Shown here: positions 1 through 39,147 of the stretch, one piece after another | Layout: each line of letters opens with the position of its first letter | Position numbering within the stretch: the stretch's first letter is position 1 | NCBI GenBank assembly: GCA_040905385.1 | Contig: JBBDRP010000002.1 | Coordinates: forward strand, 745,010-784,156 | Direction of reading: 5' to 3' | DNA from: Minisyncoccota bacterium | GTDB lineage: Bacteria; Patescibacteriota; Minisyncoccia; Phycocordibacterales; SW-6-46-9 | DNA length: 39,147 nt | The notes under the pieces: generated by a model | The model's database searches: none | What the model saw: the letters and a program-made list of their open reading frames with translations, nothing else | What the model was told of the DNA's origin: nothing | Translations under genes and position numbers: made by a program

Positions 1-164
1 AGAAGAGACTGGATCTGCGCCTGTAGGTCATCGTTAGACTGTCCGTAGGCTGGAGCAATTGCTGCGCCACCTAGCATGAAGAGTCCTGCGGTAAAAGCTA
101 CGAATGCAACTGTAGCTTTTGTTAGAACTGAATCTTTTGTAATAGTCATAAGTTTCTTTTCCAT
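1..164 (-). CDS. N-terminal fragment of a secreted or membrane-anchored hypothetical protein (runs off the window)
   Basis: Minus-strand ATG at 162-164, with a second in-frame ATG at 147-149. Translation is MEKKLMTITKDSVLTKATVAFVAFTAGLFMLGGAAIAPAYGQSNDDLQAQIQSL: charged N-terminus, hydrophobic core and an AxA-like site, i.e. signal-peptide-like. Too short for the ORF track. Confidence 0.4.
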   Translation of the reverse strand, partial: MEKKLMTITKDSVLTKATVAFVAFTAGLFMLGGAAIAPAYGQSNDDLQAQIQSL

Positions 165-690
165 TTCTTTTGGCGTCTTAATAACGCTTCGAAGAAATGG
201 GGTTATCTGTGTCGCCGGAAGTTAATTTGTAATTGATTAATACCGGGCGGACAGATATGAATTAGTAATTAGGATGTTGGGTCGAAATTATTTTGACCAC
301 GTACATAATCGACCAGAGATTCATACGTAGTGCGTGAGCGACCCCTTGGGCACTCCTTCGCCAAGGCTTCGTAGTGCAAGGCACGGTCAGCGAAAGCTTT
401 TCGTGCGATGCATAATCTGCCAGGGCTTGTAGTGCGGTAATTATCCTCCAGAGGATAACCAAAGAAAAAAGTGCATGCACTTTGGTCATCCTCCAAGAGA
501 TATCTACCGAATGTTCTGATCTTCTAGCATCTGTGCGGGCTTGAGCCCTTTGACTAATTGATTAGTCGAGTGACTCTATTCGAACCTTAACGCTGGCTCA
601 CCATGATATCCGCTCTACTCGAGTCGAATATCATGGATCGCTTCAAGTCGACAGTAGAGACAGAACTCTGATTTGCGGTCATTGTTGCCG

Positions 691-786
691 ACTTGGTCCA
701 GGAAAATTACATGTAATTTTCGGACATAAATTCGCGTAACGGTACTTTAAAACTAAAAGTTTTAAAGTTGTCCGACGCTCATTCAA
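691..786 (-). repeat. Structured repeat element, full copy 1 (candidate ncRNA)
   Basis: These 96 nt on the minus strand align end to end with 33115-33213 (+). Shared blocks are TTGAATGAG, TACCGT, GAATTTATGTCCG and CCTGGACCAAGT. The intervening stems differ in sequence but remain complementary. Confidence 0.7.
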
Positions 787-1087
787 CTTTGGACTTTGAG
801 CCCTCAGCTCTTTTCTAGCAAAGAGCTGGATTTCACTCGCTTGGCTCGTTTATATTCTTTTGTGAAGGTGCGGGGTTCTTTAATGTATACAGGCAATCTA
901 CCTATAACACCGTGTATGGTACCACACGCTTGACACTTCAACTGTGGAAAACACCGCTCGCACCCGCCTTTTTGTGAGACACGAATCAAGTTCTCCGCTC
1001 GCTAGCTGCGCGAGGTCTCACAAAAAGGGGTGCTCGCTTTAAGAGACGAAGCCCGAACAAAACAGCAATATTCGCTCTAAGGAGAAT

Positions 1088-1128
1088 GCCTGTGAGAGGT
1101 AGCTGAGAAGAGGTGGGCTCGCTCTAAG
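1088..1128 (+). repeat. 41-bp perfect direct repeat, left copy
   Basis: GCCTGTGAGAGGTAGCTGAGAAGAGGTGGGCTCGCTCTAAG is identical to 2247-2287. Confidence 0.95.
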
Positions 1129-1261
1129 GTAAGTGTCTCACAAAAGGGGTGCTCACTTTAGCGTAGTGACGTATACGGTTGTGAAAGAACAGTAATCACC
1201 GAACAACAGCCTTATTTTAACAATTAATAGTATAAAGATAAAGGCCTTTCCTTACACTTCC

Positions 1262-2023
1262 CTATACCTTTGTATAGGAAGTCCAACGTCTTTTACCGTG
1301 CTTTTCGAGTTGGCCGATCTTTACGAGGGCCTTGAGGTCGCGCTGAATGGTCTTGGTCGAGTAGCCGTTAACGACATCGGTGACGTCATTGACAGTGATC
1401 TCGTCGGTCTTGTTGAAAAGATCAAGAATCTTCTGCCGGCGCTTGTCCTTGGTTGATAGCTGAGCTTTTTTAGCGCTATTACCCGCGGTATTTGCCCCAC
1501 TGCCAGCAGCGGCGTCTCTACCTAATGAAGACGAATCGCGCGGGCTAGCCTTACGCGTTGTTTCGTGCCCTGATTGAAGGGTCGGAAGATCGTTGTTAAA
1601 GTACCCACTGTCCAGGTGTGGGCCCGGAAAGGCACCAAGATCATTAACCTCGGTAATAAAGGTGTCTATTTCCTCGCGCAGAACCCGGAAGTTCATGTAC
1701 GAAATAAGCCCCCCATCGCGAGCGACGGCGAGCTGTGAAAGCAGGCGTTTTAGCAGGCCAGATAGCTCTAGAAGGGTCTCATCCGGCGTGCCATCGGCCA
1801 GCATATGAGCAGACGATACAAGCGACAGTGCCTGGCGGCGAAGTGTGCCGCGGAGGGGTTCTTCAGACGGGAAAACGCGGGTTATGGCGTAAAGTGCACT
1901 GGCCAATCGCTGGGTTTTCCCGGAGACATAGGCAACACGTGTCGTATTGTCGTTTTGAGAAATACCGCTATCTTGCGCATTGCTTTGAGTTTTGTCGTTT
2001 ATACTCTGCATTATGATTTGCAA
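1262..2023 (-). CDS. Putative regulator: N-terminal four-helix-bundle (23S rRNA IVS-protein-like) domain plus C-terminal DeoR-type HTH
   Basis: 253-aa ORF. The N-terminal half contains ITRVFPSEEPLRGTLRRQALSLVSS, resembling the FPxEE...LRRAAxS signature of four-helix-bundle/IVS proteins. The C-terminus ITVNDVTDVVNGYSTKTIQRDLKALVKIGQLEKHGKRRWTSY is a typical DeoR-like winged HTH. Confidence 0.6.
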   Translation of the reverse strand: MQIIMQSINDKTQSNAQDSGISQNDNTTRVAYVSGKTQRLASALYAITRVFPSEEPLRGTLRRQALSLVSSAHMLADGTPDETLLELSGLLKRLLSQLAVARDGGLISYMNFRVLREEIDTFITEVNDLGAFPGPHLDSGYFNNDLPTLQSGHETTRKASPRDSSSLGRDAAAGSGANTAGNSAKKAQLSTKDKRRQKILDLFNKTDEITVNDVTDVVNGYSTKTIQRDLKALVKIGQLEKHGKRRWTSYTKV

Positions 2024-2174
2024 TAAAGTCTTTTATACGACAGGCTGTGTCTCTTTAGATGTCTTTTATTATATAACAGACATGTCTCAATGTAAAGATA
2101 AAGACAAAAAGCGACATATAAAAAGACACACAGCAAGCAACGCTCGCCCACTTCTCTTCTCAGCAAACACGCAT

Positions 2175-2196
2175 CAATTTATCCAGCGATAAATTG
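2175..2196. promoter_or_regulatory. Candidate operator palindrome in the divergent HTH-gene/ftsK intergenic region
   Basis: CAATTTATC-cagc-GATAAATTG is a 9-bp perfect inverted repeat about 150 nt upstream of the HTH gene start. Confidence 0.35.
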
Positions 2197-2246
2197 TGCT
2201 CACTCTCGGCTGATTTTTCTGCCAGGGGCAGAAACCATGCAAATCA

Positions 2247-2287
2247 GCCTGTGAGAGGTAGCTGAGAAGAGGTGGGCTCGCTCTAAG
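2247..2287 (+). repeat. 41-bp perfect direct repeat, right copy
   Basis: Identical to 1088-1128. Followed at 2296-2327 by a diverged copy of the unit found at 1052-1082. Confidence 0.95.
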
Positions 2288-2400
2288 TTCGATAACCCGA
2301 ACGAAACCTGCAGTATTCGCTTTAAGGTAAGCAAGTTTTACCCACAAATCTTCAAGCGCCAATATGATACTATTACCCTAGTCATTAACCAGATTTTTTT

Positions 2401-4932
2401 ATGGCCAAAGGAAAGAAAAAGAAGTCCTCAACCGCAAAGGATAAGCAGCAGTCACTGACCCAGAAGTTACTTCTGGGTAATCAGTCATCGCCAGTCCGAT
2501 CAGCCATTGCCGGCGTACTGATCGCGGCCGCGGCCGGATTCCTGGTTCTGGCGGCCTTTGAATCCGCCGGGTTTGTTGGTGATACAGTCCGCGGTTGGTT
2601 AGCGTATGCCTTTGGGACCGGGTACTGGTTTTTTGTTGCCGGCTTGATATTCTTTGCCTACGCGCTCCTGCGACGAAGTGCCAATCTTCCGACCTTGACG
2701 TGGGTGCATACGGTATCGGCGATCATCTTGTTTTTAACGATATTAGGATTGATTGATGTGGCAGCACCGGAGGCAGGAGGTATCATAGGAGCCTTGATTG
2801 CTGGTGGAGTTATTAGTGCCTTCTCTGTTTATGCCGGGGTGATACTGCTGCAGACAGTGGCGGTGGTAAGTTTGCTAATCTTGGTGGATGAGTACGTAGA
2901 TCTGAGTCGTCAGATAAATCTACCAGCGTTGTCATCTCTCGGTCTATCGAGTACCGCAGAGGATGAAGAGGAACAAGAAACTGAAGGAGAGATGAAAGTA
3001 ACCAACACCGCCCAGACGAATCAATCCACCAGTCAATCTGCTGAATCGCGTGAAGCAACAAAAGACTCCTCATCAGACCCTGAATCATCTGACGATGATC
3101 GGGCAAGCGGGACTACGAAGGGTAAGGATGGAGCCGGCTTTAGCGTGACGAAACCAAAGAAGCATAGTGAAGCTTCTTTTACTGCCTCTCCTCCCCTGAA
3201 AGGTGACTACACACCACCGCCGGTTGAGCTGTTGTCGCGCGATACCGGTGATCCGGAGGTAGGTGATGTAAAGGCGCGAGCTAATTTAATAAAACGAACA
3301 CTGGAAAACTTTAATATTGATGTCGAGATGGACGAAGTATCCATCGGGCCAACCGTCACCCGCTATGCGTTGAAGCCGGCGGAGGGCGTGCGTCTCAACC
3401 GCATCACGAACCTGCAGAACAATCTGGAGATGGCACTGGCGGCTCACCCCGTACGAATCGAGGCTCCGATCCCTGGTAAGTCCTTGGTAGGTGTCGAGGT
3501 TCCAAACACCTCTAAAACAACTGTCGGGCTGGCGGGGCTTATGGGATCAAAGCGGTTTCAGGATGATCCGGCTCCTCTTTTGATGGGTCTCGGACAGGGA
3601 ATTTCAGGTGAGACATACTTTTCGGACCTGAACAAGATGCCGCACCTCTTGATTGGTGGTGCAACCGGCGCGGGAAAGTCGGTGACGGTACATGTGCTGA
3701 TGAACTCGCTTCTCTTCCGCAACGGGCCAGACAATCTGAAGCTGATTATGGTGGACCCAAAGCGGGTTGAGCTAACGCTTTACAATGGTATTCCCCACCT
3801 CTTAACACCCGTTATCACCTCGGCCAAGAAGGCGATTCTGGCCTTGAAGTGGGCGGCTAAGGAGATGGATCGCCGCTACGATATTCTGGAAGAGAACGGC
3901 GCACGCGATATTTCTTCTTATCATAAAACCGTTCTACCAAAGCTAAAAAAACAGCACACCGAGGGTGAGCAGAGTCCAGACACGATGCCGTACATCGTGA
4001 TCGTGATTGATGAGATGGCGGACATGATGAGCGTTTATCCAAAGGAGCTGGAGGCAGTGATTGTCCGCATTGCGCAGATGTCGCGGGCAGTGGGAATTCA
4101 CCTGATTCTGAGCACACAGCGACCAGATGTGAGTATAATTACCGGTATCATTAAGGCCAACATTCCGGCTCGGATTGCGCTGCAGGTATCCTCACAGATT
4201 GATAGTCGTACTATTCTAGACACCAAGGGCGCTGAACAGTTGCTAGGTGCCGGAGATATGCTATTTCAGACCGGGGATATGTCTAAGCCGGTACGTATTC
4301 AGTCTGCCTATATCACCGAGGGTGAGGTAAAGAAGGTGGTAAAACACCTGAAGGATCAGTACGCCGATCAGCTGCAGGATACGGTGAGTCTCAAGGGTGA
4401 CGGCGATGGTGATGGCGGTAAAACCATCTTTGATGTAGCCGCCGAGGCCGAGGAGGATGAGGAGCGAGATGACAAGTACGAAGAGGCGCTGGAGACAGTG
4501 GTAAAGGCTGGTAAGGCCTCGACCTCGCATCTACAGCGAAAACTACGAGTGGGATACAGCCGAGCGGCGCGGATTATTGATGAACTGGAGGAGAACGGCG
4601 TTATCTCGGAAAAGGACGGCACGCGAGCTCGTGATGTCTTGATCACCCATAAAGAACTGGAGGCAGCGCGAGCCGGCGAGACCATCACGCATGAGGACTC
4701 CTCTGACGACTCGTCTCACGGCGAAGGCTCTGGCGAGACAAAGGAGGATTCCCATACCGTAGAACAAGGCGGGGCAGGCGACGACGACCCCACTCCCACG
4801 TCGTCTGGCGACTCTCCTAACGGCGGGGCAGGCTCCGGCGAGGGGGCAAGCGACCCTCAATCATCTGACGATGATCGGGCAAACGAAGAAATTGATGACA
4901 AGTACTTTGAGGCGTTAGAAGAGGATGAGTAA
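2401..4932 (+). CDS. ftsK: DNA translocase FtsK/SpoIIIE
   Basis: N-terminal multi-TM region, acidic linker, and a motor with Walker A GGATGAGKS and IVIDEMADMM. The gamma winged helix reads ASTSHLQRKLRVGYSRAARIIDELEENGVIS. An unusual ~130-aa acidic tail follows the gamma domain. Confidence 0.93.
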   Translation: MAKGKKKKSSTAKDKQQSLTQKLLLGNQSSPVRSAIAGVLIAAAAGFLVLAAFESAGFVGDTVRGWLAYAFGTGYWFFVAGLIFFAYALLRRSANLPTLTWVHTVSAIILFLTILGLIDVAAPEAGGIIGALIAGGVISAFSVYAGVILLQTVAVVSLLILVDEYVDLSRQINLPALSSLGLSSTAEDEEEQETEGEMKVTNTAQTNQSTSQSAESREATKDSSSDPESSDDDRASGTTKGKDGAGFSVTKPKKHSEASFTASPPLKGDYTPPPVELLSRDTGDPEVGDVKARANLIKRTLENFNIDVEMDEVSIGPTVTRYALKPAEGVRLNRITNLQNNLEMALAAHPVRIEAPIPGKSLVGVEVPNTSKTTVGLAGLMGSKRFQDDPAPLLMGLGQGISGETYFSDLNKMPHLLIGGATGAGKSVTVHVLMNSLLFRNGPDNLKLIMVDPKRVELTLYNGIPHLLTPVITSAKKAILALKWAAKEMDRRYDILEENGARDISSYHKTVLPKLKKQHTEGEQSPDTMPYIVIVIDEMADMMSVYPKELEAVIVRIAQMSRAVGIHLILSTQRPDVSIITGIIKANIPARIALQVSSQIDSRTILDTKGAEQLLGAGDMLFQTGDMSKPVRIQSAYITEGEVKKVVKHLKDQYADQLQDTVSLKGDGDGDGGKTIFDVAAEAEEDEERDDKYEEALETVVKAGKASTSHLQRKLRVGYSRAARIIDELEENGVISEKDGTRARDVLITHKELEAARAGETITHEDSSDDSSHGEGSGETKEDSHTVEQGGAGDDDPTPTSSGDSPNGGAGSGEGASDPQSSDDDRANEEIDDKYFEALEEDE

Positions 4933-4967
4933 AAAGTCGAAAGTCGAAAGTCGAAAGTCTAAAGTTC
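4933..4967 (+). repeat. Heptamer tandem repeat (AAAGTCG x3 plus two degenerate units)
   Basis: aaagtcg aaagtcg aaagtcg aaagtct aaagttc lies directly after the ftsK stop codon. Confidence 0.9.
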
Positions 4968-4986
4968 AGCTGGATACATATCAGCC

Positions 4987-5412
4987 ATGCTACTGCGACG
5001 AATACTACAAATCACCGCCGGTGGTGCCTTTCTGGCGCTGATTGTTGGCTATGGAATGTATCAGGCCGAGGACTTTCGCACCGGCCCCGTGATACAGATT
5101 ACCAGTCCTCAGGACGGATACCAGGCAGATGAACCCATGCTCAGTCTAGTGGGTAAAGCCGAGCGAGTATCGTACCTGAGTCTTAACGGTCGGCAGATTT
5201 ACACCGACACAAATGGGTACTTTGATGAGGAATTGCTGCTAACTGACGGGTATAATATAATAACGGTAGCAGGCAGAGATGCCTTTGACCGCCACACCGA
5301 GGAACATGTCCGTGTGATTTTAAACGCCTCCTCCTCCCTATTATTTTCTTCATATAACCTAAATAATGAGCAAGAATTCAGAGGACAAGAAGAGCAAGAA
5401 ACAGAAGAATGA
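4987..5412 (+). CDS. Hypothetical membrane-anchored protein
   Basis: 141-aa ORF with one N-terminal TM helix ([17 protein letters not shown]). No family recognised. Overlaps the recA start. Confidence 0.5.
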
Positions 5413-6679
5413 AGACGTAGAGAAGACAATAAAGAAGCTAAAGAGTCGCTTTGGTGACGGCGCGATTATGCGGCTGGGTGAACGCACCGACAAGGATGTC
5501 GAGGTTATTTCGACCGGCTCGATGGGACTTGATCAGGCGCTGGGTGTTGGCGGGCTTCCTCGTGGTCGTGTTGTCGAGATTTTTGGACCAGAAAGCTCGG
5601 GAAAAACGACGCTGGCCCTGCATGTAATTGCCGAGGCACAAAAGGTGGACGGAATTTGCGCCTTTGTAGACGCTGAGCACGCACTTGATCCCGAGTACGC
5701 TAAGAATCTAGGTGTAAAAACAGACGAGCTTTTGATTAGCCAGCCGAACACCGGTGAGGAGGCGCTGGAGATTACCGAAAGCCTCGTACGCAGTGGTGAT
5801 ATTGATGTGGTGGTGATTGACTCGGTAGCGGCGCTAACTCCGAAAGAAGAAATCGAGGGTGATATGGGTAAAAAGCACGTTGGTCACCAGGCGCGACTGA
5901 TGAGCCAGGCGATGCGTAAGCTAACCAGTGGTGTCTCCAAGAGCAAAACAATGGTGATTTTTATTAACCAGATCCGCATGAAGATTGGTGTCATGTTTGG
6001 AAACCCCGAGACAACACCGGGTGGACGAGCGCTAAAGTTCTACTCGTCGGTTCGTTTGGATATTCGACGCCGAGCACGGATTAAAAAGGATGAAGAGGTG
6101 GTCGGGTCCCGCACCAAGGTGAAGGTGGTGAAAAACAAGGTCGCCTCCCCTTTCCGTACGACAGAGTTCGATATTATGTACGGAGAAGGGATCTCTCGAG
6201 AGGGTGAGCTGATCGCACTAGGTGAGAAGTACGGTCTGATCGAGAAGGCAGGGTCATGGTACTCGCTAAGTAAGGAGCTGGATCTTGAGGATGCCGGCGA
6301 GACAATTGGTCAGGGGTATGACTCGGTGCGTACCTGGCTAAAGCAGCACAAGAAGGAGCAGGAGTTGATAAAGACAAAGATTCGCGAAGCTATGGAGGAA
6401 GAGGTAAAGGGCAAAAAAGCGGCTCGTGAAAAGGAGAACGAGCAGGTAGACGACCCTCAATCATCATCTGACGATGATGATCGGGCAAGCGAGAAGGATG
6501 TGGACAAGGGAGAAAAGAAGGAAAAGTCAGACAAGAATAGTAAGGATGAAGGTAAAGACAAGGATGAAAAGAGTGAGAAAAAAGAGAGTGATGGTAAGAA
6601 AAAAAAGAAGAAGGAATCTGGCAAGAATAATAAGAAAGGTATGAAGAAATCAGCTAAGAAGAAAGACAAAAGTAAGTAA
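5366..6679 (+). CDS. recA: Recombinase RecA with a long Lys/Glu/Asp-rich C-terminal tail
   Basis: [11 protein letters not shown], Walker [47 protein letters not shown] and NALKFY-like [15 protein letters not shown]. About 95 extra low-complexity residues at the C-terminus. Confidence 0.95.
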
Positions 6680-6682
6680 ATG

Positions 6683-6718
6683 AAAAAGCCGGGCTTAGAA
6701 GTAAGCGCCGGCTTTTTT
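6683..6718. terminator. Bidirectional rho-independent terminator
   Basis: AAAAAGCCGG ... CCGGCTTTTTT hairpin between convergent recA and the 6734-7141 gene. Confidence 0.6.
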
Positions 6719-6733
6719 AGTTTCGAGGTAAAT

Positions 6734-7141
6734 TTATTCTTCAATTATCTCCTCATTGCTATCAACGAGGGCGATATTCTTATCATATCTAATAAGAAGC
6801 ACGATTATTACGGCTATCATTGCGACTATGAGTAAGCTTGTCATACTGATGATAAATTTAACATACAGCATCGGAAGCACTACTGCTCCAATTACTCCTA
6901 GCAATACTGCTGGGAAGGATTCCTTGCCACTCTGAACGTAAAAGGTTGGGGTGAAAAAAAGCATAATAACCAGGATAATGTTTGGATACATCAGTATATT
7001 ACTGAAGTACGTTATCGGATACGAATCCTGGATTATCATCTTCCAGATCGGAATAGCCAGAAGGATGTTGATGGTCGAGCAGGTAATGTACAGTATCCAG
7101 CGTTGGTGGAAATTGAAGAATTCATGATCAGGTTCTTTCAT
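6734..7141 (-). CDS. Small multi-pass membrane protein, unknown function
   Basis: 135-aa ORF with about 4 hydrophobic helices. Visibly A+T-rich. Confidence 0.55.
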   Translation of the reverse strand: MKEPDHEFFNFHQRWILYITCSTINILLAIPIWKMIIQDSYPITYFSNILMYPNIILVIMLFFTPTFYVQSGKESFPAVLLGVIGAVVLPMLYVKFIISMTSLLIVAMIAVIIVLLIRYDKNIALVDSNEEIIEE

Positions 7142-7215
7142 CTGTTTGGGTTTAGGTTTTAGGTTTAAGAAGGTACTGGAGATATTTTACTACTTTTTAT
7201 CGTTTTGTCCAATGG

Positions 7216-7250
7216 ATAATAAAAAGCCGCACTCAAGTGAGGCGGCTTTA
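7216..7250 (-). terminator. Rho-independent terminator
   Basis: Minus strand reads AAAGCCGC-ctcacttgagt-GCGGCTTTTTATT, downstream of the 7269-7661 gene. Confidence 0.65.
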
Positions 7251-7268
7251 GATGAATATTTTTGTGAT

Positions 7269-7661
7269 TTAAGTTGATTCCGATTGATTAACAGCACCTA
7301 CAAAGAAAAATAATGTCACGAATAGGTAGAAGACCAATAATGTGAATATGCCTGGGCCCGTTCCGATAGTGATTCGTTGAAATATTGTTCCAAGTGTAAT
7401 GGTTGCAAGTAAACTTGTGAAGAACTTAACATGACTCCCATCTGGATATACCAAACCAAGCAAAACAACAGAAACTATTGTGGCCAGCATGGTGACTCCT
7501 ACTGTAGTCATACCGCCGGCCAATGCCTCAGCAACAACACTCATACGCGGATTACCAGCAAGGATTCCATCGAATATAACCTGAAACAGATTATCTGCAA
7601 ATAGAAGAAATACTGTTCCAAGAACTACAACAAGTGCATACTTAGTGAATATTTTTTTCAT
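7269..7661 (-). CDS. Small multi-pass membrane protein, unknown function
   Basis: The ORF track extends to 7706. The internal ATG at 7659-7661 (MKKIFTKYALVVVLG...) is preceded by GGGAGG (7667-7672 on plus) at SD distance, so it is preferred as the start. Confidence 0.55.
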   Translation of the reverse strand: MKKIFTKYALVVVLGTVFLLFADNLFQVIFDGILAGNPRMSVVAEALAGGMTTVGVTMLATIVSVVLLGLVYPDGSHVKFFTSLLATITLGTIFQRITIGTGPGIFTLLVFYLFVTLFFFVGAVNQSEST

Positions 7662-7919
7662 AACAACCTCCCAGTTGTTTTGATTGAAATTAAATAACTT
7701 ATCCATGGAATAGAGTACACTATATTTTTAATATGTCAAATATATAGCGCCTGTAGTAAAATACACCCCTCTGGTGAGCGGTGCTTTCGACCCAGCCCCT
7801 GCACGCAGGAGACTGGATTTCACTCATCTTATTCGTTCAACTTTTACCCGGTTAAACATTTTTGCAAAGCAAAAATAAAATCTATGATTTTGTTTAACTC
7901 GGGTGAACTTTCAACTAAC

Positions 7920-8117
7920 TTACTGTCTCACGTAAGGCAGCAGGGCCATGAAGCGAGCGCGTTTGATTGCCTTGGCAATCTGGCGCTGGTGACGAGCGGT
8001 AAGGCCGGTATCGCGACGGTGCTGGATGCGGCCGTGTTCAGTAAGAAAACCCTCGAGAATATCAGTATCCTTGTAGTCAATGTGAGTTATGTTATTTTCT
8101 TCGAAGTAATCAGACAT
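7920..8117 (-). CDS. rpsR: 30S ribosomal protein S18
   Basis: [50 protein letters not shown] is the canonical bS18 sequence pattern. Confidence 0.95.
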
Positions 8118-8181
8118 GGGTTAGGAAATTAGGTTGCTAGGTTATTAGGAGTCTAGGAAGTTAGGTCTCTAGGCTTCTAGG
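8118..8181 (-). repeat. Eight exact-period octamers (mRNA sense CCUAR-NNN) abutting the rpsR AUG
   Basis: Plus strand: gggttagg aaattagg ttgctagg ttattagg agtctagg aagttagg tctctagg cttctagg. Confidence 0.9.
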
Positions 8182-8482
8182 TATTTGATAATAAAAGTTT
8201 TAGATAGACACGAGTACTAGCTTAGCAGATTTCCATTAATCACTCAATATAATCTATGCTAGTTTTAACTTCAGCTCTGCGCGAAAGTTCGCGGAATCTT
8301 TGAGCAACGTTGTGCACCGAAGCTTCTAGGCGTAGATTTAGATACATTTCGCGAACGAAGACTTCTAGCAGCTGGATTTGCGTAAAATTCGCAGAATCTT
8401 TGAGTAACGACATGAGCGGTAAAGAGATAATACCGCGAGTAAGGCACGGAGAAGATTCTAAAGAAATTTGCCAAATACAGTG

Positions 8483-8932
8483 CTAGAAGGGGATGTCCTC
8501 GGGAGTAATGTCTTCATCCTCCGGATAGTCAATCTCCTGATCAGCGTTGTTCTTGTTGTTTTTGTTGCTGCTGCCGGAGTTGTTGTAGTTGCCGTCGTTT
8601 GATCCATTGCGTGGGCCAAACTGAACGCGATTAGCAACGATTTCGGTGCGGTAGTTACGCTTGCCGTCATCACCTTCCCAGCTGCGGGTCTGAATGCGCC
8701 CCTCTACCAAGGCCATTGAACCCTTGGAGAGATACTGAGAGGTTGTCTCGGCCTGACGACCAAAAACAACAATGTTGTGAAAGTTAGTGTCCTCTTTTTT
8801 ATTACCATCACTGTCGGTGTAGTTGCGGTTGGTTGCAAGCGAAAAGTTGCAGACCGCCGTACCGCTCGGAAGGCTTTTGAGCTCTGGATCACGCGTAAGG
8901 TTACCAATTACAAGTGCTTTATTGAGATACAT
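8483..8932 (-). CDS. ssb: Single-stranded DNA-binding protein
   Basis: OB-fold N-terminus MYLNKALVIGNLTRDPELK...FHNIVVFGRQAE...VEGRIQTRSWE, a disordered N/G/S-rich linker, and an acidic tip ending in DIPF. Confidence 0.93.
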   Translation of the reverse strand: MYLNKALVIGNLTRDPELKSLPSGTAVCNFSLATNRNYTDSDGNKKEDTNFHNIVVFGRQAETTSQYLSKGSMALVEGRIQTRSWEGDDGKRNYRTEIVANRVQFGPRNGSNDGNYNNSGSSNKNNKNNADQEIDYPEDEDITPEDIPF

Positions 8933-9030
8933 ACTGTGGCTTTAGTTTTTTATCTACTAGTAGCTGTGACACGAAGTCACCTGAGACTCATTGTCTCATA
9001 CATTATCAGCTAACGCGAGAATAAGTACTT

Positions 9031-9405
9031 CTACTCTTCTTCGGTCTCCGTGGCTGCTGCAACGGCCTCATCATCGACCGTAACCAGCAGGTGGCGGATC
9101 ACATCGTCTGCGGTGATGAATATCTTCTCTACATCGTCTACCTGGTGCGGCTTGAGGTTGAACTGTACCCAACCAAACTGACCGCGGGAAAACTGCCGCT
9201 TCTCACCTTCATCCTTGACCTCAATCTCGTAAGAAAGCTCGCGCATTTCCGGAGATTGCGAAGCCACGATGTCGCCACCGGCGTCGGTGATCTGCTCGTG
9301 CATGTCGGTTTCGATGGCCTTTACCTGATCTTCAGGGATTGTCGGGGCCAAAAGAAAGCCAACTTCGTAGATAGTGATATTCTCGTTTGTGTCTGTTTTT
9401 GCCAT
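9031..9405 (-). CDS. rpsF: 30S ribosomal protein S6
   Basis: YEVGFLLAPTIPEDQVKAI...ELSYEI...GWVQFNL is bS6-like, with an acidic C-terminus. Start chosen at MAKTDT (ATG at 9403-9405). Confidence 0.85.
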   Translation of the reverse strand: MAKTDTNENITIYEVGFLLAPTIPEDQVKAIETDMHEQITDAGGDIVASQSPEMRELSYEIEVKDEGEKRQFSRGQFGWVQFNLKPHQVDDVEKIFITADDVIRHLLVTVDDEAVAAATETEEE

Positions 9406-9640
9406 ATCGGTACTAGCGTACCATCCAAACACGCCGATATCAAGTGTAAAGGTTGATTTTAGAGCCCAAGAAACTGTTTAAAGTCTCGACAAATTACAAG
9501 GAAGGTAAGCTCTATGTTTACTACAACACTATTTCGTCGGTCAAAATTTGGACATTTCCGCTGCAAAACTTCGCTTCAACCATCTACGATGCCAGCATCG
9601 CCTCGGTTTCCAGCTCGTTTTTCGCTCGAAATGTCCAAAT

Positions 9641-10462
9641 TTATGACTCGACGCGAGACTTCAGACAGTTTCTAAATAGGCGCTGAGTATTGGATACCAG
9701 CTTTGGGCCCAGCTCGGCTGCTGTGGTGCCTTTCAGCGTGGCTAGGGTGGAAATTATGTCCGGTACATACAGCGGAGTATTGCGACGACCGCGATGAGGC
9801 TGGGGGGCAGCGAACGGTGCATCTGTTTCTACCAGTAGATGATCGGTTGGAAGGTCAGCAAATATGTTCTGAAGACGCTTATCAAAGGTCAACACCCCGG
9901 TCGCTGAAATATAAAAACCAATATCAAGGAAACGGGCAGCGATATCCTTGTCACCGACAAAAAAGTGGGCGGTGCCACAGAGCTTCGCGCCTGCCTGGTG
10001 GCTGTAATACTCGAGAATCTCCAGACCTTGTGAGTAGGCATCCATGCTGCCGGATTGCGGGCGCAGATGCAGTATCAGGGGCAGGTCAGCGGTAATTGCC
10101 AGCTCGATCTGGGCCTCAAAAGCTGCGCGTTGCTGGCTTTTCTCCCTGTCGCCACGATCAGCCGAGCGAAAGTAATCCAGACCGCACTCACCGACTGCTA
10201 CCACGGACTCGGGATCCTTCTCAATCAGTCCCCGGTAGGGGTCAATATCAAAATCACCGCTAACCTCGGTAGGATGGCAGCCAACACTGGCCCAGATATG
10301 ATCATGCTCCTTGGCGAGCGCAATTGATTCTGCACTCGTCTCAACGTCAATGCCAACGTTGATCACTCCGGCCCCCTGTTCCTGCATATCGGCGATGATA
10401 TCTTCGCGATCCTCGTCAAAGGCTTCAAAGTTGAGATGTGCATGGGCGTCAATGTATTTCAT
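9641..10462 (-). CDS. tatD: TatD-family metal-dependent hydrolase/DNase
   Basis: MKYIDAHAHL..., VGCHPTE and GECGLDYFR...QQRAAFEAQIELA...PLILHLR are TatD motifs. The start is trimmed to the MKYIDAHAHL methionine. Confidence 0.85.
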   Translation of the reverse strand: MKYIDAHAHLNFEAFDEDREDIIADMQEQGAGVINVGIDVETSAESIALAKEHDHIWASVGCHPTEVSGDFDIDPYRGLIEKDPESVVAVGECGLDYFRSADRGDREKSQQRAAFEAQIELAITADLPLILHLRPQSGSMDAYSQGLEILEYYSHQAGAKLCGTAHFFVGDKDIAARFLDIGFYISATGVLTFDKRLQNIFADLPTDHLLVETDAPFAAPQPHRGRRNTPLYVPDIISTLATLKGTTAAELGPKLVSNTQRLFRNCLKSRVES

Positions 10463-10609
10463 GTAGCATGTATCATATAGCATGTAACGCAACTCTAAAA
10501 GAGACAAGAGATACGGGGTAGGAGATATGAAAATTGACTTTTTGTTATTGACTCAATATTGTATAGATAAACGCTTCTTTCCAACCCAAACTCAAAACAA
10601 GAGGTTCTT

Positions 10610-10993
10610 ATGAAAATTAGACATCACCTTACGACAGACGACTTACTCTTAACACTGGCTGCGACACTGAACTGTCTGCAGTACATGGGAGCCGGTGCCT
10701 TCTTCTACGACATATGGGAACTCGAGTCTCAGATAACACAGCTGTTTCTGGGAGTGATTGCGATATTTTACATTATAATTGTAATTTTTATCACCTCGAA
10801 GCTCATTGATTTCATCAAAAGTCATGAAGGGAAAAGTTATGCCGGTTGCTTAGTGATATTTTTTAGCATATCGCTCGTCCTCGGTGGCTGGGTGGCCATT
10901 ATTTTACCCTTCGAACCTGTCTGGATATTTACTGGTAGTTGTCTACTCTTGGCAATTACCTTTTTCATCTTTGTACAAACGGTAACCACATAA
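10610..10993 (+). CDS. Small 4-TM membrane protein, unknown function
   Basis: 127-aa hydrophobic ORF. AGAGG lies 7 nt upstream of the ATG, and a terminator hairpin follows. Confidence 0.55.
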   Translation: MKIRHHLTTDDLLLTLAATLNCLQYMGAGAFFYDIWELESQITQLFLGVIAIFYIIIVIFITSKLIDFIKSHEGKSYAGCLVIFFSISLVLGGWVAIILPFEPVWIFTGSCLLLAITFFIFVQTVTT

Positions 10994-11098
10994 CAAAAAG
11001 GGCCTACGTGTCTCTCACGTTGGCTTTTTTATTTGACATCTATAAATTAAGTGCTATTTTATAGATAAACACTTCCTTAAAATAAAAAACCCGAACCA

Positions 11099-11509
11099 AT
11101 GAATGAAAAGAAAAAGCTTGATGCTATAACTTTCATCGTAGTAGCTGTCACGTATACCGTTTTTACTGCCTCCTTTCTAAAAGAAGTGTGGACTGCTGAA
11201 CCACTAACATTTCTAAATGTAGTAACTTCTTTATACAGTTTCATACTAATCATTACGATGATTGCCTTCACTTTAAAAACTGCTAATGATTGGCACCTCT
11301 CTGACAGCGCTGGCATCATTATGGCTTTCGTTATTTTTGTTAGCGCTATCGGGGGTCTCTTTATTGATCTATTTGCCGATGTTGAATTACTGAACCGAGG
11401 GTTGACACTGGTGCCAATAATAATCTTCTTGATGATTCATATCATGGCTTTTTCTATTGTTGTGAAAGTAAGTCACTTACTGAAAAAAGAGCGTGAATTA
11501 TATAATTAA
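11099..11509 (+). CDS. Small 4-TM membrane protein, unknown function
   Basis: 136-aa hydrophobic ORF. It shares an upstream motif with the preceding gene. Confidence 0.55.
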   Translation: MNEKKKLDAITFIVVAVTYTVFTASFLKEVWTAEPLTFLNVVTSLYSFILIITMIAFTLKTANDWHLSDSAGIIMAFVIFVSAIGGLFIDLFADVELLNRGLTLVPIIIFLMIHIMAFSIVVKVSHLLKKERELYN

Positions 11510-11517
11510 AATCAACT

Positions 11518-11552
11518 AGGTCGGCTACGTATCAAAGCGAGCCGACCTTTAA
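11518..11552. terminator. Bidirectional terminator hairpin
   Basis: AGGTCGGCT-n13-AGCCGACCT followed by TTTAAAA, between convergent genes. Confidence 0.55.
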
Positions 11553-11557
11553 AATAC

Positions 11558-13042
11558 TTACTCACGTCGAAGAAAAAGCGGCTCCGGCTTTTTGCCTGAC
11601 TCAAGCGTCTTTCTGATATCAGCAGCAGTCTCTGGCATGAACGGGGTCAGCATGGCCGCAATGTCATACAGACGCAGCACAAGGTAGGCTACGGCCTGCT
11701 TGGCTTCTTCTACCTGGTCGGGATCATCTGACTTAATCAGTTTATAGGGCTCATTTTCAGTAATAAAGGCATCCAGGTGAGCTACTTCGGCCCAGATGTA
11801 ATCAAGCGCCCGGTCAAAGCGATACACATGCATTAGCTCTTGCAGCGTCTGCATGTCCTCTTCTTCTATCACCGTTTCGACGTCACGATCAAGCGCCACC
11901 TCGACATCATAGCTGGCGTACATATATCCGATGCGGCTAACCAGATTGCCGAGCCCGTTGGCGAGATTACCGTTGTAGACCTCCTCTAGAGACTCCATGG
12001 TCATGTCCGGGTCATCAAATGGGTGCAGGTGCCGTAGAAGGTAGTAGCGCAGTACGTCGGTGCTGTACTCCTCTATCACCTCGAGTGGATCAATGACATT
12101 GCCAACCGATTTGCTCATCTTGCGACCATCACTCTGAATGTGTCCATGGATTACAATCTGACGAGTTGGATTAAGCCCGGCTGACATCAGCATTGCCTGC
12201 CACATTGCTGACTGCTGACGGAGATTATCCTTGCCACAAAATTGAATCGGCGCACCGTTATTCCAGAAATTATTAAAATTTTCTTCATCTCCCGGCCAGC
12301 CGAGCGTGGAAATATAGTTAGAAAGTGCATCAAACCAGACATACATAACCTGTGAGTCATCACCGGGAACCGGCACACCCCAGGGCATCTTTTCAGCGAC
12401 ACGTGAAATAGAGAAGTCCTCTAACCCTCCCTCTACAAAGCGCTTAATCTCATTGAAGCGTTTATCCGGGACAACAAAGTCGGGGTGAGATTCATAAAGC
12501 TCTAGCAGCTGATCCTCGTAACGCGAGAAGCGGAAAAAGTAGTTTTCCTCTTCAATTTCCTTCGGCTTTTGACCAGTATGATCCGGACATTCGCCGTCTT
12601 CATTAAGATCACCTTCAGAAACAAACATCTCGCAGCCAACGCAGTAGAGTCCTTTGTACTGCTTTTTGTAGATATCGCCATTTTCCTCGCAGCGCTTCCA
12701 GAAGGCCTGCGCCGCTGTTTTGTGGCTCTCGTCTGTCGTGCGGACAAAGGCATCATTGGAGACATTCAGCTCCGCAAGAAGATCCTTAAATTTCCCGCTA
12801 TAGGTATCGGCGAACTCCTCAACCGACACACCTTCCTCCTCGGCACGCTTCAGCACCTTTTGGCCGTGCTCATCGGTTCCAGTATTAAAAAAAACCTCGA
12901 ACCCCTCGAGACGTTTAAAGCGAGCCACTGCATCAGCCCGAATAAACTCAAAAGCATGACCAAGATGTGGCTTGCCGTTGATGTACGGAAGCGTGGTGGT
13001 GATGTATTTATGTGTAGTTTGCGATATATCGGAATCTGACAT
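11558..13042 (-). CDS. metG: Methionyl-tRNA synthetase (short form)
   Basis: PYINGKPHLGHAFEF (HIGH-type motif), a CVGCEMF...ECPDH zinc knuckle, and KMSKSVGNVIDP. Confidence 0.93.
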   Translation of the reverse strand: MSDSDISQTTHKYITTTLPYINGKPHLGHAFEFIRADAVARFKRLEGFEVFFNTGTDEHGQKVLKRAEEEGVSVEEFADTYSGKFKDLLAELNVSNDAFVRTTDESHKTAAQAFWKRCEENGDIYKKQYKGLYCVGCEMFVSEGDLNEDGECPDHTGQKPKEIEEENYFFRFSRYEDQLLELYESHPDFVVPDKRFNEIKRFVEGGLEDFSISRVAEKMPWGVPVPGDDSQVMYVWFDALSNYISTLGWPGDEENFNNFWNNGAPIQFCGKDNLRQQSAMWQAMLMSAGLNPTRQIVIHGHIQSDGRKMSKSVGNVIDPLEVIEEYSTDVLRYYLLRHLHPFDDPDMTMESLEEVYNGNLANGLGNLVSRIGYMYASYDVEVALDRDVETVIEEEDMQTLQELMHVYRFDRALDYIWAEVAHLDAFITENEPYKLIKSDDPDQVEEAKQAVAYLVLRLYDIAAMLTPFMPETAADIRKTLESGKKPEPLFLRRE

Positions 13043-13056
13043 ATTTTCTATCGATA

Positions 13057-14109
13057 CTAAGAAACCTTTTTTACTTGTCGTTGTGATAAATTATTACCAT
13101 CACGATGCTTGGCTTCCTCTACATCATGTGCAAACTCAAGAAATGCTGCAGACAGTGGTACTGCTAACAAAATTCCCAGGAATCCAGCTAAACTACCACC
13201 GATAATCACGGCTAAAATAACAACAAGTGGCGGTACACCAACGACCTTGGTAACAACTAGCGGGTGCAGGAGATTGTTCTCAAACTGCTGAATGATCACA
13301 AACAGTCCTAACGTCATCAATCCAAGCGTTAGGCCACCAGAAGCAGCTGCTAAACCAATGGCCGGAACAGCCGCAACAATCGGACCAAAAATCGGAACAA
13401 TTTCGAGTAGTCCGGCCAGAATACCTAAAAGAAGCGCATTTGGGACCCCAAGAATTGTCAGTCCGATGTAGACAAGCACGCCGACGATCAGCATCAGGAT
13501 AAACTGCCCCTGAATCCACTGACCAATCTTGCGCTGCGATCGATGCCAGAGATCAGTCACGTAGTCCTCTTTTTCAAGCGGTACAACCAGACGTATAAAC
13601 TGCTCGATGCCTCCCTTTCGGGCTGACAGATAGAAAGAAATAGAGATCATCAACACAAAACTTACAATGCCACCAAAGATTGAGCTTACGATTCTGATGA
13701 CATCCTGACCACTTTCGACAGCAATATTACCAGCATTGGAAACAAGCTCGGAAACAGAGAATGTTCCGGAATCACCAAGTAAGGCACTCTCAAGCTGAAG
13801 TGAACTAATGTAATCAGGTGCGAGAGCAATTATATCCTTAAGATCTTCGATAACTGGAGGAACCAGGAAATAAATAGCCGCAAATATAGCCCCAGCCGCA
13901 GTGATATACATACCTATCACCGCCGCCAGCCGCGGAATCCGCTTTTTCTCAAAAAAGTTGATAGCCGGCTCGATTGCTGAGGCAATTACAACTGCCGCCA
14001 GCACTACCAAAAAAATATTTATCAGTTCATAGAAAAGGTAGGCCAGCGCTATGAATAAAATAGTGCGGATAATGGTATTTGAATCAATACGAATAGTTTG
14101 TGTGCTCAT
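13057..14109 (-). CDS. AI-2E family (PerM/UPF0118) transporter
   Basis: 350 aa, about 8 TM helices, with the family-typical GLLEIVPIFGPIVAAVPA segment. Confidence 0.75.
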   Translation of the reverse strand: MSTQTIRIDSNTIIRTILFIALAYLFYELINIFLVVLAAVVIASAIEPAINFFEKKRIPRLAAVIGMYITAAGAIFAAIYFLVPPVIEDLKDIIALAPDYISSLQLESALLGDSGTFSVSELVSNAGNIAVESGQDVIRIVSSIFGGIVSFVLMISISFYLSARKGGIEQFIRLVVPLEKEDYVTDLWHRSQRKIGQWIQGQFILMLIVGVLVYIGLTILGVPNALLLGILAGLLEIVPIFGPIVAAVPAIGLAAASGGLTLGLMTLGLFVIIQQFENNLLHPLVVTKVVGVPPLVVILAVIIGGSLAGFLGILLAVPLSAAFLEFAHDVEEAKHRDGNNLSQRQVKKVS

Positions 14110-14145
14110 AATTTGATAATAACATAAACTTAACAGCGCCTAAAA

Positions 14146-16062
14146 CTAGTTTTGTACCTGGCCGTCATCACTACCTTGAGTATCATCGCGACCAGTGGTT
14201 GGAACATTAATATCTCGAATCTGCAACATACTGCCGGTAAATGAGTCGGTTCCGGTAATGGAAGGGTCGGCCAGGAGTCGAACTGTTGATCCAGTCTGAC
14301 GTGAAGTTGGAGTTATCTCAACCTGAATATACACCTCTTCGGCTGGTTTGGTAAATCCAGCTCCGGCTGGGATTGTACCAATATCCCACGTTAATCGACC
14401 GGAAACATTGTTGTAATCAACATTAGCATTTAGAGGTGAAACACCATCACCCATATTTACATAGGCCGGAAGTGCCGCCTGGAAACTAGCATCCGTTATC
14501 TCGTTGGTAGTATTGGAAACAGATAGATGGATCGTATAGGTGGTGGTCTGATCAACCTGTGGTGGAATTGGACCGGTATTTTCAAGCGGACCATCATCAT
14601 GAAGCGTTCGTACTTCCATATCAGCAACAGTTGGTAGTTTTATCGATCGCTCGATATTGGTGGTTACAGTGTCAGGCAAACTACTGTCGCCTGTTGACTG
14701 TGCCTGCATACGGATCGCAATATCCACTGTTGGGTTCTCAACAATACTGGCCAATGATTCGGAGTTTCGTGTACTGAGGCTAAATCTCTGACTACCTTCA
14801 TTGTCTGGATTAATGTCTATAAGATTATCATTTGTACGTGAATTCCAGATAATCGTACTATCACCGGAACGAACAATGCCATCACGTGATGACAATGTAT
14901 CCATATCGATACCAGCACCGGAAAATGTGGCGATGATCTCTCCACCACGAACCGTTGAATCCAAATTACTCCGCCAGTTAATCTGCCCATTAATATCAAC
15001 AATATTACCAGACCGATTCTCATCGGTTTCTATATCAAGACCAACATTAATAAAGGCTTCACGAAGATTGACCACGATGTCCTGCGAAGCAAATAGCGTA
15101 CCTATCGCAGTATTATCATTGGAACGAATGGTGCCAACATCAAACCGAAAAGCCTGCTGATCGGAGGCACTCACATTAGAAAATCGTCCATCAACCGTGA
15201 TATCAATCTCCTCTCCCGGCTCGATATCGCCCAGCTGCCAGATGTAATCTCGATAATCAGGAGTTGGATCGATTTCTTCAGGTACAAATCCAAACGGATA
15301 ATCAATCACCAGAATAACATCATCCAGATTACGAGATGCATTCGAAGTAACGGTTATTTCCATCTCGAACAACTCGTTCAGGCTGGCTTCAGTAGGGCTA
15401 GAAATGTCAAGAGATATTGGTGCTTCAGAAATTTCTATCTCTCCGGTATTGGTGGCCAGAAAGATAGCATTTGAGTCCTGAACTTTATACTCGAGCTGAA
15501 CTGAAATTTCGTTTACGTCACCACGCTCTCCGAAAAGTGTCGCTTTGGTACGGATCTCAGCCTGACCATTAGCCGGAATAGTACCGATTTCTTCACGCTG
15601 CTGCCGTAAATCCTGGCCAGTATTTTCCGGCTCTCGCGTTCCGTCTGGGTAAACAATTACCAGCTCAGCTGAGTGTAACGCAACCTTGTTCTCATTTTTG
15701 ATATTAATATCAAATGTAGCCGTATCACCAGCACTGACACTACTAGGTGCATTAATCTCAATCACGACATTATCCGGAGAAATATTACTATCAGTAAAAC
15801 CAATTGTGTACGCCGCAAAAGCAAAGGCAGCGATAAAGAATATAGAAGCAAAAATCAGTAATTTATTTAAAAAAGACATCGATTCTTTCTGGGATTCTGG
15901 TTCTTGTGACGGTTCCTCATCGTGCTGCCAGCCAGTTGGTATATCATTATCGCCAGAACCACCATATGACAGCTGGTTTCTGGATGTGTTAAAGTCAGCC
16001 GGATTCTGTGAATCAAGACGGCGACGTAAACGATCTATTTTGCTTTCAGAGGACTGGCTCAT
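14146..16062 (-). CDS. Large membrane-anchored extracytoplasmic protein, unknown function
   Basis: 638 aa with a cytoplasmic N-terminus, one TM helix (LLIFASIFFIAAFAFAAYTIGF), then a long beta-rich T/N/D/I-rich region with repeated ...I.V.N.. patterns. Confidence 0.6.
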   Translation of the reverse strand: MSQSSESKIDRLRRRLDSQNPADFNTSRNQLSYGGSGDNDIPTGWQHDEEPSQEPESQKESMSFLNKLLIFASIFFIAAFAFAAYTIGFTDSNISPDNVVIEINAPSSVSAGDTATFDINIKNENKVALHSAELVIVYPDGTREPENTGQDLRQQREEIGTIPANGQAEIRTKATLFGERGDVNEISVQLEYKVQDSNAIFLATNTGEIEISEAPISLDISSPTEASLNELFEMEITVTSNASRNLDDVILVIDYPFGFVPEEIDPTPDYRDYIWQLGDIEPGEEIDITVDGRFSNVSASDQQAFRFDVGTIRSNDNTAIGTLFASQDIVVNLREAFINVGLDIETDENRSGNIVDINGQINWRSNLDSTVRGGEIIATFSGAGIDMDTLSSRDGIVRSGDSTIIWNSRTNDNLIDINPDNEGSQRFSLSTRNSESLASIVENPTVDIAIRMQAQSTGDSSLPDTVTTNIERSIKLPTVADMEVRTLHDDGPLENTGPIPPQVDQTTTYTIHLSVSNTTNEITDASFQAALPAYVNMGDGVSPLNANVDYNNVSGRLTWDIGTIPAGAGFTKPAEEVYIQVEITPTSRQTGSTVRLLADPSITGTDSFTGSMLQIRDINVPTTGRDDTQGSDDGQVQN

Positions 16063-16083
16063 ATCACTTATTGTATCATTATA

Positions 16084-16674
16084 CTACAGCTGAATGGTCT
16101 TGAGTGACTGATTGATCTGACCAACTGCTGCTAAAACATGGGGTTGAAACGATGAAATAACCGAGGCTCCGTAATCGGCCGAGTAGATAAATGGTTCCAG
16201 AGCAGCGGCGTCTGGATCTGGGGCGTACCCAAGCTGGACCAAGGTGCGCAGCACTAGAAGCTTTTCCTGGGCCTTTTGTTCTGCTGTGTCAGTACTGTTT
16301 TTTACTGCCATGAGCCCTGCCGAAATAATCTGATATAAATATGGGTCATGCTGCTGATCCGGAACCAGCTGATTCAGTAGCCGGAAGAAGCGACTGATAA
16401 TCTGCTGCTGATGAGCACTTGTACATAAAAGATAGTTTGTTCCCGGTTGGCACCCAACCACTCTCCAGCCAGCCTTTCCACAGACGAGCTCTACCTCGCT
16501 TCTACTTCCGGTCTGTAACCCGCCAGCTAGCTTCGAGGTTACCTTGCGAATTGACTGCGCCCGCGCCAGAATACGGCCCAAATCACGGGTATACAGCCAA
16601 AATCGGGTACTCGCCTCTCGGTATGGCCAGTGCCGAACCACAATTGCATTCGTATCGTATACCCGGTAAGACAT
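16084..16674 (-). CDS. recO: DNA repair protein RecO (short, no zinc finger)
   Basis: OB-like N-terminus (DTNAIVVRHWPYREASTRFWLYTRDLGRILARAQSIRK...), then a helical region ending in LRTLVQLGYAPD, matching the RecO layout. Confidence 0.6.
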   Translation of the reverse strand: MSYRVYDTNAIVVRHWPYREASTRFWLYTRDLGRILARAQSIRKVTSKLAGGLQTGSRSEVELVCGKAGWRVVGCQPGTNYLLCTSAHQQQIISRFFRLLNQLVPDQQHDPYLYQIISAGLMAVKNSTDTAEQKAQEKLLVLRTLVQLGYAPDPDAAALEPFIYSADYGASVISSFQPHVLAAVGQINQSLKTIQL

Positions 16675-16683
16675 GTGTGTATT

Positions 16684-19600
16684 TTACAGTATCTTCGCCG
16701 TAAAGAAGAAGCCGTGCTCGGCGACATCATCACCATCATCTACATCTGTAAAGGAGATCTCTGCTACGGTGGCGGTATCGGTGATGTCATCAGTGAAGGC
16801 TTCCAGAAGCTCTCGGCCGGTCGCGTCGGTCTCGACCCCAAGCATAATTTCGGCGGCTGGATCAAGATCGGCCTGCTTGCGCAGCCGCTGGACGGTGCGG
16901 ATAAACTCGCGTACTACCCCTTTTCTCTTCAGCTCATCGGTGAGATCGGTATCGAGTACAGCCGGCTCGTCAATTTCCGTATCAAAATGGATTTCCTCAA
17001 CATTCACCTCATCAGCAAGGATTTCCAGAAGCTCATCCTTACCCGCCAGGCGGTCATCTCGTAGCGTTAGCTTCGCCAGCGGCTGACGGACCTTCAGCTC
17101 GGCCTGGCTACGGCGATCATGAGCGTGCGACACGGCTTCCCGAAGAACCCGCATATCGGCCAGTAACGTCTCAGTACCTTCGTGGTTACCATCAGCAGTC
17201 GGCCAGTCGGTCAGATGAACGCTTTCAACACTGCCGTCGGAAACATCGCGGTATATCTCCTCAGCAAGGAACGGCATAAATGGCGCCAGGACCTTGGACA
17301 CCTCCCGTAAAACATGCAGCGTTACATTAATTGCCTGGTCGCGATCGGCACCATCCTCACCGCGAATACGATCACGAGATCGACGAACATACCACGTAGA
17401 AAGGTCATCAATAAATTTCACAATTGGTTTGGTGGCCTTATCAATCTGGTAACTTCCTAAGCCGGCCGTCACATCGCCGATAAGCTGCCTAAGACAGGCC
17501 ATTATCCAGCGGTCCAGAACATTCTCAACCTGCACCTCTTTTGTGCGGGCGGTCTCGCGCTCCTCGCTGGTGGTATACATCTCGATAAATGAAAATGTAT
17601 TGGTAAGACGGTACATCACTTTCTTGACCACCTCATCTACCTCATCAGTAGAAAGGCTTACATTCTCTCCGCGGACAAGTGGAGAGTTTACGAGGAAGAA
17701 ACGAAGAGCATCAGCGCCTTGGTTGTTGAGAATGTCGGTTACAGGCGGGTAATTTCCTTTTGATTTACTCATCTTTTGCCCATCCTCTGCCATCACCAGG
17801 CCGTTTACGATCACATTTTCATACGGAGACTTTCCAAACAGCCCAACACCAAGAACCAGTGATGAATAGAACCAGCCTCGTGTCTGATCGAGACCTTCAG
17901 AAATAAAGTTGGCCGGGTAGCCCTTGCCTTCATCTGGTGAAAAGTCATCATTTTCAAACGGATAATGCTTGGAGGCGTATGACATCGATCCGGATTCAAA
18001 CCAGCAGTCAAAGACACTATCAATTCGCTGCATTTCTTTGCCGTTCTCTTCCCAGGTGACTTCATCAATGTATGGTCGATGAAAATCAAGCTCAAAGTCT
18101 CCGTTGTGGGGATACGGCCAAAAATCCAACTTTAAAATCGAGCCAGTATCCATATCACCTATGGTTCGTCGTCGCGTTATAATTTCGTCATTTGGAATTA
18201 ATTCAGATGTCCACTGCATAATGCGCAATGGTAATCCGTGACTAATAATCAGAATATTCTTATCTTGATAACTCTCATTAATATCAAACAAGGCTGACAG
18301 CATGCGAGTCCTAATATCTGTGTATGTCTCTCCTCCTTCAACCGTTTCCGAGAATGGCTCCAGATCATCCATGACTTCATGCCACTTTTCAACTTTTTTA
18401 CCCTCAAGTATTCCGGCCTTGTTCTCAGTAAATCGCTCATCGATGATTATTTGTTCAGTAGAAAGATCAAGGCTTTCTTTAACCATTTCTGCGGTCTCTT
18501 TCGTACGAAGCATTGGTGAAACAAAAACAAAGTCGATATCAATATCCTCTAGTTTAGTAATCGCTTCGCGAACCTCCTCTTTTCCTTTATTAGTTAAGTG
18601 ATGTTCGTTGCTCGGCAGTGAGCTCATAATTCGTTTGATATTATGATCCGCCTCGCCATGACGCATAGCAAAGAATTTGTTTGAGCTTTTGGTTTTCTCT
18701 TTAAGATCAGCAAGCGAGCTAATCACCTCGACTACTTCTCCATCGGCTGACTTCCAGACCGGGAGCGGTGCACCCCAGAATCGCTCGCGGGAAATCGCCC
18801 AGTCGCGGGCACCTTCCAGCCAGTTACCAAATCGATTAGAGCCGATAGCTTTAGGGACCCAGCCAACATTCTCATTGGCAGCCACTAGGTCGTCCTTGAA
18901 GGAGCTGACCTCTACGAACCAGGAAGTAGTTGCATAGTTTAGAAGCGGCGTCTCGCAGCGCCAACAAAGCGGATACTGGTGATGAAGATTCTCTTTATTA
19001 AAGAGAAGGTCCTTATCCAACAGATACCGCAAAATTTCAATGTCGGCGGAGAGATGCTCTTCATTGCCTTCATCACGCGGCTTTACCTTCATGCCAGCAA
19101 AGTCCGTAACGTCGGCGGTAAATTCCCCCGATTCTGTTACGTGATGAACGATAGGAATACCGTGATCTTCGGCCAAGGAGAGGTCATCGGCACCAAAGGC
19201 GGGCGCAATGTGGACTAGGCCGGTTCCTTCCTCGAGCGTAACGAAGTCGGCGCCGTACACCTGCCATGCCCCGGCCTTGTTCTCGATTTCCTTGTCCTGA
19301 AAGTAGCTAAATGGCGATTGATATATTTTTCCAATAAGTTTTTCTCCAGAGAAATTTTCGGAGTCTATATCATCTTGCATGCTTAAGAATAAAAGCTTAT
19401 GAAGTTTTCCTTCATTTTTTTGAGCCGCTTCTTTAGAAAAAATATAACCACCTGATTCAAAATCTACATCTAAATCATATTTCTTAGGATCGAAATTTTC
19501 AGGAATCACAACTTTTACATACTCTAATTCTGGATTCACCGCTACCGCCATGTTGCCTGGTAGCGTCCATGGTGTCGTGGTCCAGATCAAGAGACTGGTG

Positions 19601-20292
19601 TCCGGCGCATCAGCCAGCGGTAGCTTTACCGTCACGGCAATGTCCTTCTGTTCGACGTAGCCTTGGTTAACCTCAAAATTCGATAGTGGTGTCTCACAGC
19701 GCGGACAGACATGCATCGACTTGAAGCCCTCATAAACGAGATCTTTTTTGTCTAACTCACTAAAAGCCCACCAGATGCTCTCGGTGTAGCTGGAATCCAT
19801 GGTGCGGTAGTCATTGTCCATATCCACCCAGCGACCAGTACGGGGAATAATCCGCTTCCAGTCTTCTGCATACTGCAGTACAAAATCCTTGGCGACCTCA
19901 TTAAACTTTTCAATTCCGTACTCAGAAATATCTTTTTTCGTCTCTAACCCCAGATGATCCTCAACCTGATTTTCCAGTGGAAGGCCATGTGTATCCCAGC
20001 CCCACTGACGCTCGACGTGGTAGCCCTGCATGGTCTTGAAGCGAGGAATGACATCCTTGATGGTACCGGGAAGAATGTGTCCGTAATGCGGCAGTCCAGT
20101 GGCAAATGGCGGACCATCATAGAAGACAAACTCACCCTTTGGGGATTCTTTGGCAAGCGTCTTCTCGAAGATATTATTATCGCGCCAGAATTCTAAGGTT
20201 ACTTCCTCACGCTTAGCAATATCTGACTTCTTCCCTTGCCCTTCCGTAGCTTTAGCGGAGGAGGGTGATTTCTCCTGGTTTTGGTCACTCAT
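16684..20292 (-). CDS. ileS: Isoleucyl-tRNA synthetase (type 2-like) with an internal histidine-phosphatase domain insertion
   Basis: PPFATGLPHYGH, TTTPWTLPGN, RDWAISRERFWGAPLPVW, HRPYIDEV, WFESGSMSYA and KMSKSKGN. Residues ~537-730 form a foreign RHGE...SHG domain. Confidence 0.95.
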   Translation of the reverse strand: MSDQNQEKSPSSAKATEGQGKKSDIAKREEVTLEFWRDNNIFEKTLAKESPKGEFVFYDGPPFATGLPHYGHILPGTIKDVIPRFKTMQGYHVERQWGWDTHGLPLENQVEDHLGLETKKDISEYGIEKFNEVAKDFVLQYAEDWKRIIPRTGRWVDMDNDYRTMDSSYTESIWWAFSELDKKDLVYEGFKSMHVCPRCETPLSNFEVNQGYVEQKDIAVTVKLPLADAPDTSLLIWTTTPWTLPGNMAVAVNPELEYVKVVIPENFDPKKYDLDVDFESGGYIFSKEAAQKNEGKLHKLLFLSMQDDIDSENFSGEKLIGKIYQSPFSYFQDKEIENKAGAWQVYGADFVTLEEGTGLVHIAPAFGADDLSLAEDHGIPIVHHVTESGEFTADVTDFAGMKVKPRDEGNEEHLSADIEILRYLLDKDLLFNKENLHHQYPLCWRCETPLLNYATTSWFVEVSSFKDDLVAANENVGWVPKAIGSNRFGNWLEGARDWAISRERFWGAPLPVWKSADGEVVEVISSLADLKEKTKSSNKFFAMRHGEADHNIKRIMSSLPSNEHHLTNKGKEEVREAITKLEDIDIDFVFVSPMLRTKETAEMVKESLDLSTEQIIIDERFTENKAGILEGKKVEKWHEVMDDLEPFSETVEGGETYTDIRTRMLSALFDINESYQDKNILIISHGLPLRIMQWTSELIPNDEIITRRRTIGDMDTGSILKLDFWPYPHNGDFELDFHRPYIDEVTWEENGKEMQRIDSVFDCWFESGSMSYASKHYPFENDDFSPDEGKGYPANFISEGLDQTRGWFYSSLVLGVGLFGKSPYENVIVNGLVMAEDGQKMSKSKGNYPPVTDILNNQGADALRFFLVNSPLVRGENVSLSTDEVDEVVKKVMYRLTNTFSFIEMYTTSEERETARTKEVQVENVLDRWIMACLRQLIGDVTAGLGSYQIDKATKPIVKFIDDLSTWYVRRSRDRIRGEDGADRDQAINVTLHVLREVSKVLAPFMPFLAEEIYRDVSDGSVESVHLTDWPTADGNHEGTETLLADMRVLREAVSHAHDRRSQAELKVRQPLAKLTLRDDRLAGKDELLEILADEVNVEEIHFDTEIDEPAVLDTDLTDELKRKGVVREFIRTVQRLRKQADLDPAAEIMLGVETDATGRELLEAFTDDITDTATVAEISFTDVDDGDDVAEHGFFFTAKIL

Positions 20293-20410
20293 ATGTGTAC
20301 TAGAGTAACATATACAGCCACTGGATATGAAGGGCTTTACGACGTGAATTGATGTTTGCTATAGTAAAGGCAGGTAATCGCAACTTCCAACCCCATAATA
20401 AGGAGAATTT

Positions 20411-20587
20411 ATGCCTGATAAAGACAATTCCTTTACTCCCTACGTTGAAAAGATCAAAACCTGTTTCCGACCTCACCGAGCTCGAAGAAAAAAGAATAAG
20501 ATTGTTGTAGCTCAGGAGAATTTAGACAACACAGACACTGGAAACAGAAAAGTGCCGGAAGAAAACCAGGCACCTAAATATCCATAA
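20411..20587 (+). CDS. Small basic hypothetical protein (58 aa)
   Basis: AAGGAG lies 7 nt upstream of the ATG. Translation is MPDKDNSFTPYVEKIKTCFRPHRARRKKNKIVVAQENLDNTDTGNRKVPEENQAPKYP. A terminator follows. Below the ORF-track cutoff. Confidence 0.5.
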   Translation: MPDKDNSFTPYVEKIKTCFRPHRARRKKNKIVVAQENLDNTDTGNRKVPEENQAPKYP

Positions 20588-20610
20588 TTAGTATCCCATC
20601 CTAAAAGCAG

Positions 20611-20644
20611 GACGCTAGCCTTGACTGGTTAGCGTCTATTTTTA
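20611..20644 (+). terminator. Rho-independent terminator
   Basis: GACGCTAGCC-ttgact-GGTTAGCGTC followed by TATTTTTA. Confidence 0.65.
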
Positions 20645-20710
20645 TGGACGTACGGGTTGAAAAGTTGTATAATACACGGAGAACTGAAACTTAAAATTAA
20701 ATAGATTGTT

Positions 20711-21163
20711 ATGGATGAAGAGACTGATGATACCTCTGCCAAAAAAACGACCGACACGACACTGCGTGCAGCTTATGTAGCCCTTTGGCTAGAAATATTA
20801 TCTGCTGAAGAAAAAGATATATATTTTGGCCATGGACAGATAAGGATTCTAGAGACAAATTTACGCAAACAACCGATTGATCTGCCAGGTATTTGTGGTG
20901 ATAATGACGAATACAACGAATTACTTGATGTTGTAGATACTTGGTTTAATTCAAACTTTGTAGAAACATTTAAGTTATTTAATAAAAATGAAATAAGTAA
21001 TATTGGTCAATTGCGAGATTATATCCAGGAAGCTGTTGGAATAGGTCAGGATGAAGAATCACATGTAGTAGATAATTGGCTAATAAACGAGTTACTGAAC
21101 TCAGACCAAATTGAAAAGGACATTAACCAACAGATTACAGAGTGGAAAAATAAGAAAAAATAA
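20711..21163 (+). CDS. Acidic hypothetical protein
   Basis: 150-aa ORF with an extended -10 (TGTATAAT) about 40 nt upstream. No family recognised. Confidence 0.5.
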   Translation: MDEETDDTSAKKTTDTTLRAAYVALWLEILSAEEKDIYFGHGQIRILETNLRKQPIDLPGICGDNDEYNELLDVVDTWFNSNFVETFKLFNKNEISNIGQLRDYIQEAVGIGQDEESHVVDNWLINELLNSDQIEKDINQQITEWKNKKK

Positions 21164-21165
21164 AT

Positions 21166-21197
21166 AACTCCGGCGGAAATTATCCGTCGGAGTTTTA
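21166..21197. terminator. Bidirectional terminator hairpin
   Basis: AACTCCGGCGG-aaattat-CCGTCGGAGTT followed by TTT, between convergent genes. Confidence 0.6.
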
Positions 21198-21216
21198 ATA
21201 TACTCGCTCGATACAT

Positions 21217-22935
21217 CTACATCTCCTCTGGGGCGGTGATTCCTAAAAGGTGAAGACCGTTTTTCAACGTCTGGGCCGTGGTCTGCACCAGGGCAAGTCG
21301 ATACGGCGTCTCGTCTGCCGCCACCACAATCTGCGTATTGCCATAAAACGTATTAAAAATCCGCGCCAGATCATGCAGATAGGTAGCAATCAGATGCGGG
21401 GCGTACTGGTCGGCGGCGCGAGCAACGACGCTGGGGAATCTGTACAGCAGGCGCTCAATATCAGTCGTCTCTTCTGGCCAGATGGTGCCCGCATCCGGCT
21501 GGAAGCCTTCCTCTGCCGCCTTCTCAAGAAGGGATCGGCAACGAGCGTACGTGTACTGCAAATATGGACCAGAGTTACCCTCAAAGGACAGAGCCTGCTC
21601 GGTATCAAAGGCCACGTTCTTGGCCGCATCACCTTTGAGAATGGCGTAGCGAACCGCCGCCTGAGCGATATTCTCGGCCACTGCCTCCCTTCCGTCGGTA
21701 TCCAGCCGATCGGCGATCTTGGCCTTGGCGCGCTCTTTTACTGTATCCAGAAGTTCTTCTGCCGACAGTACGTCACCGGTTCGCGACGACATCTTGCCGT
21801 CCTTCAGCTGCAGCATCCCGTGGCCGATGTGGGTGGTCCCTTCAGCCAGGTCAGGAATCGCCTCCCCAGCCGCGGCCAGCACCACCTTGAAATACTCATT
21901 CTGCTCGTTGGCGGTGAAGATTACCGCCTCGTCGTAGGCGTACTCCTGGTACTTGAGCTGCATCAAGCCGAGATCCTTGGCCTCGTACGTCGGGATCCCG
22001 GCTGAGTTGATGAACACACGGGTATGCAGCCCCGCTTCCTCGTCACCGCGGTAGATAACGGCGCCATCATTTTCCTCAAAAATTCCTTCATCAAGACCTT
22101 GCTGGACAATATCCTTCCCGATGGGGGCAGTTTCAGACTCGAAAAACTGCCAGTCGAGCTGGACACCGAGGCGGTCGTACAACGACTGATAACTCTCGAG
22201 ACTCCACTGGCAGGCGTTTTTGTATACTTCGCTTACCTCTGCATTTTTACCGCTATAAATCTGCTCATTTATCACCTCAATCTTTTCTCGGGATGATTCA
22301 TTCTGCGTAAAGGCTGTATCACCAGCAGCATACATGCCACCCAGATAATTAGCCTTTTGGGCTGGTGTTTCTCGGTCGGCAGGAAATGGATCGTCGCTGG
22401 CCATAATCGCCCAGACAGCCTTCGCGATATGCATCCCGACATCACCCTGATAACTATCCCGCCGGACCTCGGCTCCCTGCGACTGGTAGATGTTCGCGAT
22501 AGCGTTGCCAATGACGTGGCTCATCAAATGCCCAACATGAAACTCCTTAAGAAGATTCTGGGTCGTGTATTCAAAAATAGTTTTTCGGCCGGCGCTGCCG
22601 TCACTGGTGCCAAAATCATCACCGCGCTCCTGGATCTGCTTAACAGACTCGGCAAAGAAGACGGATGAGAGGTGGAAGTTGATAAAGCCGGGGCCGGCTA
22701 CGGTGACCTCCGTAACCTCTTCAGGAAGACCCCCTTCTAGCGCAGCGACAATCTTCTCGGCTAGCTCACGAGGGTTCGTGCTCAGCTCACCGGCAAGCCG
22801 GAGTGCAATATTGCACGCATAATCACCATGAGACAGCTCGGCCGGGTGCTCCAGCTCGATCTGCTCTTCGGCGACCTCAATCTCGAGACTATCCAAGACC
22901 GCTTTTATGGAATTTTTTATCGTATCGGTAATCAT
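21217..22935 (-). CDS. argS: Arginyl-tRNA synthetase
   Basis: 572 aa. ...PNPTGxLHVGH-like TTQNLLKEFHVGHLMSHVIG, a MSSRTG (KMSKS-equivalent) motif, and the C-terminal anticodon-binding domain ending in ...EM. Confidence 0.9.
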   Translation of the reverse strand: MITDTIKNSIKAVLDSLEIEVAEEQIELEHPAELSHGDYACNIALRLAGELSTNPRELAEKIVAALEGGLPEEVTEVTVAGPGFINFHLSSVFFAESVKQIQERGDDFGTSDGSAGRKTIFEYTTQNLLKEFHVGHLMSHVIGNAIANIYQSQGAEVRRDSYQGDVGMHIAKAVWAIMASDDPFPADRETPAQKANYLGGMYAAGDTAFTQNESSREKIEVINEQIYSGKNAEVSEVYKNACQWSLESYQSLYDRLGVQLDWQFFESETAPIGKDIVQQGLDEGIFEENDGAVIYRGDEEAGLHTRVFINSAGIPTYEAKDLGLMQLKYQEYAYDEAVIFTANEQNEYFKVVLAAAGEAIPDLAEGTTHIGHGMLQLKDGKMSSRTGDVLSAEELLDTVKERAKAKIADRLDTDGREAVAENIAQAAVRYAILKGDAAKNVAFDTEQALSFEGNSGPYLQYTYARCRSLLEKAAEEGFQPDAGTIWPEETTDIERLLYRFPSVVARAADQYAPHLIATYLHDLARIFNTFYGNTQIVVAADETPYRLALVQTTAQTLKNGLHLLGITAPEEM

Positions 22936-22988
22936 TTTGATGTTTTAAGTGTTATATAACGGATTATATAACATGTGTCGCAACGGCC

Positions 22989-24248
22989 TTAGAATGAGTC
23001 CGGGATTGGATAGTCAGCGGCTAAGGAAGCGACCTCCTCGGCCACGTCTGTCTGCAGGGCATCGTTATCCGGATCCTCCAGTAAGTTGCAGATCAGCTCA
23101 GCCAGGCGGCGGCTAGCACCCGTATCAAATCCACGCGTTGTGATCGCCGGTGTGCCGATACGAACGCCGGATGGATCCATTGGGGACCGCTCGTCGTCGG
23201 GAATAGCATTTTTATTGAGCGTAATGCCGACCGACTCTAGCGTCTCCTGTGCCTTGTCACCACCAATTCCAAAGGATTCGACAACATCGATGAGCATCAG
23301 GTGATTGTCAGTACCACCGGTAATCAGCGTTGCGTCGTGATCGACAAATACCGCCGCCATCGCCCGAGCATTGACTACCACCTGCTTTGCGTAGCTAGCA
23401 AAATCATCAGTTGCGGCCTCGCGGAAAGCGACGGCTTTGGCGGCGACTGTGTTCATGTGTGGGCCGCCCTGTAAGCCCGGAAATACGGCTTTATCAATCT
23501 TTGCGGCTATCTCCTCAACCTGGCTAAGGATAAGCCCGCCACGGGGACCACGGAGCGTCTTATGGGTGGTGCAGGTCATGACATCGAACCCAGCCGCCAG
23601 TGGATTCGCCAACGCACCGCCAGCAATCAGGCCGGCGATGTGGGCTGCGTCCATCACGGCTACGGCGCCGACCTCTCGGGCAATCTCAACGAATTTTTCG
23701 TAATCAAGTTCGCGCGGGTAGGCCGAGAAACCAGCTAGCACCATCTTTGGCTGCTCTCGTTTCGCCGTCTCGCGCAGAGCCTCATAATCAATCTCTCCGG
23801 TCTCGATATTCTTCATGCCGTAGCGGACAAAGTTGAAGACCTTGGCCGGTAGCGTCACCGGATGACCGTGGGTAAGATGCCCGCCGTGTGAGAGATCCAT
23901 CCCCAGCACGGTATCCCCCGGCTCAAGCAGTGCAAAGTAGACGGCAAGGTTGGCCGGCGCACCGGAAAGCGGCTGCACATTGGCGTACTTCCCGCCAAAA
24001 AGCTCCTTGGCCCGCTCAATCGCCAGCTCCTCAACCACATTGGTAAACTCCTGGCCGCTGTAGTAGCGACGGCCTGGGTAGCCCTCCGCATACTTTTCCG
24101 CCAGCCGGCTGGCTGTTGCCTCATGCACGGCCTGGCTGGTGTAGTTTTCCGAGGCAATCAGGTTCAGCGTCTTGGCCTGGCGATCCGCCTCACCAATAGC
24201 TGCGGCATAGATGGCTTCATCTTCTTTTTTGAGGTGGTTGTACTGCAT
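22989..24248 (-). CDS. glyA: Serine hydroxymethyltransferase
   Basis: LIASENYTS, YAEGYPGRRYY, LSHGGHLTHG and TTHKTLRGPRGG (PLP lysine motif). Confidence 0.95.
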   Translation of the reverse strand: MQYNHLKKEDEAIYAAAIGEADRQAKTLNLIASENYTSQAVHEATASRLAEKYAEGYPGRRYYSGQEFTNVVEELAIERAKELFGGKYANVQPLSGAPANLAVYFALLEPGDTVLGMDLSHGGHLTHGHPVTLPAKVFNFVRYGMKNIETGEIDYEALRETAKREQPKMVLAGFSAYPRELDYEKFVEIAREVGAVAVMDAAHIAGLIAGGALANPLAAGFDVMTCTTHKTLRGPRGGLILSQVEEIAAKIDKAVFPGLQGGPHMNTVAAKAVAFREAATDDFASYAKQVVVNARAMAAVFVDHDATLITGGTDNHLMLIDVVESFGIGGDKAQETLESVGITLNKNAIPDDERSPMDPSGVRIGTPAITTRGFDTGASRRLAELICNLLEDPDNDALQTDVAEEVASLAADYPIPDSF

Positions 24249-24257
24249 AAACAGAGC

Positions 24258-25232
24258 TTATTTATCGAACTTATCACGATCGCTCTCATCAAAGCCCCCG
24301 GCCACGGTCATCTCACCGGTAAGCTTTTCGTGAGATTCGTAGTTCTTTAGCGTTACTTTGTCTGGCGTAAAGTCATCCAGCGTCTTTACACTGTCATCAA
24401 TCTCGATGGTTGGTAGCGGCTTCGGCTCGCGAGCTACCTGCTCGGCCACTTGATCAAAGTGGTTCTGGTAAATGTGCGCGTCACCAAAGGTATGCACAAA
24501 ATCTCCCGGCTCAAATCCGGCAACATGTGCTACCAGTTGTGTAAGGAGGGCGTAACTGGCGATATTGAACGGTACCCCCAGAAACATGTCGGCACTGCGT
24601 TGGTACAGCTGTAGATTCAGCTTACCACCGGCTGTATTAATGTGATACAGGATATGACAAAGCGGAAAACGAAGCGCCTCGCCAGGATTTGCCATCGCAT
24701 ACAAATACTCGGGATTCCAGGTAGTAACCACCATGTGCTTTCGCTCGGGTGTTACCTCCAACGTATCAATCACCCACTGCAACTGGTCGATTTCACGACC
24801 ATCACTCGCCTGCCACTCACGCCAGTGCTCTCCGTAGATGTGTGGTAGCTCTCCCCACTCTTCGGCAAAGGCGTTGTCCTCGGCAATCTTGGTGATGAAC
24901 TCATCCTGCGTCATCTCCTCCTCTTCACCTTCTTTAACGGCATCCTGGTAAATCTTGTATGGATAGTCATCCCAGATGTGAACGCCATTATCAACTAGGT
25001 ACTTAATATTAGTCTGCCCAGAGACAAACCAGTACAGCTCATGAACAATTCCTTTCCACCAGGTCTTCTTTGTCGTCAGAAGCGGAAAGCCCTGTGATAG
25101 GTCAAAGCGCATCTGGGCACCAAAGACGCTCTGGAGTCCGTTTCCGGTATTGTGATCGCCCTTCATAACGCCTTCTTCGCGAATCCGTTTAAGAAGATTT
25201 AGATACTGATACTCTGGGTGATTTTCTTTCAT
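24258..25232 (-). CDS. thyA: Thymidylate synthase ThyA (with small-domain insertion)
   Basis: FPLLTTKK, PLCHILYHIN (catalytic Cys), LQLYQRSADMFLGVPFNIASYALL and FGDAHIY. Start set at MKENHPEYQYL (ATG at 25230-25232), 1 nt after the dcd stop. Confidence 0.93.
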   Translation of the reverse strand: MKENHPEYQYLNLLKRIREEGVMKGDHNTGNGLQSVFGAQMRFDLSQGFPLLTTKKTWWKGIVHELYWFVSGQTNIKYLVDNGVHIWDDYPYKIYQDAVKEGEEEEMTQDEFITKIAEDNAFAEEWGELPHIYGEHWREWQASDGREIDQLQWVIDTLEVTPERKHMVVTTWNPEYLYAMANPGEALRFPLCHILYHINTAGGKLNLQLYQRSADMFLGVPFNIASYALLTQLVAHVAGFEPGDFVHTFGDAHIYQNHFDQVAEQVAREPKPLPTIEIDDSVKTLDDFTPDKVTLKNYESHEKLTGEMTVAGGFDESDRDKFDK

Positions 25233-25233
25233 A

Positions 25234-25782
25234 TTAATTACTTTTTTTAGGTGTAAAATGATCGGAATTTTCGGCATCATACCGGCCAACACTTTCGTAC
25301 TGCTGCGTTGTCGGGCTGGTAAGTCTTGCAAATAAAAGCTGTGCCACCTCCATCCCTGGTCGAAGCACAATTGGCACGTTAGAGTTGTTTACCAGCTCAA
25401 AGGTTGGATGAAACTTGTGTCCAGGATTGAAAAGCATGGCGGTATTGTGAACCACTAGTCCAATTCGGGCCAGACTACTTTTCCCCGACAGCAACATCAG
25501 GTGCCGATTGTCTACCCCGATAAACTCGCGTTGCTTGCCAAGTACGCTCTCGCCGGGATGCAGCACAAAGTAGCCGTCGTCGTCAATTTCAATCTTGGTC
25601 GTATCTGGATACACGCCCTTGGCTGGGTCGGCGGCCTGTACCTGGTGGCGATCAACCGACTCGAAGCTGTTATCAAGTGTGACGTCGTAGCTAGCCACCT
25701 GTAGCTGATCCTGGTTAAACGGCTCAATGGTAATGGCGCCACTATCGAGACCTTTCTGGATGTCGGTGTCAGATAGAAACAT
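25234..25782 (-). CDS. dcd: dCTP deaminase family protein
   Basis: MFLSDTDIQKGLDSGAITIEPF...ASYDVTL...G.SSLARIGL...VHNTA..NPG....TFELVN are Dcd family hallmarks. Start trimmed to MFLSD. Confidence 0.85.
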   Translation of the reverse strand: MFLSDTDIQKGLDSGAITIEPFNQDQLQVASYDVTLDNSFESVDRHQVQAADPAKGVYPDTTKIEIDDDGYFVLHPGESVLGKQREFIGVDNRHLMLLSGKSSLARIGLVVHNTAMLFNPGHKFHPTFELVNNSNVPIVLRPGMEVAQLLFARLTSPTTQQYESVGRYDAENSDHFTPKKSN

Positions 25783-25784
25783 AT

Positions 25785-26462
25785 TTATTCTATAGTGAAG
25801 GTTTCCTCGGTTCCGTAGTAATCCTCCCAATTCTCATTATAGTGGGTAAACATTCGCTCCAGACGATCCTGCGACAACTCCTCGAGCTCAAGCTCATCTA
25901 GTAGCTTCCGCAGGAGCTTCTCGGCTTCAGGGACCTCGTCTTCTGACTCGACCTCTTTTTCCAGCTCAGCCAGATAACCGTATCCGGCATTTAGATCAAT
26001 GGTAACAGCCACATCATCACCGAGTGTGTACTCTTCACGCTCACGCGACCATTTCGCCTGGTAAGAGAAGCCAGCTTCCAGGAGCAGGTCATCCAGTTCA
26101 TCAAGACTAAGATCAACCGGCTCCTGGAACTCAATTCGAGAGACGCCATTTTCACTGGTGTCATCCCCAACCGATGCTTTTATTACAACCAGTACCTCAC
26201 CGTCAGCCTCTCGGGTACGAACCGAGTGGTTTTCACCCGTTTCTATAACGTGCTCCAGCTCGACAACAGCTCCTTCTGGAACGTGCGACGCCAGCACCTC
26301 ACGAAGCTCCTTAACTGCCCCCTCATCAGCGGAAAAATAGTGATTAAGCTGGGCGTGTGAGCCATGGTGAGATAATTCACGACCATGCTCTTCGAGACGC
26401 TTCTGTAGCTCCTCGGCATTTTTCTTTGAACCTAGCAGTGACTTTATTTCTACTTCATACAT
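25785..26462 (-). CDS. CYTH-domain (triphosphate tunnel metalloenzyme) protein
   Basis: N-terminal YEVEIKSLL (ExExK motif), ...SVRTRE..., ...VSRIEFQ..., ...YQAKWSREREEY..., ...GYLAELE..., matching the CyaB/ThTPase-like pattern. Acidic C-terminal extension. Confidence 0.7.
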   Translation of the reverse strand: MYEVEIKSLLGSKKNAEELQKRLEEHGRELSHHGSHAQLNHYFSADEGAVKELREVLASHVPEGAVVELEHVIETGENHSVRTREADGEVLVVIKASVGDDTSENGVSRIEFQEPVDLSLDELDDLLLEAGFSYQAKWSREREEYTLGDDVAVTIDLNAGYGYLAELEKEVESEDEVPEAEKLLRKLLDELELEELSQDRLERMFTHYNENWEDYYGTEETFTIE

Positions 26463-26486
26463 GATATATCCAGTATACTAGATGTA

Positions 26487-27005
26487 ATGACAAATTCGAA
26501 TCACATCACAATTTCTGCCATAGCTGCGCTCGGAAACCAGCGGCAGATTGGAAAGGACAACGAACTACTCTGGAATATTCCTGAAGACTTAGAGCGTTTT
26601 AAGGAGCTAACAAGTGGGAAAGCAGTAATTATGGGCCGGAAAACCTGGCAGTCACTGCCAGAATCAGTGCGGCCGCTACCTGACCGAGAAAACATTATTC
26701 TTACCCGAGACGAAGACTTTGATGCACCAGGTGGCATGGTAAAACACAGTCTAGATGATGCGATCAGCTACGCCAAAGCGTGGTCGAGAGACAATATGCA
26801 AGAAGAGGTGTTTATTATCGGCGGTGCAACCATTTACGAGCAAGCGCTACCAGAGACCGATAAGCTATTTCTGACCCTGGTGGATTCTGATGAACCAGGT
26901 GATGCATTTTTTCCCGAGTATGAAAGTGATTTTAATGAAGTGGAGAAAATACCAGCGAATAGCGACGGAATAGACTACGTCTTTGTAAATCTAGAGAGAA
27001 AGTGA
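26487..27005 (+). CDS. folA: Dihydrofolate reductase
   Basis: ISAIAALGNQRQIGKDNELLWNIPEDLERFKELTSGKAVIMGRKTWQSLP...PLPDRENIILTR...IGGATIYEQ. Confidence 0.92.
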   Translation: MTNSNHITISAIAALGNQRQIGKDNELLWNIPEDLERFKELTSGKAVIMGRKTWQSLPESVRPLPDRENIILTRDEDFDAPGGMVKHSLDDAISYAKAWSRDNMQEEVFIIGGATIYEQALPETDKLFLTLVDSDEPGDAFFPEYESDFNEVEKIPANSDGIDYVFVNLERK

Positions 27006-27035
27006 AATCCCTCACCATAGGCATGGCAAGGGATT
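27006..27035. terminator. Bidirectional terminator hairpin
   Basis: AATCCCT-n16-AGGGATT between convergent folA and the 27039-27686 gene. Confidence 0.5.
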
Positions 27036-27038
27036 GGT

Positions 27039-27686
27039 TTAAATATTTATCGTTTTTCTAAGCTGCTCTGGCTCCCAGGCAATTGGATCAGTGGTAAAGC
27101 CGTTTCCTCTAAACGTGAGATTAGGGTTAAGCTCTACGCGACCCTCTACATACTCGCAGCAGGCTTGATTTATATGGCTTGGCCAGAAATTTTCTGTAAA
27201 GCCATTAAGTAAGGTTGCAAGCCGATTAAGGTGAGGGCCTTCGAGGTTCAGCGTATCAACTACTATTTGATCAGCATTTTGCGAATCGTTCATCTGCATT
27301 AGTTGCTGCTGCTCAAGAGCGTAACAGATACAGGTAATACGCTCAATCGCCTCAACAACAAGATTATCCTTACTTGTTGAGGAATTATTTTGGTCAAAGC
27401 AGGTTGTTTTACCAGTGATGTGTTCAGCTATCTGCGTTCTAATATCACGTACATTAAGAAAATTATTATCTTTAAGTACGTCAATAAGCATTGGACCAAC
27501 CACTTGATTAACTGCAGCAAGATACTGAGCAATGGTCTGTGGTCGGTGTAAATAACCACTTTTTCGGTATGGTTCCCAACGTTCCAAAAAATCAGGGTAT
27601 TTTTCGGACTGAACAGGAGTAGGAATGGCTTGCGGACAGGACCGGATTAGCAGGCCCCAGCGTATATGTTTATATAGGACATTCAT
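27039..27686 (-). CDS. Degenerate paralogue of the adjacent HD-domain protein (metal ligands partly lost)
   Basis: Aligns with the 27812-28639 product: ERWEPYRKSGYLHRPQTIAQYL vs GRWEKYRKAGNTRSQSVSQHVT, IAEHITG vs VAVHDIG, and EGPHLNRLATLL vs QGPHLDKLFRWL. The first His is replaced by Tyr and the HD Asp by Ile. Confidence 0.6.
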   Translation of the reverse strand: MNVLYKHIRWGLLIRSCPQAIPTPVQSEKYPDFLERWEPYRKSGYLHRPQTIAQYLAAVNQVVGPMLIDVLKDNNFLNVRDIRTQIAEHITGKTTCFDQNNSSTSKDNLVVEAIERITCICYALEQQQLMQMNDSQNADQIVVDTLNLEGPHLNRLATLLNGFTENFWPSHINQACCEYVEGRVELNPNLTFRGNGFTTDPIAWEPEQLRKTINI

Positions 27687-27765
27687 CTAGACCTCTTTTT
27701 TTTAAGTTGCAAGTTTGTTCTGACTTCCAGAATACAAGAAATGCGCTTTTTGTAAATGAAAAAGT

Positions 27766-27797
27766 TAAAAAGCCCTACCAAGTTAGTTGGCAGAGCT
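27766..27797 (-). terminator. Rho-independent terminator after the HD-domain gene
   Basis: Minus strand reads GCTCTGCCAA-ctaact-TTGGTAGGGC followed by TTTTTAAC. Confidence 0.6.
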
Positions 27798-27811
27798 TTG
27801 ATTAGGATTGA

Positions 27812-28639
27812 TTATTTTTCTGGTGGTGGAGTTTGTGCCGGAAACCAAACCTCTTTTCCATACATACCAGGGTTAGGAAACTCTGCTCCCCGGAGTTCCG
27901 TGAATGCGTACAAACTCTTACGTAGAGATTGCCAGAAACCATCTAGGGTTGAAAGCCATCTAAATAATTTATCAAGATGTGGACCTTGTGAATTTACAAC
28001 TTGAACAAAAATACAGACATTGTTGTGATGTTTGTATTGTTCATACGCATATTGCACATAGCCAAGACGCTCAACAAGTTCAAATAACAGGACTGTTACT
28101 GGTTTCTCTTTCCAGAGCTTTTCCATTATCTTCCTAGCTTCATCAGGAAAATTACTGGGATTACTCCGAGCATACTGTAAAAGATATACTTCGTGAATAT
28201 ACCCAAATTGAGGACCAACTCTTTCCTTTTCCCGTTCGATTTTTTCATCTTCAATAAATCGATCGTAAATAGATAGGAACTTATGATATTCTTTTAAATC
28301 TTTATCATTTGATTTATTCTCATACAGAACATCATTCTCTGAATCCTCATCGAGGTGATATATTTCACCAATATCATGAACAGCGACTGCGTCAGACAAA
28401 AGCTCTCCATCAAACTCTAACTGCCGTTGCCACAAAAGTGGTTTTAAAACTAACAACGTACTAGCAATAGCTGAAGTGACATGTTGAGAAACAGATTGTG
28501 ACCGTGTGTTACCAGCCTTTCGGTACTTTTCCCAACGACCAACTTTATCTTGCTTTTCAATTTCACGAGATACTTCAGATGCCTTTCCCAACAGAACAGC
28601 ATTTTCTACGTACTCTAAATCAAATGGAATTTTTTCCAT
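27812..28639 (-). CDS. HD-domain phosphohydrolase, YfbR-like 5'-deoxynucleotidase family (putative)
   Basis: RWEKYRKAGNTRSQSVSQH...AVAVHDIGEI reproduces the RW...ESVAEH ... HD layout of YfbR-type HD nucleotidases. GGAGG lies 4 nt upstream of the ATG. Confidence 0.6.
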   Translation of the reverse strand: MEKIPFDLEYVENAVLLGKASEVSREIEKQDKVGRWEKYRKAGNTRSQSVSQHVTSAIASTLLVLKPLLWQRQLEFDGELLSDAVAVHDIGEIYHLDEDSENDVLYENKSNDKDLKEYHKFLSIYDRFIEDEKIEREKERVGPQFGYIHEVYLLQYARSNPSNFPDEARKIMEKLWKEKPVTVLLFELVERLGYVQYAYEQYKHHNNVCIFVQVVNSQGPHLDKLFRWLSTLDGFWQSLRKSLYAFTELRGAEFPNPGMYGKEVWFPAQTPPPEK

Positions 28640-28704
28640 TTTAACCTCCGATTTTATTTAAGATTACAATCTACATTCAGAATGCCACAAATACTTAGTT
28701 AATT

Positions 28705-28732
28705 CAATAAAAAACCGCCATAAAGCGGTTTT
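28705..28732 (-). terminator. Rho-independent terminator ending the rplK transcript
   Basis: Minus strand reads AAACCGC-tttatg-GCGGTTTTTTATT. Confidence 0.65.
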
Positions 28733-28820
28733 GAAATCTGATCTATACTCAAAAAGCAACCTTTCACCACAGCTGTTTGAAAGCAAACGAGCTGGGTTCC
28801 GTAAAACAGGCAAGCCTGTA

Positions 28821-28841
28821 TTACTTCACCTCAATACCCAT
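28821..28841 (-). pseudogene. Relic copy of the last 7 codons of rplK (MGIEVK-stop)
   Basis: ATGGGTATTGAGGTGAAGTAA vs the real gene end ATGGGTATTGAAGTAAAATAA. The three differences are all synonymous third positions. Same strand, about 200 nt downstream of the real stop. Confidence 0.55.
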
Positions 28842-29037
28842 AAATCTACTCGCTCGCTTCACTCACTGCGCACAGTTTTCCAACGATCGCTGCCTGACTG
28901 TGCACAACTAATTTATAAATAAGGTTTATCTCTGAGTGAAGTTCACGGCGCGACTGAGGAACGAAACGAGACGCACAAAACAGGTGCGTTGAGTGAGAAC
29001 CGGAAGGAGAAACAAAGAAATTCGCCAGAGATGGGCC

Positions 29038-29457
29038 TTATTTTACTTCAATACCCATTGAACGACACGTTCCCATGATGATTTTATCAGCAGCTTCCAG
29101 GTCATTTGCAGAGAGGTCATCAAACTTCTGCTCGGAGATTTCGCGTACCTGTGCTCTCGTGATTGATCCAGCTACTTCATTAAGAATGTCTGCGGCACCG
29201 CTTTTGATACCAGCCTTCTTAAGGATAAGGCTTGAGGCCGGCGGCGACTTGAACTCTAGCTCAAAGGATCGATCGTCGAATACCGAGATAACTACCGGAA
29301 TAAGATCACCACCCATATCAGCAGTCGCCTCGTTAAATCGAGTTACAAACTCCCCAATATTAACTCCTACCTGACCCAGTGCAGGACCAATCGGCGGTGC
29401 AGGATTAGCCTGCCCGGCCGGAATCTGGAGTTTCATTGTTCGTTCTAACTGAGCCAT
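29038..29457 (-). CDS. rplK: 50S ribosomal protein L11
   Basis: [37 protein letters not shown] is the canonical uL11 N-terminal domain. Confidence 0.95.
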
Positions 29458-29513
29458 AATTTGATTGGTTTAATATTTTTAGGTGAAAATTAAATGTCGG
29501 TCTTTCTTTCGTC

Positions 29514-29570
29514 CTACCCCGTAGCCGGAACGTAGTGACGTGGTACCGGGGTTCGTTCTAGTTGAGCCAT
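29514..29570 (-). other. Upstream mini-ORF duplicating the rplK initiation region (MAQLERT...)
   Basis: AATTATGGCTCAACTAGAACGAAC vs the real start AATTATGGCTCAGTTAGAACGAAC. Translation is MAQLERTPVPRHYVPATG-stop, and the first 7 codons differ from rplK only synonymously. Confidence 0.5.
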
Positions 29571-29667
29571 AATTGAGCATTTAGCTTTTATCTGTTAGCA
29601 AATTAGCTTCTTAATAATATAGAAATAACCACAAAAATCAAGTAATTTAGAGTTTTAATCAAGCTTT

Positions 29668-30234
29668 TTAGAGCCGTTCGACCTGCAAGAAATCAAGCTC
29701 GACCGGTGTTTCGCGACCGAACATATTTACCAATACCTTAACCTTACCGCGTTCGCGGTCGACTTCTGAGACGGTTCCCTCGAGCTCGTCGAATGGACCG
29801 TTGATAACGCGGACTGGGTCACCTTCGGAAAGGTTAATCTCGTGCTCGGCTGAGTCAGATGACATCTGTGCGAACAGCTCATCTACCTCTTCCTGAGCCA
29901 GTGGATCCGGCTGTGAACCTGAACCTACGAAACCAGTCACACGCGGGGTGTTGCGCACGACGTACCAGGAGTCCTCGGTAATTCTCATCTGCACGAGAAC
30001 ATATCCTGGATAGATGCGCTCCTCTTCCTCGACACGCTTGCCACGCTTTACCTTCATCACCTGCTTGGTCGGTACAATCACATCAAAGATGAGATCACTC
30101 ATATCCATAGAATCGATGCGTTGCTTGAGATTACGAGCAACCGAGTCTTCATACCCAGCATAGGTGTGAATCGCATACCAGTTCTTGGTATCCTCGTCAG
30201 CAAGTAGGTCTTGACTATTTTCCTTTTCGGTCAT
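29668..30234 (-). CDS. nusG: Transcription termination/antitermination factor NusG
   Basis: WYAIHTYAGYEDSV (NGN domain) and a C-terminal KOW (GDPVRVINGPFDELEGTVSEVD..GKVKVLVNMFGRETPVEL). Confidence 0.93.
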   Translation of the reverse strand: MTEKENSQDLLADEDTKNWYAIHTYAGYEDSVARNLKQRIDSMDMSDLIFDVIVPTKQVMKVKRGKRVEEEERIYPGYVLVQMRITEDSWYVVRNTPRVTGFVGSGSQPDPLAQEEVDELFAQMSSDSAEHEINLSEGDPVRVINGPFDELEGTVSEVDRERGKVKVLVNMFGRETPVELDFLQVERL

Positions 30235-30243
30235 AAATATTGA

Positions 30244-30423
30244 TTAGAGCACGAAGTTCTCAAGAAGGTATGCAAACAACTGATCAAACGCACCAAGATA
30301 GTACGCGATTGCAACAGAAAGAATAATGACCAGCGCCGTAATGTTCACCGACTGGCGCTGTGTTGGCCACTTCACTTTCTTGAATTCATGATTTACCTCT
30401 TTGAGAAATTTTATTGGTTTCAT
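30244..30423 (-). CDS. secE: Preprotein translocase subunit SecE
   Basis: Hand-translated 59 aa, MKPIKFLKEVNHEFKKVKWPTQRQSVNITALVIILSVAIAYYLGAFDQLFAYLLENFVL, containing the SecE signature (E..KV.WP.r.e) plus one TM helix. Directly upstream of nusG. Not in the ORF track. Confidence 0.85.
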   Translation of the reverse strand: MKPIKFLKEVNHEFKKVKWPTQRQSVNITALVIILSVAIAYYLGAFDQLFAYLLENFVL

Positions 30424-30464
30424 GTGTGTATCTTTAGGTGCTACCTGTTTCTATCTTTAAAAGC

Positions 30465-30490
30465 GCCCTTTCGGGCGCGGAGCGTATAAT
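30465..30490 (-). terminator. Rho-independent terminator after secF
   Basis: Minus strand reads GCGCCC-gaaa-GGGCGC followed by TTTTAAAG. Confidence 0.7.
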
Positions 30491-30530
30491 ACCGCGATTA
30501 CCCTTTATAGTCAAAGAGGAAATTGATTTT

Positions 30531-31547
30531 CTACTCACCTTCCTGCTGCCATTCATGTATCTTAACCAGTAGCGGACTGGCGATGAAAATTGAAGAGTAG
30601 GTACCGGCAATCACTCCGACTAGCAACGTTAGCGAGAACAGCTCGGTAGACTGGCCACCAATGAGGTACAGAGCCGCTAGTACAGTCAGCGTGGTCAGTG
30701 AGGTATTGATTGAGCGAGCGTACGTTTGGGTCAGGCTGATACCAACAGTGTCGGCAAAGGAATCATTCGTGTCCTTCTCGATCACTTCCTGGAGATTCTC
30801 GCGAATGCGGTCGAATACAACAATGGTGTCATTAACCGAGAAACCAAGAATCGCCAAGAGCGCCATCACAAACAGCAGATCAATCTGTGCCCCCATCGTT
30901 ACCCCCAGGATGGCAAAGAGAGCTGTGGGAACAAGGATGTCATGAATCAAGGCAACGATGGCCACCGATCCATACACCCAGGATGAAACTAGCTTGGAAA
31001 CCTTGCGGAATGCAAAGGTCACAAACAGAATAATTCCCAGCACCACTGCAATAATTCCATAAATTGCCGAGCGAGCCAGCTCGCTTCCGACCGTCGGTCC
31101 AATGGATGAAAAGCGATTTTCAACTACACCAGCGGCTGTGGTGGTACTGGTTGTCGCCACTGGCTGAGCAGTAATTGCTGCCGACTCGGTAGACGTCGCC
31201 ACCTCATCACTACTGGTGCTAACCGCTTCACCATCAGTGAGGGCCGCAAAATTCTCCATAATCTGTGTACGTTGATCATCTTCCAGGAATGGAGAGCGGA
31301 TAATGAAACCGTTATCGCCAGTCGTGCGAACCGAGTAGTCGGACACCCCGACCACGGCAATAGCATCCTCGGTAGCCTCGATGGATGGTCGCTGATCCGT
31401 GAAGGTAACCTCAAGAATAGAGCCACCGGTAAAGTCAATCCCCAGCGACAGGCCAAAGTAAGCAATGCAAAATATAGAGGCAGCAATAACCACACCACCA
31501 ATCGAGAGAAATATATTTTTGTACTTGATTACATTCATATTACCCAA
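30531..31547 (-). CDS. secF: Protein translocase subunit SecF
   Basis: GIDFTGGS, VNDTIVVFDRIREN and six TM segments. The T/S/A-rich periplasmic insert is lineage-specific. Confidence 0.9.
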   Translation of the reverse strand: MGNMNVIKYKNIFLSIGGVVIAASIFCIAYFGLSLGIDFTGGSILEVTFTDQRPSIEATEDAIAVVGVSDYSVRTTGDNGFIIRSPFLEDDQRTQIMENFAALTDGEAVSTSSDEVATSTESAAITAQPVATTSTTTAAGVVENRFSSIGPTVGSELARSAIYGIIAVVLGIILFVTFAFRKVSKLVSSWVYGSVAIVALIHDILVPTALFAILGVTMGAQIDLLFVMALLAILGFSVNDTIVVFDRIRENLQEVIEKDTNDSFADTVGISLTQTYARSINTSLTTLTVLAALYLIGGQSTELFSLTLLVGVIAGTYSSIFIASPLLVKIHEWQQEGE

Positions 31548-32940
31548 TGTGCTGGTTAAACTCCTTGCCGGTACGAAGGCCAGGTGCGAATAATGTGTGC
31601 TTTAGACTTGTTCGCTCATCGCCAGCCAGCGCCAGAAGAAAGGTGCGGCTGATGGTGATGGCACTGATCATACTGACCAGCACTCCCAGCCCAAAGGTAA
31701 CAGCAAAACCCTGCGTCAACGTGGTGCCAATGTAGAACAGAATCACGGCGGTGATCAGGCTGGAGATGTTGGCGTCACGAATAGACGGCCAGGCGCGGGA
31801 GAAACCTTCCTCGATAACATCCTGCATTGAGACGTTAGGTTTGCCAAGCTCCTCTTTGACACGTTCGAATATGAGAATATTGGCATCAACCGCCATTCCG
31901 ATAGACAGAATGAATCCGGCAATACCCGCGGCCGTCAGTGTAACCGGAATCAACTTAAAGATAAGCAGCATCAGTAGTATGTAAATCGTCAGGGCGCCCA
32001 CCGCCACCACTCCCGGCAGACGATACCACGCAATTAAGAAGATTGATACAAGAATCAAGCCGACAATACCGGCCTGAATTCCCTTATCCTTAACGGTTTG
32101 ACCTAAAGTAGCCCCAACCGTCTGCTCGGCAACCACCTCGATCGGTACCGGTAAAGCACCAAGATTGAGTCGATCGCGTAGTTCCAACGCTTCATCAGTC
32201 GTAAAATTACCGCTAATTTGAGCGGTTCCACCAGTAATAGCTGTCTGAATAACTGGGCTTGAAATCAAGCGACCATCCAGGAATACGCCGAGTATCTCAC
32301 CAGTGTATTGCGTAGTGATGTTACCAAAAATCTCGGCACCCTCGTCATTAAAATTCAGTAGTACAACCGGCTGATTGGTGGCTCCGTGTCCGCCCCCAAA
32401 CTGAATTTGAGCACTTTCCACAAAACGACCGGTAAGCGGTGGATCGGTGGACTCATAGTTGTCGGCCTCGGATGCTGTGGCTGAGCTGGTGCTCGTGGTT
32501 CCGTTTTCAAAAAGACTGTCAACAGTATTCGGTGCTGTATTTGTGTTGCCGGTGCGTAACTTAAACTCCAGAAGTGGCGCCTCTCCGATCATCTTCTTGG
32601 CCTCATCCACATCCTGTACACCCGGAAGCTCGACGATTAATCGATGACGCGTTTCGCCAGAGATTGAGGTCTCCTCAACCTGCACGAGCGGCTCGGATAC
32701 CCCAAGCGCATTGACACGTTGCTCGATATTGTCTCGCAGCGTATTCATGGCTGGATCAATCTGCGTTTCATCCAGCTCAGAAACATCGGCTTCATAAACC
32801 AAATGTGCCCCACCAGAAAGATCCAGACCATACTTCAGTGCATACTCTGAATCAGGATTTATTTCGGTGTTGTAGGCAAAAAGACCGAGGAAAATCCCGG
32901 CCAAGAGAATTAGTACAGCTGTGATCCGAGTCTTCGTCAC
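31540..32940 (-). CDS. secD: Protein translocase subunit SecD
   Basis: GLDLSGGAHLVYEAD, SIGMAVDANILIFERVKEE and a C-terminal 6-TM bundle. GTG start. Overlaps secF by 8 nt. Confidence 0.9.
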   Translation of the reverse strand: MTKTRITAVLILLAGIFLGLFAYNTEINPDSEYALKYGLDLSGGAHLVYEADVSELDETQIDPAMNTLRDNIEQRVNALGVSEPLVQVEETSISGETRHRLIVELPGVQDVDEAKKMIGEAPLLEFKLRTGNTNTAPNTVDSLFENGTTSTSSATASEADNYESTDPPLTGRFVESAQIQFGGGHGATNQPVVLLNFNDEGAEIFGNITTQYTGEILGVFLDGRLISSPVIQTAITGGTAQISGNFTTDEALELRDRLNLGALPVPIEVVAEQTVGATLGQTVKDKGIQAGIVGLILVSIFLIAWYRLPGVVAVGALTIYILLMLLIFKLIPVTLTAAGIAGFILSIGMAVDANILIFERVKEELGKPNVSMQDVIEEGFSRAWPSIRDANISSLITAVILFYIGTTLTQGFAVTFGLGVLVSMISAITISRTFLLALAGDERTSLKHTLFAPGLRTGKEFNQHIG

Positions 32941-32974
32941 TCTTTATAGCTTAGCAAACAGACCAACATTTTAC

Positions 32975-33016
32975 AATTAATGTCCGGGGATTGAATGCGA
33001 TTCTCCTGGACCAAGT
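32975..33016 (+). repeat. Structured repeat element, partial copy (3' half)
   Basis: AATTAATGTCCG, then a hairpin (GGGAttGAAT-gcg-ATTCTCCT), then TGGACCAAGT. Same block order as the 3' half of 33115-33213 and 691-786, with a third, different stem sequence. Confidence 0.55.
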
Positions 33017-33114
33017 GCGCATGTATAAAGCCTATCGCCACGTCTGACGTGGTGATAGGCGGCTTTCTGTGTCTATATTTCTTATCTATCGAAAAACCAC
33101 TTCTCGCCTTCGAC

Positions 33115-33213
33115 TTGAATGAGTACCGGATAACTTTTACGGGCTTTGCTCGTAAAAGTACCGTCGTGTGAATTTATGTCCGAATTTTGCATGTCAAAAT
33201 TCCTGGACCAAGT
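33115..33213 (+). repeat. Structured repeat element, full copy 2 (candidate ncRNA)
   Basis: 99 nt collinear with the minus strand of 691-786. Conserved single-stranded blocks with compensatory stem changes. Confidence 0.7.
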
Positions 33214-33486
33214 TGCTACTAGAGTTTCGTACTGGCACTTTCCGCCATAGATAGACCAATAACAAAAATGGCCGTTCATTTTCCCGAAGCTAACCCCGAG
33301 AGTACTTCCTTGTCAGAAAGCTTACCTACAGCACAAGCACCTTTGGAGACAAGACTGGTGCCCTGGAGGACAGGGTGCCAGTCGACTTACTGATGTATAA
33401 TCTCTTATCTATCGAAACATTAATTAATCCAACGACTCAAGTCGGCACGGATATTGGTGAATTAAAATACTTTGTAGATTCTTTTT

Positions 33487-34812
33487 TTACGTACCAGACC
33501 GAGAAGCCAGTACACGCAATGTCCAGAGACCAATCTTGATATCAAGTAGTAATGATCGGTTTTTTATGTAGTAGAGATCATAAGAAAGTTTTTCTTTGGT
33601 CTCATTTATATGAACAGCAAACTTCGGTGGATTATCGTGACGAAGCTGTGCCCAACCAGACAGTCCTGGTTTTATCAGATGGCGTGCGTGGTAATACGGA
33701 ATACTTTCTTGATACGATCCAACCAAAGACGGGAGTTCTGGACGTGGACCGATCAAGGATAATTTTCCTTCTAAAACATTCCAGAGTTGTGGAAGTTCAT
33801 CTATCCTAGTCTTACGCAGAAAGCGCCCCACCCGCGTGACGTGCTTGCTAATCATGTCAGTAGACATGGAGCGAAATTTTACAATTCGTATCACTTCTCC
33901 AAAACGGCCAACACGTTTCTGATGATAAAAAATCGGTCCTTGATCTTCAAGCCAGATTGCAAGTGCAATAAACGGGTACAGCGGCAGTGTTAAAAGAAAA
34001 AGCAGTCCTCCAACAGTAATATCCATGGATCGCTTCAACGTATCGTACGCAATGTGTGGTGTCCGACGAATGTGTTCAATAAACCACTCGTGCTCAAGCC
34101 GGTGTAGCGGAATTCGTTCAAATATAGTTTCGTATAATGCATCAAGGGTTACAAAGTAAACATCTGCATACAAAAAATTATACAACTTGGATAGACCTCT
34201 TTGAACAACTTGATTTTGTGTATCCAGGATAACTAACGAAGCCTCGTCCTCCTCAATGACCTCATGAGTAGCTTGATAGAGATCATCAACATCATAATCA
34301 TCCGGATATATGTGTGTAGATATCTGTAATCCGTGCTCTCGATTATTGATACGCTCTCTGACCTGCTCAGCTGTGGATCCAGAGGCGACAAGAACTGCCT
34401 GAACCGAGTCACGCATTGCAAATAATGTGCCAGCCCAACGCCGCCACAACGTTATTAATCCGAATGACACCAAAAGGTAGATAAAGAGATTGGTTTTGGG
34501 AGCAATAGCAAAAAATGGAATGGAGTAGAAAAATATTACAGCAATCAAACTGTTAACAGCTTGCGTCTTCAGGATGCGCTGCCAGAGTGATTCTGGAAAC
34601 AACAGAATCTGACGATCGTACAGTCCAGCTACAAAGAAGATAAAAAGCCAGGCAATAAATAATACGGAGAATGCAGCAAAGTGAACTCCAAGTAAGGAAG
34701 CTGAGGGTAGGCCACCATAACGAATAACCAGCGTCAGAAATAACGAAACATAAAGCAGTAAAATGTCACCGAATAAGAGCAGGAGGTGTGAAATGTTGCT
34801 GTGTGTAGACAT
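33487..34812 (-). CDS. Polyprenyl-phosphate sugar-1-phosphate transferase (bacterial sugar transferase family, WbaP/EpsL-like)
   Basis: N-terminal TM bundle. The C-terminal catalytic domain reads [19 protein letters not shown]...[23 protein letters not shown]...[24 protein letters not shown]...GLSGWAQ. Confidence 0.88.
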
Positions 34813-34857
34813 GATTTATTGTGTTTTAACTATACCATAATTATTGACTATTTCAGA

Positions 34858-35979
34858 TTACACATCACGAAACAAGAAGCTCAACTCGGCTCGTCGTCGG
34901 TACTGCTGCATACCATTAAGAATTCCGATAGATAGGAATTCTATTAGAAGATGACTTCCTCCGTACGACATAAAAGGTAGTGTAGTACCTGTTACTGGTA
35001 GCAGTCCAAGATTAATACCAGTGTGAATCACAAAGTGGGTGAGCAGAAAAATAAATACACCGGCACCAAACAAACGTTCAAACTGAGTCTCTCCTGCCAA
35101 TGCCATGTTTGCTATTCGCCAAAAGATGATTCCAAATAGACTGATTAAAATCAAAACACCAACAAACCCCCATTCTTCAGCGAAAGCAGCAAAGATAAAG
35201 TCGGTCTCGTACTCGGGGAGAAACTCCAGACGCGACTGCGTTCCGTACCCCACTCCTTTACCAAACATCTCTCCGGAACCGACTGCCACCATTGCCTGAC
35301 GGGCATTGTAACCAGCTCCCTGTAGGTCAGCCACTGGATTGATAAAGCTCGTGACTCTCTCCTTTTGTACATCAGTTAACCCGACCGTCCACAGAAGCAT
35401 GAAAGCAATGCTAGCTATAAACAAAATAATCCCAATATGACGTAAGGAAATACCGGCTACCAAAATGATACCGAACCAAATCGCCACGATAATAATTGCA
35501 GACCCGAAGTCAGGCTGGATAAATACTAAACCAACCACTAGTAGTGTATAAATACCAGAAACAATAATATGTCGAAAGTTGTGAATCAGGGCGTGGCGAC
35601 GGTCAAAATACTTAGCCAGTACGATAATAATCGCTAACTTGGCCGGCTCGGCCGGCTGAACTCGAAATGAACCCAGGTCAAACCAACTTTGAGCACCACC
35701 AGCAATAACTCCGGTTAATACCACTAGAATTAGGGATAGAATTATCAGTAAAAAAATTGTTATCACCACCGCCTGACGCCGCAGAAATCGATAGGAACCC
35801 AGAGCGGCTATAAAAAATACTGCCAATGATATACATATCCAGAGTATTTGCTGCGTATAAAAATCAGTACCACCAGTAAAAGAGCGCATTGTCACCAGTC
35901 CACCAATCATGATCGGAATAATGGCTGAAAGCAGTATCCAGTCTATATGTTGTAGACGATTGCGGATTTGGGAGATCAC
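34858..35979 (-). CDS. SEDS-family peptidoglycan polymerase (FtsW/RodA)
   Basis: About 10 TM helices, with QPAEPAKLAIIIVLA, DFGSAIII, TDFIFAAFAEEWGFVG and LPFMSYGGS. Confidence 0.9.
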   Translation of the reverse strand: MISQIRNRLQHIDWILLSAIIPIMIGGLVTMRSFTGGTDFYTQQILWICISLAVFFIAALGSYRFLRRQAVVITIFLLIILSLILVVLTGVIAGGAQSWFDLGSFRVQPAEPAKLAIIIVLAKYFDRRHALIHNFRHIIVSGIYTLLVVGLVFIQPDFGSAIIIVAIWFGIILVAGISLRHIGIILFIASIAFMLLWTVGLTDVQKERVTSFINPVADLQGAGYNARQAMVAVGSGEMFGKGVGYGTQSRLEFLPEYETDFIFAAFAEEWGFVGVLILISLFGIIFWRIANMALAGETQFERLFGAGVFIFLLTHFVIHTGINLGLLPVTGTTLPFMSYGGSHLLIEFLSIGILNGMQQYRRRAELSFLFRDV

Positions 35980-35991
35980 GATACATAATAA

Positions 35992-36762
35992 TTACTGGCC
36001 AAGCTCATATGAAACTGGAACGATTTCTATCTGATAAGACACACCATCTTCTTCTGAAAATGGCTCTCGCCAGGTAAAGATAACCGATTCAGATTCTTGT
36101 ATACCCAGATCACTAACTGTTGTTTGCGAGACATGAACAGCATCACCATTCGTATCAAAGATAAATGCTGTTAATACTATATTTCTGACCGGTTGCGTAT
36201 TACTATTGAGAATATCCAAGGAAAGACGAGGATTATCGGTTAAATCAAAATCTCTGTTACGAATTTCGAAACGTAACGTTTCAAAATTGGGTTCTTCCCA
36301 GAAAGGATTCTCAGTAAACTCGAATTCAGTTCGACCAACTTCTCTGTCACGGGTATTAATTCCAGCCGCGAAAGCTGCGGTTATTGGCTGTGAAAGAATA
36401 TCCATCTCACCGCGACGCTCAGTTATTAGGATGTTGTTGGTGTCATAAATTTGAAATCGATACGGCACATCATAAGCCACAAGATCAGTATTAGGATTCT
36501 CAATGTAAGCAACTGCATTGTAAATACTGTCCGATACCTGAAAAGATCGATCCCATACAATATCAACCTCTGGAAGCGGTGCTTGACAGATGCCTCCACA
36601 GACATCACCACAATCAACGCCAACCTCTCCTTGATTCTGAATGCCATCAGAGCACGTCGGATCCGGGAAAAAAATTACCGAGTAAATAATTCCAGCGATA
36701 ATCACGAGTGGAGAGATCGCAATCATGGTATAGATTAATTTTCGTTTAGTTCGCCAACGCAT
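35992..36762 (-). CDS. Membrane-anchored hypothetical protein with a Cys-rich N-proximal motif
   Basis: 256 aa with one TM helix, then CSDGIQNQGEVGVDCGDVCGGIC and a beta-rich domain. No family recognised. Confidence 0.55.
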   Translation of the reverse strand: MRWRTKRKLIYTMIAISPLVIIAGIIYSVIFFPDPTCSDGIQNQGEVGVDCGDVCGGICQAPLPEVDIVWDRSFQVSDSIYNAVAYIENPNTDLVAYDVPYRFQIYDTNNILITERRGEMDILSQPITAAFAAGINTRDREVGRTEFEFTENPFWEEPNFETLRFEIRNRDFDLTDNPRLSLDILNSNTQPVRNIVLTAFIFDTNGDAVHVSQTTVSDLGIQESESVIFTWREPFSEEDGVSYQIEIVPVSYELGQ

Positions 36763-37051
36763 TACGTTTAGTATAGCTTATTTGTATTTCTTTTTCAGTA
36801 AAGCAGTTTAGTGTAACCGAACAATATGCTAATATACTTTTATATGAAAGTATATTTAGACGATGTCAACCTCATACAAAGACCGTCATCCGAATTACAA
36901 AAAATGTACCTTCGTGGAGCTCTTCAGAAAACAAGGTTTTAATGATGAGCCGTCAATAGAATAGCTATTGCAGTCCGTTTATTTAGTCTGTTTTTTGGAG
37001 TTTTAGATCCAAGTAGATGAAATCAGTACATATCATCTTTAAAAAAATACC

Positions 37052-37606
37052 GTGCACACAAGAAAATATATTAAAATTGGAACAGGGTTCACGCTGATTG
37101 AACTATTGGTTGTAATAGCAATCATAGGGCTCATATCATCTGTAGTACTTGCTACTGTTTCCACTGCTCGGGATCAAGCACGCATTACAGGTATGGCAGA
37201 GACACTACGACAAACTGATCTTGCATTTACATTATGGATGCAACGAACCAGACGTCAACAATGGCCGTCTGCAACTGAGTTCGAGGGTGAAAGTAGTGGA
37301 AGTATCTCTATAGAAGATTTAATTGACGAAACTACACTTGGCAAGTACCTTTCGGCAATTCCACAACATCCAACTGGTGATCAGGAGTATCGCTACCACC
37401 AATATGGTGACTTTACCTGTAAGGAAAACATGACAAGTAGTGATATTGCTAGTGGAGTACATGTAAAAGTATACAACTTTCCACTTGATGATGCTAAAAA
37501 AATATCTAAATTAGTAGATGGTGATGAGAATCTTCAGTGCGGTCGTGTAAGACGAGACGGAGCTGGAAGATTCTACTACCAACTGTCAAATACCGTCGGA
37601 TTTTAG
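37052..37606 (+). CDS. Type IV pilin / pseudopilin (prepilin-type N-terminal methylation motif)
   Basis: Leader ...KIGTG followed by FTLIELLVVIAIIGLISSVVLATV (G|FTLIE class III signal). GTG start as given in the ORF track. Confidence 0.85.
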   Translation: MHTRKYIKIGTGFTLIELLVVIAIIGLISSVVLATVSTARDQARITGMAETLRQTDLAFTLWMQRTRRQQWPSATEFEGESSGSISIEDLIDETTLGKYLSAIPQHPTGDQEYRYHQYGDFTCKENMTSSDIASGVHVKVYNFPLDDAKKISKLVDGDENLQCGRVRRDGAGRFYYQLSNTVGF

Positions 37607-37610
37607 ATAT

Positions 37611-37634
37611 AAAAAAACTCCCTTTCGGGAGCTT
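37611..37634 (-). terminator. Rho-independent terminator of the rRNA operon
   Basis: Minus strand reads CTCCC-gaaa-GGGAG followed by TTTTTTT, immediately downstream of 5S. Confidence 0.75.
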
Positions 37635-37646
37635 TAGTGTTGAAGA

Positions 37647-37764
37647 CTTAGTTCTGGCGACGGCCTACTCTCGCCCTAAGGACTACCATCGGCGCTGGGA
37701 GACTTAACTTCTGAGTTCGGCATGGGATCAGGTGTGACCCTCCCGCCAAGTCACCAGAACAAAG
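37647..37764 (-). rRNA. rrf: 5S rRNA
   Basis: The reverse complement reads GTTCTGGTGAC...CCTGATCCCATGCCGAACTCAGAAGTTAAG...GCCGATGGTAG...GAGAGTAGG..GTCGCCAGAAC. It is flanked by a GTTGAAG/CTTCAAC processing stem. Ends are approximate. Confidence 0.93.
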
Positions 37765-37937
37765 CCTTCAACCTCCTCATCGCACCTGAAGGCATGTACC
37801 GAGAAAATCAGTCCGAAGACTGATGGTAAGGGCACGCAGCCGAAGCTACAGTCTCCTTACCCTCAGCACACGCCTTCAAGCGCGATGTGTTCAAACCAGC
37901 AGAATTATAAATTTATTATTTGTGATCCACACAGTTC

Positions 37938-39147
<1,210 letters not shown>

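What the first reader, a model, noticed from the sequence alone, without database searches (positions are those of the whole stretch)
165..1261. About 1.1 kb with no credible ORF, saturated with perfect hairpins and palindromes
This genome otherwise packs genes 1-50 nt apart, yet this stretch has only short, overlapping, start-poor ORFs. Instead it contains many strong stems:
- 441-458: TTATCCTC-ca-GAGGATAA.
- 453-491: a 12-bp stem around the palindrome GTGCATGCAC. The stem has a G.U pair only when read on the minus strand.
- 552-567: GACTAAT-tg-ATTAGTC.
- 601-638: a 9-bp stem, CCATGATAT/ATATCATGG.
- 702-721 and 745-767: the two hairpins of the structured repeat.
- 805-828: CAGCTCTTT/AAAGAGCTG.
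- 961-1032: a long imperfect stem, ...CCTTTTTGTGAGAC/GTCTCACAAAAAGG...

Inference: this is either one or more large structured RNAs on the minus strand, downstream of the repeat element, or a graveyard of non-autonomous hairpin-ended mobile elements.
Basis: seen in the sequence. Interest (0 to 1): 0.6.

Follow-up and report, generated by a model that had tools for sequence, protein, structure and literature searches.

The report
Conserved leader plus stacked hairpin repeats
This gene-free kilobase in a tiny Paceibacterota genome is a conserved, folded upstream leader of a cell-wall protein gene followed by a pile-up of small hairpin repeats that also litter the rest of the genome, not one large RNA and not a dead gene.

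Summary
Window 165-1261 (true limits 150-1261) has 15 perfect stems of 7 bp or more, against 3.5 +/- 2.4 in genome windows of equal size. It is the fifth largest ORF-free gap of this 785-kb genome, and every listed hairpin is present.

The stretch is composite:
- 150-510 is a leader upstream of a 689-aa peptidoglycan-binding-type protein gene. It is conserved in five related sequences at a fixed distance from the start codon. Its 27-bp hairpin has five G.U pairs on the minus strand only.
- 502-1160 is a stack of copies and fragments of four repeat families: E (26 hits in the genome), F (4), A (15) and B (29). All lie on one strand.

A and B keep their folds through many compensatory changes. 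A was found in one genus only. B is patchy (9 of 41 genomes, G000 included; 47 copies in one, none found in that one's genus-mate) and has 93-97% identical copies in a relative.

The closest relative found is 97% identical across the hairpin but cannot be aligned across 547-1261. No Rfam family, tRNA, Pfam match for the ORFs tested or DnaA-box cluster was found. The agent that spreads the repeats is unknown. No RNA data exist.

The parts
1..149 (-). 5' end of the left-hand gene. It encodes a 689-aa secreted protein, conserved in Paceibacterota, of peptidoglycan-binding/hydrolase-like type.
   Evidence: 693 homologues, many carrying PF01471, some named 'peptidoglycan hydrolase-like protein with peptidoglycan-binding domain'. 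The start is placed at the second ATG (147-149) from the relatives.
150..510 (-). Conserved structured upstream leader of the 689-aa gene.
   Evidence: It aligns in 6 sequences. The hairpin lies 261-277 nt from the start codon in the window, L057 and L058. The minus-strand consensus fold has 77 pairs. z = -6.4. No other copy in the genome (segments C and D).
161..200 (-). Start-proximal hairpin CCAUUUCUU/AAGAAAUGG with an inner GCGU/ACGC stem. It ends 11 nt before the AUG.
   Evidence: (I12). The pairs are kept in 5 of 5 sequences, with changes on both sides in G005.
204..257 (-). Leader hairpin TATCTGT.../...ACAGATA with a ~40-nt loop.
   Evidence: The stem extension differs but still pairs in G005 (CTTT/AAAG against CGCC/GGCG).
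435..509 (-). Invariant long hairpin with 27 predicted pairs. It holds three GAGGAU(A/G)A / UUAUCCUC segments that allow two exclusive pairings: the 441-458 hairpin or the 451-493 stem.
   Evidence: (I1, I20, I21). Five G.U pairs occur on the minus strand only. It is 97% identical to L058 over 432-546, although the neighbouring protein is 72% identical. Note that 22 nt of it were the search pattern.
502..569 (+). Copy of repeat family E (~68 nt). It includes the 552-567 palindrome.
   Evidence: 26 hits in the genome; 14 of 26 begin within about 10 nt of (a few up to 24 nt inside) the end of a same-strand gene as I called it. E is also present at this position in L058 and L056.
575..662 (+). 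Copy of repeat family F: a hairpin (601-636) between GCTCAC and GCTCGCTTCAAG-like flanks.
   Evidence: 4 copies. The stem here is entirely different from the other three copies but still pairs. Partial copies sit at the same place in L058 and L056.
669..810 (-). Copy of repeat family A (core 686-788). It has two hairpins plus a closing UGAAU/AUUUA helix. The strand is that of the better fold.
   Evidence: 106.3 bits; 97.3% of cells paired, 21 of 37 pairs with changes on both sides.
805..828 (.). Unique 9-bp hairpin CAGCTCTTT/AAAGAGCTG at the edge of the A copy.
   Evidence: No other copy (segment G). No T-run on either strand.
811..952 (.). Unassigned unique spacer.
   Evidence: No repeat hit. 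z-scores not significant. No match in relatives.
953..1043 (-). Internally deleted copy of repeat family B. It keeps both flanks, the closing stem P1 (967-980 / 1015-1028) and the junction motifs.
   Evidence: 43.3 bits, E 1.5e-10, alignment shown; nhmmer hit at window 938-1045.
1052..1160 (-). Three solo ends of family B, each a flank (C)TTAGAGCGAxx / CTAAAGTGAGC plus one arm of P1: 1052-1083, 1088-1130, 1131-1160.
   Evidence: 1088-1128 is 100% identical to 2247-2287. nhmmer hits fall at 1088-1130 and 1136-1160. 1052-1083 rests on weaker evidence: blastn E 0.003 and a flank motif with one mismatch.
1161..1261 (-). Unique 3' flank of the DeoR-type HTH gene.
   Evidence: No repeat hit. Read.
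1262..2023 (-). Conserved 253-aa protein with a C-terminal DeoR-type HTH. It is the right-hand neighbour.
   Evidence: PF08220. A match in 36 of 41 genomes, G000 included.
2139..2330 (-). Full copy of family B (2139-2287) plus one more solo end (2296-2328), between the HTH promoter and ftsK. It lies outside the finding and serves as the reference copy.
   Evidence: 109.7 bits. L058 has 94 unrelated nt in place of window 2146-2361.

Best explanation
The stretch is two things joined together.

(1) Window 150-510 is the upstream leader of the left-hand gene, a 689-aa secreted peptidoglycan-binding-type protein. It is read on the minus strand. It carries four hairpins, including an invariant 27-bp one that can pair in two exclusive ways, and one that ends 11 nt before the start codon. 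I infer that it acts in cis on expression of that gene. That it is conserved and structured is shown. What it does is inferred.

(2) Window 502-1160 is a stack of small structured repeats from four families that are scattered through the intergenic spacers of this genome:
- One E, one F and one A copy.
- One internally deleted B copy.
- Three solo B ends.

I read these as non-autonomous elements that multiply within genomes, settle in gene-free DNA (often right after stop codons) and stay foldable. This spacer is a tolerated landing place, so it has grown from under 100 nt to over 800 nt. Their multiplication and turnover are shown by copy numbers, patchy distribution and differences between relatives. 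The copying mechanism and enzyme are not known. Single-strand hairpin handling by an HUH/Y1 enzyme is my favoured guess only.

The remaining ~240 nt (811-952, 1161-1261) are unique spacer.
For: Leader:
- Synteny (689-aa gene, spacer, HTH gene, ftsK) holds in G002, G003, G005 and in three of the four metagenome contigs; the fourth, L055, is too short to show the genes on both sides.
- The long hairpin lies 261-277 nt from the start codon in the window, L057 and L058.
- Six sequences align over 150-510.
- On the minus strand the hairpin has 27 pairs, five of them G.U. These would be C.A mismatches on the plus strand.
- The hairpin is 97% identical to L058, where the adjacent protein is 72% identical and the leader as a whole is 70% identical.

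Repeats:
- Iterative nhmmer finds 17 hits for A, 25 for B, 26 for E and 4 for F in the genome.
- The covariance models give 29 B and 15 A copies and place copies at window 953-1043 and 686-788.
- Structure is maintained. B has 86.8% of cells paired (44-52% when partners are slid), and 40 of 45 pairs change on both sides. A has 97.3% paired, 21 of 37. B copies from eight other genomes have 95% paired, 41 of 45, on a model-fitted alignment.

Turnover:
- The hairpin-to-HTH distance is 88, 483, 643, 677 and 821 nt in five genomes.
- L058 gives no alignment at all to 547-1261.
- The modules present differ: E+F in L058; E, partial F, A, partial E and A in L056; one B in G005; none in L055.

Distribution:
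- B is in 9 of 41 genomes. G005 has 47, its genus-mate G004 has 0, and G002 and G003 of the same family have 0.
- A is in 2 of 41, both of one genus.

Recent spread:
- G005 has B copies 93-97% identical over ~137 nt.
- The window's full B copy is 85% identical to a copy at 268 kb. By eye in the alignment it is much less like the syntenic copy in G005.
- A 41-nt piece is duplicated exactly 1.2 kb apart.

Short-read contigs of run X1 break at 436-461, 1099-1117 and 2258-2276. Summed depth rises over the A and B cores. These are contigs only, possibly from the source sample.
Against: - No RNA data exist, so neither the leader nor any repeat is shown to be transcribed.
- No transposase can be tied to the repeats. 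No reverse transcriptase, IS110-type or TnpB-type gene was found, and there is only one tyrosine recombinase.
- Y1-type genes occur in 7 of the 9 B-positive genomes against 27 of 41 overall, which is no enrichment.
- The two Y1 genes of this genome are flanked by their own palindromes, which are unlike A, B, E and F.
- Copies in one genome differ strongly yet keep pairing. Plain decaying selfish copies would not do this, so it argues for a function of the fold itself.
- No target-site duplication is visible at seven G005 B-copy ends examined. The classical cut-and-paste MITE model therefore does not fit.
- G003 has a 1029-nt spacer at the same place that is almost wholly unique sequence. A long spacer here does not need repeats.
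- All elements in this spacer lie in one orientation, opposite to their usual orientation relative to neighbouring genes. I cannot explain this.
Confidence: 0.75

Rival explanations
1. The repeats are not selfish mobile DNA. They are functional RNA or single-strand DNA modules that the cell uses, for example 3'-end stabilisers, processing sites, protein-binding sites or antisense RNAs. On this reading the spacer is a long regulatory untranslated region joining the HTH gene to the 689-aa gene on the minus strand.
For: - Folds are kept by many compensatory changes between copies of one genome, with conserved unpaired motifs.
- Position is not random. 12 of 25 B hits and 14 of 26 E hits start within about 17 nt of (a few slightly inside) the stop codon of a same-strand gene.
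- In three loci an E copy lies between a stop codon and an intrinsic terminator.
- B folds better on one strand in 18 of 18 copies, by 6.4 kcal/mol on average, and A in 11 of 13.
- In this spacer that better strand is the strand of both flanking genes.
Against: - A is confined to one genus, and B is missing from close kin of genomes that hold dozens of copies. A needed function would be expected to be shared more widely.
- Near-identical copies in G005 point to recent multiplication.
- At most other loci the better-folding strand of B is antisense to the neighbouring genes.
- The module content of this very spacer differs between relatives.
Confidence: 0.25
2. The whole 1.1 kb is one large structured non-coding RNA gene on the minus strand, of the ROOL, GOLLD, OLE or HEARO kind or a new one.
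For: - Strong excess of structure.
- Minus-strand G.U pairs in the 435-509 hairpin.
- A long gene-free spacer at this position is seen in G002, G003, G005 and three metagenome contigs.
Against: - No Rfam match at gathering score, or at E<=10, on either strand, nor in the relatives' spacers.
- Spacer length varies from about 350 to 1112 nt. Only the first ~360 nt are alignable.
- About 490 nt of it are copies of units found 4-29 times elsewhere in the genome.
Confidence: 0.04
3. The stretch is a decayed protein-coding gene, or a set of gene fragments.
For: Two overlapping 75-aa ORFs (262-489 and 269-496, minus strand) and a 61-aa ORF (804-989) exist.
Against: - No Pfam match for those ORFs.
- Relatives have no gene at this place either. 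In L055 the HTH gene ends 88 nt from the hairpin.
- 262-496 overlaps the conserved hairpins. Its alignment to relatives has indels that are not multiples of three.
- Most of the rest is accounted for by repeats.
- No translated search of the whole stretch against a large protein database was run.
Confidence: 0.03
4. The conserved palindrome 435-509 is a double-stranded DNA operator for a transcription factor, for example the neighbouring DeoR-type protein, rather than an RNA hairpin.
For: - Three 8-mers GAGGAT(A/G)A lie in alternating orientation.
- An HTH regulator gene is the conserved neighbour.
Against: - The distance between the second and third 8-mer differs. The loop is 15 nt in five sequences and about 2-4 nt in G005. 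A hairpin tolerates this better than a dimer site does.
- All mismatches in the stem are of the kind that pair as G.U on the minus strand.
Confidence: 0.15

Closest known systems
Clusters of REP elements (BIMEs) and REPINs with RAYT transposases in Proteobacteria (recalled from general knowledge, not from a call)
   Same: - Short palindromic, foldable repeats confined to intergenic DNA, often just after stop codons.
- They stack into mosaics, with strand bias and pairing kept by compensating changes.
- RAYT-like Y1 genes are present in the genome, one of them 2.3 kb from the stretch.
   Different: - Units are longer (68-150 nt). B is a three-way junction, not a simple hairpin.
- The Y1 genes here are flanked by other palindromes, not by A, B, E or F.
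- There is no co-occurrence of B with Y1 genes.
- The best NCBIfam score for RAYT is below its cut-off, 36 against 80 bits.
MITEs such as Correia elements, ERIC, RUP and BOX (recalled)
   Same: - Roughly 100-150-nt non-coding repeats with paired ends and dozens of copies.
- Patchy among relatives, located between genes, nested or stacked.
   Different: - No target-site duplication was seen.
- The paired ends differ in sequence from copy to copy.
- No parent insertion sequence was found.
IS200/IS605-type ends and their non-autonomous derivatives (PATEs) (recalled)
   Same: - No duplication at the ends, sharp ends, hairpins near the ends and one preferred strand.
- Y1/HUH genes are present.
   Different: - No conserved short target word is evident beside the ends.
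- The better-folding strand of B is mostly the leading-strand template. This is opposite to what I recall for IS608.
- No TnpB gene.
Structured 5' leaders and riboswitch-like switches with alternative pairings
   Same: The conserved leader has mutually exclusive pairings of three repeated 8-mers and a hairpin next to the start codon.
   Different: No Rfam family matches. No ligand, terminator or sequestered ribosome-binding site can be named. This genome shows no Shine-Dalgarno enrichment before the crudely called (longest-ORF) gene starts.

Membership tests
Known large or housekeeping ncRNAs (ROOL, GOLLD, OLE, HEARO, raiA, tmRNA, RNase P) in Rfam 15 | Match to the family covariance model at or near its gathering score | tested here: not met
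   - nothing in 1-2500 apart from chance hairpin matches (mir-1255 at 22 bits against a cut-off of 63).
- no tmRNA or tRNA.
- nothing in the relatives' spacers.
MITE (cut-and-paste type) | Terminal inverted repeats of shared sequence | tested here: inconclusive
   The ends of B pair as a 14-20-bp stem, but the stem sequence differs between copies.
MITE (cut-and-paste type) | Target-site duplication flanking each copy | tested here: not met
   Seven G005 copies with flanks were read by eye and none showed one; an eighth row lacks its 5' end. The conserved GYTCRC words at both ends are part of the aligned unit.
MITE (cut-and-paste type) | A related autonomous element with a transposase | tested here: not met
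   No RVT_1, IS110 DEDD or TnpB-type hit and one Phage_integrase hit in the genome. DDE families were not searched.
REP/REPIN with RAYT | The RAYT gene is flanked by the same repeats that are dispersed in the genome | tested here: not met
   The Y1 genes at 742.2 kb and 246.1 kb are flanked by their own palindromes, with 4 and 7 sites genome-wide. These are unlike A, B, E and F.
REP/REPIN with RAYT | Presence of the repeat goes with presence of the RAYT across genomes | tested here: not met
   B is in 9 of 41 genomes. Y1 hits are in 27 of 41, and 7 of the 9 B-positive genomes have one.
IS200/IS605-derived non-autonomous element | No duplication, hairpins near the ends, strand-specific | tested here: met
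   These features are not exclusive to this family.
IS200/IS605-derived non-autonomous element | A conserved 4-5-nt target word directly 5' of the left end | tested here: inconclusive
   TAG, AGG or AGGG often precedes the CGYTCRC end. This may simply be the stop codon.
Replication origin | Cluster of DnaA boxes near the GC-skew minimum or dnaA | tested here: not met
   - 1 of the window's 9 one-mismatch boxes lies in the stretch, against 9.4 expected for the whole window.
- The skew minimum is near 20 kb.
- dnaA is at 67.7 kb.
Cis-regulatory 5' leader | Conserved position relative to the regulated gene, with conserved pairing | tested here: met
Cis-regulatory 5' leader | Transcribed with the gene and alters its expression | not testable with these tools
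   No RNA run holds this DNA.

The most novel reading that the evidence does not exclude
Families B and F are a so far undescribed kind of strand-specific, duplication-free mobile element of Paceibacterota.
- They share GYTCRC...GYTCRCTTTAAG-type flanks around a hairpin or a three-way junction.
- They are copied from one end. Every clearly truncated copy found keeps the same end.
- They land next to stop codons.
- They are kept foldable because the fold itself is the substrate of an unidentified host or HUH-type enzyme.
Alternatively, they are a multi-copy antisense RNA with a cellular role.
Probability: 0.2. Interest if true: 0.7.

Novelty: new member of a known kind. Interest (0 to 1): 0.4.

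Why it matters
- Genomes of the candidate phyla radiation are usually described as streamlined and poor in mobile DNA (my own recollection). Here a 785-kb genome carries about 70 copies of four structured repeat families. One family bursts to 47 copies in a relative while none were found in that relative's genus-mate.
- For annotation, such stretches should be masked as repeats before hunting for new RNAs. Otherwise a pile-up like this one looks like a giant structured RNA.
- The conserved leader is a small, testable candidate regulator of a cell-wall protein that is conserved across Paceibacterota.
- The maintained folds, the strand preference and the stop-codon position of family B are not explained by any transposase found. 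That is the one open question worth following.

Tried and rejected
- Rfam at gathering score and at E<=10 found nothing for the stretch or for the relatives' spacers. ARAGORN found nothing.
- Pfam on the three longest ORFs gave nothing.
- The search for related loci with the HTH protein in genome contigs found no relative. I used the genome search instead.
- Origin of replication is rejected.
- A Shine-Dalgarno or anti-Shine-Dalgarno reading of the purine-rich arm of B and of the GAGGATAA words is dropped. The 16S 3' tail lacks CCUCC at the usual place, and no SD-like 5-mer is enriched before gene starts.
- RAYT as mobiliser of A and B is not supported by flanks or by co-occurrence.
- Reverse transcriptase, IS110 and TnpB genes were not found.
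- The promoter/terminator scan found no promoter for the 689-aa gene and no terminator inside the stretch. The only strong promoter is that of the HTH gene at 2096-2068.
- A clean empty site for B could not be defined. L058 has 94 unrelated nt where the window has 216.
- No RNA holder was listed for this DNA.
- Read laying used contigs only, possibly from the source sample. It showed contig breaks at repeats and one low-support joint, 30 to 432, which I do not interpret.
- Paper searches found nothing on such repeats. Terms used: Parcubacteria + miniature inverted-repeat; candidate phyla radiation + noncoding RNA + intergenic + structured; REP-associated tyrosine transposase + Patescibacteria; Parcubacteria + repetitive extragenic palindromic. 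I saw search listings only and read no paper. Supplements are closed.
- Gene positions used come from my own crude longest-ORF calls (796 ORFs), not from an annotation.
Full report
**Setting.** The window is G000:C2:745010-784156 of a 785-kb, two-contig genome, 95.7% complete. A syntenic relative is titled 'Parcubacteria group bacterium'. Homologues of the left-hand protein are named Candidatus Paceibacterota. The only runs holding the DNA are labelled sediment metagenome and are DNA.

**Check of the observation.**
- Every hairpin in the finding is present. The small corrections are given in the observation check.
- The stretch has 15 perfect stems of at least 7 bp, against 3.47 +/- 2.42 in equal windows of the genome. 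Only 0.18% of windows reach that number.
- Dinucleotide-shuffle z-scores are -6.0/-6.4 for 150-520 and -4.3/-6.7 for 500-830 (plus/minus strand). They are about -2.8 for 938-1165. They are not significant for 811-940 or for two coding controls.
- It is the fifth largest gap free of ORFs of 90 aa or more. Of the four larger gaps, three hold 16S rRNA or tRNA clusters and one is the contig start.
- No Rfam family, tRNA or tmRNA lies in it. Its three longest ORFs have no Pfam match.

**Neighbours and synteny.**
- Left neighbour: a gene on the minus strand for a 689-aa secreted protein. It has 693 homologues, many with a peptidoglycan-binding domain.
- Right neighbour: a 253-aa protein with a DeoR-type helix-turn-helix, also on the minus strand. 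It gives a match in 36 of 41 genomes, G000 included. Then comes ftsK on the plus strand.
- The same order, with a gene-free spacer, is seen in G003 (1029 nt), G005 (about 900 nt) and G002 (586 nt).
- A 22-nt pattern from the long palindrome retrieved G005 again and four metagenome contigs. The contigs long enough to show the neighbours have the same gene order.

**The conserved part, 150-510.**
- In the window, L057 and L058 the palindrome lies 261-277 nt from the start codon of the 689-aa gene. Six sequences align across this part.
- Folded on the minus strand, the consensus has 77 pairs. These include a 27-bp hairpin (435-509), a hairpin at 204-257, a further stem pair at about 280-345, and a hairpin (161-200) that ends 11 nt before the AUG.
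- The long hairpin has five G.U pairs on the minus strand, which would be C.A mismatches on the plus strand.
- The start-proximal hairpin keeps pairing in G005 through changes on both sides.
- The hairpin core is 97% identical to L058 over 432-546. The neighbouring protein is 72% identical, and the leader as a whole is 70% identical. Part of the invariance is by construction, because 22 nt were the search pattern. The invariant block extends beyond that pattern on both sides.
- The segment GAGGATAA (451-458) can pair either with 441-448 or with 486-493. I read this as a possible switch. That is inference only.
- These segments have no other copy in the genome.

**The variable part, 502-1160.** Iterative nhmmer splits it into units that recur elsewhere in the genome.
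- E (502-569): 26 hits.
- F (575-662): 4 hits.
- A (669-810): 17 hits.
- B: 25 hits. The reference copy lies just outside the finding at 2139-2287.
- Covariance models built from 18 B and 13 A copies find 29 and 15 copies in the genome.
- In the window, the models score 953-1043 as an internally deleted B copy (43 bits) and 686-788 as an A copy (106 bits).
- Three further pieces are solo ends of B: one flank plus one arm of the closing stem. They are 1052-1083, 1088-1130 and 1131-1160. The second is identical over 41 nt to the end of the reference copy.
  - 552-567 lies in E.
  - 601-636 is the F hairpin.
  - 702-721 and 744-768 are the two A hairpins.
  - 967-1028 is the closing stem of the shortened B copy.
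  - 441-493 belongs to the leader.
  - 805-828 remains unique.
- Together the leader and the repeats cover about 850 of 1112 nt.

**Nature of the repeats.**
- B is a three-way junction of about 140 nt: a 14-20-bp closing stem, a hairpin with a CGCUGG loop, and a long hairpin with a conserved AUUUGCAUGGU bulge (given on the better-folding strand). GYGARC words stand at both ends.
- In B, 86.8% of cells pair, against 44-52% when partners are slid. 40 of 45 pairs change on both sides, and 0 of 500 shuffles reach the observed values.
- Fourteen copies from eight other genomes give 95% paired and 41 of 45, on an alignment fitted to the model.
- A gives 97.3% paired and 21 of 37.
- The reverse complement of the orientation found in the window's plus strand folds better in 18 of 18 B copies (mean 6.4 kcal/mol) and in 11 of 13 A copies.
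- In the B alignment there are 77 G.U cells against 34 A.C cells. The structure was chosen on that strand, which biases this count.
- E is weakly structured and shows no strand preference. F resembles a small B, with similar flanks around a simple hairpin.

**Position of the repeats.** With my own crude gene calls, 12 of 25 B hits and 14 of 26 E hits begin within about 17 nt of (a few slightly inside) the end of a same-strand gene. In G005, TAG directly precedes, or lies within five nt of, several B ends. A is intergenic, with mixed orientation.

**Evidence that the variable part turns over.**
- The distance from the palindrome to the HTH stop codon is 88 nt (L055), 483 (L058), 643 (L056), 677 (G005) and 821 (window).
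- L058, the closest relative found, has no alignable sequence for 547-1261.
- Module content differs between relatives:
  - L058 has E and F.
  - L056 has E, part of F, A, part of E and a second A.
  - G005 has one B.
  - L055 has none.
- Between the HTH gene and ftsK, the window has 216 nt (B plus a solo end) where L058 has 94 unrelated nt.
- B occurs in 9 of 41 genomes of the order: 28-29 copies in G000, 16 in G001, 47 in G005 and 1-9 in six others. None were found in G002, G003 or G004, although G004 shares a genus with G005. Completeness of those three is 94, 96 and 85%.
- A occurs only in G000 and G001.
- G005 holds B copies 93-97% identical to each other.
- Aligning eight G005 copies with flanks shows a sharp end at CGTTCRC and another near AAGGAAGTGC, with no duplicated flank in the seven that show both ends.

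**What could move them.**
- The genome has no hit for reverse transcriptase, IS110-type or TnpB-type proteins, and one tyrosine recombinase near the skew maximum.
- It has two Y1/HUH genes. The one 2.3 kb from the stretch scores best against the RAYT model, but below its cut-off.
- Both are flanked by their own palindromes, with 4 and 7 sites in the genome. These are unrelated to A, B, E and F. Orthologues in L058, G005 and G003 are likewise flanked by inverted repeats of other sequence.
- Y1 genes occur in 27 of 41 genomes and in 7 of the 9 that carry B, so there is no association.
- The mobiliser is therefore unknown. I favour single-strand hairpin chemistry only because of the strand preference, the sharp ends and the lack of duplications.

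**Points against my reading, or left open.**
- No RNA evidence exists.
- Pairing is maintained between diverged copies in one genome. This suggests the fold is selected, whether for mobility or for a cellular use. I give the 'functional module' rival 0.25.
- G003's spacer is long yet almost all unique.
- All elements in this spacer face one way, opposite to their usual orientation relative to flanking genes. This puts their better-folding strand on the transcribed strand of both neighbours.
- Truncated B copies all keep the same end. This hints at copying from that end but could also reflect deletions.

**Assembly.** Short-read contigs of run X1 tile the stretch without differences (1-461, 436-1117, 1099-2276, 2258-2600). 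They break at the palindrome and at the 41-nt duplicate. X1 may be the source sample, so this is not independent support. The conserved gene order in relatives supports the arrangement.

**Verdict.** The stretch is not one large RNA, not a dead gene and not an origin. It is a conserved structured leader followed by a lineage-specific pile-up of structured repeats.

Noticed in passing
G000:C2:742169-742961 (about 2.3 kb left of the window) and C2:246055-246972; also L058, L050, L051: Two Y1/HUH (RAYT-like) genes are each flanked on both sides by their own perfect palindromes. Orthologues in three relatives are flanked by inverted repeats of different sequence. This is a small RAYT/REP-like arrangement in a reduced genome.
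   Followed up: partly
window 37939-39147: The 23S rRNA match covers 910 model positions in 1209 nt. About 300 extra nt therefore lie inside the 3' third of the gene, possibly an intervening sequence or intron.
   Followed up: no
L015:1780-1880 (16S rRNA 3' end) and genome-wide gene starts: The 16S 3' tail reads GGAAUGUAUCCUAAUCUGUCCUC, where CCUCC-containing GGAUCACCUCCUUA is usual. No Shine-Dalgarno-like 5-mer is enriched in the 20 nt before 538 crude gene starts. AT-rich words dominate instead.
   Followed up: partly
window 2044-2134: A long imperfect inverted repeat (arms 2046-2070 and 2106-2130) wraps the only strong promoter-like site, TTTACA-17-TATAAT at 2096-2068 on the minus strand. 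That is the promoter of the HTH gene. Parts are conserved in L056 and G005, so it may be an autoregulatory operator.
   Followed up: no
G000:C2, e.g. 334395-334900, 270590-271060, 47400-47990: Many intergenic spacers are built from the same parts in the same order: stop codon, E copy, intrinsic terminator, second E copy, further hairpins, then the next promoter.
   Followed up: partly
window 7707-8482: This is another ORF-free gap of 776 nt. It holds a 26-nt direct repeat 100 nt apart (8284-8309 and 8384-8409).
   Followed up: no
window 3076-3109, 4852-4885, 6458-6491: A 34-nt repeat encoding an acidic serine/aspartate-rich motif occurs twice in ftsK and once in a gene downstream.
   Followed up: no
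G000:C2:708976-709118: One full B copy lies about 200 nt downstream of the 16S rRNA gene, in the same relation it has to protein genes.
   Followed up: no

Follow-up and report, generated by a model that had tools for sequence, protein, structure and literature searches.

Short repeats of the REP/BIME, BOX and ERIC families gather after the 3′ ends of genes, are co-transcribed, and can influence the stability of mRNA (PMC3184786). A REP is one G+C-rich palindrome of ~20–40 nt with a conserved stem, and REPs flank a RAYT gene. BOX (boxA-boxB-boxC of Streptococcus pneumoniae) and ERIC are modular, including units that miss a module, have a stable predicted RNA structure, are spread through spacers in either orientation, and are transcribed with the neighboring genes (see also PMC3184786); BOX copies are alike over their full length, and elements of the ERIC type have terminal inverted repeats, target duplications and a flanking TA. 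IS200/IS605-derived elements and REPINs have sub-terminal hairpins and strand-specific folding, lack inverted repeats and target duplications, and occur head-to-tail. Integron attC sites combine short conserved boxes with variable stems that are always complementary, and act as a folded single strand. Certain orphan Rfam motifs (e.g., of the STAXI type, near ssb or recombination genes) are small, covarying and multi-copy, and are possibly RNA or single-stranded DNA (ssDNA). TIGR-Tas systems consist of long arrays with two 8–12 nt spacers per unit and box C/D motifs, located beside a Tas gene with a Nop domain (PMC12045711). The repeat family described below is new, but only within a broad category that is already known.

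The window (the whole 39,147-nt stretch of DNA that was analyzed) is chromosomal DNA of Patescibacteria (Candidatus Paceibacterota), with Paceibacterota MAGs as the closest named relatives for SecD and RecG. Its genes include those for SecD/SecF, FtsK, RecA, RodA, aminoacyl-tRNA synthetases and the thymidylate cycle, together with 5S and part of 23S rRNA; among the 25 window ORFs scanned, there was no Pfam match to a transposase, reverse transcriptase, integrase or Nop-domain family. A sequence-only reading had reported two full copies and a 3′-half copy of a structured repeat here, and all three were found at the coordinates and on the strands that it gave when the sequence was read directly: copy 1 at 691–786 (minus strand), copy 2 at 33115–33213 (plus strand), and copy 3, which consists of the 3′ module only, at 32975–33016 (plus strand). 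Its transcription of copy 1 was right in content, apart from a cosmetic slip that doubles one G (“TTGAATGAG-GCGTCGG” for the real TTGAATGA-GCGTCGG). An ORF-poor spacer of 1.1 kb holds copy 1, which follows a DeoR-like gene, precedes a secreted-protein gene and shares the strand of these two genes. The spacer with copies 2 and 3 measures 546 nt and separates a sugar-transferase gene from secD; the copies are antisense to both of these genes.

Copies 1 and 2 are 83% identical over 119 aligned columns including flanks, with sharp ends at TTGAATGA and CAAGT. The 11-mer CTGGACCAAGT occurs exactly three times in the window, and its match count at ≤1 mismatch was reached by none of 100 shuffles; the 13-mer GAATTTATGTCCG occurs exactly twice. 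Copy 3 comprises AAUUAAUGUCCG, hairpin 2 (32982–33011) and CAAGU, is matched by the covariance model at 29–31 bits (E about 1e-4), and adjoins the conserved SecD promoter-like sequence TTGTAA-N17-TAAGCT on the other strand, as determined by promoter comparison with relatives.

The unit is ~95–107 nt long and is composed of a 5′ rod domain, a fixed linker, a bulged second hairpin and a fixed tail, CRAGU. The rod proceeds through an outer helix P0, a 2×2 loop with GA opposite GA (which would form tandem sheared G·A pairs), P1 (4 bp), a UY bulge, P1b, an AYAA/UA internal loop, and hairpin 1 (9–12 bp); hairpin 2 has a fixed base (GUCC-G...C-CU-GGAC) under a variable top, and is followed by the tail CAAGU. 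In copy 1, the rod (727–786, minus strand) has P0 UGAAU/AUUUA, the tandem GA/GA, P1 GCGU/ACGC, P1b CGG/CCG with a UU bulge, the loop ACAA/UA, and hairpin 1; hairpin 2 (696–725, minus strand) is GUCC-G-AAAAUUA ... UAAUUUU-C-CU-GGAC, and CAAGU occupies 691–695 (minus strand). Copy 2 has its rod at 33115–33176, hairpin 2 at 33178–33208, and CAAGU at 33209–33213, all on the plus strand. Folded alone, the two copies adopt the same architecture, with minimum free energies of −29.3 kcal/mol (copy 1; z = −5.4) and −30.4 kcal/mol (copy 2; z = −3.6) relative to dinucleotide shuffles, and with covariance-model matches of 99 bits (copy 1) and of 101.5 and 98.6 bits (copy 2).

The compensatory changes between these copies that the sequence-only reading had listed are correct in the sequence for all three of its helices: GCGU/ACGC becomes GUAC/GUGU in P1, CUUUAAAACU/AGUUUUAAAG becomes CUUUUACGGGC/GCUCGUAAAAG in hairpin 1, and in hairpin 2 an A-U pair becomes U-A twice and G-C once. 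P0 (UGAAU/AUUUA) and the base of hairpin 2 (GUCC/GGAC with its CU bulge) are helices additional to that list. A further helix (P0′) between the mid block and the 3′ block was considered and rejected; it could form four of five pairs in full copies, but pairs are lost precisely where the mid block varies.

Further members were sought in a collection of 185,579 species genomes, where a strict 3′-module pattern gave no matches; the successful pattern combined three blocks of the 5′ domain (TTGAATGA, GTACCG and GAATTTATG) and gave exactly three matches, all in Candidatus Paceibacterota LejiaC_47_60 (JBBDUH01). Covariance models R1 and R2 were also run over loci fetched around homologues of window genes. 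Within the retrieved loci, the family has 10 members (the three of the window and seven more) from ~4 lineages, scoring 29–101 bits. The seven added members are from the LejiaC_47_60 MAG and from contigs of at least two further related lineages; they include a full unit (L135a) with a tandem diverged unit (L135b) and a fragment at about 1973–1995 of the same locus (L135), a diverged unit 38 nt upstream of 23S rRNA (L008), a 5′-domain copy directly after the rpsR terminator (L141–L143; hereafter L141), and a copy at the recG stop codon (L165). As a negative control, 613 kb of unrelated metagenome DNA, in which each contig has ATGTCCG...CTGGACCAAGT, gave a best score of 18.5 bits (E = 0.43). Among at least 120 metagenome matches listed for the pattern ATGTCCG-N15-24-CTGGACCAAGT, all were due to chance, and none had the hairpin or an AATTWATG prefix. 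In 163 kb of viral contigs the covariance model found nothing, and one match to the 3′-module pattern and 16 to a loose 5′-domain pattern all failed the model; BLAST against phages and plasmids gave chance matches of 20–30 nt only.

The family is absent from Rfam. Searches of Rfam 15 at gathering thresholds identified only rRNAs in the window and gave no match at any copy, either in the window or in other genomes; with all 4227 models at E≤10 or E≤1, the copies had only chance matches to snoRNA and miRNA models (17–22 bits). The earlier description of the element as a new family thus survives the Rfam check at every copy, even at E≤1–10. We found no description of such an element in CPR in the literature.

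The structure itself is real, as indicated by pairing and covariation far above those of shuffled and slid controls and by the independent recovery of the 5′ domain. In the model-based alignment of the 10 members, standard pairs make up 94.8% of 309 pair cells, and two-sided changes occur in 28 of 36 pairs; none of 500 shuffles reached any of five pairing measures, and sliding the 3′ partners by 1–3 columns reduced pairing to 28–46%. This alignment had been fitted to the covariance model, and the 5′ domain was therefore repeated with plain MAFFT and RNAalifold, which gave the same 22 pairs, 14 of them with compensatory double changes; for the 3′ module the same procedure recovered the base helix alone, and the length-variable hairpin 2 was misaligned. 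P1 has eight sequences in the nine members with a 5′ domain (GCGU, GUAC, GCAC, GGGC twice, AUGC, GUGU, GCGC and CCAC), nearly all of them paired, P1b varies from CGG/CCG to UGG/CCA and UCG/CGA, and P0 varies from UGAAU/AUUUA to UAAAU/AUUUA and UGCGU/ACGUG. Each member, folded singly, adopts the common architecture; in L136, hairpin 2 has decayed. About 50 nt of unpaired and junction sequence are nearly invariant while the stems turn over and stay paired. The pattern described from copies 1 and 2, of conserved unpaired blocks alternating with covarying helices, is therefore upheld both in the 10-member alignment and by MAFFT/RNAalifold, and the covariation that the sequence-only reading had proposed to look for in a wider alignment is strong.

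Each of the seven loci is located after a gene end, and no locus is flanked by divergent genes. The downstream neighbors all differ and include a secreted-protein gene, ksgA, a tRNA gene (convergent), 23S rRNA and a 148-aa ORF. The context is different at every locus, and the element is not the 5′ leader of any particular gene, in agreement with the earlier view of the two full copies. Copy 2 and L134 form a subfamily that crosses genomes: their 5′ domains share 91.5% identity over 71 nt, although they are in different genomes (RecG of the window genome and of LejiaC are 74% identical) and in unrelated contexts, upstream of secD and between recJ and an RNase H gene, respectively. At several genes the stop codon falls inside the 5′ block: that of recG in L136 and L165 (TTT GAA TGA or TAA), and likewise that of a UvrD-like gene in L135. 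The RecG C-terminus (...AHFE*) is native in all relatives. The site at the recG 3′ end is common to two lineages with RecG proteins 70% identical, and in a relative with RecG 65% identical recG is followed by TTTGAGTAA and no element. Hairpin 1 of L165 is that of the UvrD-linked copy of LejiaC and not that of the LejiaC recG copy, a sequence pattern that points to gene conversion or re-insertion at the recG site.

Presence or absence of the element differs between relatives at three orthologous loci (secD, DeoR and rpsR). In relatives with SecD 79–91% identical, the spacer that precedes the conserved secD promoter-like sequence (TTGTAA-N17-TAnnnT) is ~56 nt long, compared with 546 nt in the window, and one locus (L002) has an extra 643-aa gene before secD in place of the short spacer. 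The spacer downstream of DeoR in relatives aligns with the window on both sides of copy 1, including a 115-nt block that is ~98% identical, and has no copy 1. In the rpsR spacer, L141 has the 5′ domain of the element, and the window has module A (see below) and no copy of the element. Among the relatives compared, there was no clean empty site that would define the insertion boundaries. The comparison thus shows turnover between relatives, as well as modularity, and mobility would be its cause.

Single-module copies occur for both parts of the unit: copy 3 has only the 3′ module, and L134 and L141 have only the 5′ domain. In the window, the 546-nt insert upstream of secD holds a 3′ module, then module T with a full unit, then module T with a remnant. 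The first module T (33030–33114, plus strand; recognized by alignment, fold and consensus matches) is directly upstream of copy 2, and consists of a variable 14-bp hairpin (33030–33060), GGCTTTC, an TCTTATCT box (33080–33087) and CGAC; it has terminator-like and promoter-like consensus matches, the latter being GTGATA-N16-TATATT. The second (33353–33450, plus strand; identified by box search, fold and an internal BLAST repeat) has its hairpin at 33353–33383, TCTTATCT at 33403–33410, and CGAC followed by a ~15-nt remnant that resembles the start of the 5′ domain. Module T with a different hairpin sequence also precedes the L134 copy in the LejiaC MAG, where it shares with the module of copy 2 a variable hairpin, GGCTTYC, TTCTTATCT and CGAC; the homology between copy 2 and L134 runs on about 85 nt upstream of TTGAAT. 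We considered module T as a portable promoter and rejected this, the promoter-like match being present in the window only and absent at L134.

Module A (787–838, minus strand) adjoins the 5′ end of copy 1 and has GAGTGAAATCCAG, a variable hairpin (805–828) and CTGAGGGCUCAAAG. A second module A (7775–7825, minus strand) is in the spacer downstream of rpsR, with GAGTGAAATCCAG at 7813–7825, a hairpin at 7790–7818, and CUGGGUCGAAAG. Module A was defined from two exact 13-mers in the window, with stems that differ between the two copies, both of which were folded. Modules A and T share a design of fixed flanks around a variable, compensated hairpin. Site polymorphism, single-module copies, tandem copies and mixing with other structured modules had all escaped the sequence-only reading.

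With respect to strand, copy 2 has four G·U pairs on the strand assigned above and none when the opposite strand is folded. The assigned strand is also the more stable one in copies 1–3, L134, L135a and L141, which together have 10 G·U pairs on that strand and none on the other; the opposite strand folds better in L136 and L008, and the two strands are about equal in L135b. These results support the folded strand as assigned, without proving it. The sequence-only reading had gone on from one-sided G·U pairs to RNA. These pairs favor the assigned strand in six members but not in L136 and L008, and they do not establish that the element is RNA, because ssDNA can likewise form wobble (G·T) and sheared G·A pairs. 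At five of the seven loci the element shares the strand of the upstream gene, and the two loci that are antisense to their neighbors (copies 2 and 3, and L134) account for three copies. Since the folded strand is that of the upstream gene at most loci, the element is probably transcribed within 3′-UTR or operon-spacer RNA; transcription is doubtful at the two antisense loci and for the L141 copy, which lies between an intrinsic terminator and a promoter-like site. A scan for promoters and terminators gave no consistent signal among the copies, and none at L134 or copy 1. Orientation relative to GC skew is mixed (4/6).

In comparison with the systems introduced above, the family shares with REP/BIME its intergenic, multi-copy stem-loops and mosaics, its position after gene 3′ ends, and the lack of terminal inverted repeats and target duplications. 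The mosaic character resembles that of BIMEs, with variable clusters of modules in the insert upstream of secD, in copy 1 with module A, and in L135. Unlike a REP, however, the element is ~100 nt long and has two domains, fixed internal loops and hypervariable stems. It has no model match near the Y1_Tnp gene of L141/L142, which has a different flanking palindrome. With BOX and ERIC it shares modularity, units that miss a module, a stable predicted structure and spread in spacers in either orientation, but it has no sequence similarity to either, and it lacks the inverted repeats, target duplications and flanking TA of the ERIC type; BOX copies, in turn, lack invariant blocks alternating with diverged, compensated stems. 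MITE-like traits are present, namely short length (42–107 nt), the absence of a conserved ORF in a non-coding sequence, multiple copies (10) and polymorphism at three loci. Yet comparison of the first 15 nt with the reverse complement of the last 15 nt in seven copies gave 0–3 of 15 identical positions, and the longest exact direct repeat in the flanks is 0–1 nt. The element is thus not the end of a recognizable IS or MITE, a possibility that the sequence-only reading had raised: the copies have neither terminal inverted repeats nor target-site duplications, and the window has no transposase.

The resemblance to IS200/IS605-derived elements and REPINs is in the sub-terminal hairpins, strand-specific fold and head-to-tail units; the differences are that the hairpins of the element are unlike those beside the Y1 transposase of the clade, and that homology passes the putative left end in one subfamily. 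Full copies start with TTGAAT, TTAAAT or TTGCGT, variants that covary with the mid block, and no fixed tetra- or pentanucleotide target could be shown for the copies. Conserved boxes with variable complementary stems are also found in attC, but attC is one long bulged hairpin and the element has two domains, with neither a cassette array nor a nearby integrase; the RYYYAAC/GTTRRRY boxes are absent from the copies, and no integrase was found in the window. TIGR-Tas does not fit either: the copies form no array, what varies in them are self-complementary stems and not spacers, and none of the 25 window ORFs scanned encodes a Nop-domain protein. Like some orphan Rfam motifs, the element is small, multi-copy and supported by covariation, may be RNA or ssDNA, and has certain copies near DNA-metabolism genes, but no Rfam model matches it.

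Several more specific assignments were examined and set aside. No U tract follows either hairpin of the unit, and the scan gave no intrinsic terminator at the copies. A riboswitch or 5′ leader is contradicted by the lack of a constant class of downstream gene and by the three copies antisense to their neighbors. A hammerhead ribozyme has no Rfam match, and the look-alike UGAAUGA...GAA is helical (P0) and covaries, with variable G and A positions. A sigma-54 promoter in CTGGACC... has the wrong, and an inconsistent, GG-to-GC spacing. Small ORFs from the AUG of GAAUUUAUG have 4–24 codons and no conserved peptide, and nothing is conserved in those from AUGA at the 5′ block. A K-turn or box C/D would need a 3-nt bulge beside the tandem G·A, which is absent.

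Our preferred reading, which we regard as having about an even chance of being right, is that these copies represent a new family of mosaic, structured, dispersed intergenic repeats in a narrow clade of Paceibacterota (CPR/Patescibacteria). The fixed blocks would be presented by the fold and read by something sequence-specific, and units would spread by copying into further intergenic sites and would disappear again within short evolutionary times. They would build up after the ends of genes, as lone or tandem units, as single modules, or mixed with modules of similar design; within 3′-UTR or operon-spacer transcripts, any action of the element would be that of a stable 3′ structure or of a processing or binding site. 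By analogy, such behavior would resemble REP/BIME, BOX and ERIC more closely than a gene-specific riboswitch or a single-copy sRNA. The invariant blocks together with fully replaced stems imply a sequence-specific reader and long-lived lineages of units. No mobilizing enzyme linked to the element was found at the loci examined, and the only transposase seen in the clade is the Y1_Tnp (PF01797; L141 13917–14552) of L141/L142.

The invariance of the blocks relative to stem turnover exceeds that of typical MITE or REP families and recalls functional RNA paralogues, which counts against selfish spread. Invariant unpaired blocks with compensated stems are the classic signature of functional RNA, and the copies could be paralogous ncRNA genes (small or protein-binding RNAs), each of them functional, in which the tandem G·A and AGUA/GAYAA loops would bind a conserved partner and the stems would be scaffold. 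The G·U pairs confined to one strand in six members agree with this, as does the recG 3′ copy kept in two lineages, which could mean that it functions in place; in addition, both antisense loci carry module T, which, with its promoter-like GTGATA-N16-TATATT in the window, could give transcription of their own. Against this, promoters and terminators are inconsistent and are lacking for L134 and copy 1, some copies are truncated to a single domain or are fragments, the presence of the element varies among close relatives at three loci, hairpin 2 has decayed in L136, and L141 is placed between a terminator and a promoter-like site; we view ncRNA genes as a possible but fairly unlikely explanation. 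Another alternative is a cis-acting 3′-end element of DNA-metabolism genes, in which the recG copy would be ancestral and the others secondary duplicates, and which would provide a signal, linked to the stop codon, for recoding, termination or stability. The recG (L136, L165) and UvrD-like (L135) stop codons inside the 5′ block and the native RecG C-terminus are in its favor, and four of the seven loci flank genes for UvrD, RecG, RecJ/RNase H or the ssb operon, a gene-class enrichment that is post hoc with n = 7 loci. However, the window loci flank unrelated genes (SecD and sugar transferase; DeoR-like and secreted-protein gene), three copies are antisense to their neighbors, and the relative with RecG 65% identical has no element after recG, which makes a cis-acting element very improbable.

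Alternatively, the element could be a non-autonomous ssDNA element of which the folded strand is cut in trans by a Y1/HUH-type transposase, as in REP/RAYT or IS200/IS605, and in which P0 or the terminal blocks would provide the sequences for cleavage or guiding. The lack of terminal inverted repeats and target duplications and the strand-specific fold that tolerates wobble pairs are consistent with such a mechanism. So are the head-to-tail units, in which the next unit starts directly after the 3′ block, and the resemblance of the 3′ block (CAAGU, CGAGU or GGAAU) to the 5′ block (UGAAU), which it replaces in L135b as a strand of P0. A Y1_Tnp gene (PF01797) with flanking REP-like palindromes also exists in the clade, but its palindrome (CTGTGCAACAC-TAA-GTGTTGCACAG) is unrelated to the hairpins of the element and absent from the window, and no copy of the element adjoins the gene. 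Moreover, the element has hypervariable stems, unlike REPs, in which the stem sequence is kept; its orientation with respect to GC skew is mixed (4/6); and the homology between copy 2 and L134 that continues for ~85 nt past TTGAAT indicates that TTGAAT is not simply flanking target DNA. We therefore consider an ssDNA element of this kind distinctly improbable. The family might also be structured nucleic acid of a new class, biochemically active in its own right or served by a dedicated partner, be it an RNA-protein system or guide-like site-specific copying, which we judge to be unlikely. It is possible that this would be a CPR-specific protein-binding or catalytic RNA with the tandem-G·A and AGUA/GAYAA loops as its active or binding surface. 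It may instead involve an unrecognized site-specific copying mechanism that homes to TTGAAT-like sites (such as the stop codon of recG, or the 3′ block of a unit already present, which would give tandems), with the P0 helix possibly serving as a programmable match of target to internal guide.

The genomes of CPR/Patescibacteria are smaller than 1 Mb and their spacers very short, and to our knowledge few non-coding elements have been described in these bacteria. The mosaic repeats reported here indicate that structured modules are tolerated in this clade in clusters that span hundreds of bases, with each module keeping its fold. The family is a candidate for an Rfam-style motif, and its covariance model can be used on CPR genomes. 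If the reader of the fixed blocks is a host factor, the family would reveal an RNA-protein system that is new, in a phylum that has been little studied; if the reader is an enzyme of transposition, the family would represent non-autonomous elements of a new type, with neither inverted repeats nor target duplications.

A block of ~115 nt upstream of the gene for a ~686-aa secreted protein (window 430-545, minus strand) is ~98% identical between the window and its relatives, with the related-genome counterpart at positions 11270-11385 of locus L141, and the DeoR-like protein that flanks this block is just 72% identical in the same comparison. The block includes a strong hairpin (window 444-500), and further segments were listed with it at window positions 270-350 and 151-215. 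An Rfam search of the block (window 430-545) returned no match. We regard it as a separate candidate, either a conserved leader or a non-coding RNA.

Two other repeats occur in the window. One family, with the core GTCTCACAAAAAGGGGTGCTCGCTTTA and a long inverted repeat, is found at 963-1160 and 2247-2287, and also in a related lineage (L008 13274-13357); an exact 41-mer belonging to this family is present twice in the window (1088-1128 and 2247-2287), and the NusG-L11 spacer of relatives matches the family at 77%. The other is a 34-nt direct repeat, GACCCTSAATCATCTGACGATGATCGGGCAARCG (3076-3109, 4852-4885, and 6458-6491), with copies located within FtsK and toward the 3' end of both the FtsK and the RecA ORF.

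Compared with the bacterial LSU model, the 23S rRNA gene (window 37939-39147, minus strand) has an insertion of 317 nt (window ~38225-38541, minus strand), for which no Rfam intron families were reported at gathering thresholds. The isoleucyl-tRNA synthetase ORF (1202 aa; window 16684-20292, minus strand) has a histidine-phosphatase domain (His_Phos_1) inserted at residues 542-701. In L136, a locus of the Paceibacterota MAG LejiaC_47_60, a 222-aa protein with an N-terminal HTH (HTH_23/HTH_28; 746-1414, plus strand) contains 'FFLYWGEGAK', which by eye looks LAGLIDADG-like; a tRNA gene lies next to it, as does the recG-3' copy of the ~100-nt two-hairpin element.

Upstream of secD, a promoter-like TTGTAA-N17-TAnnnT is conserved in all relatives (window 32941-32975; L003 4385-4410; also L007 and L008), and provides a working promoter consensus for this clade. 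The palindrome CTGTGCAACAC-TAA-GTGTTGCACAG was absent from the 39-kb window; it occurs twice in LejiaC MAG locus L134 (1627-1660 and 7946-7966), and on either side of a Y1_Tnp (PF01797) gene in two related loci (gene with flanks, L141 13856-14580 and L142 13767-14500). In this CPR clade, the Y1_Tnp gene and its flanking palindrome appear to make up a REP/RAYT-like system.

Follow-up and report, generated by a model that had tools for sequence, protein, structure and literature searches.

Three in-frame copies of a short repeat in ftsK and recA

The stretch of DNA analysed here (39,147 nucleotides, hereafter the window) derives from an uncultured salt-loving Paceibacteria (CPR) bacterium. On its plus strand lies ftsK (2401..4932; 843 aa), recognised from the ORF, the Pfam domains FtsK_alpha, FtsK_SpoIIIE and FtsK_gamma, and orthologue alignment: the protein runs from a membrane domain through a low-complexity linker to a motor domain, a gamma domain and an acidic C-tail. 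On the same strand recA (5366..6679; 437 aa) encodes a protein with a long Lys/Glu/Asp-rich C-tail, of which residues 360–437 are modelled as coil with pLDDT below 50 (a low-confidence AlphaFold model). These two genes contain three copies of a repeat of 34 nt, which also occurs in longer forms of 40–48 nt. Copy 1 (3076..3109, plus strand; GACCCTGAATCATCTGACGATGATCGGGCAAGCG; 61 bits) encodes DPESSDDDRAS at residues 226–236 of the FtsK linker; copy 2 (4852..4885, plus strand; GACCCTCAATCATCTGACGATGATCGGGCAAACG; 58.8 bits) encodes DPQSSDDDRAN at residues 818–828 of the FtsK C-tail, past the gamma domain; copy 3 (6452..6491, plus strand; GACCCTCAATCATCATCTGACGATGATGATCGGGCAAGCG; 51.9 bits) encodes 13 residues (363–375) of the RecA C-tail. 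Positions, strand and frame are exactly as given in an earlier reading made from the sequence alone (the sequence-only reading). All three lie on one strand in a cluster spanning 3.4 kb, at intervals of 1776 and 1600 nt. This spacing, and the location inside ftsK and recA, rule out a CRISPR array, where repeats of 28–37 nt and unique spacers of ~30–40 nt follow one another regularly in non-coding DNA.

A search with the 34-mer allowing up to three mismatches found copies 1 and 2 where none were expected (100 dinucleotide shuffles), and a repeat finder assigned all three to one family (D1). The copies share 32–34 of 34 nucleotides, and the match extends to the non-repetitive stretches GACCCT and CGGGCAAGCG. 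The same three copies are present in an independent assembly (Logan SRR27977661, L003) and are therefore not an assembly artefact. Neither the 34-mer search nor the repeat finder revealed a fourth copy in the window, whichever strand was considered, an antisense copy is absent from it, and 35 kb of it are empty; other loci of 16–22 kb hold no copy or one. A covariance model built from seven copies found nothing new in the window and 27 other loci (316 kb in total). Only two true matches were obtained among 241 million metagenome records and none among 185,579 species-representative genomes. The repeat has no Rfam match, and no promoter or terminator association was found. The window carries no transposase, and its copies show neither clear terminal inverted repeats (the outer pairs are only CCC/GGG) nor a consistent target-site duplication. 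In the window lineage the repeat does not stand apart in composition (~50–58% GC against 47%).

The sequences adjoining the copies contain microhomologies. The 9 nucleotides GGGGCAAGC (4843..4851, plus strand), next to the left end of copy 2, directly repeat the 3′ end of the element (CGGGCAAAC, 4876–4884); the left flank of copy 1, TCATCAGAC, is similar to TCATCTGAC in the core; and the recA junctions, GTAGACGA/...GCAAGCGA/GAAGG, have a 3-nt CGA microhomology. Just upstream of copy 2 a local duplication (4768..4841, plus strand; repeat-finder family D3), consisting of GGCGGGGCAGGC... at 4768–4787 and again at 4822–4841 and translated as GGAGDDDPTPTSSGDSPNGGAGSGEGAS..., shows that the FtsK tail grows via short local copying.

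The conserved part of the repeat is a 19-nt core, AAATCATCTGACGATGATC, which holds the 6-4-6 palindrome ATCATC-TGAC-GATGAT. Folding analysis bears out this palindrome, to which the outer CCC/GGG pairs add, and likewise the symmetric lengthening of copy 3, whose arms are each one triplet longer (+ATC/+GAT); both had been pointed out in the sequence-only reading. A strong hairpin was not seen in the window copies: DNA folding gave them free energies between −3.8 and −7.5 kcal/mol and z-scores between −1.5 and −1.8 relative to shuffles, and their stability is not significantly above that of shuffled sequence. The palindrome arises in part because Ser codons (TCA/TCT) are complementary to Asp GAT codons.

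Every copy is translated in the same frame, D-P-x-S-S-D-D-D-R-A-S. The repeat could be read through in three of its six frames, and the ~5 independent sites, all of them in variable linkers or tails, use the hydrophilic one. The core is invariant in seven copies from ~5 lineages and four genes, with variable outer parts, and is identical across lineages whereas the flanks have diverged. No synonymous variant of the core was present in any locus examined; substitutions among copies are nearly all non-synonymous, and the third codon varies among hydrophilic residues only (E, Q, K). In codons flanking the repeat about half of the synonymous sites differ. Judged from these alignments, conservation is at the level of nucleotides. 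All seven copies are intragenic and no intergenic, opposite-strand or other-frame copy was found, so that peptide-level selection is inseparable from tolerance.

Empty sites in relatives and copies in DnaK and Pol I

Related loci (RecA 88–94% identical, other proteins 50–92%) cover RecA in L004–L014 and L027–L031, and the entire FtsK also in L004–L014, L027 and L031. All three sites are empty in every one of them. Alignment shows that the FtsK linkers of L004, L027 and L031 lack copy 1; copy 2 sits within a 21-aa segment missing in L004, and at its position L027 has DSSSSDEDE, a mere 12-bit resemblance; the closest RecAs read ENEQVD-EKKD at the site of copy 3, the segment being absent. When 11 shared genes were scanned for indels without bias, sizeable window-specific intragenic insertions turned up only in the repeat regions. 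The window copies are thus a lineage-specific gain.

Further copies occur in other bacteria. The sequence GACCCTAAATCATCTGACGATGATCGGGCAAGCG is found in the C-terminal tail of DnaK in two further Paceibacteria lineages, L020 and L032 (the latter with L033; protein P0121). L020 and L032 agree throughout 36 or more nucleotides of the element (36/36), against 35 of the 50 nt upstream (70%): at that background the chance of 36 identical nucleotides is 0.7^36, or ~3e-6. A third DnaK (L034) carries a variant in which the outer arms are lost and the core is intact: compared with L032, 6 of 15 outer positions differ and 0 of 19 in the core (hypergeometric p = 0.004), the residue changes being D>E, P>S, R>Q and A>G. 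The repeat is absent from a DnaK 95% identical to P0121 (P0126, from L037), from more than 20 other related DnaKs, and from P0135, which is probably the DnaK of the window genome itself. TCTGA.GA is a shared microhomology at the empty DnaK site. The filled and empty sites do not differ by a clean insertion; the difference resembles replacement of a patch with common microhomology. The L034 and L037 sequences suggest that part of the repeat may be a native component of this tail; in that case the DnaK copies may be vertical descendants and not insertions.

The linker of Pol I in an organism of 33% GC (L025) contains a longer form, AACCCCGTAAAATCATCTGACGATGATCACGGGGCAAGCGGGG, in which the outer stem has changed on both sides from CCC/GGG to CCCCGT/ACGGGG with the frame preserved. 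The same polA has a second in-frame palindromic insertion, of 51 nt, which has both termini in common with the first (ACCCnGTnAAATC ... ACGGGGTAAA), terminal inverted repeats of 12–13 nt and a very stable predicted fold (z = −5.5). Both are GC-rich hairpins within a 33%-GC genome. Paired growth of the arms in the recA and L025 copies means that the palindrome behaves as DNA.

The sequence-only reading left a choice between a nucleotide-level element and a recently copied peptide motif, and held that confinement to the three sites, with orthologues encoding the same peptide in freely varying codons, would indicate ordinary protein-level conservation. Instead the repeat extends to Paceibacteria DnaK and a low-GC Pol I, and FtsK, RecA and DnaK orthologues lack the peptide altogether. 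An in-frame insertion of the type found in Rickettsia is therefore favoured; a clean, transposon-like insertion was not seen.

Likeness to known repeat families

Rickettsia palindromic elements (RPEs) lie in frame within many unrelated housekeeping genes, are patchy among relatives and are tolerated at protein surfaces (PMC10969869). The present repeat shares these features and encodes a similar peptide at each site: one family is found in frame in FtsK (two sites), RecA, DnaK and Pol I. It differs in that RPEs are ~100–150 bp long, form ten families and can number dozens in the genome of an obligate intracellular alphaproteobacterium, whereas this repeat measures 34–48 nt (11–16 aa), is present in very few copies in Paceibacteria, and occupies only disordered acidic tails and linkers. 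RPEs reach tens of dispersed copies in a whole genome; of the source genome the analysis covered 39 kb, with three clustered copies and none in the remaining 35 kb. The repeat has no sequence relationship to RPEs and belongs to none of RPE-1 to RPE-10.

A second likeness is to the GC clusters of yeast mitochondria (VAR1/rps3), short palindromes (~30–50 bp) which are optional inside a protein gene and alter its size; they are GC-rich relative to their host and tied to recombination and gene conversion (PMC4464245). The GC-rich hairpins of the 33%-GC L025 genome recall them. GC clusters, however, are organellar, high in copy number and mainly intergenic, and the window repeat does not stand out in composition.

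Origin and spread of the repeat

The reading we prefer, to which we give about an even chance, is that of a mini-repeat at the nucleotide level, one that spreads through template switching assisted by microhomology or the hairpin, or through short-patch gene conversion, and that only disordered acidic segments tolerate. Near-identical DNA in DnaK and Pol I of other bacteria makes it resemble miniature copy-and-paste DNA. It would have been pasted into unrelated housekeeping genes, twice into ftsK and once into recA in the window lineage, and elsewhere into dnaK and polA. The likeliest route would be template switching during replication or repair, or short-patch gene conversion, primed by microhomology within runs of Ser/Asp-rich codons (CGA in recA, GGGGCAAGC in the ftsK tail, TCATCAGAC in the ftsK linker, TCTGA.GA at the empty DnaK site) and assisted by the hairpin. 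Template switching is known to homogenise and expand the arms of inverted repeats (PMC8794818, PMC8604942, PMC7202029), and accounts for the joint arm lengthening in recA and L025, the stem-making multi-nucleotide changes and the junction microhomology. Known quasipalindrome cases, however, concern single loci, and a repeat at several loci and in several lineages would need copying between loci or genomes; we infer that it was probably seeded in new lineages through recombination with imported DNA. Copies would survive only where the hydrophilic frame lands in a disordered acidic linker or tail, which would be why all of them keep the frame and share one orientation. The repeat itself would probably be neutral or selfish, with no functional protein motif. 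The comparisons show that the copies are homologous as DNA, that orthologues lack them and that they sit in variable segments; how they were copied, their horizontal seeding and their lack of function are inferences. Several points weigh against this account. Copy number is very low, and no copy was seen between genes, in another frame or on the opposite strand. The window copies have no clear terminal inverted repeats or target-site duplications, the window has no transposase, and the hairpin is not significantly more stable than shuffles. The DnaK copies may have descended vertically. Identity across lineages, the 33%-GC organism included, would call for strong constraint or for the horizontal transfer of ~36 nt as one patch.

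A protein-level explanation, in which DPxSSDDDRAS is a short linear motif for docking, phosphorylation or sorting recently acquired by FtsK, RecA, Pol I and DnaK, and DNA identity merely reflects recent copying, would account for the constant frame, the exposed disordered segments, the hydrophilic third codon (E, Q or K), the conservative changes in L034 and the presence of the motif in related ATP-driven or DNA-handling proteins. It is weakened, and we consider it unlikely, by the complete absence of the peptide from orthologues (including the 95%-identical DnaK and RecAs 88–94% identical), by a core without synonymous variation at any locus examined, between flanks where about half of the synonymous sites have changed, and by mostly non-synonymous changes, the reverse of purifying selection on a peptide; nor is there a reason at the peptide level for arm extensions to keep the palindrome. 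Invariance of the core in all seven copies, and its retention in L034 where the arms are lost, could also point to a functional cis-acting site, that is, a putative binding site or hairpin in DNA or mRNA, such as a regulon tag for chaperone and DNA-maintenance genes or an enzyme site driving biased gene conversion. A 6-4-6 inverted repeat is the typical design of sites for dimeric DNA-binding proteins, and dnaK, recA, ftsK and polA make a plausible stress and repair set. We regard such a site as rather improbable, given a weak hairpin, no antisense copy in the window, no Rfam match or association with promoters or terminators, inconsistent intragenic positions (mid-gene linkers and 3′ tails), and the lack of the core at the same genes in most related genomes. 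Similarly doubtful is the version in which the core, as a recognised site, would be a self-propagating ‘homing patch’ passed between co-occurring CPR populations through biased short-patch gene conversion coupled to transformation, or a shared DNA or RNA tag that couples expression or processing of dnaK, recA, ftsK and polA.

Mobilisation by a transposase, either of a REP/REPIN-like element by a Y1 (RAYT/IS200-type) single-strand transposase or of an ultra-short MITE, is suggested by size and structure, since 34–48 nt and an imperfect palindrome fit REP dimensions (20–40 nt; PMC3116915, PMC3337134), by a PF01797 Y1 transposase gene ~4 kb upstream of ftsK in the relatives L004 and L005, and by the second polA insertion of L025 with its shared termini and inverted repeats (z = −5.5). 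On its flanks that Y1 gene has an unrelated perfect palindrome of its own, CTGTGCAACACTnAGTGTTGCACAG, which is absent from the window, as is any transposase. REPs, moreover, lie outside genes and on either side of their cognate RAYT, with tens to hundreds in each genome, whereas this repeat is intragenic and rare. MITEs usually span 50–500 bp and have terminal inverted repeats and target duplications, features that the window copies do not show, although the L025 forms, with terminal inverted repeats of 6–13 nt, come nearer to them. With no conserved target sequence, no target duplication, a DnaK site that is not cleanly filled and a tiny copy number, we think transposase mobilisation quite improbable. 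An uptake or recombination signal, as suggested by the sequence-only reading, is highly improbable, for its density is far too low. The host genes do serve genome maintenance, and CPR bacteria are thought to rely on imported DNA, which would fit such a role. Neisserial DUS and Pasteurellaceae USS are likewise short repeats biased to genome-maintenance genes, and coding-region USS favour tolerant, poorly conserved protein segments and particular frames (PMC2817400, PMC2346458). They number, however, hundreds to thousands per genome (about one per kb), orders of magnitude above the three copies in 39 kb, zero or one per other 16–22-kb locus and nearly none in metagenome collections recorded here; no genome-wide over-representation was seen and close relatives lack the repeat. 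As for chance or convergent similarity, the tails are of low complexity and complementary Ser (TCA/TCT) and Asp (GAT) codons make SS..DD runs seem palindromic; against an identity of 32–34 of 34 nt (chance expectation 0) and copies in independent assemblies from different projects, this explanation, like that of an assembly artefact, is effectively refuted by the shuffles, the independent assemblies and the comparison of copies.

The tiny genomes of CPR/Patescibacteria are usually considered poor in repeats and mobile DNA. If the preferred reading, a mini-repeat copied at the nucleotide level, is true, this would be the smallest known in-frame ‘hitch-hiking’ repeat (11–16 codons) and the first described in these bacteria; if instead the core is a recognised site, it would be an ultra-small in-frame genetic element of a new class, carried by episymbiotic bacteria. 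Spread of the mini-repeat would mean that essential proteins offer, in their disordered acidic tails, landing pads to short patches of DNA, which would travel among genes and among lineages. This bears on the evolution of low-complexity protein segments, on the extent of recombination in uncultured episymbionts, and on the reading of protein ‘motifs’ in metagenomes.

Copies in ftsK and recA and their orthologues

The repeat is present three times in the window, always on the plus strand and in frame: at 3076-3109 in FtsK (ORF 2401-4932), within a linker of low complexity, where it encodes DPESSDDDRAS; at 4852-4885 in the acidic tail that follows the FtsK gamma domain (DPQSSDDDRAN); and at 6452-6491 in the C-tail of RecA (ORF 5366-6679), where 13 aa are encoded. 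Each of the sequences described in the sequence-only reading was thus found where it had been placed, and a repeat finder joined all three in one group; for a 34-mer search allowing up to three mismatches the expectation in shuffled sequence is 0. The same three copies are found in an independent Logan assembly (L003). All lie within 3.4 kb, and mismatch search, repeat finder and a covariance model built from seven copies found no fourth copy on the plus or the minus strand of the 39-kb window. A structure model of RecA is weakly consistent with a disordered C-tail, because its overall quality is low (mean pLDDT 52).

Whether orthologous FtsK and RecA proteins lack the segment – a question raised by the sequence-only reading – was examined in the syntenic loci of the closest relatives (L004-L014, L027 and L031), plus three loci with recA and little or no ftsK (L028-L030). 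The relatives' RecA proteins are 88-94% identical to that of the window (other shared proteins: 50-92%, mostly about 70-80%), and the repeat was found nowhere in L004-L014 or L027-L031. At the RecA junction the relatives read ENEQVD|EKKD, whereas the window reads ENEQVD|13 aa|EKD; in the FtsK tail a 21-aa window-specific segment includes the second copy; and the FtsK linkers of relatives lack the sequence, with divergence too great for a clean indel to be defined. In 11 shared genes scanned without bias, sizeable within-gene window-specific insertions were seen only at the repeat regions; there is also an 8-aa difference at the very C-terminal end of a TatD-like ORF. At the position orthologous to the second copy, the FtsK tail of relative L027 (3913-3945) carries GACTCATCCTCATCTGATGAGGATGAG (DSSSSDEDE), which resembles the repeat weakly (12 bits): Ser/Asp codon runs already present may be the microhomology that draws in the repeat.

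Judged from homologues of RecA and DnaK, the window belongs to the Paceibacteria/Parcubacteria (CPR); one related RecA comes from 'Parcubacteria group bacterium SW_6_46_9'. We take the lineage to be salt-adapted, given its acid-rich proteins and the provenance of related samples. The window has the gene content of an ordinary housekeeping region (ftsK, recA, ssb, the S6 and S18 genes, tatD, aminoacyl-tRNA synthetases, recO, thyA, folA, glyA, nusG, the L11 gene, secDF and ftsW). The order ftsK-ORF-recA is kept in all relatives; the start of recA (5366) overlaps by 47 nt the end of the intervening 141-aa ORF (4987-5412), which has a Glucodextran_B-like domain. The extreme C-terminus of FtsK, EIDDKYFEALEEDE (4894-4919), is a repeat of RDDKYEEALE, with which the gamma domain begins (4468-4493). 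Every related FtsK has EIDDKYF conserved at its C-terminus, although the intervening tail is hypervariable; the segment may mimic the gamma domain's first helix in an autoregulatory role. Upstream of ftsK, a perfect 41-nt direct repeat, GCCTGTGAGAGGTAGCTGAGAAGAGGTGGGCTCGCTCTAAG, lies on either side (1088-1128 and 2247-2287) of a DeoR-HTH gene (1262-2023, minus strand), with related 19-nt repeats at 1023-1041 and 1142-1160 and an inverted partner at 2147-2165; it is absent from every related locus and may have a regulatory or structured-RNA role. Elsewhere, a class I aminoacyl-tRNA synthetase of 1202 aa (16684-20292, minus strand), presumably the isoleucyl enzyme (Pfam names no amino acid), has its catalytic domain interrupted by a histidine-phosphatase domain (PF00300, residues 542-701, E = 7e-28), an architecture also found in relatives L027 and L031.

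Copies in dnaK and polA of other lineages

A metagenome scan with the core gave 12 matches, two of them clearly homologous. In L020, GACCCTAAATCATCTGACGATGATCGGGCAAGCG lies at the end of dnaK (translation ...EEEDPKSSDDDRASEEE*), and in L025, a contig of 33% GC, AACCCCGTAAAATCATCTGACGATGATCACGGGGCAAGCGGGG lies in the DNA polymerase I linker between the 5'-nuclease domain and the remainder of the protein (translation NPVKSSDDDHGASGVK). The other ten, in other frames or contexts, are attributed to chance, and loci L024 and L021, which score 26-29 bits with the covariance model, were treated likewise. A DnaK homologue search revealed the identical 34-mer in P0121 (L032 and L033, from two Logan samples) and a variant, GAATCTAAATCATCTGACGATGATCAAGGAAGCG (ESKSSDDDQGS), in P0122 and P0124 (L034-L036). 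The repeat is missing from more than 20 other related DnaKs, including P0135, which is probably encoded by the genome of the window, and P0126 (L037), despite 95% identity between P0126 and P0121. Given the dnaK and polA copies and the DnaKs that lack the repeat, different lineages carry it in different genes, and its distribution is patchy.

The only two matches in a scan of species-representative genomes (Gemmatimonadaceae and Megasphaera) were both ascribed to chance. Three scans of viral contigs, one with a codon-degenerate pattern, gave no match, nor did an exhaustive HMMER search with three 30-aa window segments against 1.84 billion representatives (E <= 0.001); Rfam gave no match to the repeat, and a promoter and terminator scan showed no association with it.

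The palindrome and growth of its arms

The palindrome ATCATC-TGAC-GATGAT and the symmetric lengthening of its arms in the recA copy, both described from the sequence alone, are real, as are outer CCC/GGG pairs around the core. The recA copy has gained ATC in the left arm and GAT in the right; in the L025 copy the outer stem has changed from CCC/GGG to CCCCGT/ACGGGG, with bases gained left and right; neither change disturbs the frame. A strong hairpin, on the other hand, is not borne out for the window copies, which fold weakly (DNA dG -3.8 to -7.5 kcal/mol, z only -1.5 to -1.8); structure in the L025 form is significant (z = -3.6). Template switching between the arms of inverted repeats produces coordinated arm growth (PMC8794818, PMC8604942, PMC7202029). 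Such growth, as read from these sequences, would show that the hairpin forms in DNA; selection for structure is not required.

The same L025 polA harbors a second in-frame palindromic insertion (2230-2280), HPVKSSKAGAKQFNGVK, of 51 nt (17 aa) just before motif C. It is clean relative to Taq polymerase, has both termini in common with the first insertion, carries 12-13-nt terminal inverted repeats and has a very stable fold (z = -5.5), pointing to a larger family of such in-frame mini-palindromes in this low-GC organism.

Proposed mode of spread and conservation of the core

Neither terminal inverted repeats nor target duplications are consistently present at the repeat sites; microhomology to the repeat is present at each of them. 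The recA junction has CGA; directly before the ftsK-tail copy lies GGGGCAAGC, which duplicates the 3' end of the element itself, beside another local duplication (repeat-finder family D3); and the ftsK-linker copy has TCATCAGAC just before it, compared with TCATCTGAC in the core. In L037, the empty DnaK site has TCTGA.GA in common with the filled site and CAAGG in common with L034, and the filled site accordingly has the look of a replaced patch, not of a clean insertion. All sites lie in variable linkers or tails. The repeat is open in three of its six frames, and the hydrophilic frame is used at all of about five independent sites, with a probability of about (1/3)^4 = 0.012 if open frames are equally likely.

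Of the readings offered from the sequence alone, an in-frame miniature insertion is the best supported, in modified form: the element is tiny and low-copy, its hairpin is weak, and it probably spread by recombination or template switching and not by transposition. A classical, transposase-driven mobile element is less favored, since copy number is very low, no intergenic copy was found and the window encodes no transposase. Relatives L004 and L005 have an IS200-like Y1 transposase gene near ftsK with a perfect palindrome, CTGTGCAACACTnAGTGTTGCACAG, on both sides (L004, 2393-2425 and 3079-3119; L005, 917-941 and 1624-1648), and L006 has a single such palindrome at the same place (128-152); the cassette lies upstream of ftsK, and both it and its palindrome are absent from the window. 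A link to REP/RAYT systems was rejected because this cognate palindrome of the Y1 transposase is unrelated to the repeat. A role as uptake signal is excluded by the density of copies, and the repeat does not fully fit any of the RPE, REP/RAYT, MITE, DUS or SLiM classes. It works in like manner to the Rickettsia palindromic elements (PMC10969869) and to the GC clusters in yeast mitochondrial VAR1 (PMC4464245).

Junction microhomology, clustering, and the bias in frame and site favor copying by template switching or gene conversion. The repeat would be copied and pasted by template switching, aided by microhomology and the hairpin, or by short-patch gene conversion; selection would purge copies unless read as an acidic peptide within a disordered segment; and passage from one lineage to another would require recombination with imported DNA.

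The reading as a peptide motif is weakened by the pattern of change. Nearly every difference between copies is non-synonymous (E/Q/K at codon 3, S>N, D>E, P>S, R>Q, A>G); the sole synonymous one, CCT>CCC in L025, makes the stem longer. Purifying selection on a peptide would give the opposite pattern, which speaks instead for either very recent copying or a constraint acting on the DNA or RNA itself. In the loci examined, no copy encoding the peptide in variant codons was found. L020 and L032 are identical across at least 36 nt of the repeat, compared with 35 of the 50 nt directly upstream (70%, counted by hand from the alignment): the chance of such identity at the upstream rate is 0.7^36, or about 3e-6. 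Between L034 and L032, hand counts from the alignment give differences at 6 of 15 outer positions and at 0 of 19 core positions (P = 0.004), with about half of the synonymous sites in nearby DnaK codons differing. The 19-nt core is identical across lineages whose flanking DNA is some 30% diverged, and also in the 33%-GC organism. This identity may reflect recent horizontal copying or functional constraint on the core; the latter, if true, would be the more novel of the two outcomes.

What the first reader, a model, noticed from the sequence alone, without database searches (positions are those of the whole stretch)
18103..18684. Isoleucyl-tRNA synthetase with a complete histidine-phosphatase (PGAM-like) domain inserted in frame
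Seen in the sequence:
- The 1202-aa ileS ORF has all the class I landmarks (HYGH, WAISRERFWGAPLPVW, HRPYIDEV, WFESGSMSYA, KMSKS).
- Residues ~537-730 (hand count) read KFFAMRHGEADHNIKR...FVFVSPMLRTKETA...ERFTENKAGILEGK...NILIISHGLPLRIMQW...GSILKLDF.
- The frame is continuous, and there are no intein-like termini.
- The insert DNA looks clearly more A+T-rich than the flanking ileS sequence (by eye).

Established knowledge:
- RHGE-x3-N, together with a second SHG histidine about 140 residues later, is the catalytic signature of the histidine phosphatase (phosphoglycerate-mutase-like) superfamily.
- In the IleRS sequences I recall, the P.P.W and HRPY motifs are only a few tens of residues apart.

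Inference: an acquired, probably autonomous phosphatase module sits on a surface loop of the catalytic core. I do not know of a described aaRS-phosphatase fusion of this kind. Possible roles (hydrolysis of a phosphorylated nucleotide, tRNA end or inhibitor) are pure speculation.
Basis: partly seen in the sequence, partly recalled or inferred. Interest (0 to 1): 0.8.

Follow-up and report, generated by a model that had tools for sequence, protein, structure and literature searches.

The report
Phosphatase domain built into isoleucyl-tRNA synthetase
The gene for the enzyme that loads isoleucine onto tRNA carries a complete, apparently active phosphatase domain inside its catalytic core. This is the normal state in a large group of ultra-small (Patescibacteria/CPR) bacteria, derives from a gene that sits next to ileS in their relatives, and I found no paper describing it.

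Summary
The 1202-aa ileS ORF (16684-20292, minus strand) carries a ~200-aa histidine-phosphatase (HP, PF00300, E=7e-28) domain at aa ~535-734. It replaces a 4-residue loop of the CP3 subdomain.

- **Not an artefact.** All 120 best full-length homologues (48-75% identical, Paceibacteria) and at least 103 GTDB species have it at the same site.
- **Likely active.** The six catalytic residues (R544, H545, N551, R596, E623, H685) are invariant in 120/120, although the insert averages only 42% identity. AlphaFold gives pLDDT 95 alone and ordered junctions in the full protein.
- **Origin.** In other Patescibacteria the same HP subfamily is a separate ~190-aa gene wedged between argS and an insert-less ileS (41 of 46 loci).
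- **Other partners.** HPs of this subfamily also sit in ValRS and are fused to ArgRS, TsaC and ATP sulfurylase. An unrelated HP lineage entered IleRS at a second site.
- **Exchange.** Near relatives of the window carry different HP cassettes (body and insert trees conflict with 94-100% bootstrap). This may account for the AT-rich composition.

The substrate is unknown. Every well-supported partner is an adenylate-forming, PPi-releasing enzyme, so pyrophosphate hydrolysis is my leading guess (~30%). I rate it a new variant of a known kind.

The parts
16684..20292 (-). ileS, type-2 (eukaryote-like) isoleucyl-tRNA synthetase, 1202 aa, hosting the insert
   Evidence: ORF. TIGR00392 scores 843 bits, above its cut-off. 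HYGH, KMSKS, TTTPWT and GTGxVH motifs are present. Best PDB relatives are eukaryotic and IleRS2 structures.
18091..18690 (-). Whole inserted segment, aa 535-734, relative to insert-less IleRS
   Evidence: Alignment to human IARS1 9w01_B: query 534 to residue 492 and query 735 to residue 497. Coordinates.
18190..18669 (-). His_Phos_1 (PF00300) core, aa 542-701
   Evidence: Pfam E=7.3e-28. AF2 pLDDT 94.8, pTM 0.90. Foldseek hits PspA 4IJ6, PhoE 1H2E, Rv3214 and CobC at E~1e-12.
18658..18663 (-). R544-H545 of the RHG motif (phosphate-binding Arg and nucleophilic His)
   Evidence: Invariant in 120/120 homologues and 71/71 GTDB genes.
18640..18642 (-). N551 (phosphate pocket)
   Evidence: 120/120 and 70/71.
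18505..18507 (-). R596 (second phosphate-pocket Arg, SPxxR motif)
   Evidence: 120/120 and 71/71.
18424..18426 (-). E623 (general acid/base)
   Evidence: 120/120. 69/71 plus two Asp.
18238..18240 (-). H685 (second catalytic His, SHG)
   Evidence: 120/120 and 71/71.
18679..18720 (-). N-terminal junction SSLADLKEKTKSSN (CP3 helix leading into the HP; N538 is 98% or more conserved)
   Evidence: Alignments. Junction pLDDT 96-97 in the full-length model.
18058..18120 (-). C-terminal junction WPYPHNGDFELDFHRPYIDEV (conserved PxPHNxxYELDLHRPYID motif returning to CP3)
   Evidence: F, P, H, N, E, D, H, R, P, I and D are invariant or nearly so. This motif was the search pattern that recovered at least 103 genomes.
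21217..22935 (-). argS, upstream neighbour. In lineages with a free-standing HP the order is argS-HP-ileS.
   Evidence: Pfam. Synteny.

Best explanation
**Shown**
- This is the housekeeping type-2 IleRS of a Paceibacteria (Patescibacteria/CPR) bacterium.
- Its CP3 subdomain carries a complete histidine-phosphatase (branch 1, PhoE/PspA/CobC-like) domain, with confidently modelled linkers at both ends.
- The module is old and is kept under purifying selection on its catalytic residues.

**Inferred with good support**
- It descends from a ~190-aa HP gene that, in other Patescibacteria, sits between argS and ileS with overlapping or near-abutting stop and start codons.
- It is a catalytically active phosphohydrolase that works as a dedicated partner of adenylate-forming enzymes, not as an isoleucine-specific device. 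HPs of the same subfamily are also built into ValRS and fused to ArgRS, TsaC/Sua5 and ATP sulfurylase.

**Inference only (about 30%)**
- The product these enzymes share is pyrophosphate. My preferred mechanism is that His545 attacks the terminal phosphate of PPi, or of another small phospho-product leaving the ATP site.
- Glu623 would protonate the leaving group and the phospho-histidine would then be hydrolysed. This would make amino-acid activation irreversible next to the synthetase.

**Shown, local history**
- The HP cassette evolves about twice as fast as the IleRS body.
- It has been replaced by recombination between lineages close to this genome. This may explain why it is compositionally distinct here, though lower GC in the insert is also a family-wide trend.
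For: **Domain identity and fold**
- Pfam and NCBIfam hits.
- AF2 of the insert alone: pLDDT 94.8, pTM 0.90.
- Foldseek to PspA, PhoE, Rv3214 and CobC with TM 0.7-0.77.
- Full-length model: pLDDT 92.9, pTM 0.85, junction blocks 93-97.

**Not an artefact, and widespread**
- All 120 best full-length hits carry PF00300.
- At least 103 GTDB species have it, including complete chromosomes CP060229 and OY760935.

**Catalytic residues**
- Invariant in 120/120 and in about 70/71, while mean insert identity is 0.42 against 0.625 for the body.

**Site**
- The insert lies inside CP3. C. albicans CP3 is residues 473-534 (PMC7191050), and window aa 533 aligns to Ca residue 498.

**Operon precursor**
- Free-standing HP P0284 lies between argS and a 962-aa insert-less ileS. 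P0285 and P0290 show the same arrangement.
- Of 46 free-standing HP loci with downstream sequence, 41 have ileS starting within 150 nt (median gap about 2 nt). In 39 of 47, argS ends just upstream.
- The 26 embedded loci have argS directly followed by ileS(HP).
- Embedded and free HPs are one subfamily: 0.41 identity to each other, 0.28 to other HPs.

**Convergence and other partners**
- L081 (genetic code 25) has an HP only 26% identical, inserted between the catalytic and anticodon-binding domains.
- ValRS with HP: P0332 and P0256.
- ArgRS-HP as a single ORF: L104.
- TsaC-HP (P0313) and HP-ATP sulfurylase (P0295).
- Two to four tandem HPs in some synthetases.

**Cassette exchange**
- Bimodal insert-versus-body identity.
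- Sharp drops in nucleotide identity at the insert edges.
- Conflicting trees with 94-100% bootstrap.

**Precedents**
- An HP-fold enzyme with PPase activity (PMC7926622).
- An appended catalytic domain serving its synthetase (M. penetrans MetRS, PMC7694997).
Against: - No activity was measured and the substrate is not shown.
- The only HP-fold pyrophosphatase I found is a weak branch-2 enzyme.
- A tethered PPase gains little kinetically unless the two active sites face each other.
- I could not test whether these genomes lack a normal pyrophosphatase.
- The partner list (IleRS, ValRS, ArgRS, TsaC) fits a tRNA-linked role almost as well. Only the single ATP-sulfurylase fusion separates the two ideas, and there the HP could instead be a PAP(S) 3'-phosphatase.
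- Free-standing HPs are strongly basic (net +11.6 per 100 aa against +1.6 for the neighbouring IleRS, 32/32 loci). Embedded ones are not. That pattern hints at RNA or protein docking.
- The cap region that usually defines HP substrate specificity is poorly conserved.
Confidence: 0.6

Rival explanations
1. tRNA-directed phosphatase. The HP removes a 3'-terminal (or 2',3'-cyclic-derived, or 2') phosphate from tRNA held by the synthetase. This would heal ends that cannot be charged, for example after toxin or RNase action. The synthetase supplies the tRNA binding.
For: - The partners IleRS, ValRS, ArgRS and TsaC all belong to tRNA charging or modification.
- Free-standing HPs are strongly basic relative to their neighbours, and this is lost once the HP is embedded in a tRNA-binding enzyme.
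- One homologue (P0329) adds a P-loop kinase-like domain next to the HP. A kinase plus a phosphatase is the classic end-healing pair. Its PDB hits are weak: APS kinase, shikimate kinase, Pnkp1.
Against: - I know of no HP-family enzyme that acts on RNA ends (own knowledge).
- The ATP-sulfurylase fusion has no tRNA link.
- A repair enzyme restricted to tRNA-Ile and tRNA-Val is hard to rationalise.
- The window's own insert is acidic (net -13).
- The kinase-like hits have E of 0.02-0.06, which is not significant.
Confidence: 0.15
2. Hitch-hiking housekeeping enzyme. The HP is an ordinary small-molecule phosphatase or mutase (a sugar-phosphate, phosphoserine, ribazole-type or phosphoglycerate enzyme). 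Its link to ileS would reflect only co-expression in a compact genome, followed by a neutral fusion into a loop that tolerates insertions.
For: - The closest characterised relatives are small-molecule phosphatases: PhoE, PspA, CobC, HFP, GpgP.
- CP3 and the CP1 loop of these IleRSs also accept unrelated domains: GNAT, a P-loop domain and an IS200-like transposase domain. These loops therefore tolerate insertions.
- The cap region is variable.
Against: - A second, unrelated HP lineage entered IleRS at another site.
- The same subfamily entered ValRS.
- The tight argS-HP-ileS arrangement holds in 41/46 loci across HPs only about 49% identical.
- Junction residues are conserved and confidently modelled, which suggests a fixed orientation.
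- No NCBIfam equivalog cut-off is met: dPGM_arch 85.7 against 225, cobC 66.7 against 163, PspA 56.7 against 350.
Confidence: 0.17
3. Phosphoprotein phosphatase or counter-measure module. The HP removes a phosphate placed on the synthetase (for example on the KMSKS serine by HipA-like kinases) or neutralises another phosphorylated effector. Together with the GNAT and kinase-like inserts, it would belong to an exchangeable set of protective cassettes.
For: - The cassette evolves fast and is swapped between lineages while its active site stays fixed.
- Some synthetases carry two to four tandem copies.
- GNAT (RimL/Acetyltransf_3-like) and P-loop domains sit in the same enzymes.
- HP-family members that act on phospho-proteins exist: SixA, PGAM5, Sts-1 (own knowledge).
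- Parcubacteria carry MccH-like resistance genes against aminoacyl-nucleotide antibiotics (PMC7157772).
Against: - No hit to any PADLOC defence model.
- The SixA cut-off is not met: 45 against 74.5.
- No kinase toxin for IleRS is known (own knowledge).
- Synonymous sites are saturated, so positive selection could not be tested.
- Faster evolution is equally explained by weaker constraint.
Confidence: 0.07
4. Artefact or selfish element: a chimeric assembly, an intein, or a catalytically dead structural spacer.
For: - Composition differs from the flanks.
- The insert ends in a conserved His-Asn.
Against: - The same architecture appears in hundreds of independent assemblies, including closed chromosomes.
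- There is no Hint domain. The +1 residue is Gly here and variable elsewhere, and the N-terminal residue is not a nucleophile.
- All six catalytic residues are invariant.
Confidence: 0.01

Closest known systems
Histidine phosphatase superfamily, branch 1: small broad-specificity phosphatases such as PhoE/YhfR (1EBB, 1H2E), PspA phosphoserine phosphatase (4IJ5/4IJ6), CobC and Rv3214
   Same: - RHG-N, R, E and H catalytic set.
- About 200-aa alpha/beta fold (TM 0.7-0.77).
- E...G..EG and GGE...R motifs typical of the phosphatase members rather than the mutase members.
   Different: - Only 18-23% identical in the Foldseek structural alignments.
- Below every curated equivalog cut-off.
- Has RHGEAxSN...SS(W)PE in place of the usual RHGxTxWN...QG..D.PL.
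- Occurs inside, or directly next to, class Ia synthetase genes.
Synthetases with appended catalytic domains: M. penetrans MetRS with an N-terminal aminotransferase (PMC7694997), and NCBIfam NF040702 'isoleucine--tRNA ligase, N-acetyltransferase domain-containing'
   Same: A reduced-genome bacterium adds a second enzyme to an essential class I synthetase. An IleRS carrying a foreign enzymatic domain is already a curated category.
   Different: - Here the passenger is a phosphatase.
- It is inserted internally in CP3 rather than appended at an end.
- The window protein scores 304 bits against NF040702, whose cut-off is 1999.
- No supply-of-substrate logic is apparent for isoleucine.
ATP sulfurylase-pyrophosphatase fusions of some eukaryotes (own knowledge), and soluble inorganic pyrophosphatases
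   Same: The proposed logic is the same: a PPi-removing activity attached to an adenylate-forming enzyme. The same HP subfamily is fused to an ATP sulfurylase (P0295).
   Different: No sequence or fold relation to family I, family II or membrane pyrophosphatases. PPi hydrolysis by this domain is untested.
CP3 subdomain of IleRS (C. albicans residues 473-534; Zn-binding in T. thermophilus; three-helix in S. aureus)
   Same: The insertion site lies within this known, structurally variable peripheral subdomain. Some homologues keep the CxxC...CxC knuckle on either side of the HP (P0142).
   Different: Described CP3 variants in the cited paper are short; the one with stated bounds spans about 60 residues and none has catalytic motifs. 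Here a 200-aa enzyme is nested in it.

Membership tests
Histidine phosphatase superfamily branch 1 (Pfam PF00300) | Profile match above the curated gathering score | tested here: met
   98.0 bits against a cut-off of 21.7, E=7.3e-28, aa 542-701.
Histidine phosphatase superfamily branch 1 (Pfam PF00300) | Catalytic core: RHG with a nucleophilic His, pocket Asn, second Arg, acid/base Glu, second His | tested here: met
   R544, H545, N551, R596, E623 and H685 are present and invariant in 120/120 homologues.
Histidine phosphatase superfamily branch 1 (Pfam PF00300) | Alpha/beta fold of the superfamily | tested here: met
   AF2 pLDDT 94.8. Foldseek to PspA, PhoE, Rv3214, TIGAR and dPGMs with probability 1.00 and TM 0.6-0.77.
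Histidine phosphatase superfamily branch 1 (Pfam PF00300) | Phosphohydrolase or mutase activity through a phospho-histidine intermediate | not testable with these tools
   Needs an enzyme assay.
Cofactor-dependent phosphoglycerate mutase (dPGM) | Curated equivalog score | tested here: not met
   For the insert alone: NF038349 dPGM_arch 85.7 against 225; TIGR01258 28.8 against 81.7.
CobC / PspA / SixA / GpmB equivalogs | Curated equivalog scores | tested here: not met
   TIGR03162 66.7 against 162.9; NF045917 56.7 against 350; TIGR00249 45.3 against 74.5; NF002901 55.1 against 261.
Isoleucyl-tRNA synthetase (TIGR00392) | Equivalog score, plus the HIGH and KMSKS signatures and the CP1 editing motifs | tested here: met
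   842.9 bits against 621.4. HYGH 69-72 and KMSKS 840-844. TTTPWT and GTGLVHIAPAFG are present and conserved in the family.
IleRS with GNAT domain (NF040702) | Curated score / presence of a GNAT domain | tested here: not met
   304.5 bits against 1999, and no GNAT domain in the window protein. Homologue P0142 has a GNAT at aa 285-415 but also scores only 321.
Intein | N-terminal Cys/Ser, C-terminal His-Asn followed by Cys/Ser/Thr, and a Hint fold | tested here: not met
   A terminal HN is present, but the +1 residue is Gly (variable in homologues). The first residues are KFF. There is no Hint or LAGLIDADG Pfam hit.
Inorganic pyrophosphatases (families I, II, membrane) | Sequence membership | tested here: not met
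   No pyrophosphatase family is among the Pfam hits of the protein. The proposal is 'may work like one', not 'is one'.

The most novel reading that the evidence does not exclude
The HP, like the GNAT and kinase-like inserts seen in sister enzymes, is an exchangeable protective cassette. It would sit beside the active site of class Ia synthetases and strip a phosphate that an attacker has placed on the tRNA 3' end or on the synthetase itself, restoring charging. Cassette swapping and tandem multiplication would then be traces of an arms race in these epibiotic bacteria.
Probability: 0.1. Interest if true: 0.9.

Novelty: new variant of a known kind. Interest (0 to 1): 0.7.

Why it matters
- **A second active site in an essential enzyme.** Aminoacyl-tRNA synthetases are among the most conserved enzymes known. 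Here a whole bacterial class has built a second, apparently active, catalytic centre into the catalytic core of an essential one and kept it.
- **Several lines of genomic evidence for a real partnership.** These are an operon stage, an embedded stage, a convergent second insertion and parallel fusions to other adenylate-forming enzymes. I found no paper describing it.
- **It is directly testable.** One point mutant (H545A) and a handful of substrates would show whether synthetase chemistry in CPR bacteria is coupled to phosphate or pyrophosphate removal, or to tRNA or enzyme repair.
- **Annotation.** Hundreds of database entries now called 'class I tRNA ligase family protein' could be named properly.
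- **A model for domain exchange.** IleRS of CPR bacteria accepts and swaps whole domains at defined loops, which makes it a natural system for studying domain insertion.

Tried and rejected
- **Chimeric assembly.** Rejected. The architecture recurs in hundreds of independent assemblies.
- **Intein.** Rejected on termini and the absence of a Hint domain.
- **dPGM, CobC, PspA or SixA identity.** Rejected. All are below curated cut-offs.
- **AT-richness as proof of recent foreign origin.** Not accepted on its own. GC3 of the insert is below the body in 57 of 71 family members.
- **Selection versus recombination by dN/dS.** Inconclusive. Synonymous sites are saturated even in the body (dS of 1.2 or more). 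I relied on tree incongruence instead.
- **Defence-system libraries.** PADLOC gave nothing for the HP or GNAT, and only marginal hits (E 7e-4, 2e-3) for the P-loop insert.
- **P-loop insert of P0329.** PDB hits were too weak to name (E 0.02-0.06).
- **Literature.** Seven full-text searches found no paper on an IleRS or aaRS histidine-phosphatase fusion. A 2026 IleRS domain-evolution preprint does not mention phosphatase or CPR.
- **3-D placement of the HP relative to the ATP site or tRNA.** Not possible, because model coordinates are not exposed.
- **Free-standing relatives by word-index search.** This gave few hits. The exhaustive representative search was needed.
- **Some free-standing HPs (P0245, P0025) are not next to ileS**. 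They belong to more distant groups.
Full report
**1.
The minus-strand ORF 16684-20292 encodes 1202 aa. HYGH is at 69-72, WAISRERFWG at 498-507, HRPYIDEV at 738-745, WFESGS at 764-769 and KMSKS at 840-844. Coordinates 18103-18684 are exactly aa 537-730. R544-H545-G-E...N551 and S684-H685-G give the RHGE-x3-N signature, with a second His 140 residues later.

Pfam finds His_Phos_1 (E=7.3e-28, aa 542-701) splitting tRNA-synt_1 into two stretches, followed by Anticodon_1 and DUF5915. NCBIfam places the host above the ileS equivalog cut-off (843 against 621 bits). Its next best matches are the eukaryote-like MupA and MupB enzymes.

Against human IARS1, residue 534 aligns to 492 and residue 735 to 497. 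About 200 aa therefore replace a 4-residue loop. The insert has GC 0.40 against 0.49 for the rest of the gene, and GC3 0.38 against 0.52-0.55.

**2. It is a folded, catalytically complete domain nested in CP3.**
AlphaFold2 on aa 525-751 with a 142-sequence alignment gives pLDDT 94.8 and pTM 0.90. Foldseek finds the small branch-1 phosphatases at E~1e-12 and TM up to 0.77: PspA 4IJ6, PhoE 1H2E, Rv3214, a riboflavin-pathway HFP, TIGAR, GpgP and CobC. By sequence the closest solved relative is PhoE (E=3e-11). No curated equivalog cut-off is met for dPGM, CobC, PspA, SixA or GpmB.

The full-length model (aa 21-1202) has pLDDT 92.9 and pTM 0.85. The junction blocks score 93-97, so the linkers are confidently modelled rather than floppy.

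The C. albicans IleRS paper defines CP3 as residues 473-534 and describes it as structurally variable among IleRSs (PMC7191050). Window aa 533 aligns to Ca residue 498, so the HP sits inside CP3. Some homologues keep a CxxC...CxC knuckle on either side of the HP (P0142).

**3. It is the rule in a large clade, not a chimera.**
All 120 best full-length database hits carry PF00300 together with the IleRS domains. They are 48-75% identical and 1143-1325 aa long. Their names include Paceibacterota, Kaiserbacteria and Campbellbacteria, among them 2016 RIFCSP genomes present in UniRef and nr. They are called only 'class I tRNA ligase family protein', 'isoleucyl-tRNA synthetase' or 'hypothetical protein'.

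Nearly all are Patescibacteria, and they include closed chromosomes.

In 120 homologues R544, H545, N551, R596, E623 and H685 are invariant. In 71 full-length GTDB genes they are conserved in 69-71. Mean pairwise identity is 0.42 in the insert against 0.625 in the body. The junction motifs N538 and PxPHNxxYELDLHRPYID are also conserved. Seven full-text literature searches and one targeted read found no description of this architecture.

**4. Where it came from.**
An exhaustive HMMER search with the insert alone returned 88 IleRS-embedded copies among the 146 newly listed of the top 150 representatives. It also returned 52 proteins that are HP only, 48 of which start with Met. These share the subfamily signature RHGxAxSN...SSWPE...LT.

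One of them, P0284, lies between argS and an insert-less 962-aa ileS on the same strand, 9 bp upstream of ileS, and recO follows downstream. This is the same synteny as in the window. P0285 and P0290 show the same arrangement.

A metagenome scan with a profile of free-standing HPs gave 80 loci:
- 53 have a free-standing HP, 26 have an embedded HP, and one (L104) has ArgRS and HP in a single ORF.
- Of 46 free-standing loci with at least 300 nt downstream, 41 have the ileS start within 150 nt. Gaps run from -10 to +126 nt, with a median of about 2.
- In 39 of 47, argS ends within 150 nt upstream.
- In embedded loci argS is followed directly by ileS(HP).

Embedded and free HPs are as similar to each other (0.41) as embedded ones are among themselves (0.40). 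Both are far from other HPs (0.28). The simplest history is that the neighbouring gene was relocated into CP3.

**5. The association is convergent and extends beyond IleRS.**
- L081 comes from an organism that reads UGA as a sense codon (nine in-frame TGA codons in ileS; translated here with table 25). Its 1261-aa IleRS has no insert in CP3. It has a catalytically complete HP (E=9e-35) between the catalytic and anticodon-binding domains. That HP is only 26% identical to the main subfamily.
- P0332 and P0256 are ValRSs (valS 581 and 411 bits) with HPs of the subfamily at the equivalent post-'WGHRIPVW' site. P0256 has four copies, but it lies on a 2x-coverage contig with an in-frame stop in the fourth.
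- P0268, P0319 and P0330 are IleRSs with at least two HPs (Pfam stretch counts; RHG motif counts).
- P0313 is TsaC/YrdC fused to an HP. P0295 is an HP followed by PUA_2 and ATP sulfurylase.
- P0375 pairs an HP with a sub-threshold AlkB-like region and a signal-peptide-like N-terminus. I give it no weight.

**6. Local history of the cassette.**
For homologue pairs with body identity of 0.80-0.90, the median insert identity is 0.70-0.76. A second mode sits at the saturation floor of 0.35-0.39. Examples are P0123 and P0126 (body 0.91, insert 0.36) and the window and P0124 (0.87 and 0.35).

Codon-aligned comparison with four syntenic relatives (L086-L089) shows nucleotide identity of mostly 0.7-0.93 across most of the body, lower in the C-terminal domains. 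It falls to 0.44-0.52 over aa 541-737 against P0124, with similar lows against P0126 and a much smaller drop against P0122 and P0123. It falls again over aa 261-320 against all four.

Bootstrapped NJ trees conflict strongly:
- Body: (P0123, P0126) 100% and (window, P0122, P0124) 82%.
- Insert: (window, P0122, P0123, P0125) 99%, (P0124, P0126, P0129, P0138) 98% and (P0124, P0138) 94%.

The HP cassette has therefore been exchanged between lineages. The body's synonymous sites are already saturated (dS of 1.2 or more), so selection could not be separated from relaxed constraint. Lower GC3 in the insert is also a family trend (57 of 71, mean -0.05). The window's -0.17 is at the strong end of that trend.

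**7. What it does.**
- *Shown:* the catalytic machinery is maintained, the domain has confidently modelled linkers, and its gene is tied to class Ia synthetase genes.
- *Inferred:* it is an active phosphohydrolase whose role is linked to its partner enzymes.
- *The shared feature:* every well-supported partner (IleRS, ValRS, ArgRS, TsaC, ATP sulfurylase) attacks the alpha-phosphate of ATP to make an adenylate and releases PPi. I therefore rank local PPi hydrolysis, or hydrolysis of another small phospho-product, first at about 30%. An HP-fold enzyme with PPase activity exists, though it is weak and belongs to branch 2 (PMC7926622).
- *tRNA-end phosphatase, about 15%:* four of the five partners fit it. 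Free-standing HPs are markedly basic (+11.6 per 100 aa against +1.6 for the adjacent IleRS, 32/32 loci), while embedded ones are not.
- *Hitch-hiking housekeeping phosphatase, about 17%:* supported by the small-molecule relatives and by loops that tolerate insertions. It is weakened by the convergent insertions and the conserved operon.
- *Phosphoprotein or counter-measure role, about 7%:* suggested only by the fast, swappable, sometimes multiplied cassette and by the GNAT and P-loop inserts in sister enzymes. PADLOC gave nothing for the HP itself.

**8. Verdict.**
The 'acquired here' reading needs replacing by an old, clade-wide module derived from the gene next door and exchanged between lineages. 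It is a new variant of a known kind, namely a synthetase with an added catalytic domain. Precedents are M. penetrans MetRS-aminotransferase (PMC7694997) and NCBIfam's GNAT-bearing IleRS. The function is untested.

Noticed in passing
window 19327-19512 (-), ileS aa 261-322: A second compositional island lies inside ileS, in a variable loop of the CP1 editing region: GC 0.30 and GC3 0.18 against 0.55 for the body. It is unalignable with close relatives (nucleotide identity 0.44-0.59), and the window protein is 30-36 aa longer than its relatives overall (the excess was not localised). The same loop hosts a GNAT domain in P0142 and an IS200-like Y1 transposase domain in P0258.
   Followed up: partly
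whole window, e.g. 16684-20292, 21217-22935, 14146-16062: The encoded proteins are strongly acidic. The median pI of 18 ORFs is 4.86, and the IleRS body has a net charge of -76. This suggests a salt-adapted or otherwise unusual proteome for a CPR bacterium.
   Followed up: partly
window 20711-21163 (+): A 150-aa ORF with no Pfam hit, AT-rich (GC about 0.30-0.40) and acidic, lies on the opposite strand between argS and ileS. This is where the free-standing HP gene lies in other lineages. Relatives have small opposite-strand ORFs (59-141 aa) at the same place.
   Followed up: no
L081:2799-6584: The ileS and neighbouring genes are broken by in-frame TGA under the standard bacterial code but read through as a single ORF when translated with table 25 (nine TGA codons in ileS). 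This IleRS carries an unrelated HP lineage at a different site, between the catalytic and anticodon-binding domains.
   Followed up: yes
L104:3381-5570: ArgRS and the HP are read as one 729-aa ORF: the ArgRS C-terminus ...GISSPQQM runs straight into KRIELNNKYYIMRHG. This is either a real ArgRS-HP fusion or a lost stop codon.
   Followed up: partly
P0329 aa 735-935; P0258 aa 935-1063: There is a second insertion hot spot just after WFESGSMPYA. P0329 carries a P-loop (AAA_18) kinase-like domain there, with weak resemblance to APS kinase, shikimate kinase and Pnkp1. P0258 carries a GNAT at the same place.
   Followed up: partly
P0332, P0256 (L176:366-3851): Valyl-tRNA synthetases carry one to four HP domains of the same subfamily. 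The four-copy case is on a 2x-coverage contig with an in-frame TAA in the last copy.
   Followed up: partly
P0313, P0295: The same HP subfamily is fused to TsaC/YrdC (threonylcarbamoyl-AMP synthase) and to PUA_2 plus ATP sulfurylase. Both partners are adenylate-forming, PPi-releasing enzymes.
   Followed up: partly
window 14146-16062 (-): A 638-aa very acidic ORF (pI 4.1) with no Pfam family in the window copy; syntenic homologues show only faint CLIPPER/NPCBM_assoc hits. It has one hydrophobic N-terminal segment. It is conserved in synteny after recO in all close relatives and is probably a surface protein.
   Followed up: no
window 37652-37758 and 37939-39147 (-): A 5S rRNA and the 3' 900 nt of a 23S rRNA, cut by the window end. 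These could be used to place the organism.
   Followed up: no

Follow-up and report, generated by a model that had tools for sequence, protein, structure and literature searches.

Orphaned copies of both ends of rplK in an ultra-small CPR bacterium: candidate scars of small, gene-less insertions

Why should a gene for a ribosomal protein stand between copies of its own two ends? The question is raised by rplK in an ultra-small CPR bacterium with a genome of ~0.78 Mb, and was pursued here in a stretch of 39,147 nucleotides (the window) and in the corresponding loci of relatives, designated by numbers with the prefix L. Nucleotides −4 to +20 of the gene recur upstream with 22/24 identity at a spacing of 113 nt, and its last 21 nt (29038-29058) recur downstream with 18/21 identity at a spacing of 217 nt; all three mismatches of the downstream pair fall at third codon positions, and fainter homology around that copy reaches 35 nt (74%). 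An earlier note on this DNA, made from the letters alone, had described both copies, a mini-ORF that opens at the upstream copy and runs through a GC hairpin, and the lack of rplA downstream, and every one of these features is present (Table 1).

Table 1. Features of the rplK locus, in coordinates of the window
Feature	Positions	Strand	Description
Promoter-like site of rplK, ancestral (TTGATT, 16 nt, TATTAT)	29614..29641	minus	Upstream of orphan start
Orphaned ancestral rplK start (−4..+20: AATT ATG GCT CAA CTA GAA CGA AC)	29551..29574	minus	22/24 against live start; start-codon position in insert-less relatives
Mini-ORF MAQLERTPVPRHYVPATG-stop, opened by orphan start	29514..29570	minus	18 codons; passes through hairpin; stop 53 nt before live ATG
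Bulged GC hairpin (CCCCGGUACC...GGCUACGGGG) at 5′ end of 5′ insert	29517..29551	minus	Folds locally; stems invariant in window, L032 and L049
Hairpin pattern of 5′ insert: CCCCG(G)TACC..GGCTACGGGG			
89-nt filler of 5′ insert	29462..29550	minus	Hairpin, then A-rich leader with conserved AAGAAAG-CGACA motif; homologous in L032 and L049
Live rplK translation start region, second copy of −4..+20	29438..29461	minus	
rplK (ribosomal protein L11, 139 aa)	29038..29457	minus	Pfam Ribosomal_L11_N 3e-26 and Ribosomal_L11 7e-24
Palindromic element of ~127 nt abutting/overlapping rplK stop codon	28917..29043	minus	Inverted arms 28917-28934 and 29026-29043; fold
Remnant of conserved block of 3′ element	28842..28894	minus	12-nt deletion takes 3′ arm of the block's hairpin; alignment
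Orphan rplK 3′ end	28821..28855	minus	Core 28821-28841, ATGGGTATTGAGGTGAAGTAA = MGIEVK-stop; weaker homology back to GTAGA
Intrinsic terminator of rplK transcript (ACCGC-TTTATG-GCGGT, then T6)	28708..28732	minus	Read from sequence

Repeats this short invite the suspicion of coincidence, and simple shuffling leaves each with p ~0.002-0.008 for a match anywhere. Chance was therefore gauged with a generic test, in which the first 20 and last 21 nt of a gene were compared with their best match in the 300-400 nt outside it. Among the window's 34 genes, rplK alone has end copies (18/20 and 18/21), the others reaching 10-13/20 and 10-15/21. Across 256 ORFs in the loci of relatives, the only clear signals (17/20, 17/21 and 19/21) again fall at rplK, in L032, L031 and L038; the single match elsewhere at the reporting threshold is an AT-rich 16/20 beside a 538-aa ORF of L006. 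Neither of these empirical nulls, of 34 and 256 genes, holds a comparable signal away from rplK. An assembly artefact fares no better: a Logan contig from the source run, which amounts to a second assembly, matches exactly over 28600-29800 (depth 41x), another sample of that study yielded contigs that are 100% identical across the junction of filler and real start and across the orphan 3′ end, and the layout recurs in relatives assembled independently from other samples. For practical purposes, chance and artefact are refuted as sources of the end copies, and the likelihood left to them is close to nil. The fragments are real homologues of the rplK ends, as the note had assumed, with an empirical background below them and the same layout in relatives.

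The former roles of the two fragments can be traced through relatives. The nusG-rplK spacers of the insert-less L020 and L039 align with the window's promoter region and 5′ UTR up to the upstream copy, and coding sequence resumes where the live copy ends; the upstream copy is therefore the ancestral start, as had been supposed, still sitting on a promoter and 5′ UTR orthologous to theirs. The view of the 3′ fragment as a former gene end is likewise borne out. In L020, L024 and L039 the orphan has one Gly codon more and so preserves an end of the 140-aa type (..KG-stop), which sister lineages have as a real C-terminus, and the orphan of L038 ends ..VTQ-stop, like the live P0020 protein. Live genes end ..K-stop, and since the Gly codon of those three orphans is absent from them, the 3′ copies are not a simple target-site duplication. 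The terminator of the window is orthologous to those that follow the orphan in L020 and L039 and the live end in L030. Larger decayed duplicates of rplK were sought in the flanks, and no homology was found beyond ~24 nt (5′) or ~21-35 nt (3′); as the signal stops at about 24 and 35 nt, the flanks were rejected as remains of longer duplicates.

From the synonymous-only divergence of the copies, the note had argued that both evolved within a functional allele. That pattern holds in the window but not across lineages, where 21 of 37 differences are third-position and 10 codon differences are nonsynonymous. The third-position share is not above the ~50% expected with one coding and one drifting copy (p = 0.26), and some orphans have no ATG or stop codon. 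Polarisation by outgroups, as a means of telling which copy had changed, was abandoned: rplK DNA is 64-88% identical among these lineages, with synonymous sites near saturation.

Could both orphans stem from one event? A whole foreign rplK cassette—leader, gene and tail—placed inside an older resident rplK would have left the first and last seven codons of the resident on either side, and the window does have orphans on both. The 3′ third of its rplK is, moreover, possibly mosaic, with CGT TCA codons where the nearest relatives have AGA AGT, a MaxChi p of 0.02 against L039, and a possible recombination breakpoint at ~nt 290-330 of the gene. The first two-thirds, however, group normally with L020 and L039, and among relatives the two sides are separable: L032 and L049 have the 5′ insert without the 3′ element, and L017, L020, L024-29, L031, L038, L039 and L050 have the 3′ element without the 5′ insert, only the window having both. 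Of the two arrangements, the 3′ one is also by far the older and the more widely distributed. These separate distributions contradict the single-cassette model, which we consider very improbable, and because they differ, the 5′ and 3′ inserts are taken as independent events. The "recombination scar" of the earlier note was thus broadly right, though not as one cassette dropped into an older copy.

The 5′ insert consists of 113 nt placed after nt 20 of the rplK coding sequence, made up of the filler and a renewed −4..+20 region. Two distant relatives, L032 and L049, have a homologous insert at the identical position, the three fillers being 66-74% identical. In L032 it is flanked by that lineage's own start sequence (17/20 against a background of 10-14); the orphan start of L049 scores 14/20, inside the background range, so that its assignment rests on the homologous hairpin and an identical 98-nt spacing. 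At least ten lineages (L017, L020, L024, L030, L031, L033, L035, L038, L039 and L050) are without the insert, as are L035-L038, close relatives of L032 and L049, and the close relatives of the window. Divergence of the filler parallels that of rplK in the same rank order (72, 66 and 74% vs 71, 69 and 77%), and therefore old vertical inheritance under constraint fits this insert better than recent transfer. Two further copies of the hairpin lie on other contigs of the source run with the same depth (same genome); no such further copy was found in 300 kb of relatives' DNA, and a scan of metagenomes with the filler pattern gave 0 matches, which says little of a collection evidently without the L032 contig.

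The downstream copy ends a conserved non-coding element, present in at least eight lineages and absent in L030, L032, L033 and L035-37. All 10 metagenome matches to its conserved block lie directly behind rplK, none away from it. The element comes in two sequence types, and L024-29 stack a type II and then a type I copy in tandem, with an orphan end after each copy and the distal orphan the more decayed; in L024 and L029, though not in L025-28, the stacked copies show gene conversion with one another. Orphans equivalent to that of the window occur in L020, L024-29 (two copies), L031, L038 and L039, with a degraded one in L017, and the repeat is up to 29/32 identical in L038. The undeleted form of the block reduced to a remnant in the window is a minor variant in run X2, and the window's palindromic element is common to the L039/L042/L048 lineage, with related sequences flanking rplK in L033. 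The live stop in element-bearing lineages is followed by the gene end in inverted copy and by TTGGAAAG, as it is in L030, and since L030 is without the rest of the element, the exact 3′ insertion boundaries are ambiguous. This inverted start of the element pairs significantly with the orphan only in L038; elsewhere its partner is the live end and the result an ordinary gene-end hairpin, and terminal inverted repeats were accordingly rejected as a general trait.

Similarity between 3′ elements is incongruent with host distance, and the element is often better conserved than the gene beside it. Identity of element and rplK, respectively, is 98% and 77% between L020 and L024b, 90% and 69% between L017 and L038, and 64% and 77% between L031 and L038; for L017 and L020 the figures are 90-95% and 73-88%, with surrounding non-coding DNA at 30-50%. 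This bears on a reading in which no element moves at all. Hairpins at the tips of the gene may provoke template switching or slippage, so that recurrent local errors of replication or repair duplicate ~20-30 nt together with nearby sequence. The 5′ junction coincides exactly with a GC hairpin, in most lineages the live 3′ end of rplK forms a hairpin with post-stop sequence, and a palindrome has been "perfected" in L018 and L019 relative to L017, all of which suits such a process. But the same filler (75-89 nt at the 5′ end, 150-250 nt at the 3′ end) occupies one and the same site in lineages that share only ~70% identity in rplK DNA, interleaved with lineages that have none, and independent errors would not recreate homologous filler. 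Together with the incongruent similarity of the 3′ element, this makes local error quite improbable as the source.

The reading that we judge likely on balance is that the end copies are scars of small, gene-less, site-specific insertions, closest in kind to decayed att-flanked integrative elements. Two independent insertions of this sort into the extreme tips of rplK would have left its original ends orphaned. The 5′ event would have stranded the ancestral promoter, 5′ UTR and start codon 113 nt upstream, and so opened the mini-ORF; the 3′ event would have separated the live end, by a non-coding element, from an older copy of its final 21-35 nt, which would remain in front of the ancestral terminator, the window's element having since been degraded and invaded by the palindromic repeat. 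rplK survives both inserts because each has, on the side facing the gene, a full copy of the end that it interrupts. Miniature non-autonomous elements may have entered one specific site in either of two ways: by site-specific recombination with the 21-32-nt repeat as core, in the manner of att sites and integrase-less remnants, or by inter-strain recombination in which the orphan supplies a short homology arm. They would then have spread among lineages, stacked in tandem, undergone gene conversion and decayed.

Several traits of att-flanked remnants are indeed present. The direct repeats (24 nt at the 5′ end, 21-35 nt at the 3′ end) fall within the 8-60 bp of such remnants, with one of each pair forming the live gene end; occupied and empty sites exist among relatives on both sides; and in L024-29 accretion has taken place at the live site, the older copy lying farther out. 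No recombinase turned up in the window or in the retrieved loci of relatives, and no autonomous, integrase-bearing relative in these or in viral, phage and plasmid collections. Contigs of three runs contain no excised or empty-site joints, which is weak evidence given that contigs drop rare variants, and a circle of 113 nt or ~200 nt would be implausibly small as a recombination substrate. The relevant loci hold no tRNA genes.

Excerpted accounts of tyrosine-recombinase elements describe integration in the 3′ ends of ribosomal protein genes (rplL, rpmE, rpmG and rpsI), with less frequent use of either end (3′ or 5′) of other protein-coding genes, and attribute to streptococcal integrative elements 8-60-bp direct repeats, decay to gene-less CIMEs and tandem accretion; the targets named in those excerpts do not include rplK (PMC5704250, PMC5357655). 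The streptococcal IMEs and ICEs so described, with their CIME remnants, share with the rplK inserts a site at the extreme 3′ end, an intact gene and a distal orphan end, and CIMEs are likewise gene-less with both repeats retained, have repeats in the same 8-60-bp range and accrete as different types at the live site. The rplK inserts differ from these published descriptions in measuring ~90-250 nt only, in having no known integrase-bearing relative, in residing in a CPR host with a ~0.78-Mb genome and in affecting both ends of one gene, with no excision seen in contigs.

Integrative elements and prophages in tRNA genes carry a replacement tRNA 3′ end. They have in common with the rplK inserts a spare gene end supplied by the insert and a displaced native end left orphaned; the rplK inserts differ in their protein-coding target, in carrying no genes and in a 5′ version that supplies a leader and start codon. 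Likeness to MITE-, REP- or RPE-like repeats lies in the 5′ GC hairpin with at least two other copies in the genome, in the palindrome at the stop codon and in presence that varies among close relatives. The 5′ filler, however, has no terminal inverted repeats (its ends, CCCGGTACC... and ...ACCAATCA, are not inverted with respect to each other), the 3′ element is confined to a single site, and where a MITE would have a short duplication identical at birth, the repeats here are non-identical (21-32 nt, or 21-35 nt with the fainter homology) and orphans in L020, L024 and L039 differ from live ends by a whole codon. A diversity-generating retroelement with template and variable repeats was also considered and discarded, there being no reverse transcriptase nearby and the repeats being too short.

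However they arose, the orphan start with its mini-ORF and hairpin and the element in the 3′ UTR could have been kept as selected regulatory RNA that tunes L11 synthesis where L1 is lost, possibly through translation of the upstream ORF or termination-reinitiation at the 5′ end and through mRNA stability at the 3′ end. With the promoter-like site upstream of the orphan start, the mini-ORF, which probably falls within the transcript to judge from that site (29641-29614), should be transcribed and translated from a native initiation region. Equivalents of 25 codons in L032 and 31 codons in L049 are likewise open through the hairpin, a 12-nt difference in length preserving the frame, and in L049 the stop lies just 2 nt ahead of the live ATG. 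The hairpin stems are invariant though the fillers have diverged, and the orphan starts of L032 and L049 differ at 3/20 positions where the live starts differ at 7/20. At the 3′ end, besides conservation above that of rplK in several pairs, hairpin pairing is kept through three compensatory changes (among 9 sequences); the 5′ hairpin, being invariant, offers no covariation to count. The invariant 5′ stems and the three compensatory 3′ changes may thus reflect selection for function.

Other observations fit regulation poorly. Both elements are missing from many close relatives, the window's 3′ element is without one hairpin arm, and the 3′ orphans of L017 and L039 are decayed. The mini-ORF stops 53, 23 and 2 nt ahead of the real ATG in the window, L032 and L049, so that its end has no conserved relation to a terminator or start codon, as an upstream ORF or attenuator would; no terminator-like U tract follows the 5′ hairpin, and the whole-leader fold is not better than shuffles (z = +0.87). 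Searches of Rfam at permissive thresholds returned nothing relevant at the rplK locus, no RNA run was found to contain the stretch, and known RNA families were set aside for its flanks. Mimicry of the L11 site of 23S rRNA (helices 43/44) was rejected for want of sequence similarity, in a comparison that is a lead only. Two further roles were dismissed. In the window, RNA transcribed antisense to the orphan start might base-pair with the live start, the 2 differences being G-U wobbles, but the 3 transversions of L032 break the pairing. Programmed bypass, exemplified by gene 60 of phage T4, is not needed from orphan to live copy because the hop gives the same protein as direct initiation. A regulatory role is therefore regarded as doubtful, and the elements at the ends of rplK are probably neutral or selfish passengers and not regulators.

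In E. coli, the leader of the L11 (rplKA) operon is autoregulatory and is bound by L1, the usual repressor of that operon. The rplK locus shares with it a structured transcribed region before the gene, and differs from it and from Rfam leaders in matching no Rfam family, in the absence of L1 at the locus, in an insert lacking from most relatives and in showing no detected rRNA mimicry. rplA is absent downstream of rplK in every close (Paceibacteria-type) relative examined as well as in the window, and CPR bacteria often are without L1, according to the excerpted text of one report (10.1101/2022.01.07.475337). Its absence reflects a known trait of CPR bacteria, is common to the relatives examined and is not part of the event at rplK.

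A wider proposal, which we also hold to be doubtful, is that CPR bacteria harbour a family of miniature, protein-free, "end-replacing" elements, so far undescribed, and that rplK is among its targets. Such elements would seek out the outermost 20-30 nt of essential genes, at the start or at the end, always bringing a spare copy of the interrupted end, and would move by a mechanism new for bacterial repeats: a trans-acting structure-specific enzyme, host recombination using the orphan as homology arm, or an RNA-templated route. In lineages without L1, they may have been co-opted to set L11 levels.

The identification of small inserts at both ends of rplK means that an essential, single-copy gene in a minimal genome tolerates insertions inside its own coding ends, since a full substitute end is left by the insert or by the event that caused it. 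Should they prove mobile, these elements would be gene-free and far smaller than known site-specific integrative elements, and, to our knowledge, very few mobile elements have been recognised in CPR genomes. Orphan ends of this kind can mislead the annotation of start sites and create spurious mini-ORFs, and the presence or absence of the inserts could serve as strain markers. A 3′ element better conserved than the rplK that it adjoins would be either an element that has been spreading of late or a functional RNA so far overlooked.

We lean towards reading the two stranded copies of rplK ends in the window (orphans) as scars of small site-specific insertions that brought replacement gene ends. 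The intact (live) gene is followed by two HD-domain-like ORFs, folA and a thymidylate-cycle block, and its nearest L11 proteins belong to uncultured Paceibacteria-type CPR bacteria. The earlier note had reported both repeats, and a mini-ORF that opens at the upstream copy and reads through a GC hairpin; all three are present as described (see table). In the 3' repeat, the three mismatches all fall at third codon positions, and weaker similarity extends out to 35 nt.

Coordinates of rplK, its repeats and neighboring features in the window
Feature	Position	Strand	Remarks
secD, secF		minus	
secE	30244-30423	minus	
nusG	29668-30234	minus	
Promoter-like site	29641-29614		TTGATT, 16 nt, TATTAT
8-nt units in rplK 5' UTR	29575-29612		GCTAANNN units
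Upstream copy	29551-29574		22/24 identical to 29438-29461; 113 nt apart
Mini-ORF	29570-29514		MAQLERTPVPRHYVPATG-stop
GC hairpin	29517-29551		
rplK	29038-29457	minus	Pfam L11 N- and C-terminal domains
Palindromic element	28917-29043	minus	left arm overlaps rplK last codon and stop; AAATAAGGCCCATCTCTG ... CAGAGATAAACCTTATTT
Downstream copy	28821-28841		18/21 identical to 29038-29058; 217 nt apart
HD-domain-like ORFs	27039-28639		two in tandem (275 and 215 aa), between rplK and folA

For each gene, we searched the 300 nt upstream for the best match to its first 20 nt, and the 400 nt downstream for the best match to its last 21 nt. Among the 34 genes of the window, rplK alone stands out (18/20 and 18/21), the remainder scoring 10-13 at the start and 10-15 at the end. 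Across 256 ORFs (about 300 kb) from relatives, clear signals (17/20, 17/21 and 19/21) occur solely at rplK, and one further match reached the reporting threshold, an AT-rich 16/20 in locus L006. Homology past the short repeats was sought at both rplK ends, and none was found. A Logan contig of the source run (X1) is identical to the window over 28600-29800, and both critical junctions recur in contigs from a second sample. By this gene-by-gene test and these independent contigs, the repeats exceed chance and are not assembly artefacts.

The proposal that the copies diverge only synonymously is borne out within the window (5/5 differences) but fails across lineages, where 19 codon differences are synonymous and 10 nonsynonymous. 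Third positions account for 21 of 37 nucleotide differences across lineages, against about 50% expected (p = 0.26), and the orphans of L039 and L017 are without ATG or stop codon. Such divergence is as expected with one copy under coding selection and the other drifting; some orphans may additionally derive from different functional alleles.

In the relatives' loci, obtained via L11 proteins and a DNA pattern scan, nusG-rplK spacers range from 54 to 307 nt. In L020 and L039 the spacer measures 70 nt and aligns with the promoter-like site and 5' UTR of the window up to the upstream copy, and their coding sequence then runs on as AATGAAACT, where the downstream start copy of the window ends. This alignment indicates that the upstream copy is the ancestral rplK start, and that the window carries a 113-nt insertion after coding nucleotide 20, comprising 89 nt of filler and a second copy of positions -4 to +20. 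A homologous insertion occupies the identical position in L032 and L049, two distant relatives with only 69-71% identity to the window in rplK DNA. Orphan and live start are ATGGCACACGTAAAACGTAC and ATGGCTGACGTTAAACGTAC in L032, and ATGGCAGATGTAAAACATAC and ATGGCCGATATTAAAAGAAC in L049, spaced 98 nt apart in both, and each orphan is similar to the starts of its own sub-clade. Because the L049 orphan matches its own live start at only 14/20, within the background range, we base its assignment on hairpin homology and on a spacing identical to that in L032. L035-L038, close to L032 and sharing its MADVKRT N-terminus, have short spacers without the insert.

The three fillers share a hairpin with a bulged C (CCCCG(G)UACC-loop-GGCUACGGGG), an AAGAAAG-CGACA motif and an A-rich run reaching the ATG; their overall identity of 66-74% is close to that of rplK itself, and the pairs rank alike for both. 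For the hairpin without the rest of the filler, two additional copies occur in the genome of the window, on 13.1-kb and 10.5-kb contigs of run X1 (about 39x, the same depth as the window's); these are about 42 nt long, with 2 mismatches and unrelated flanks. No copy was found in the 300 kb from relatives. Separately, phased 8-nt units make up the rplK 5' UTRs of L017, L024 and the window and end at the ATG: CCTAAGAA CCTAACTT CCCAGATT CCTAACTA CCTAAAAT in L017 (1850-1907), and GATTCCTA three times in L024 (2950-3000), with one unit fewer in L029 than in L024-L028.

The main rival explanation, which we consider unlikely, is that the elements have a selected regulatory role. In its favor, the ancestral promoter probably drives transcription of the mini-ORF, which is open through the hairpin in 3/3 lineages, the hairpin stems are invariant, and the L049 mini-ORF stops 2 nt before the ATG. 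However, the distance from stop to ATG varies among lineages (53, 23 and 2 nt), and the leader folds no better than shuffled sequences. An Rfam search returned no family match, and a provisional comparison with the L11 site of 23S rRNA revealed no similarity. At the other end of the gene, three compensatory pairs in the 3' hairpin likewise speak for regulation, but the elements are missing from most relatives and several copies are decaying.

Behind rplK lies a non-coding element whose final stretch is the downstream copy. This 3' element is present in L017 (orphan degraded), L020-L023, L024-L029 (two tandem copies), L031, L038, L039, L042, L048 and L050, and absent from L030, L032, L033 and L035-L037. 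In the JGI metagenome collection, its conserved block had 10 matches, 10/10 directly behind rplK, and the element is therefore site-specific; Blast over all relatives' and window DNA found no copy at another place. The orphan tends to match the local gene end: live and orphan ends alike read MGVEVK-stop in L031, and in L038, with 29/32 nt identical, the ends are ..EVKQ-stop (gene) and ..EVTQ-stop (orphan). In L020, L024 and L039, the orphan has a 140-aa-type end (..KG-stop) beside a live gene of 139 aa, so the two copies were not identical at birth. This argues against a plain target-site duplication; judged from these sequences, a replacement end derived from another allele is favored.

The conserved block comes in two types, both stacked in L024-L029 with the older-looking orphan distal, and its identity is out of step with host distance: 98% for L020 and L024b (rplK 77%), 90% for L017 and L038 (69%), and 64% for L031 and L038 (77%). 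A comparison of L017 with L020 along the locus gives 73-88% identity for nusG and rplK, 30-50% for the 5' spacer, 90-95% for the 3' element and 30-40% past the orphan. In L024 and L029 (3565-3610), the proximal copy matches the distal one exactly over its second half; the same stretch differs from the distal copy by about 26% in L025-L028, in a lineage otherwise 93% identical. This overwriting is gene conversion between tandem repeats.

The window's own 3' element is degraded, a 12-nt deletion having removed one hairpin arm; a minor variant in another run (X2) keeps the intact form. In place of its 5' part, and abutting the rplK stop codon, stands a palindromic element of about 127 nt that is common to the L039/L042/L048 lineage (L039 about 8868-9000). 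In L033, rplK has related sequences (..TGGCAAATTTCTTTGT..) on either side, which makes this element look like a separate mobile repeat family. An inverted gene-end copy and TTGGAAAG follow the live stop in element-bearing lineages and also in L030, which is without the rest of the 3' element; the exact insertion boundaries on this side are thus ambiguous.

Further palindromes occur here. In most lineages rplK ends in 15-30 nt, counting the stop codon, that pair with the DNA directly downstream (L038 2580-2633; L024 3391-3460). The partner co-varies (AGC/GCT in L038, AGT/ACT in L050 and L017), so that a 3' hairpin enclosing the stop codon seems to be maintained. A hairpin nested in the 3' element, about 60-110 nt past the stop, is a perfect 20-bp palindrome in L018 and L019 (GGAAACCTCCTAAAACATAA..TTATGTTTTAGGAGGTTTCC) and imperfect in L017 and L020, and looks like a template-switch "palindrome perfecting" event. 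The near-perfect AT-rich palindrome AAGAATTATATAATATATTATATAATTCTT, 50-200 nt downstream of rplK in L031, L032, L036 and L038 within otherwise unalignable flanks, may act as a bidirectional terminator or bind a protein.

The region 3' of rplK is variable in gene content as well, HD-domain-like ORFs and DHFR genes differing by lineage: L020 (3421-3774) has folA directly after the rplK tail and no HD-domain-like ORF, L030 (3574-4389) has a single 271-aa homologue, and L024-L029 have two DHFR genes. The window's HD-domain-like ORFs had no Pfam match at E<=0.001. As the earlier note observed, rplA is not downstream of rplK, and the same holds for all Paceibacteria-type relatives (L001-L011) and for the close clade; rplA directly follows rplK in Andersenbacteria-like L012, L013 and L015 and in the Elusimicrobia locus L016. 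This absence fits a published account in which ribosomal protein L1 is often missing from CPR bacteria (10.1101/2022.01.07.475337).

Because the 5' and 3' features occur separately in relatives, the two orphans appear to have been left by independent insertions, one into each tip of rplK. The earlier scar interpretation thus survives as insertion scars; its other part, a single cassette inserted within one older rplK, is contradicted by the same separate occurrence. The nearest known case is that of elements that integrate site-specifically at the ends of ribosomal protein genes and are described as having 8-60-bp direct repeats, decaying to gene-less att-flanked remnants and accreting in tandem at the live site (PMC5704250, PMC5357655). 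The rplK inserts share four defining features of such integration. Of the decisive ones, no integrase turned up in the window or the relatives' loci, no autonomous relative was found in viral, phage or plasmid collections, and no excision product was seen in the run contigs, which is weak evidence. To our knowledge, they are also far smaller than any att-flanked remnant.

The window's rplK may itself be mosaic. Its first 276 nt differ by 12-14% from L020 and L039 and by 21-27% from L017 and L024, and its last 138 nt by about 20-22% from all four alike; MaxChi gave p = 0.02 against L039 and 0.12 against L020, and the gene has codons CGT TCA where its nearest relatives have AGA AGT. As an alternative requiring no dedicated enzyme, the inserts could spread from strain to strain by homologous recombination, with rplK and the 20-30-nt orphan providing the two homology arms. 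Such spread, which leaves the first origin unexplained, would fit both the gene conversion and the mosaic signal.
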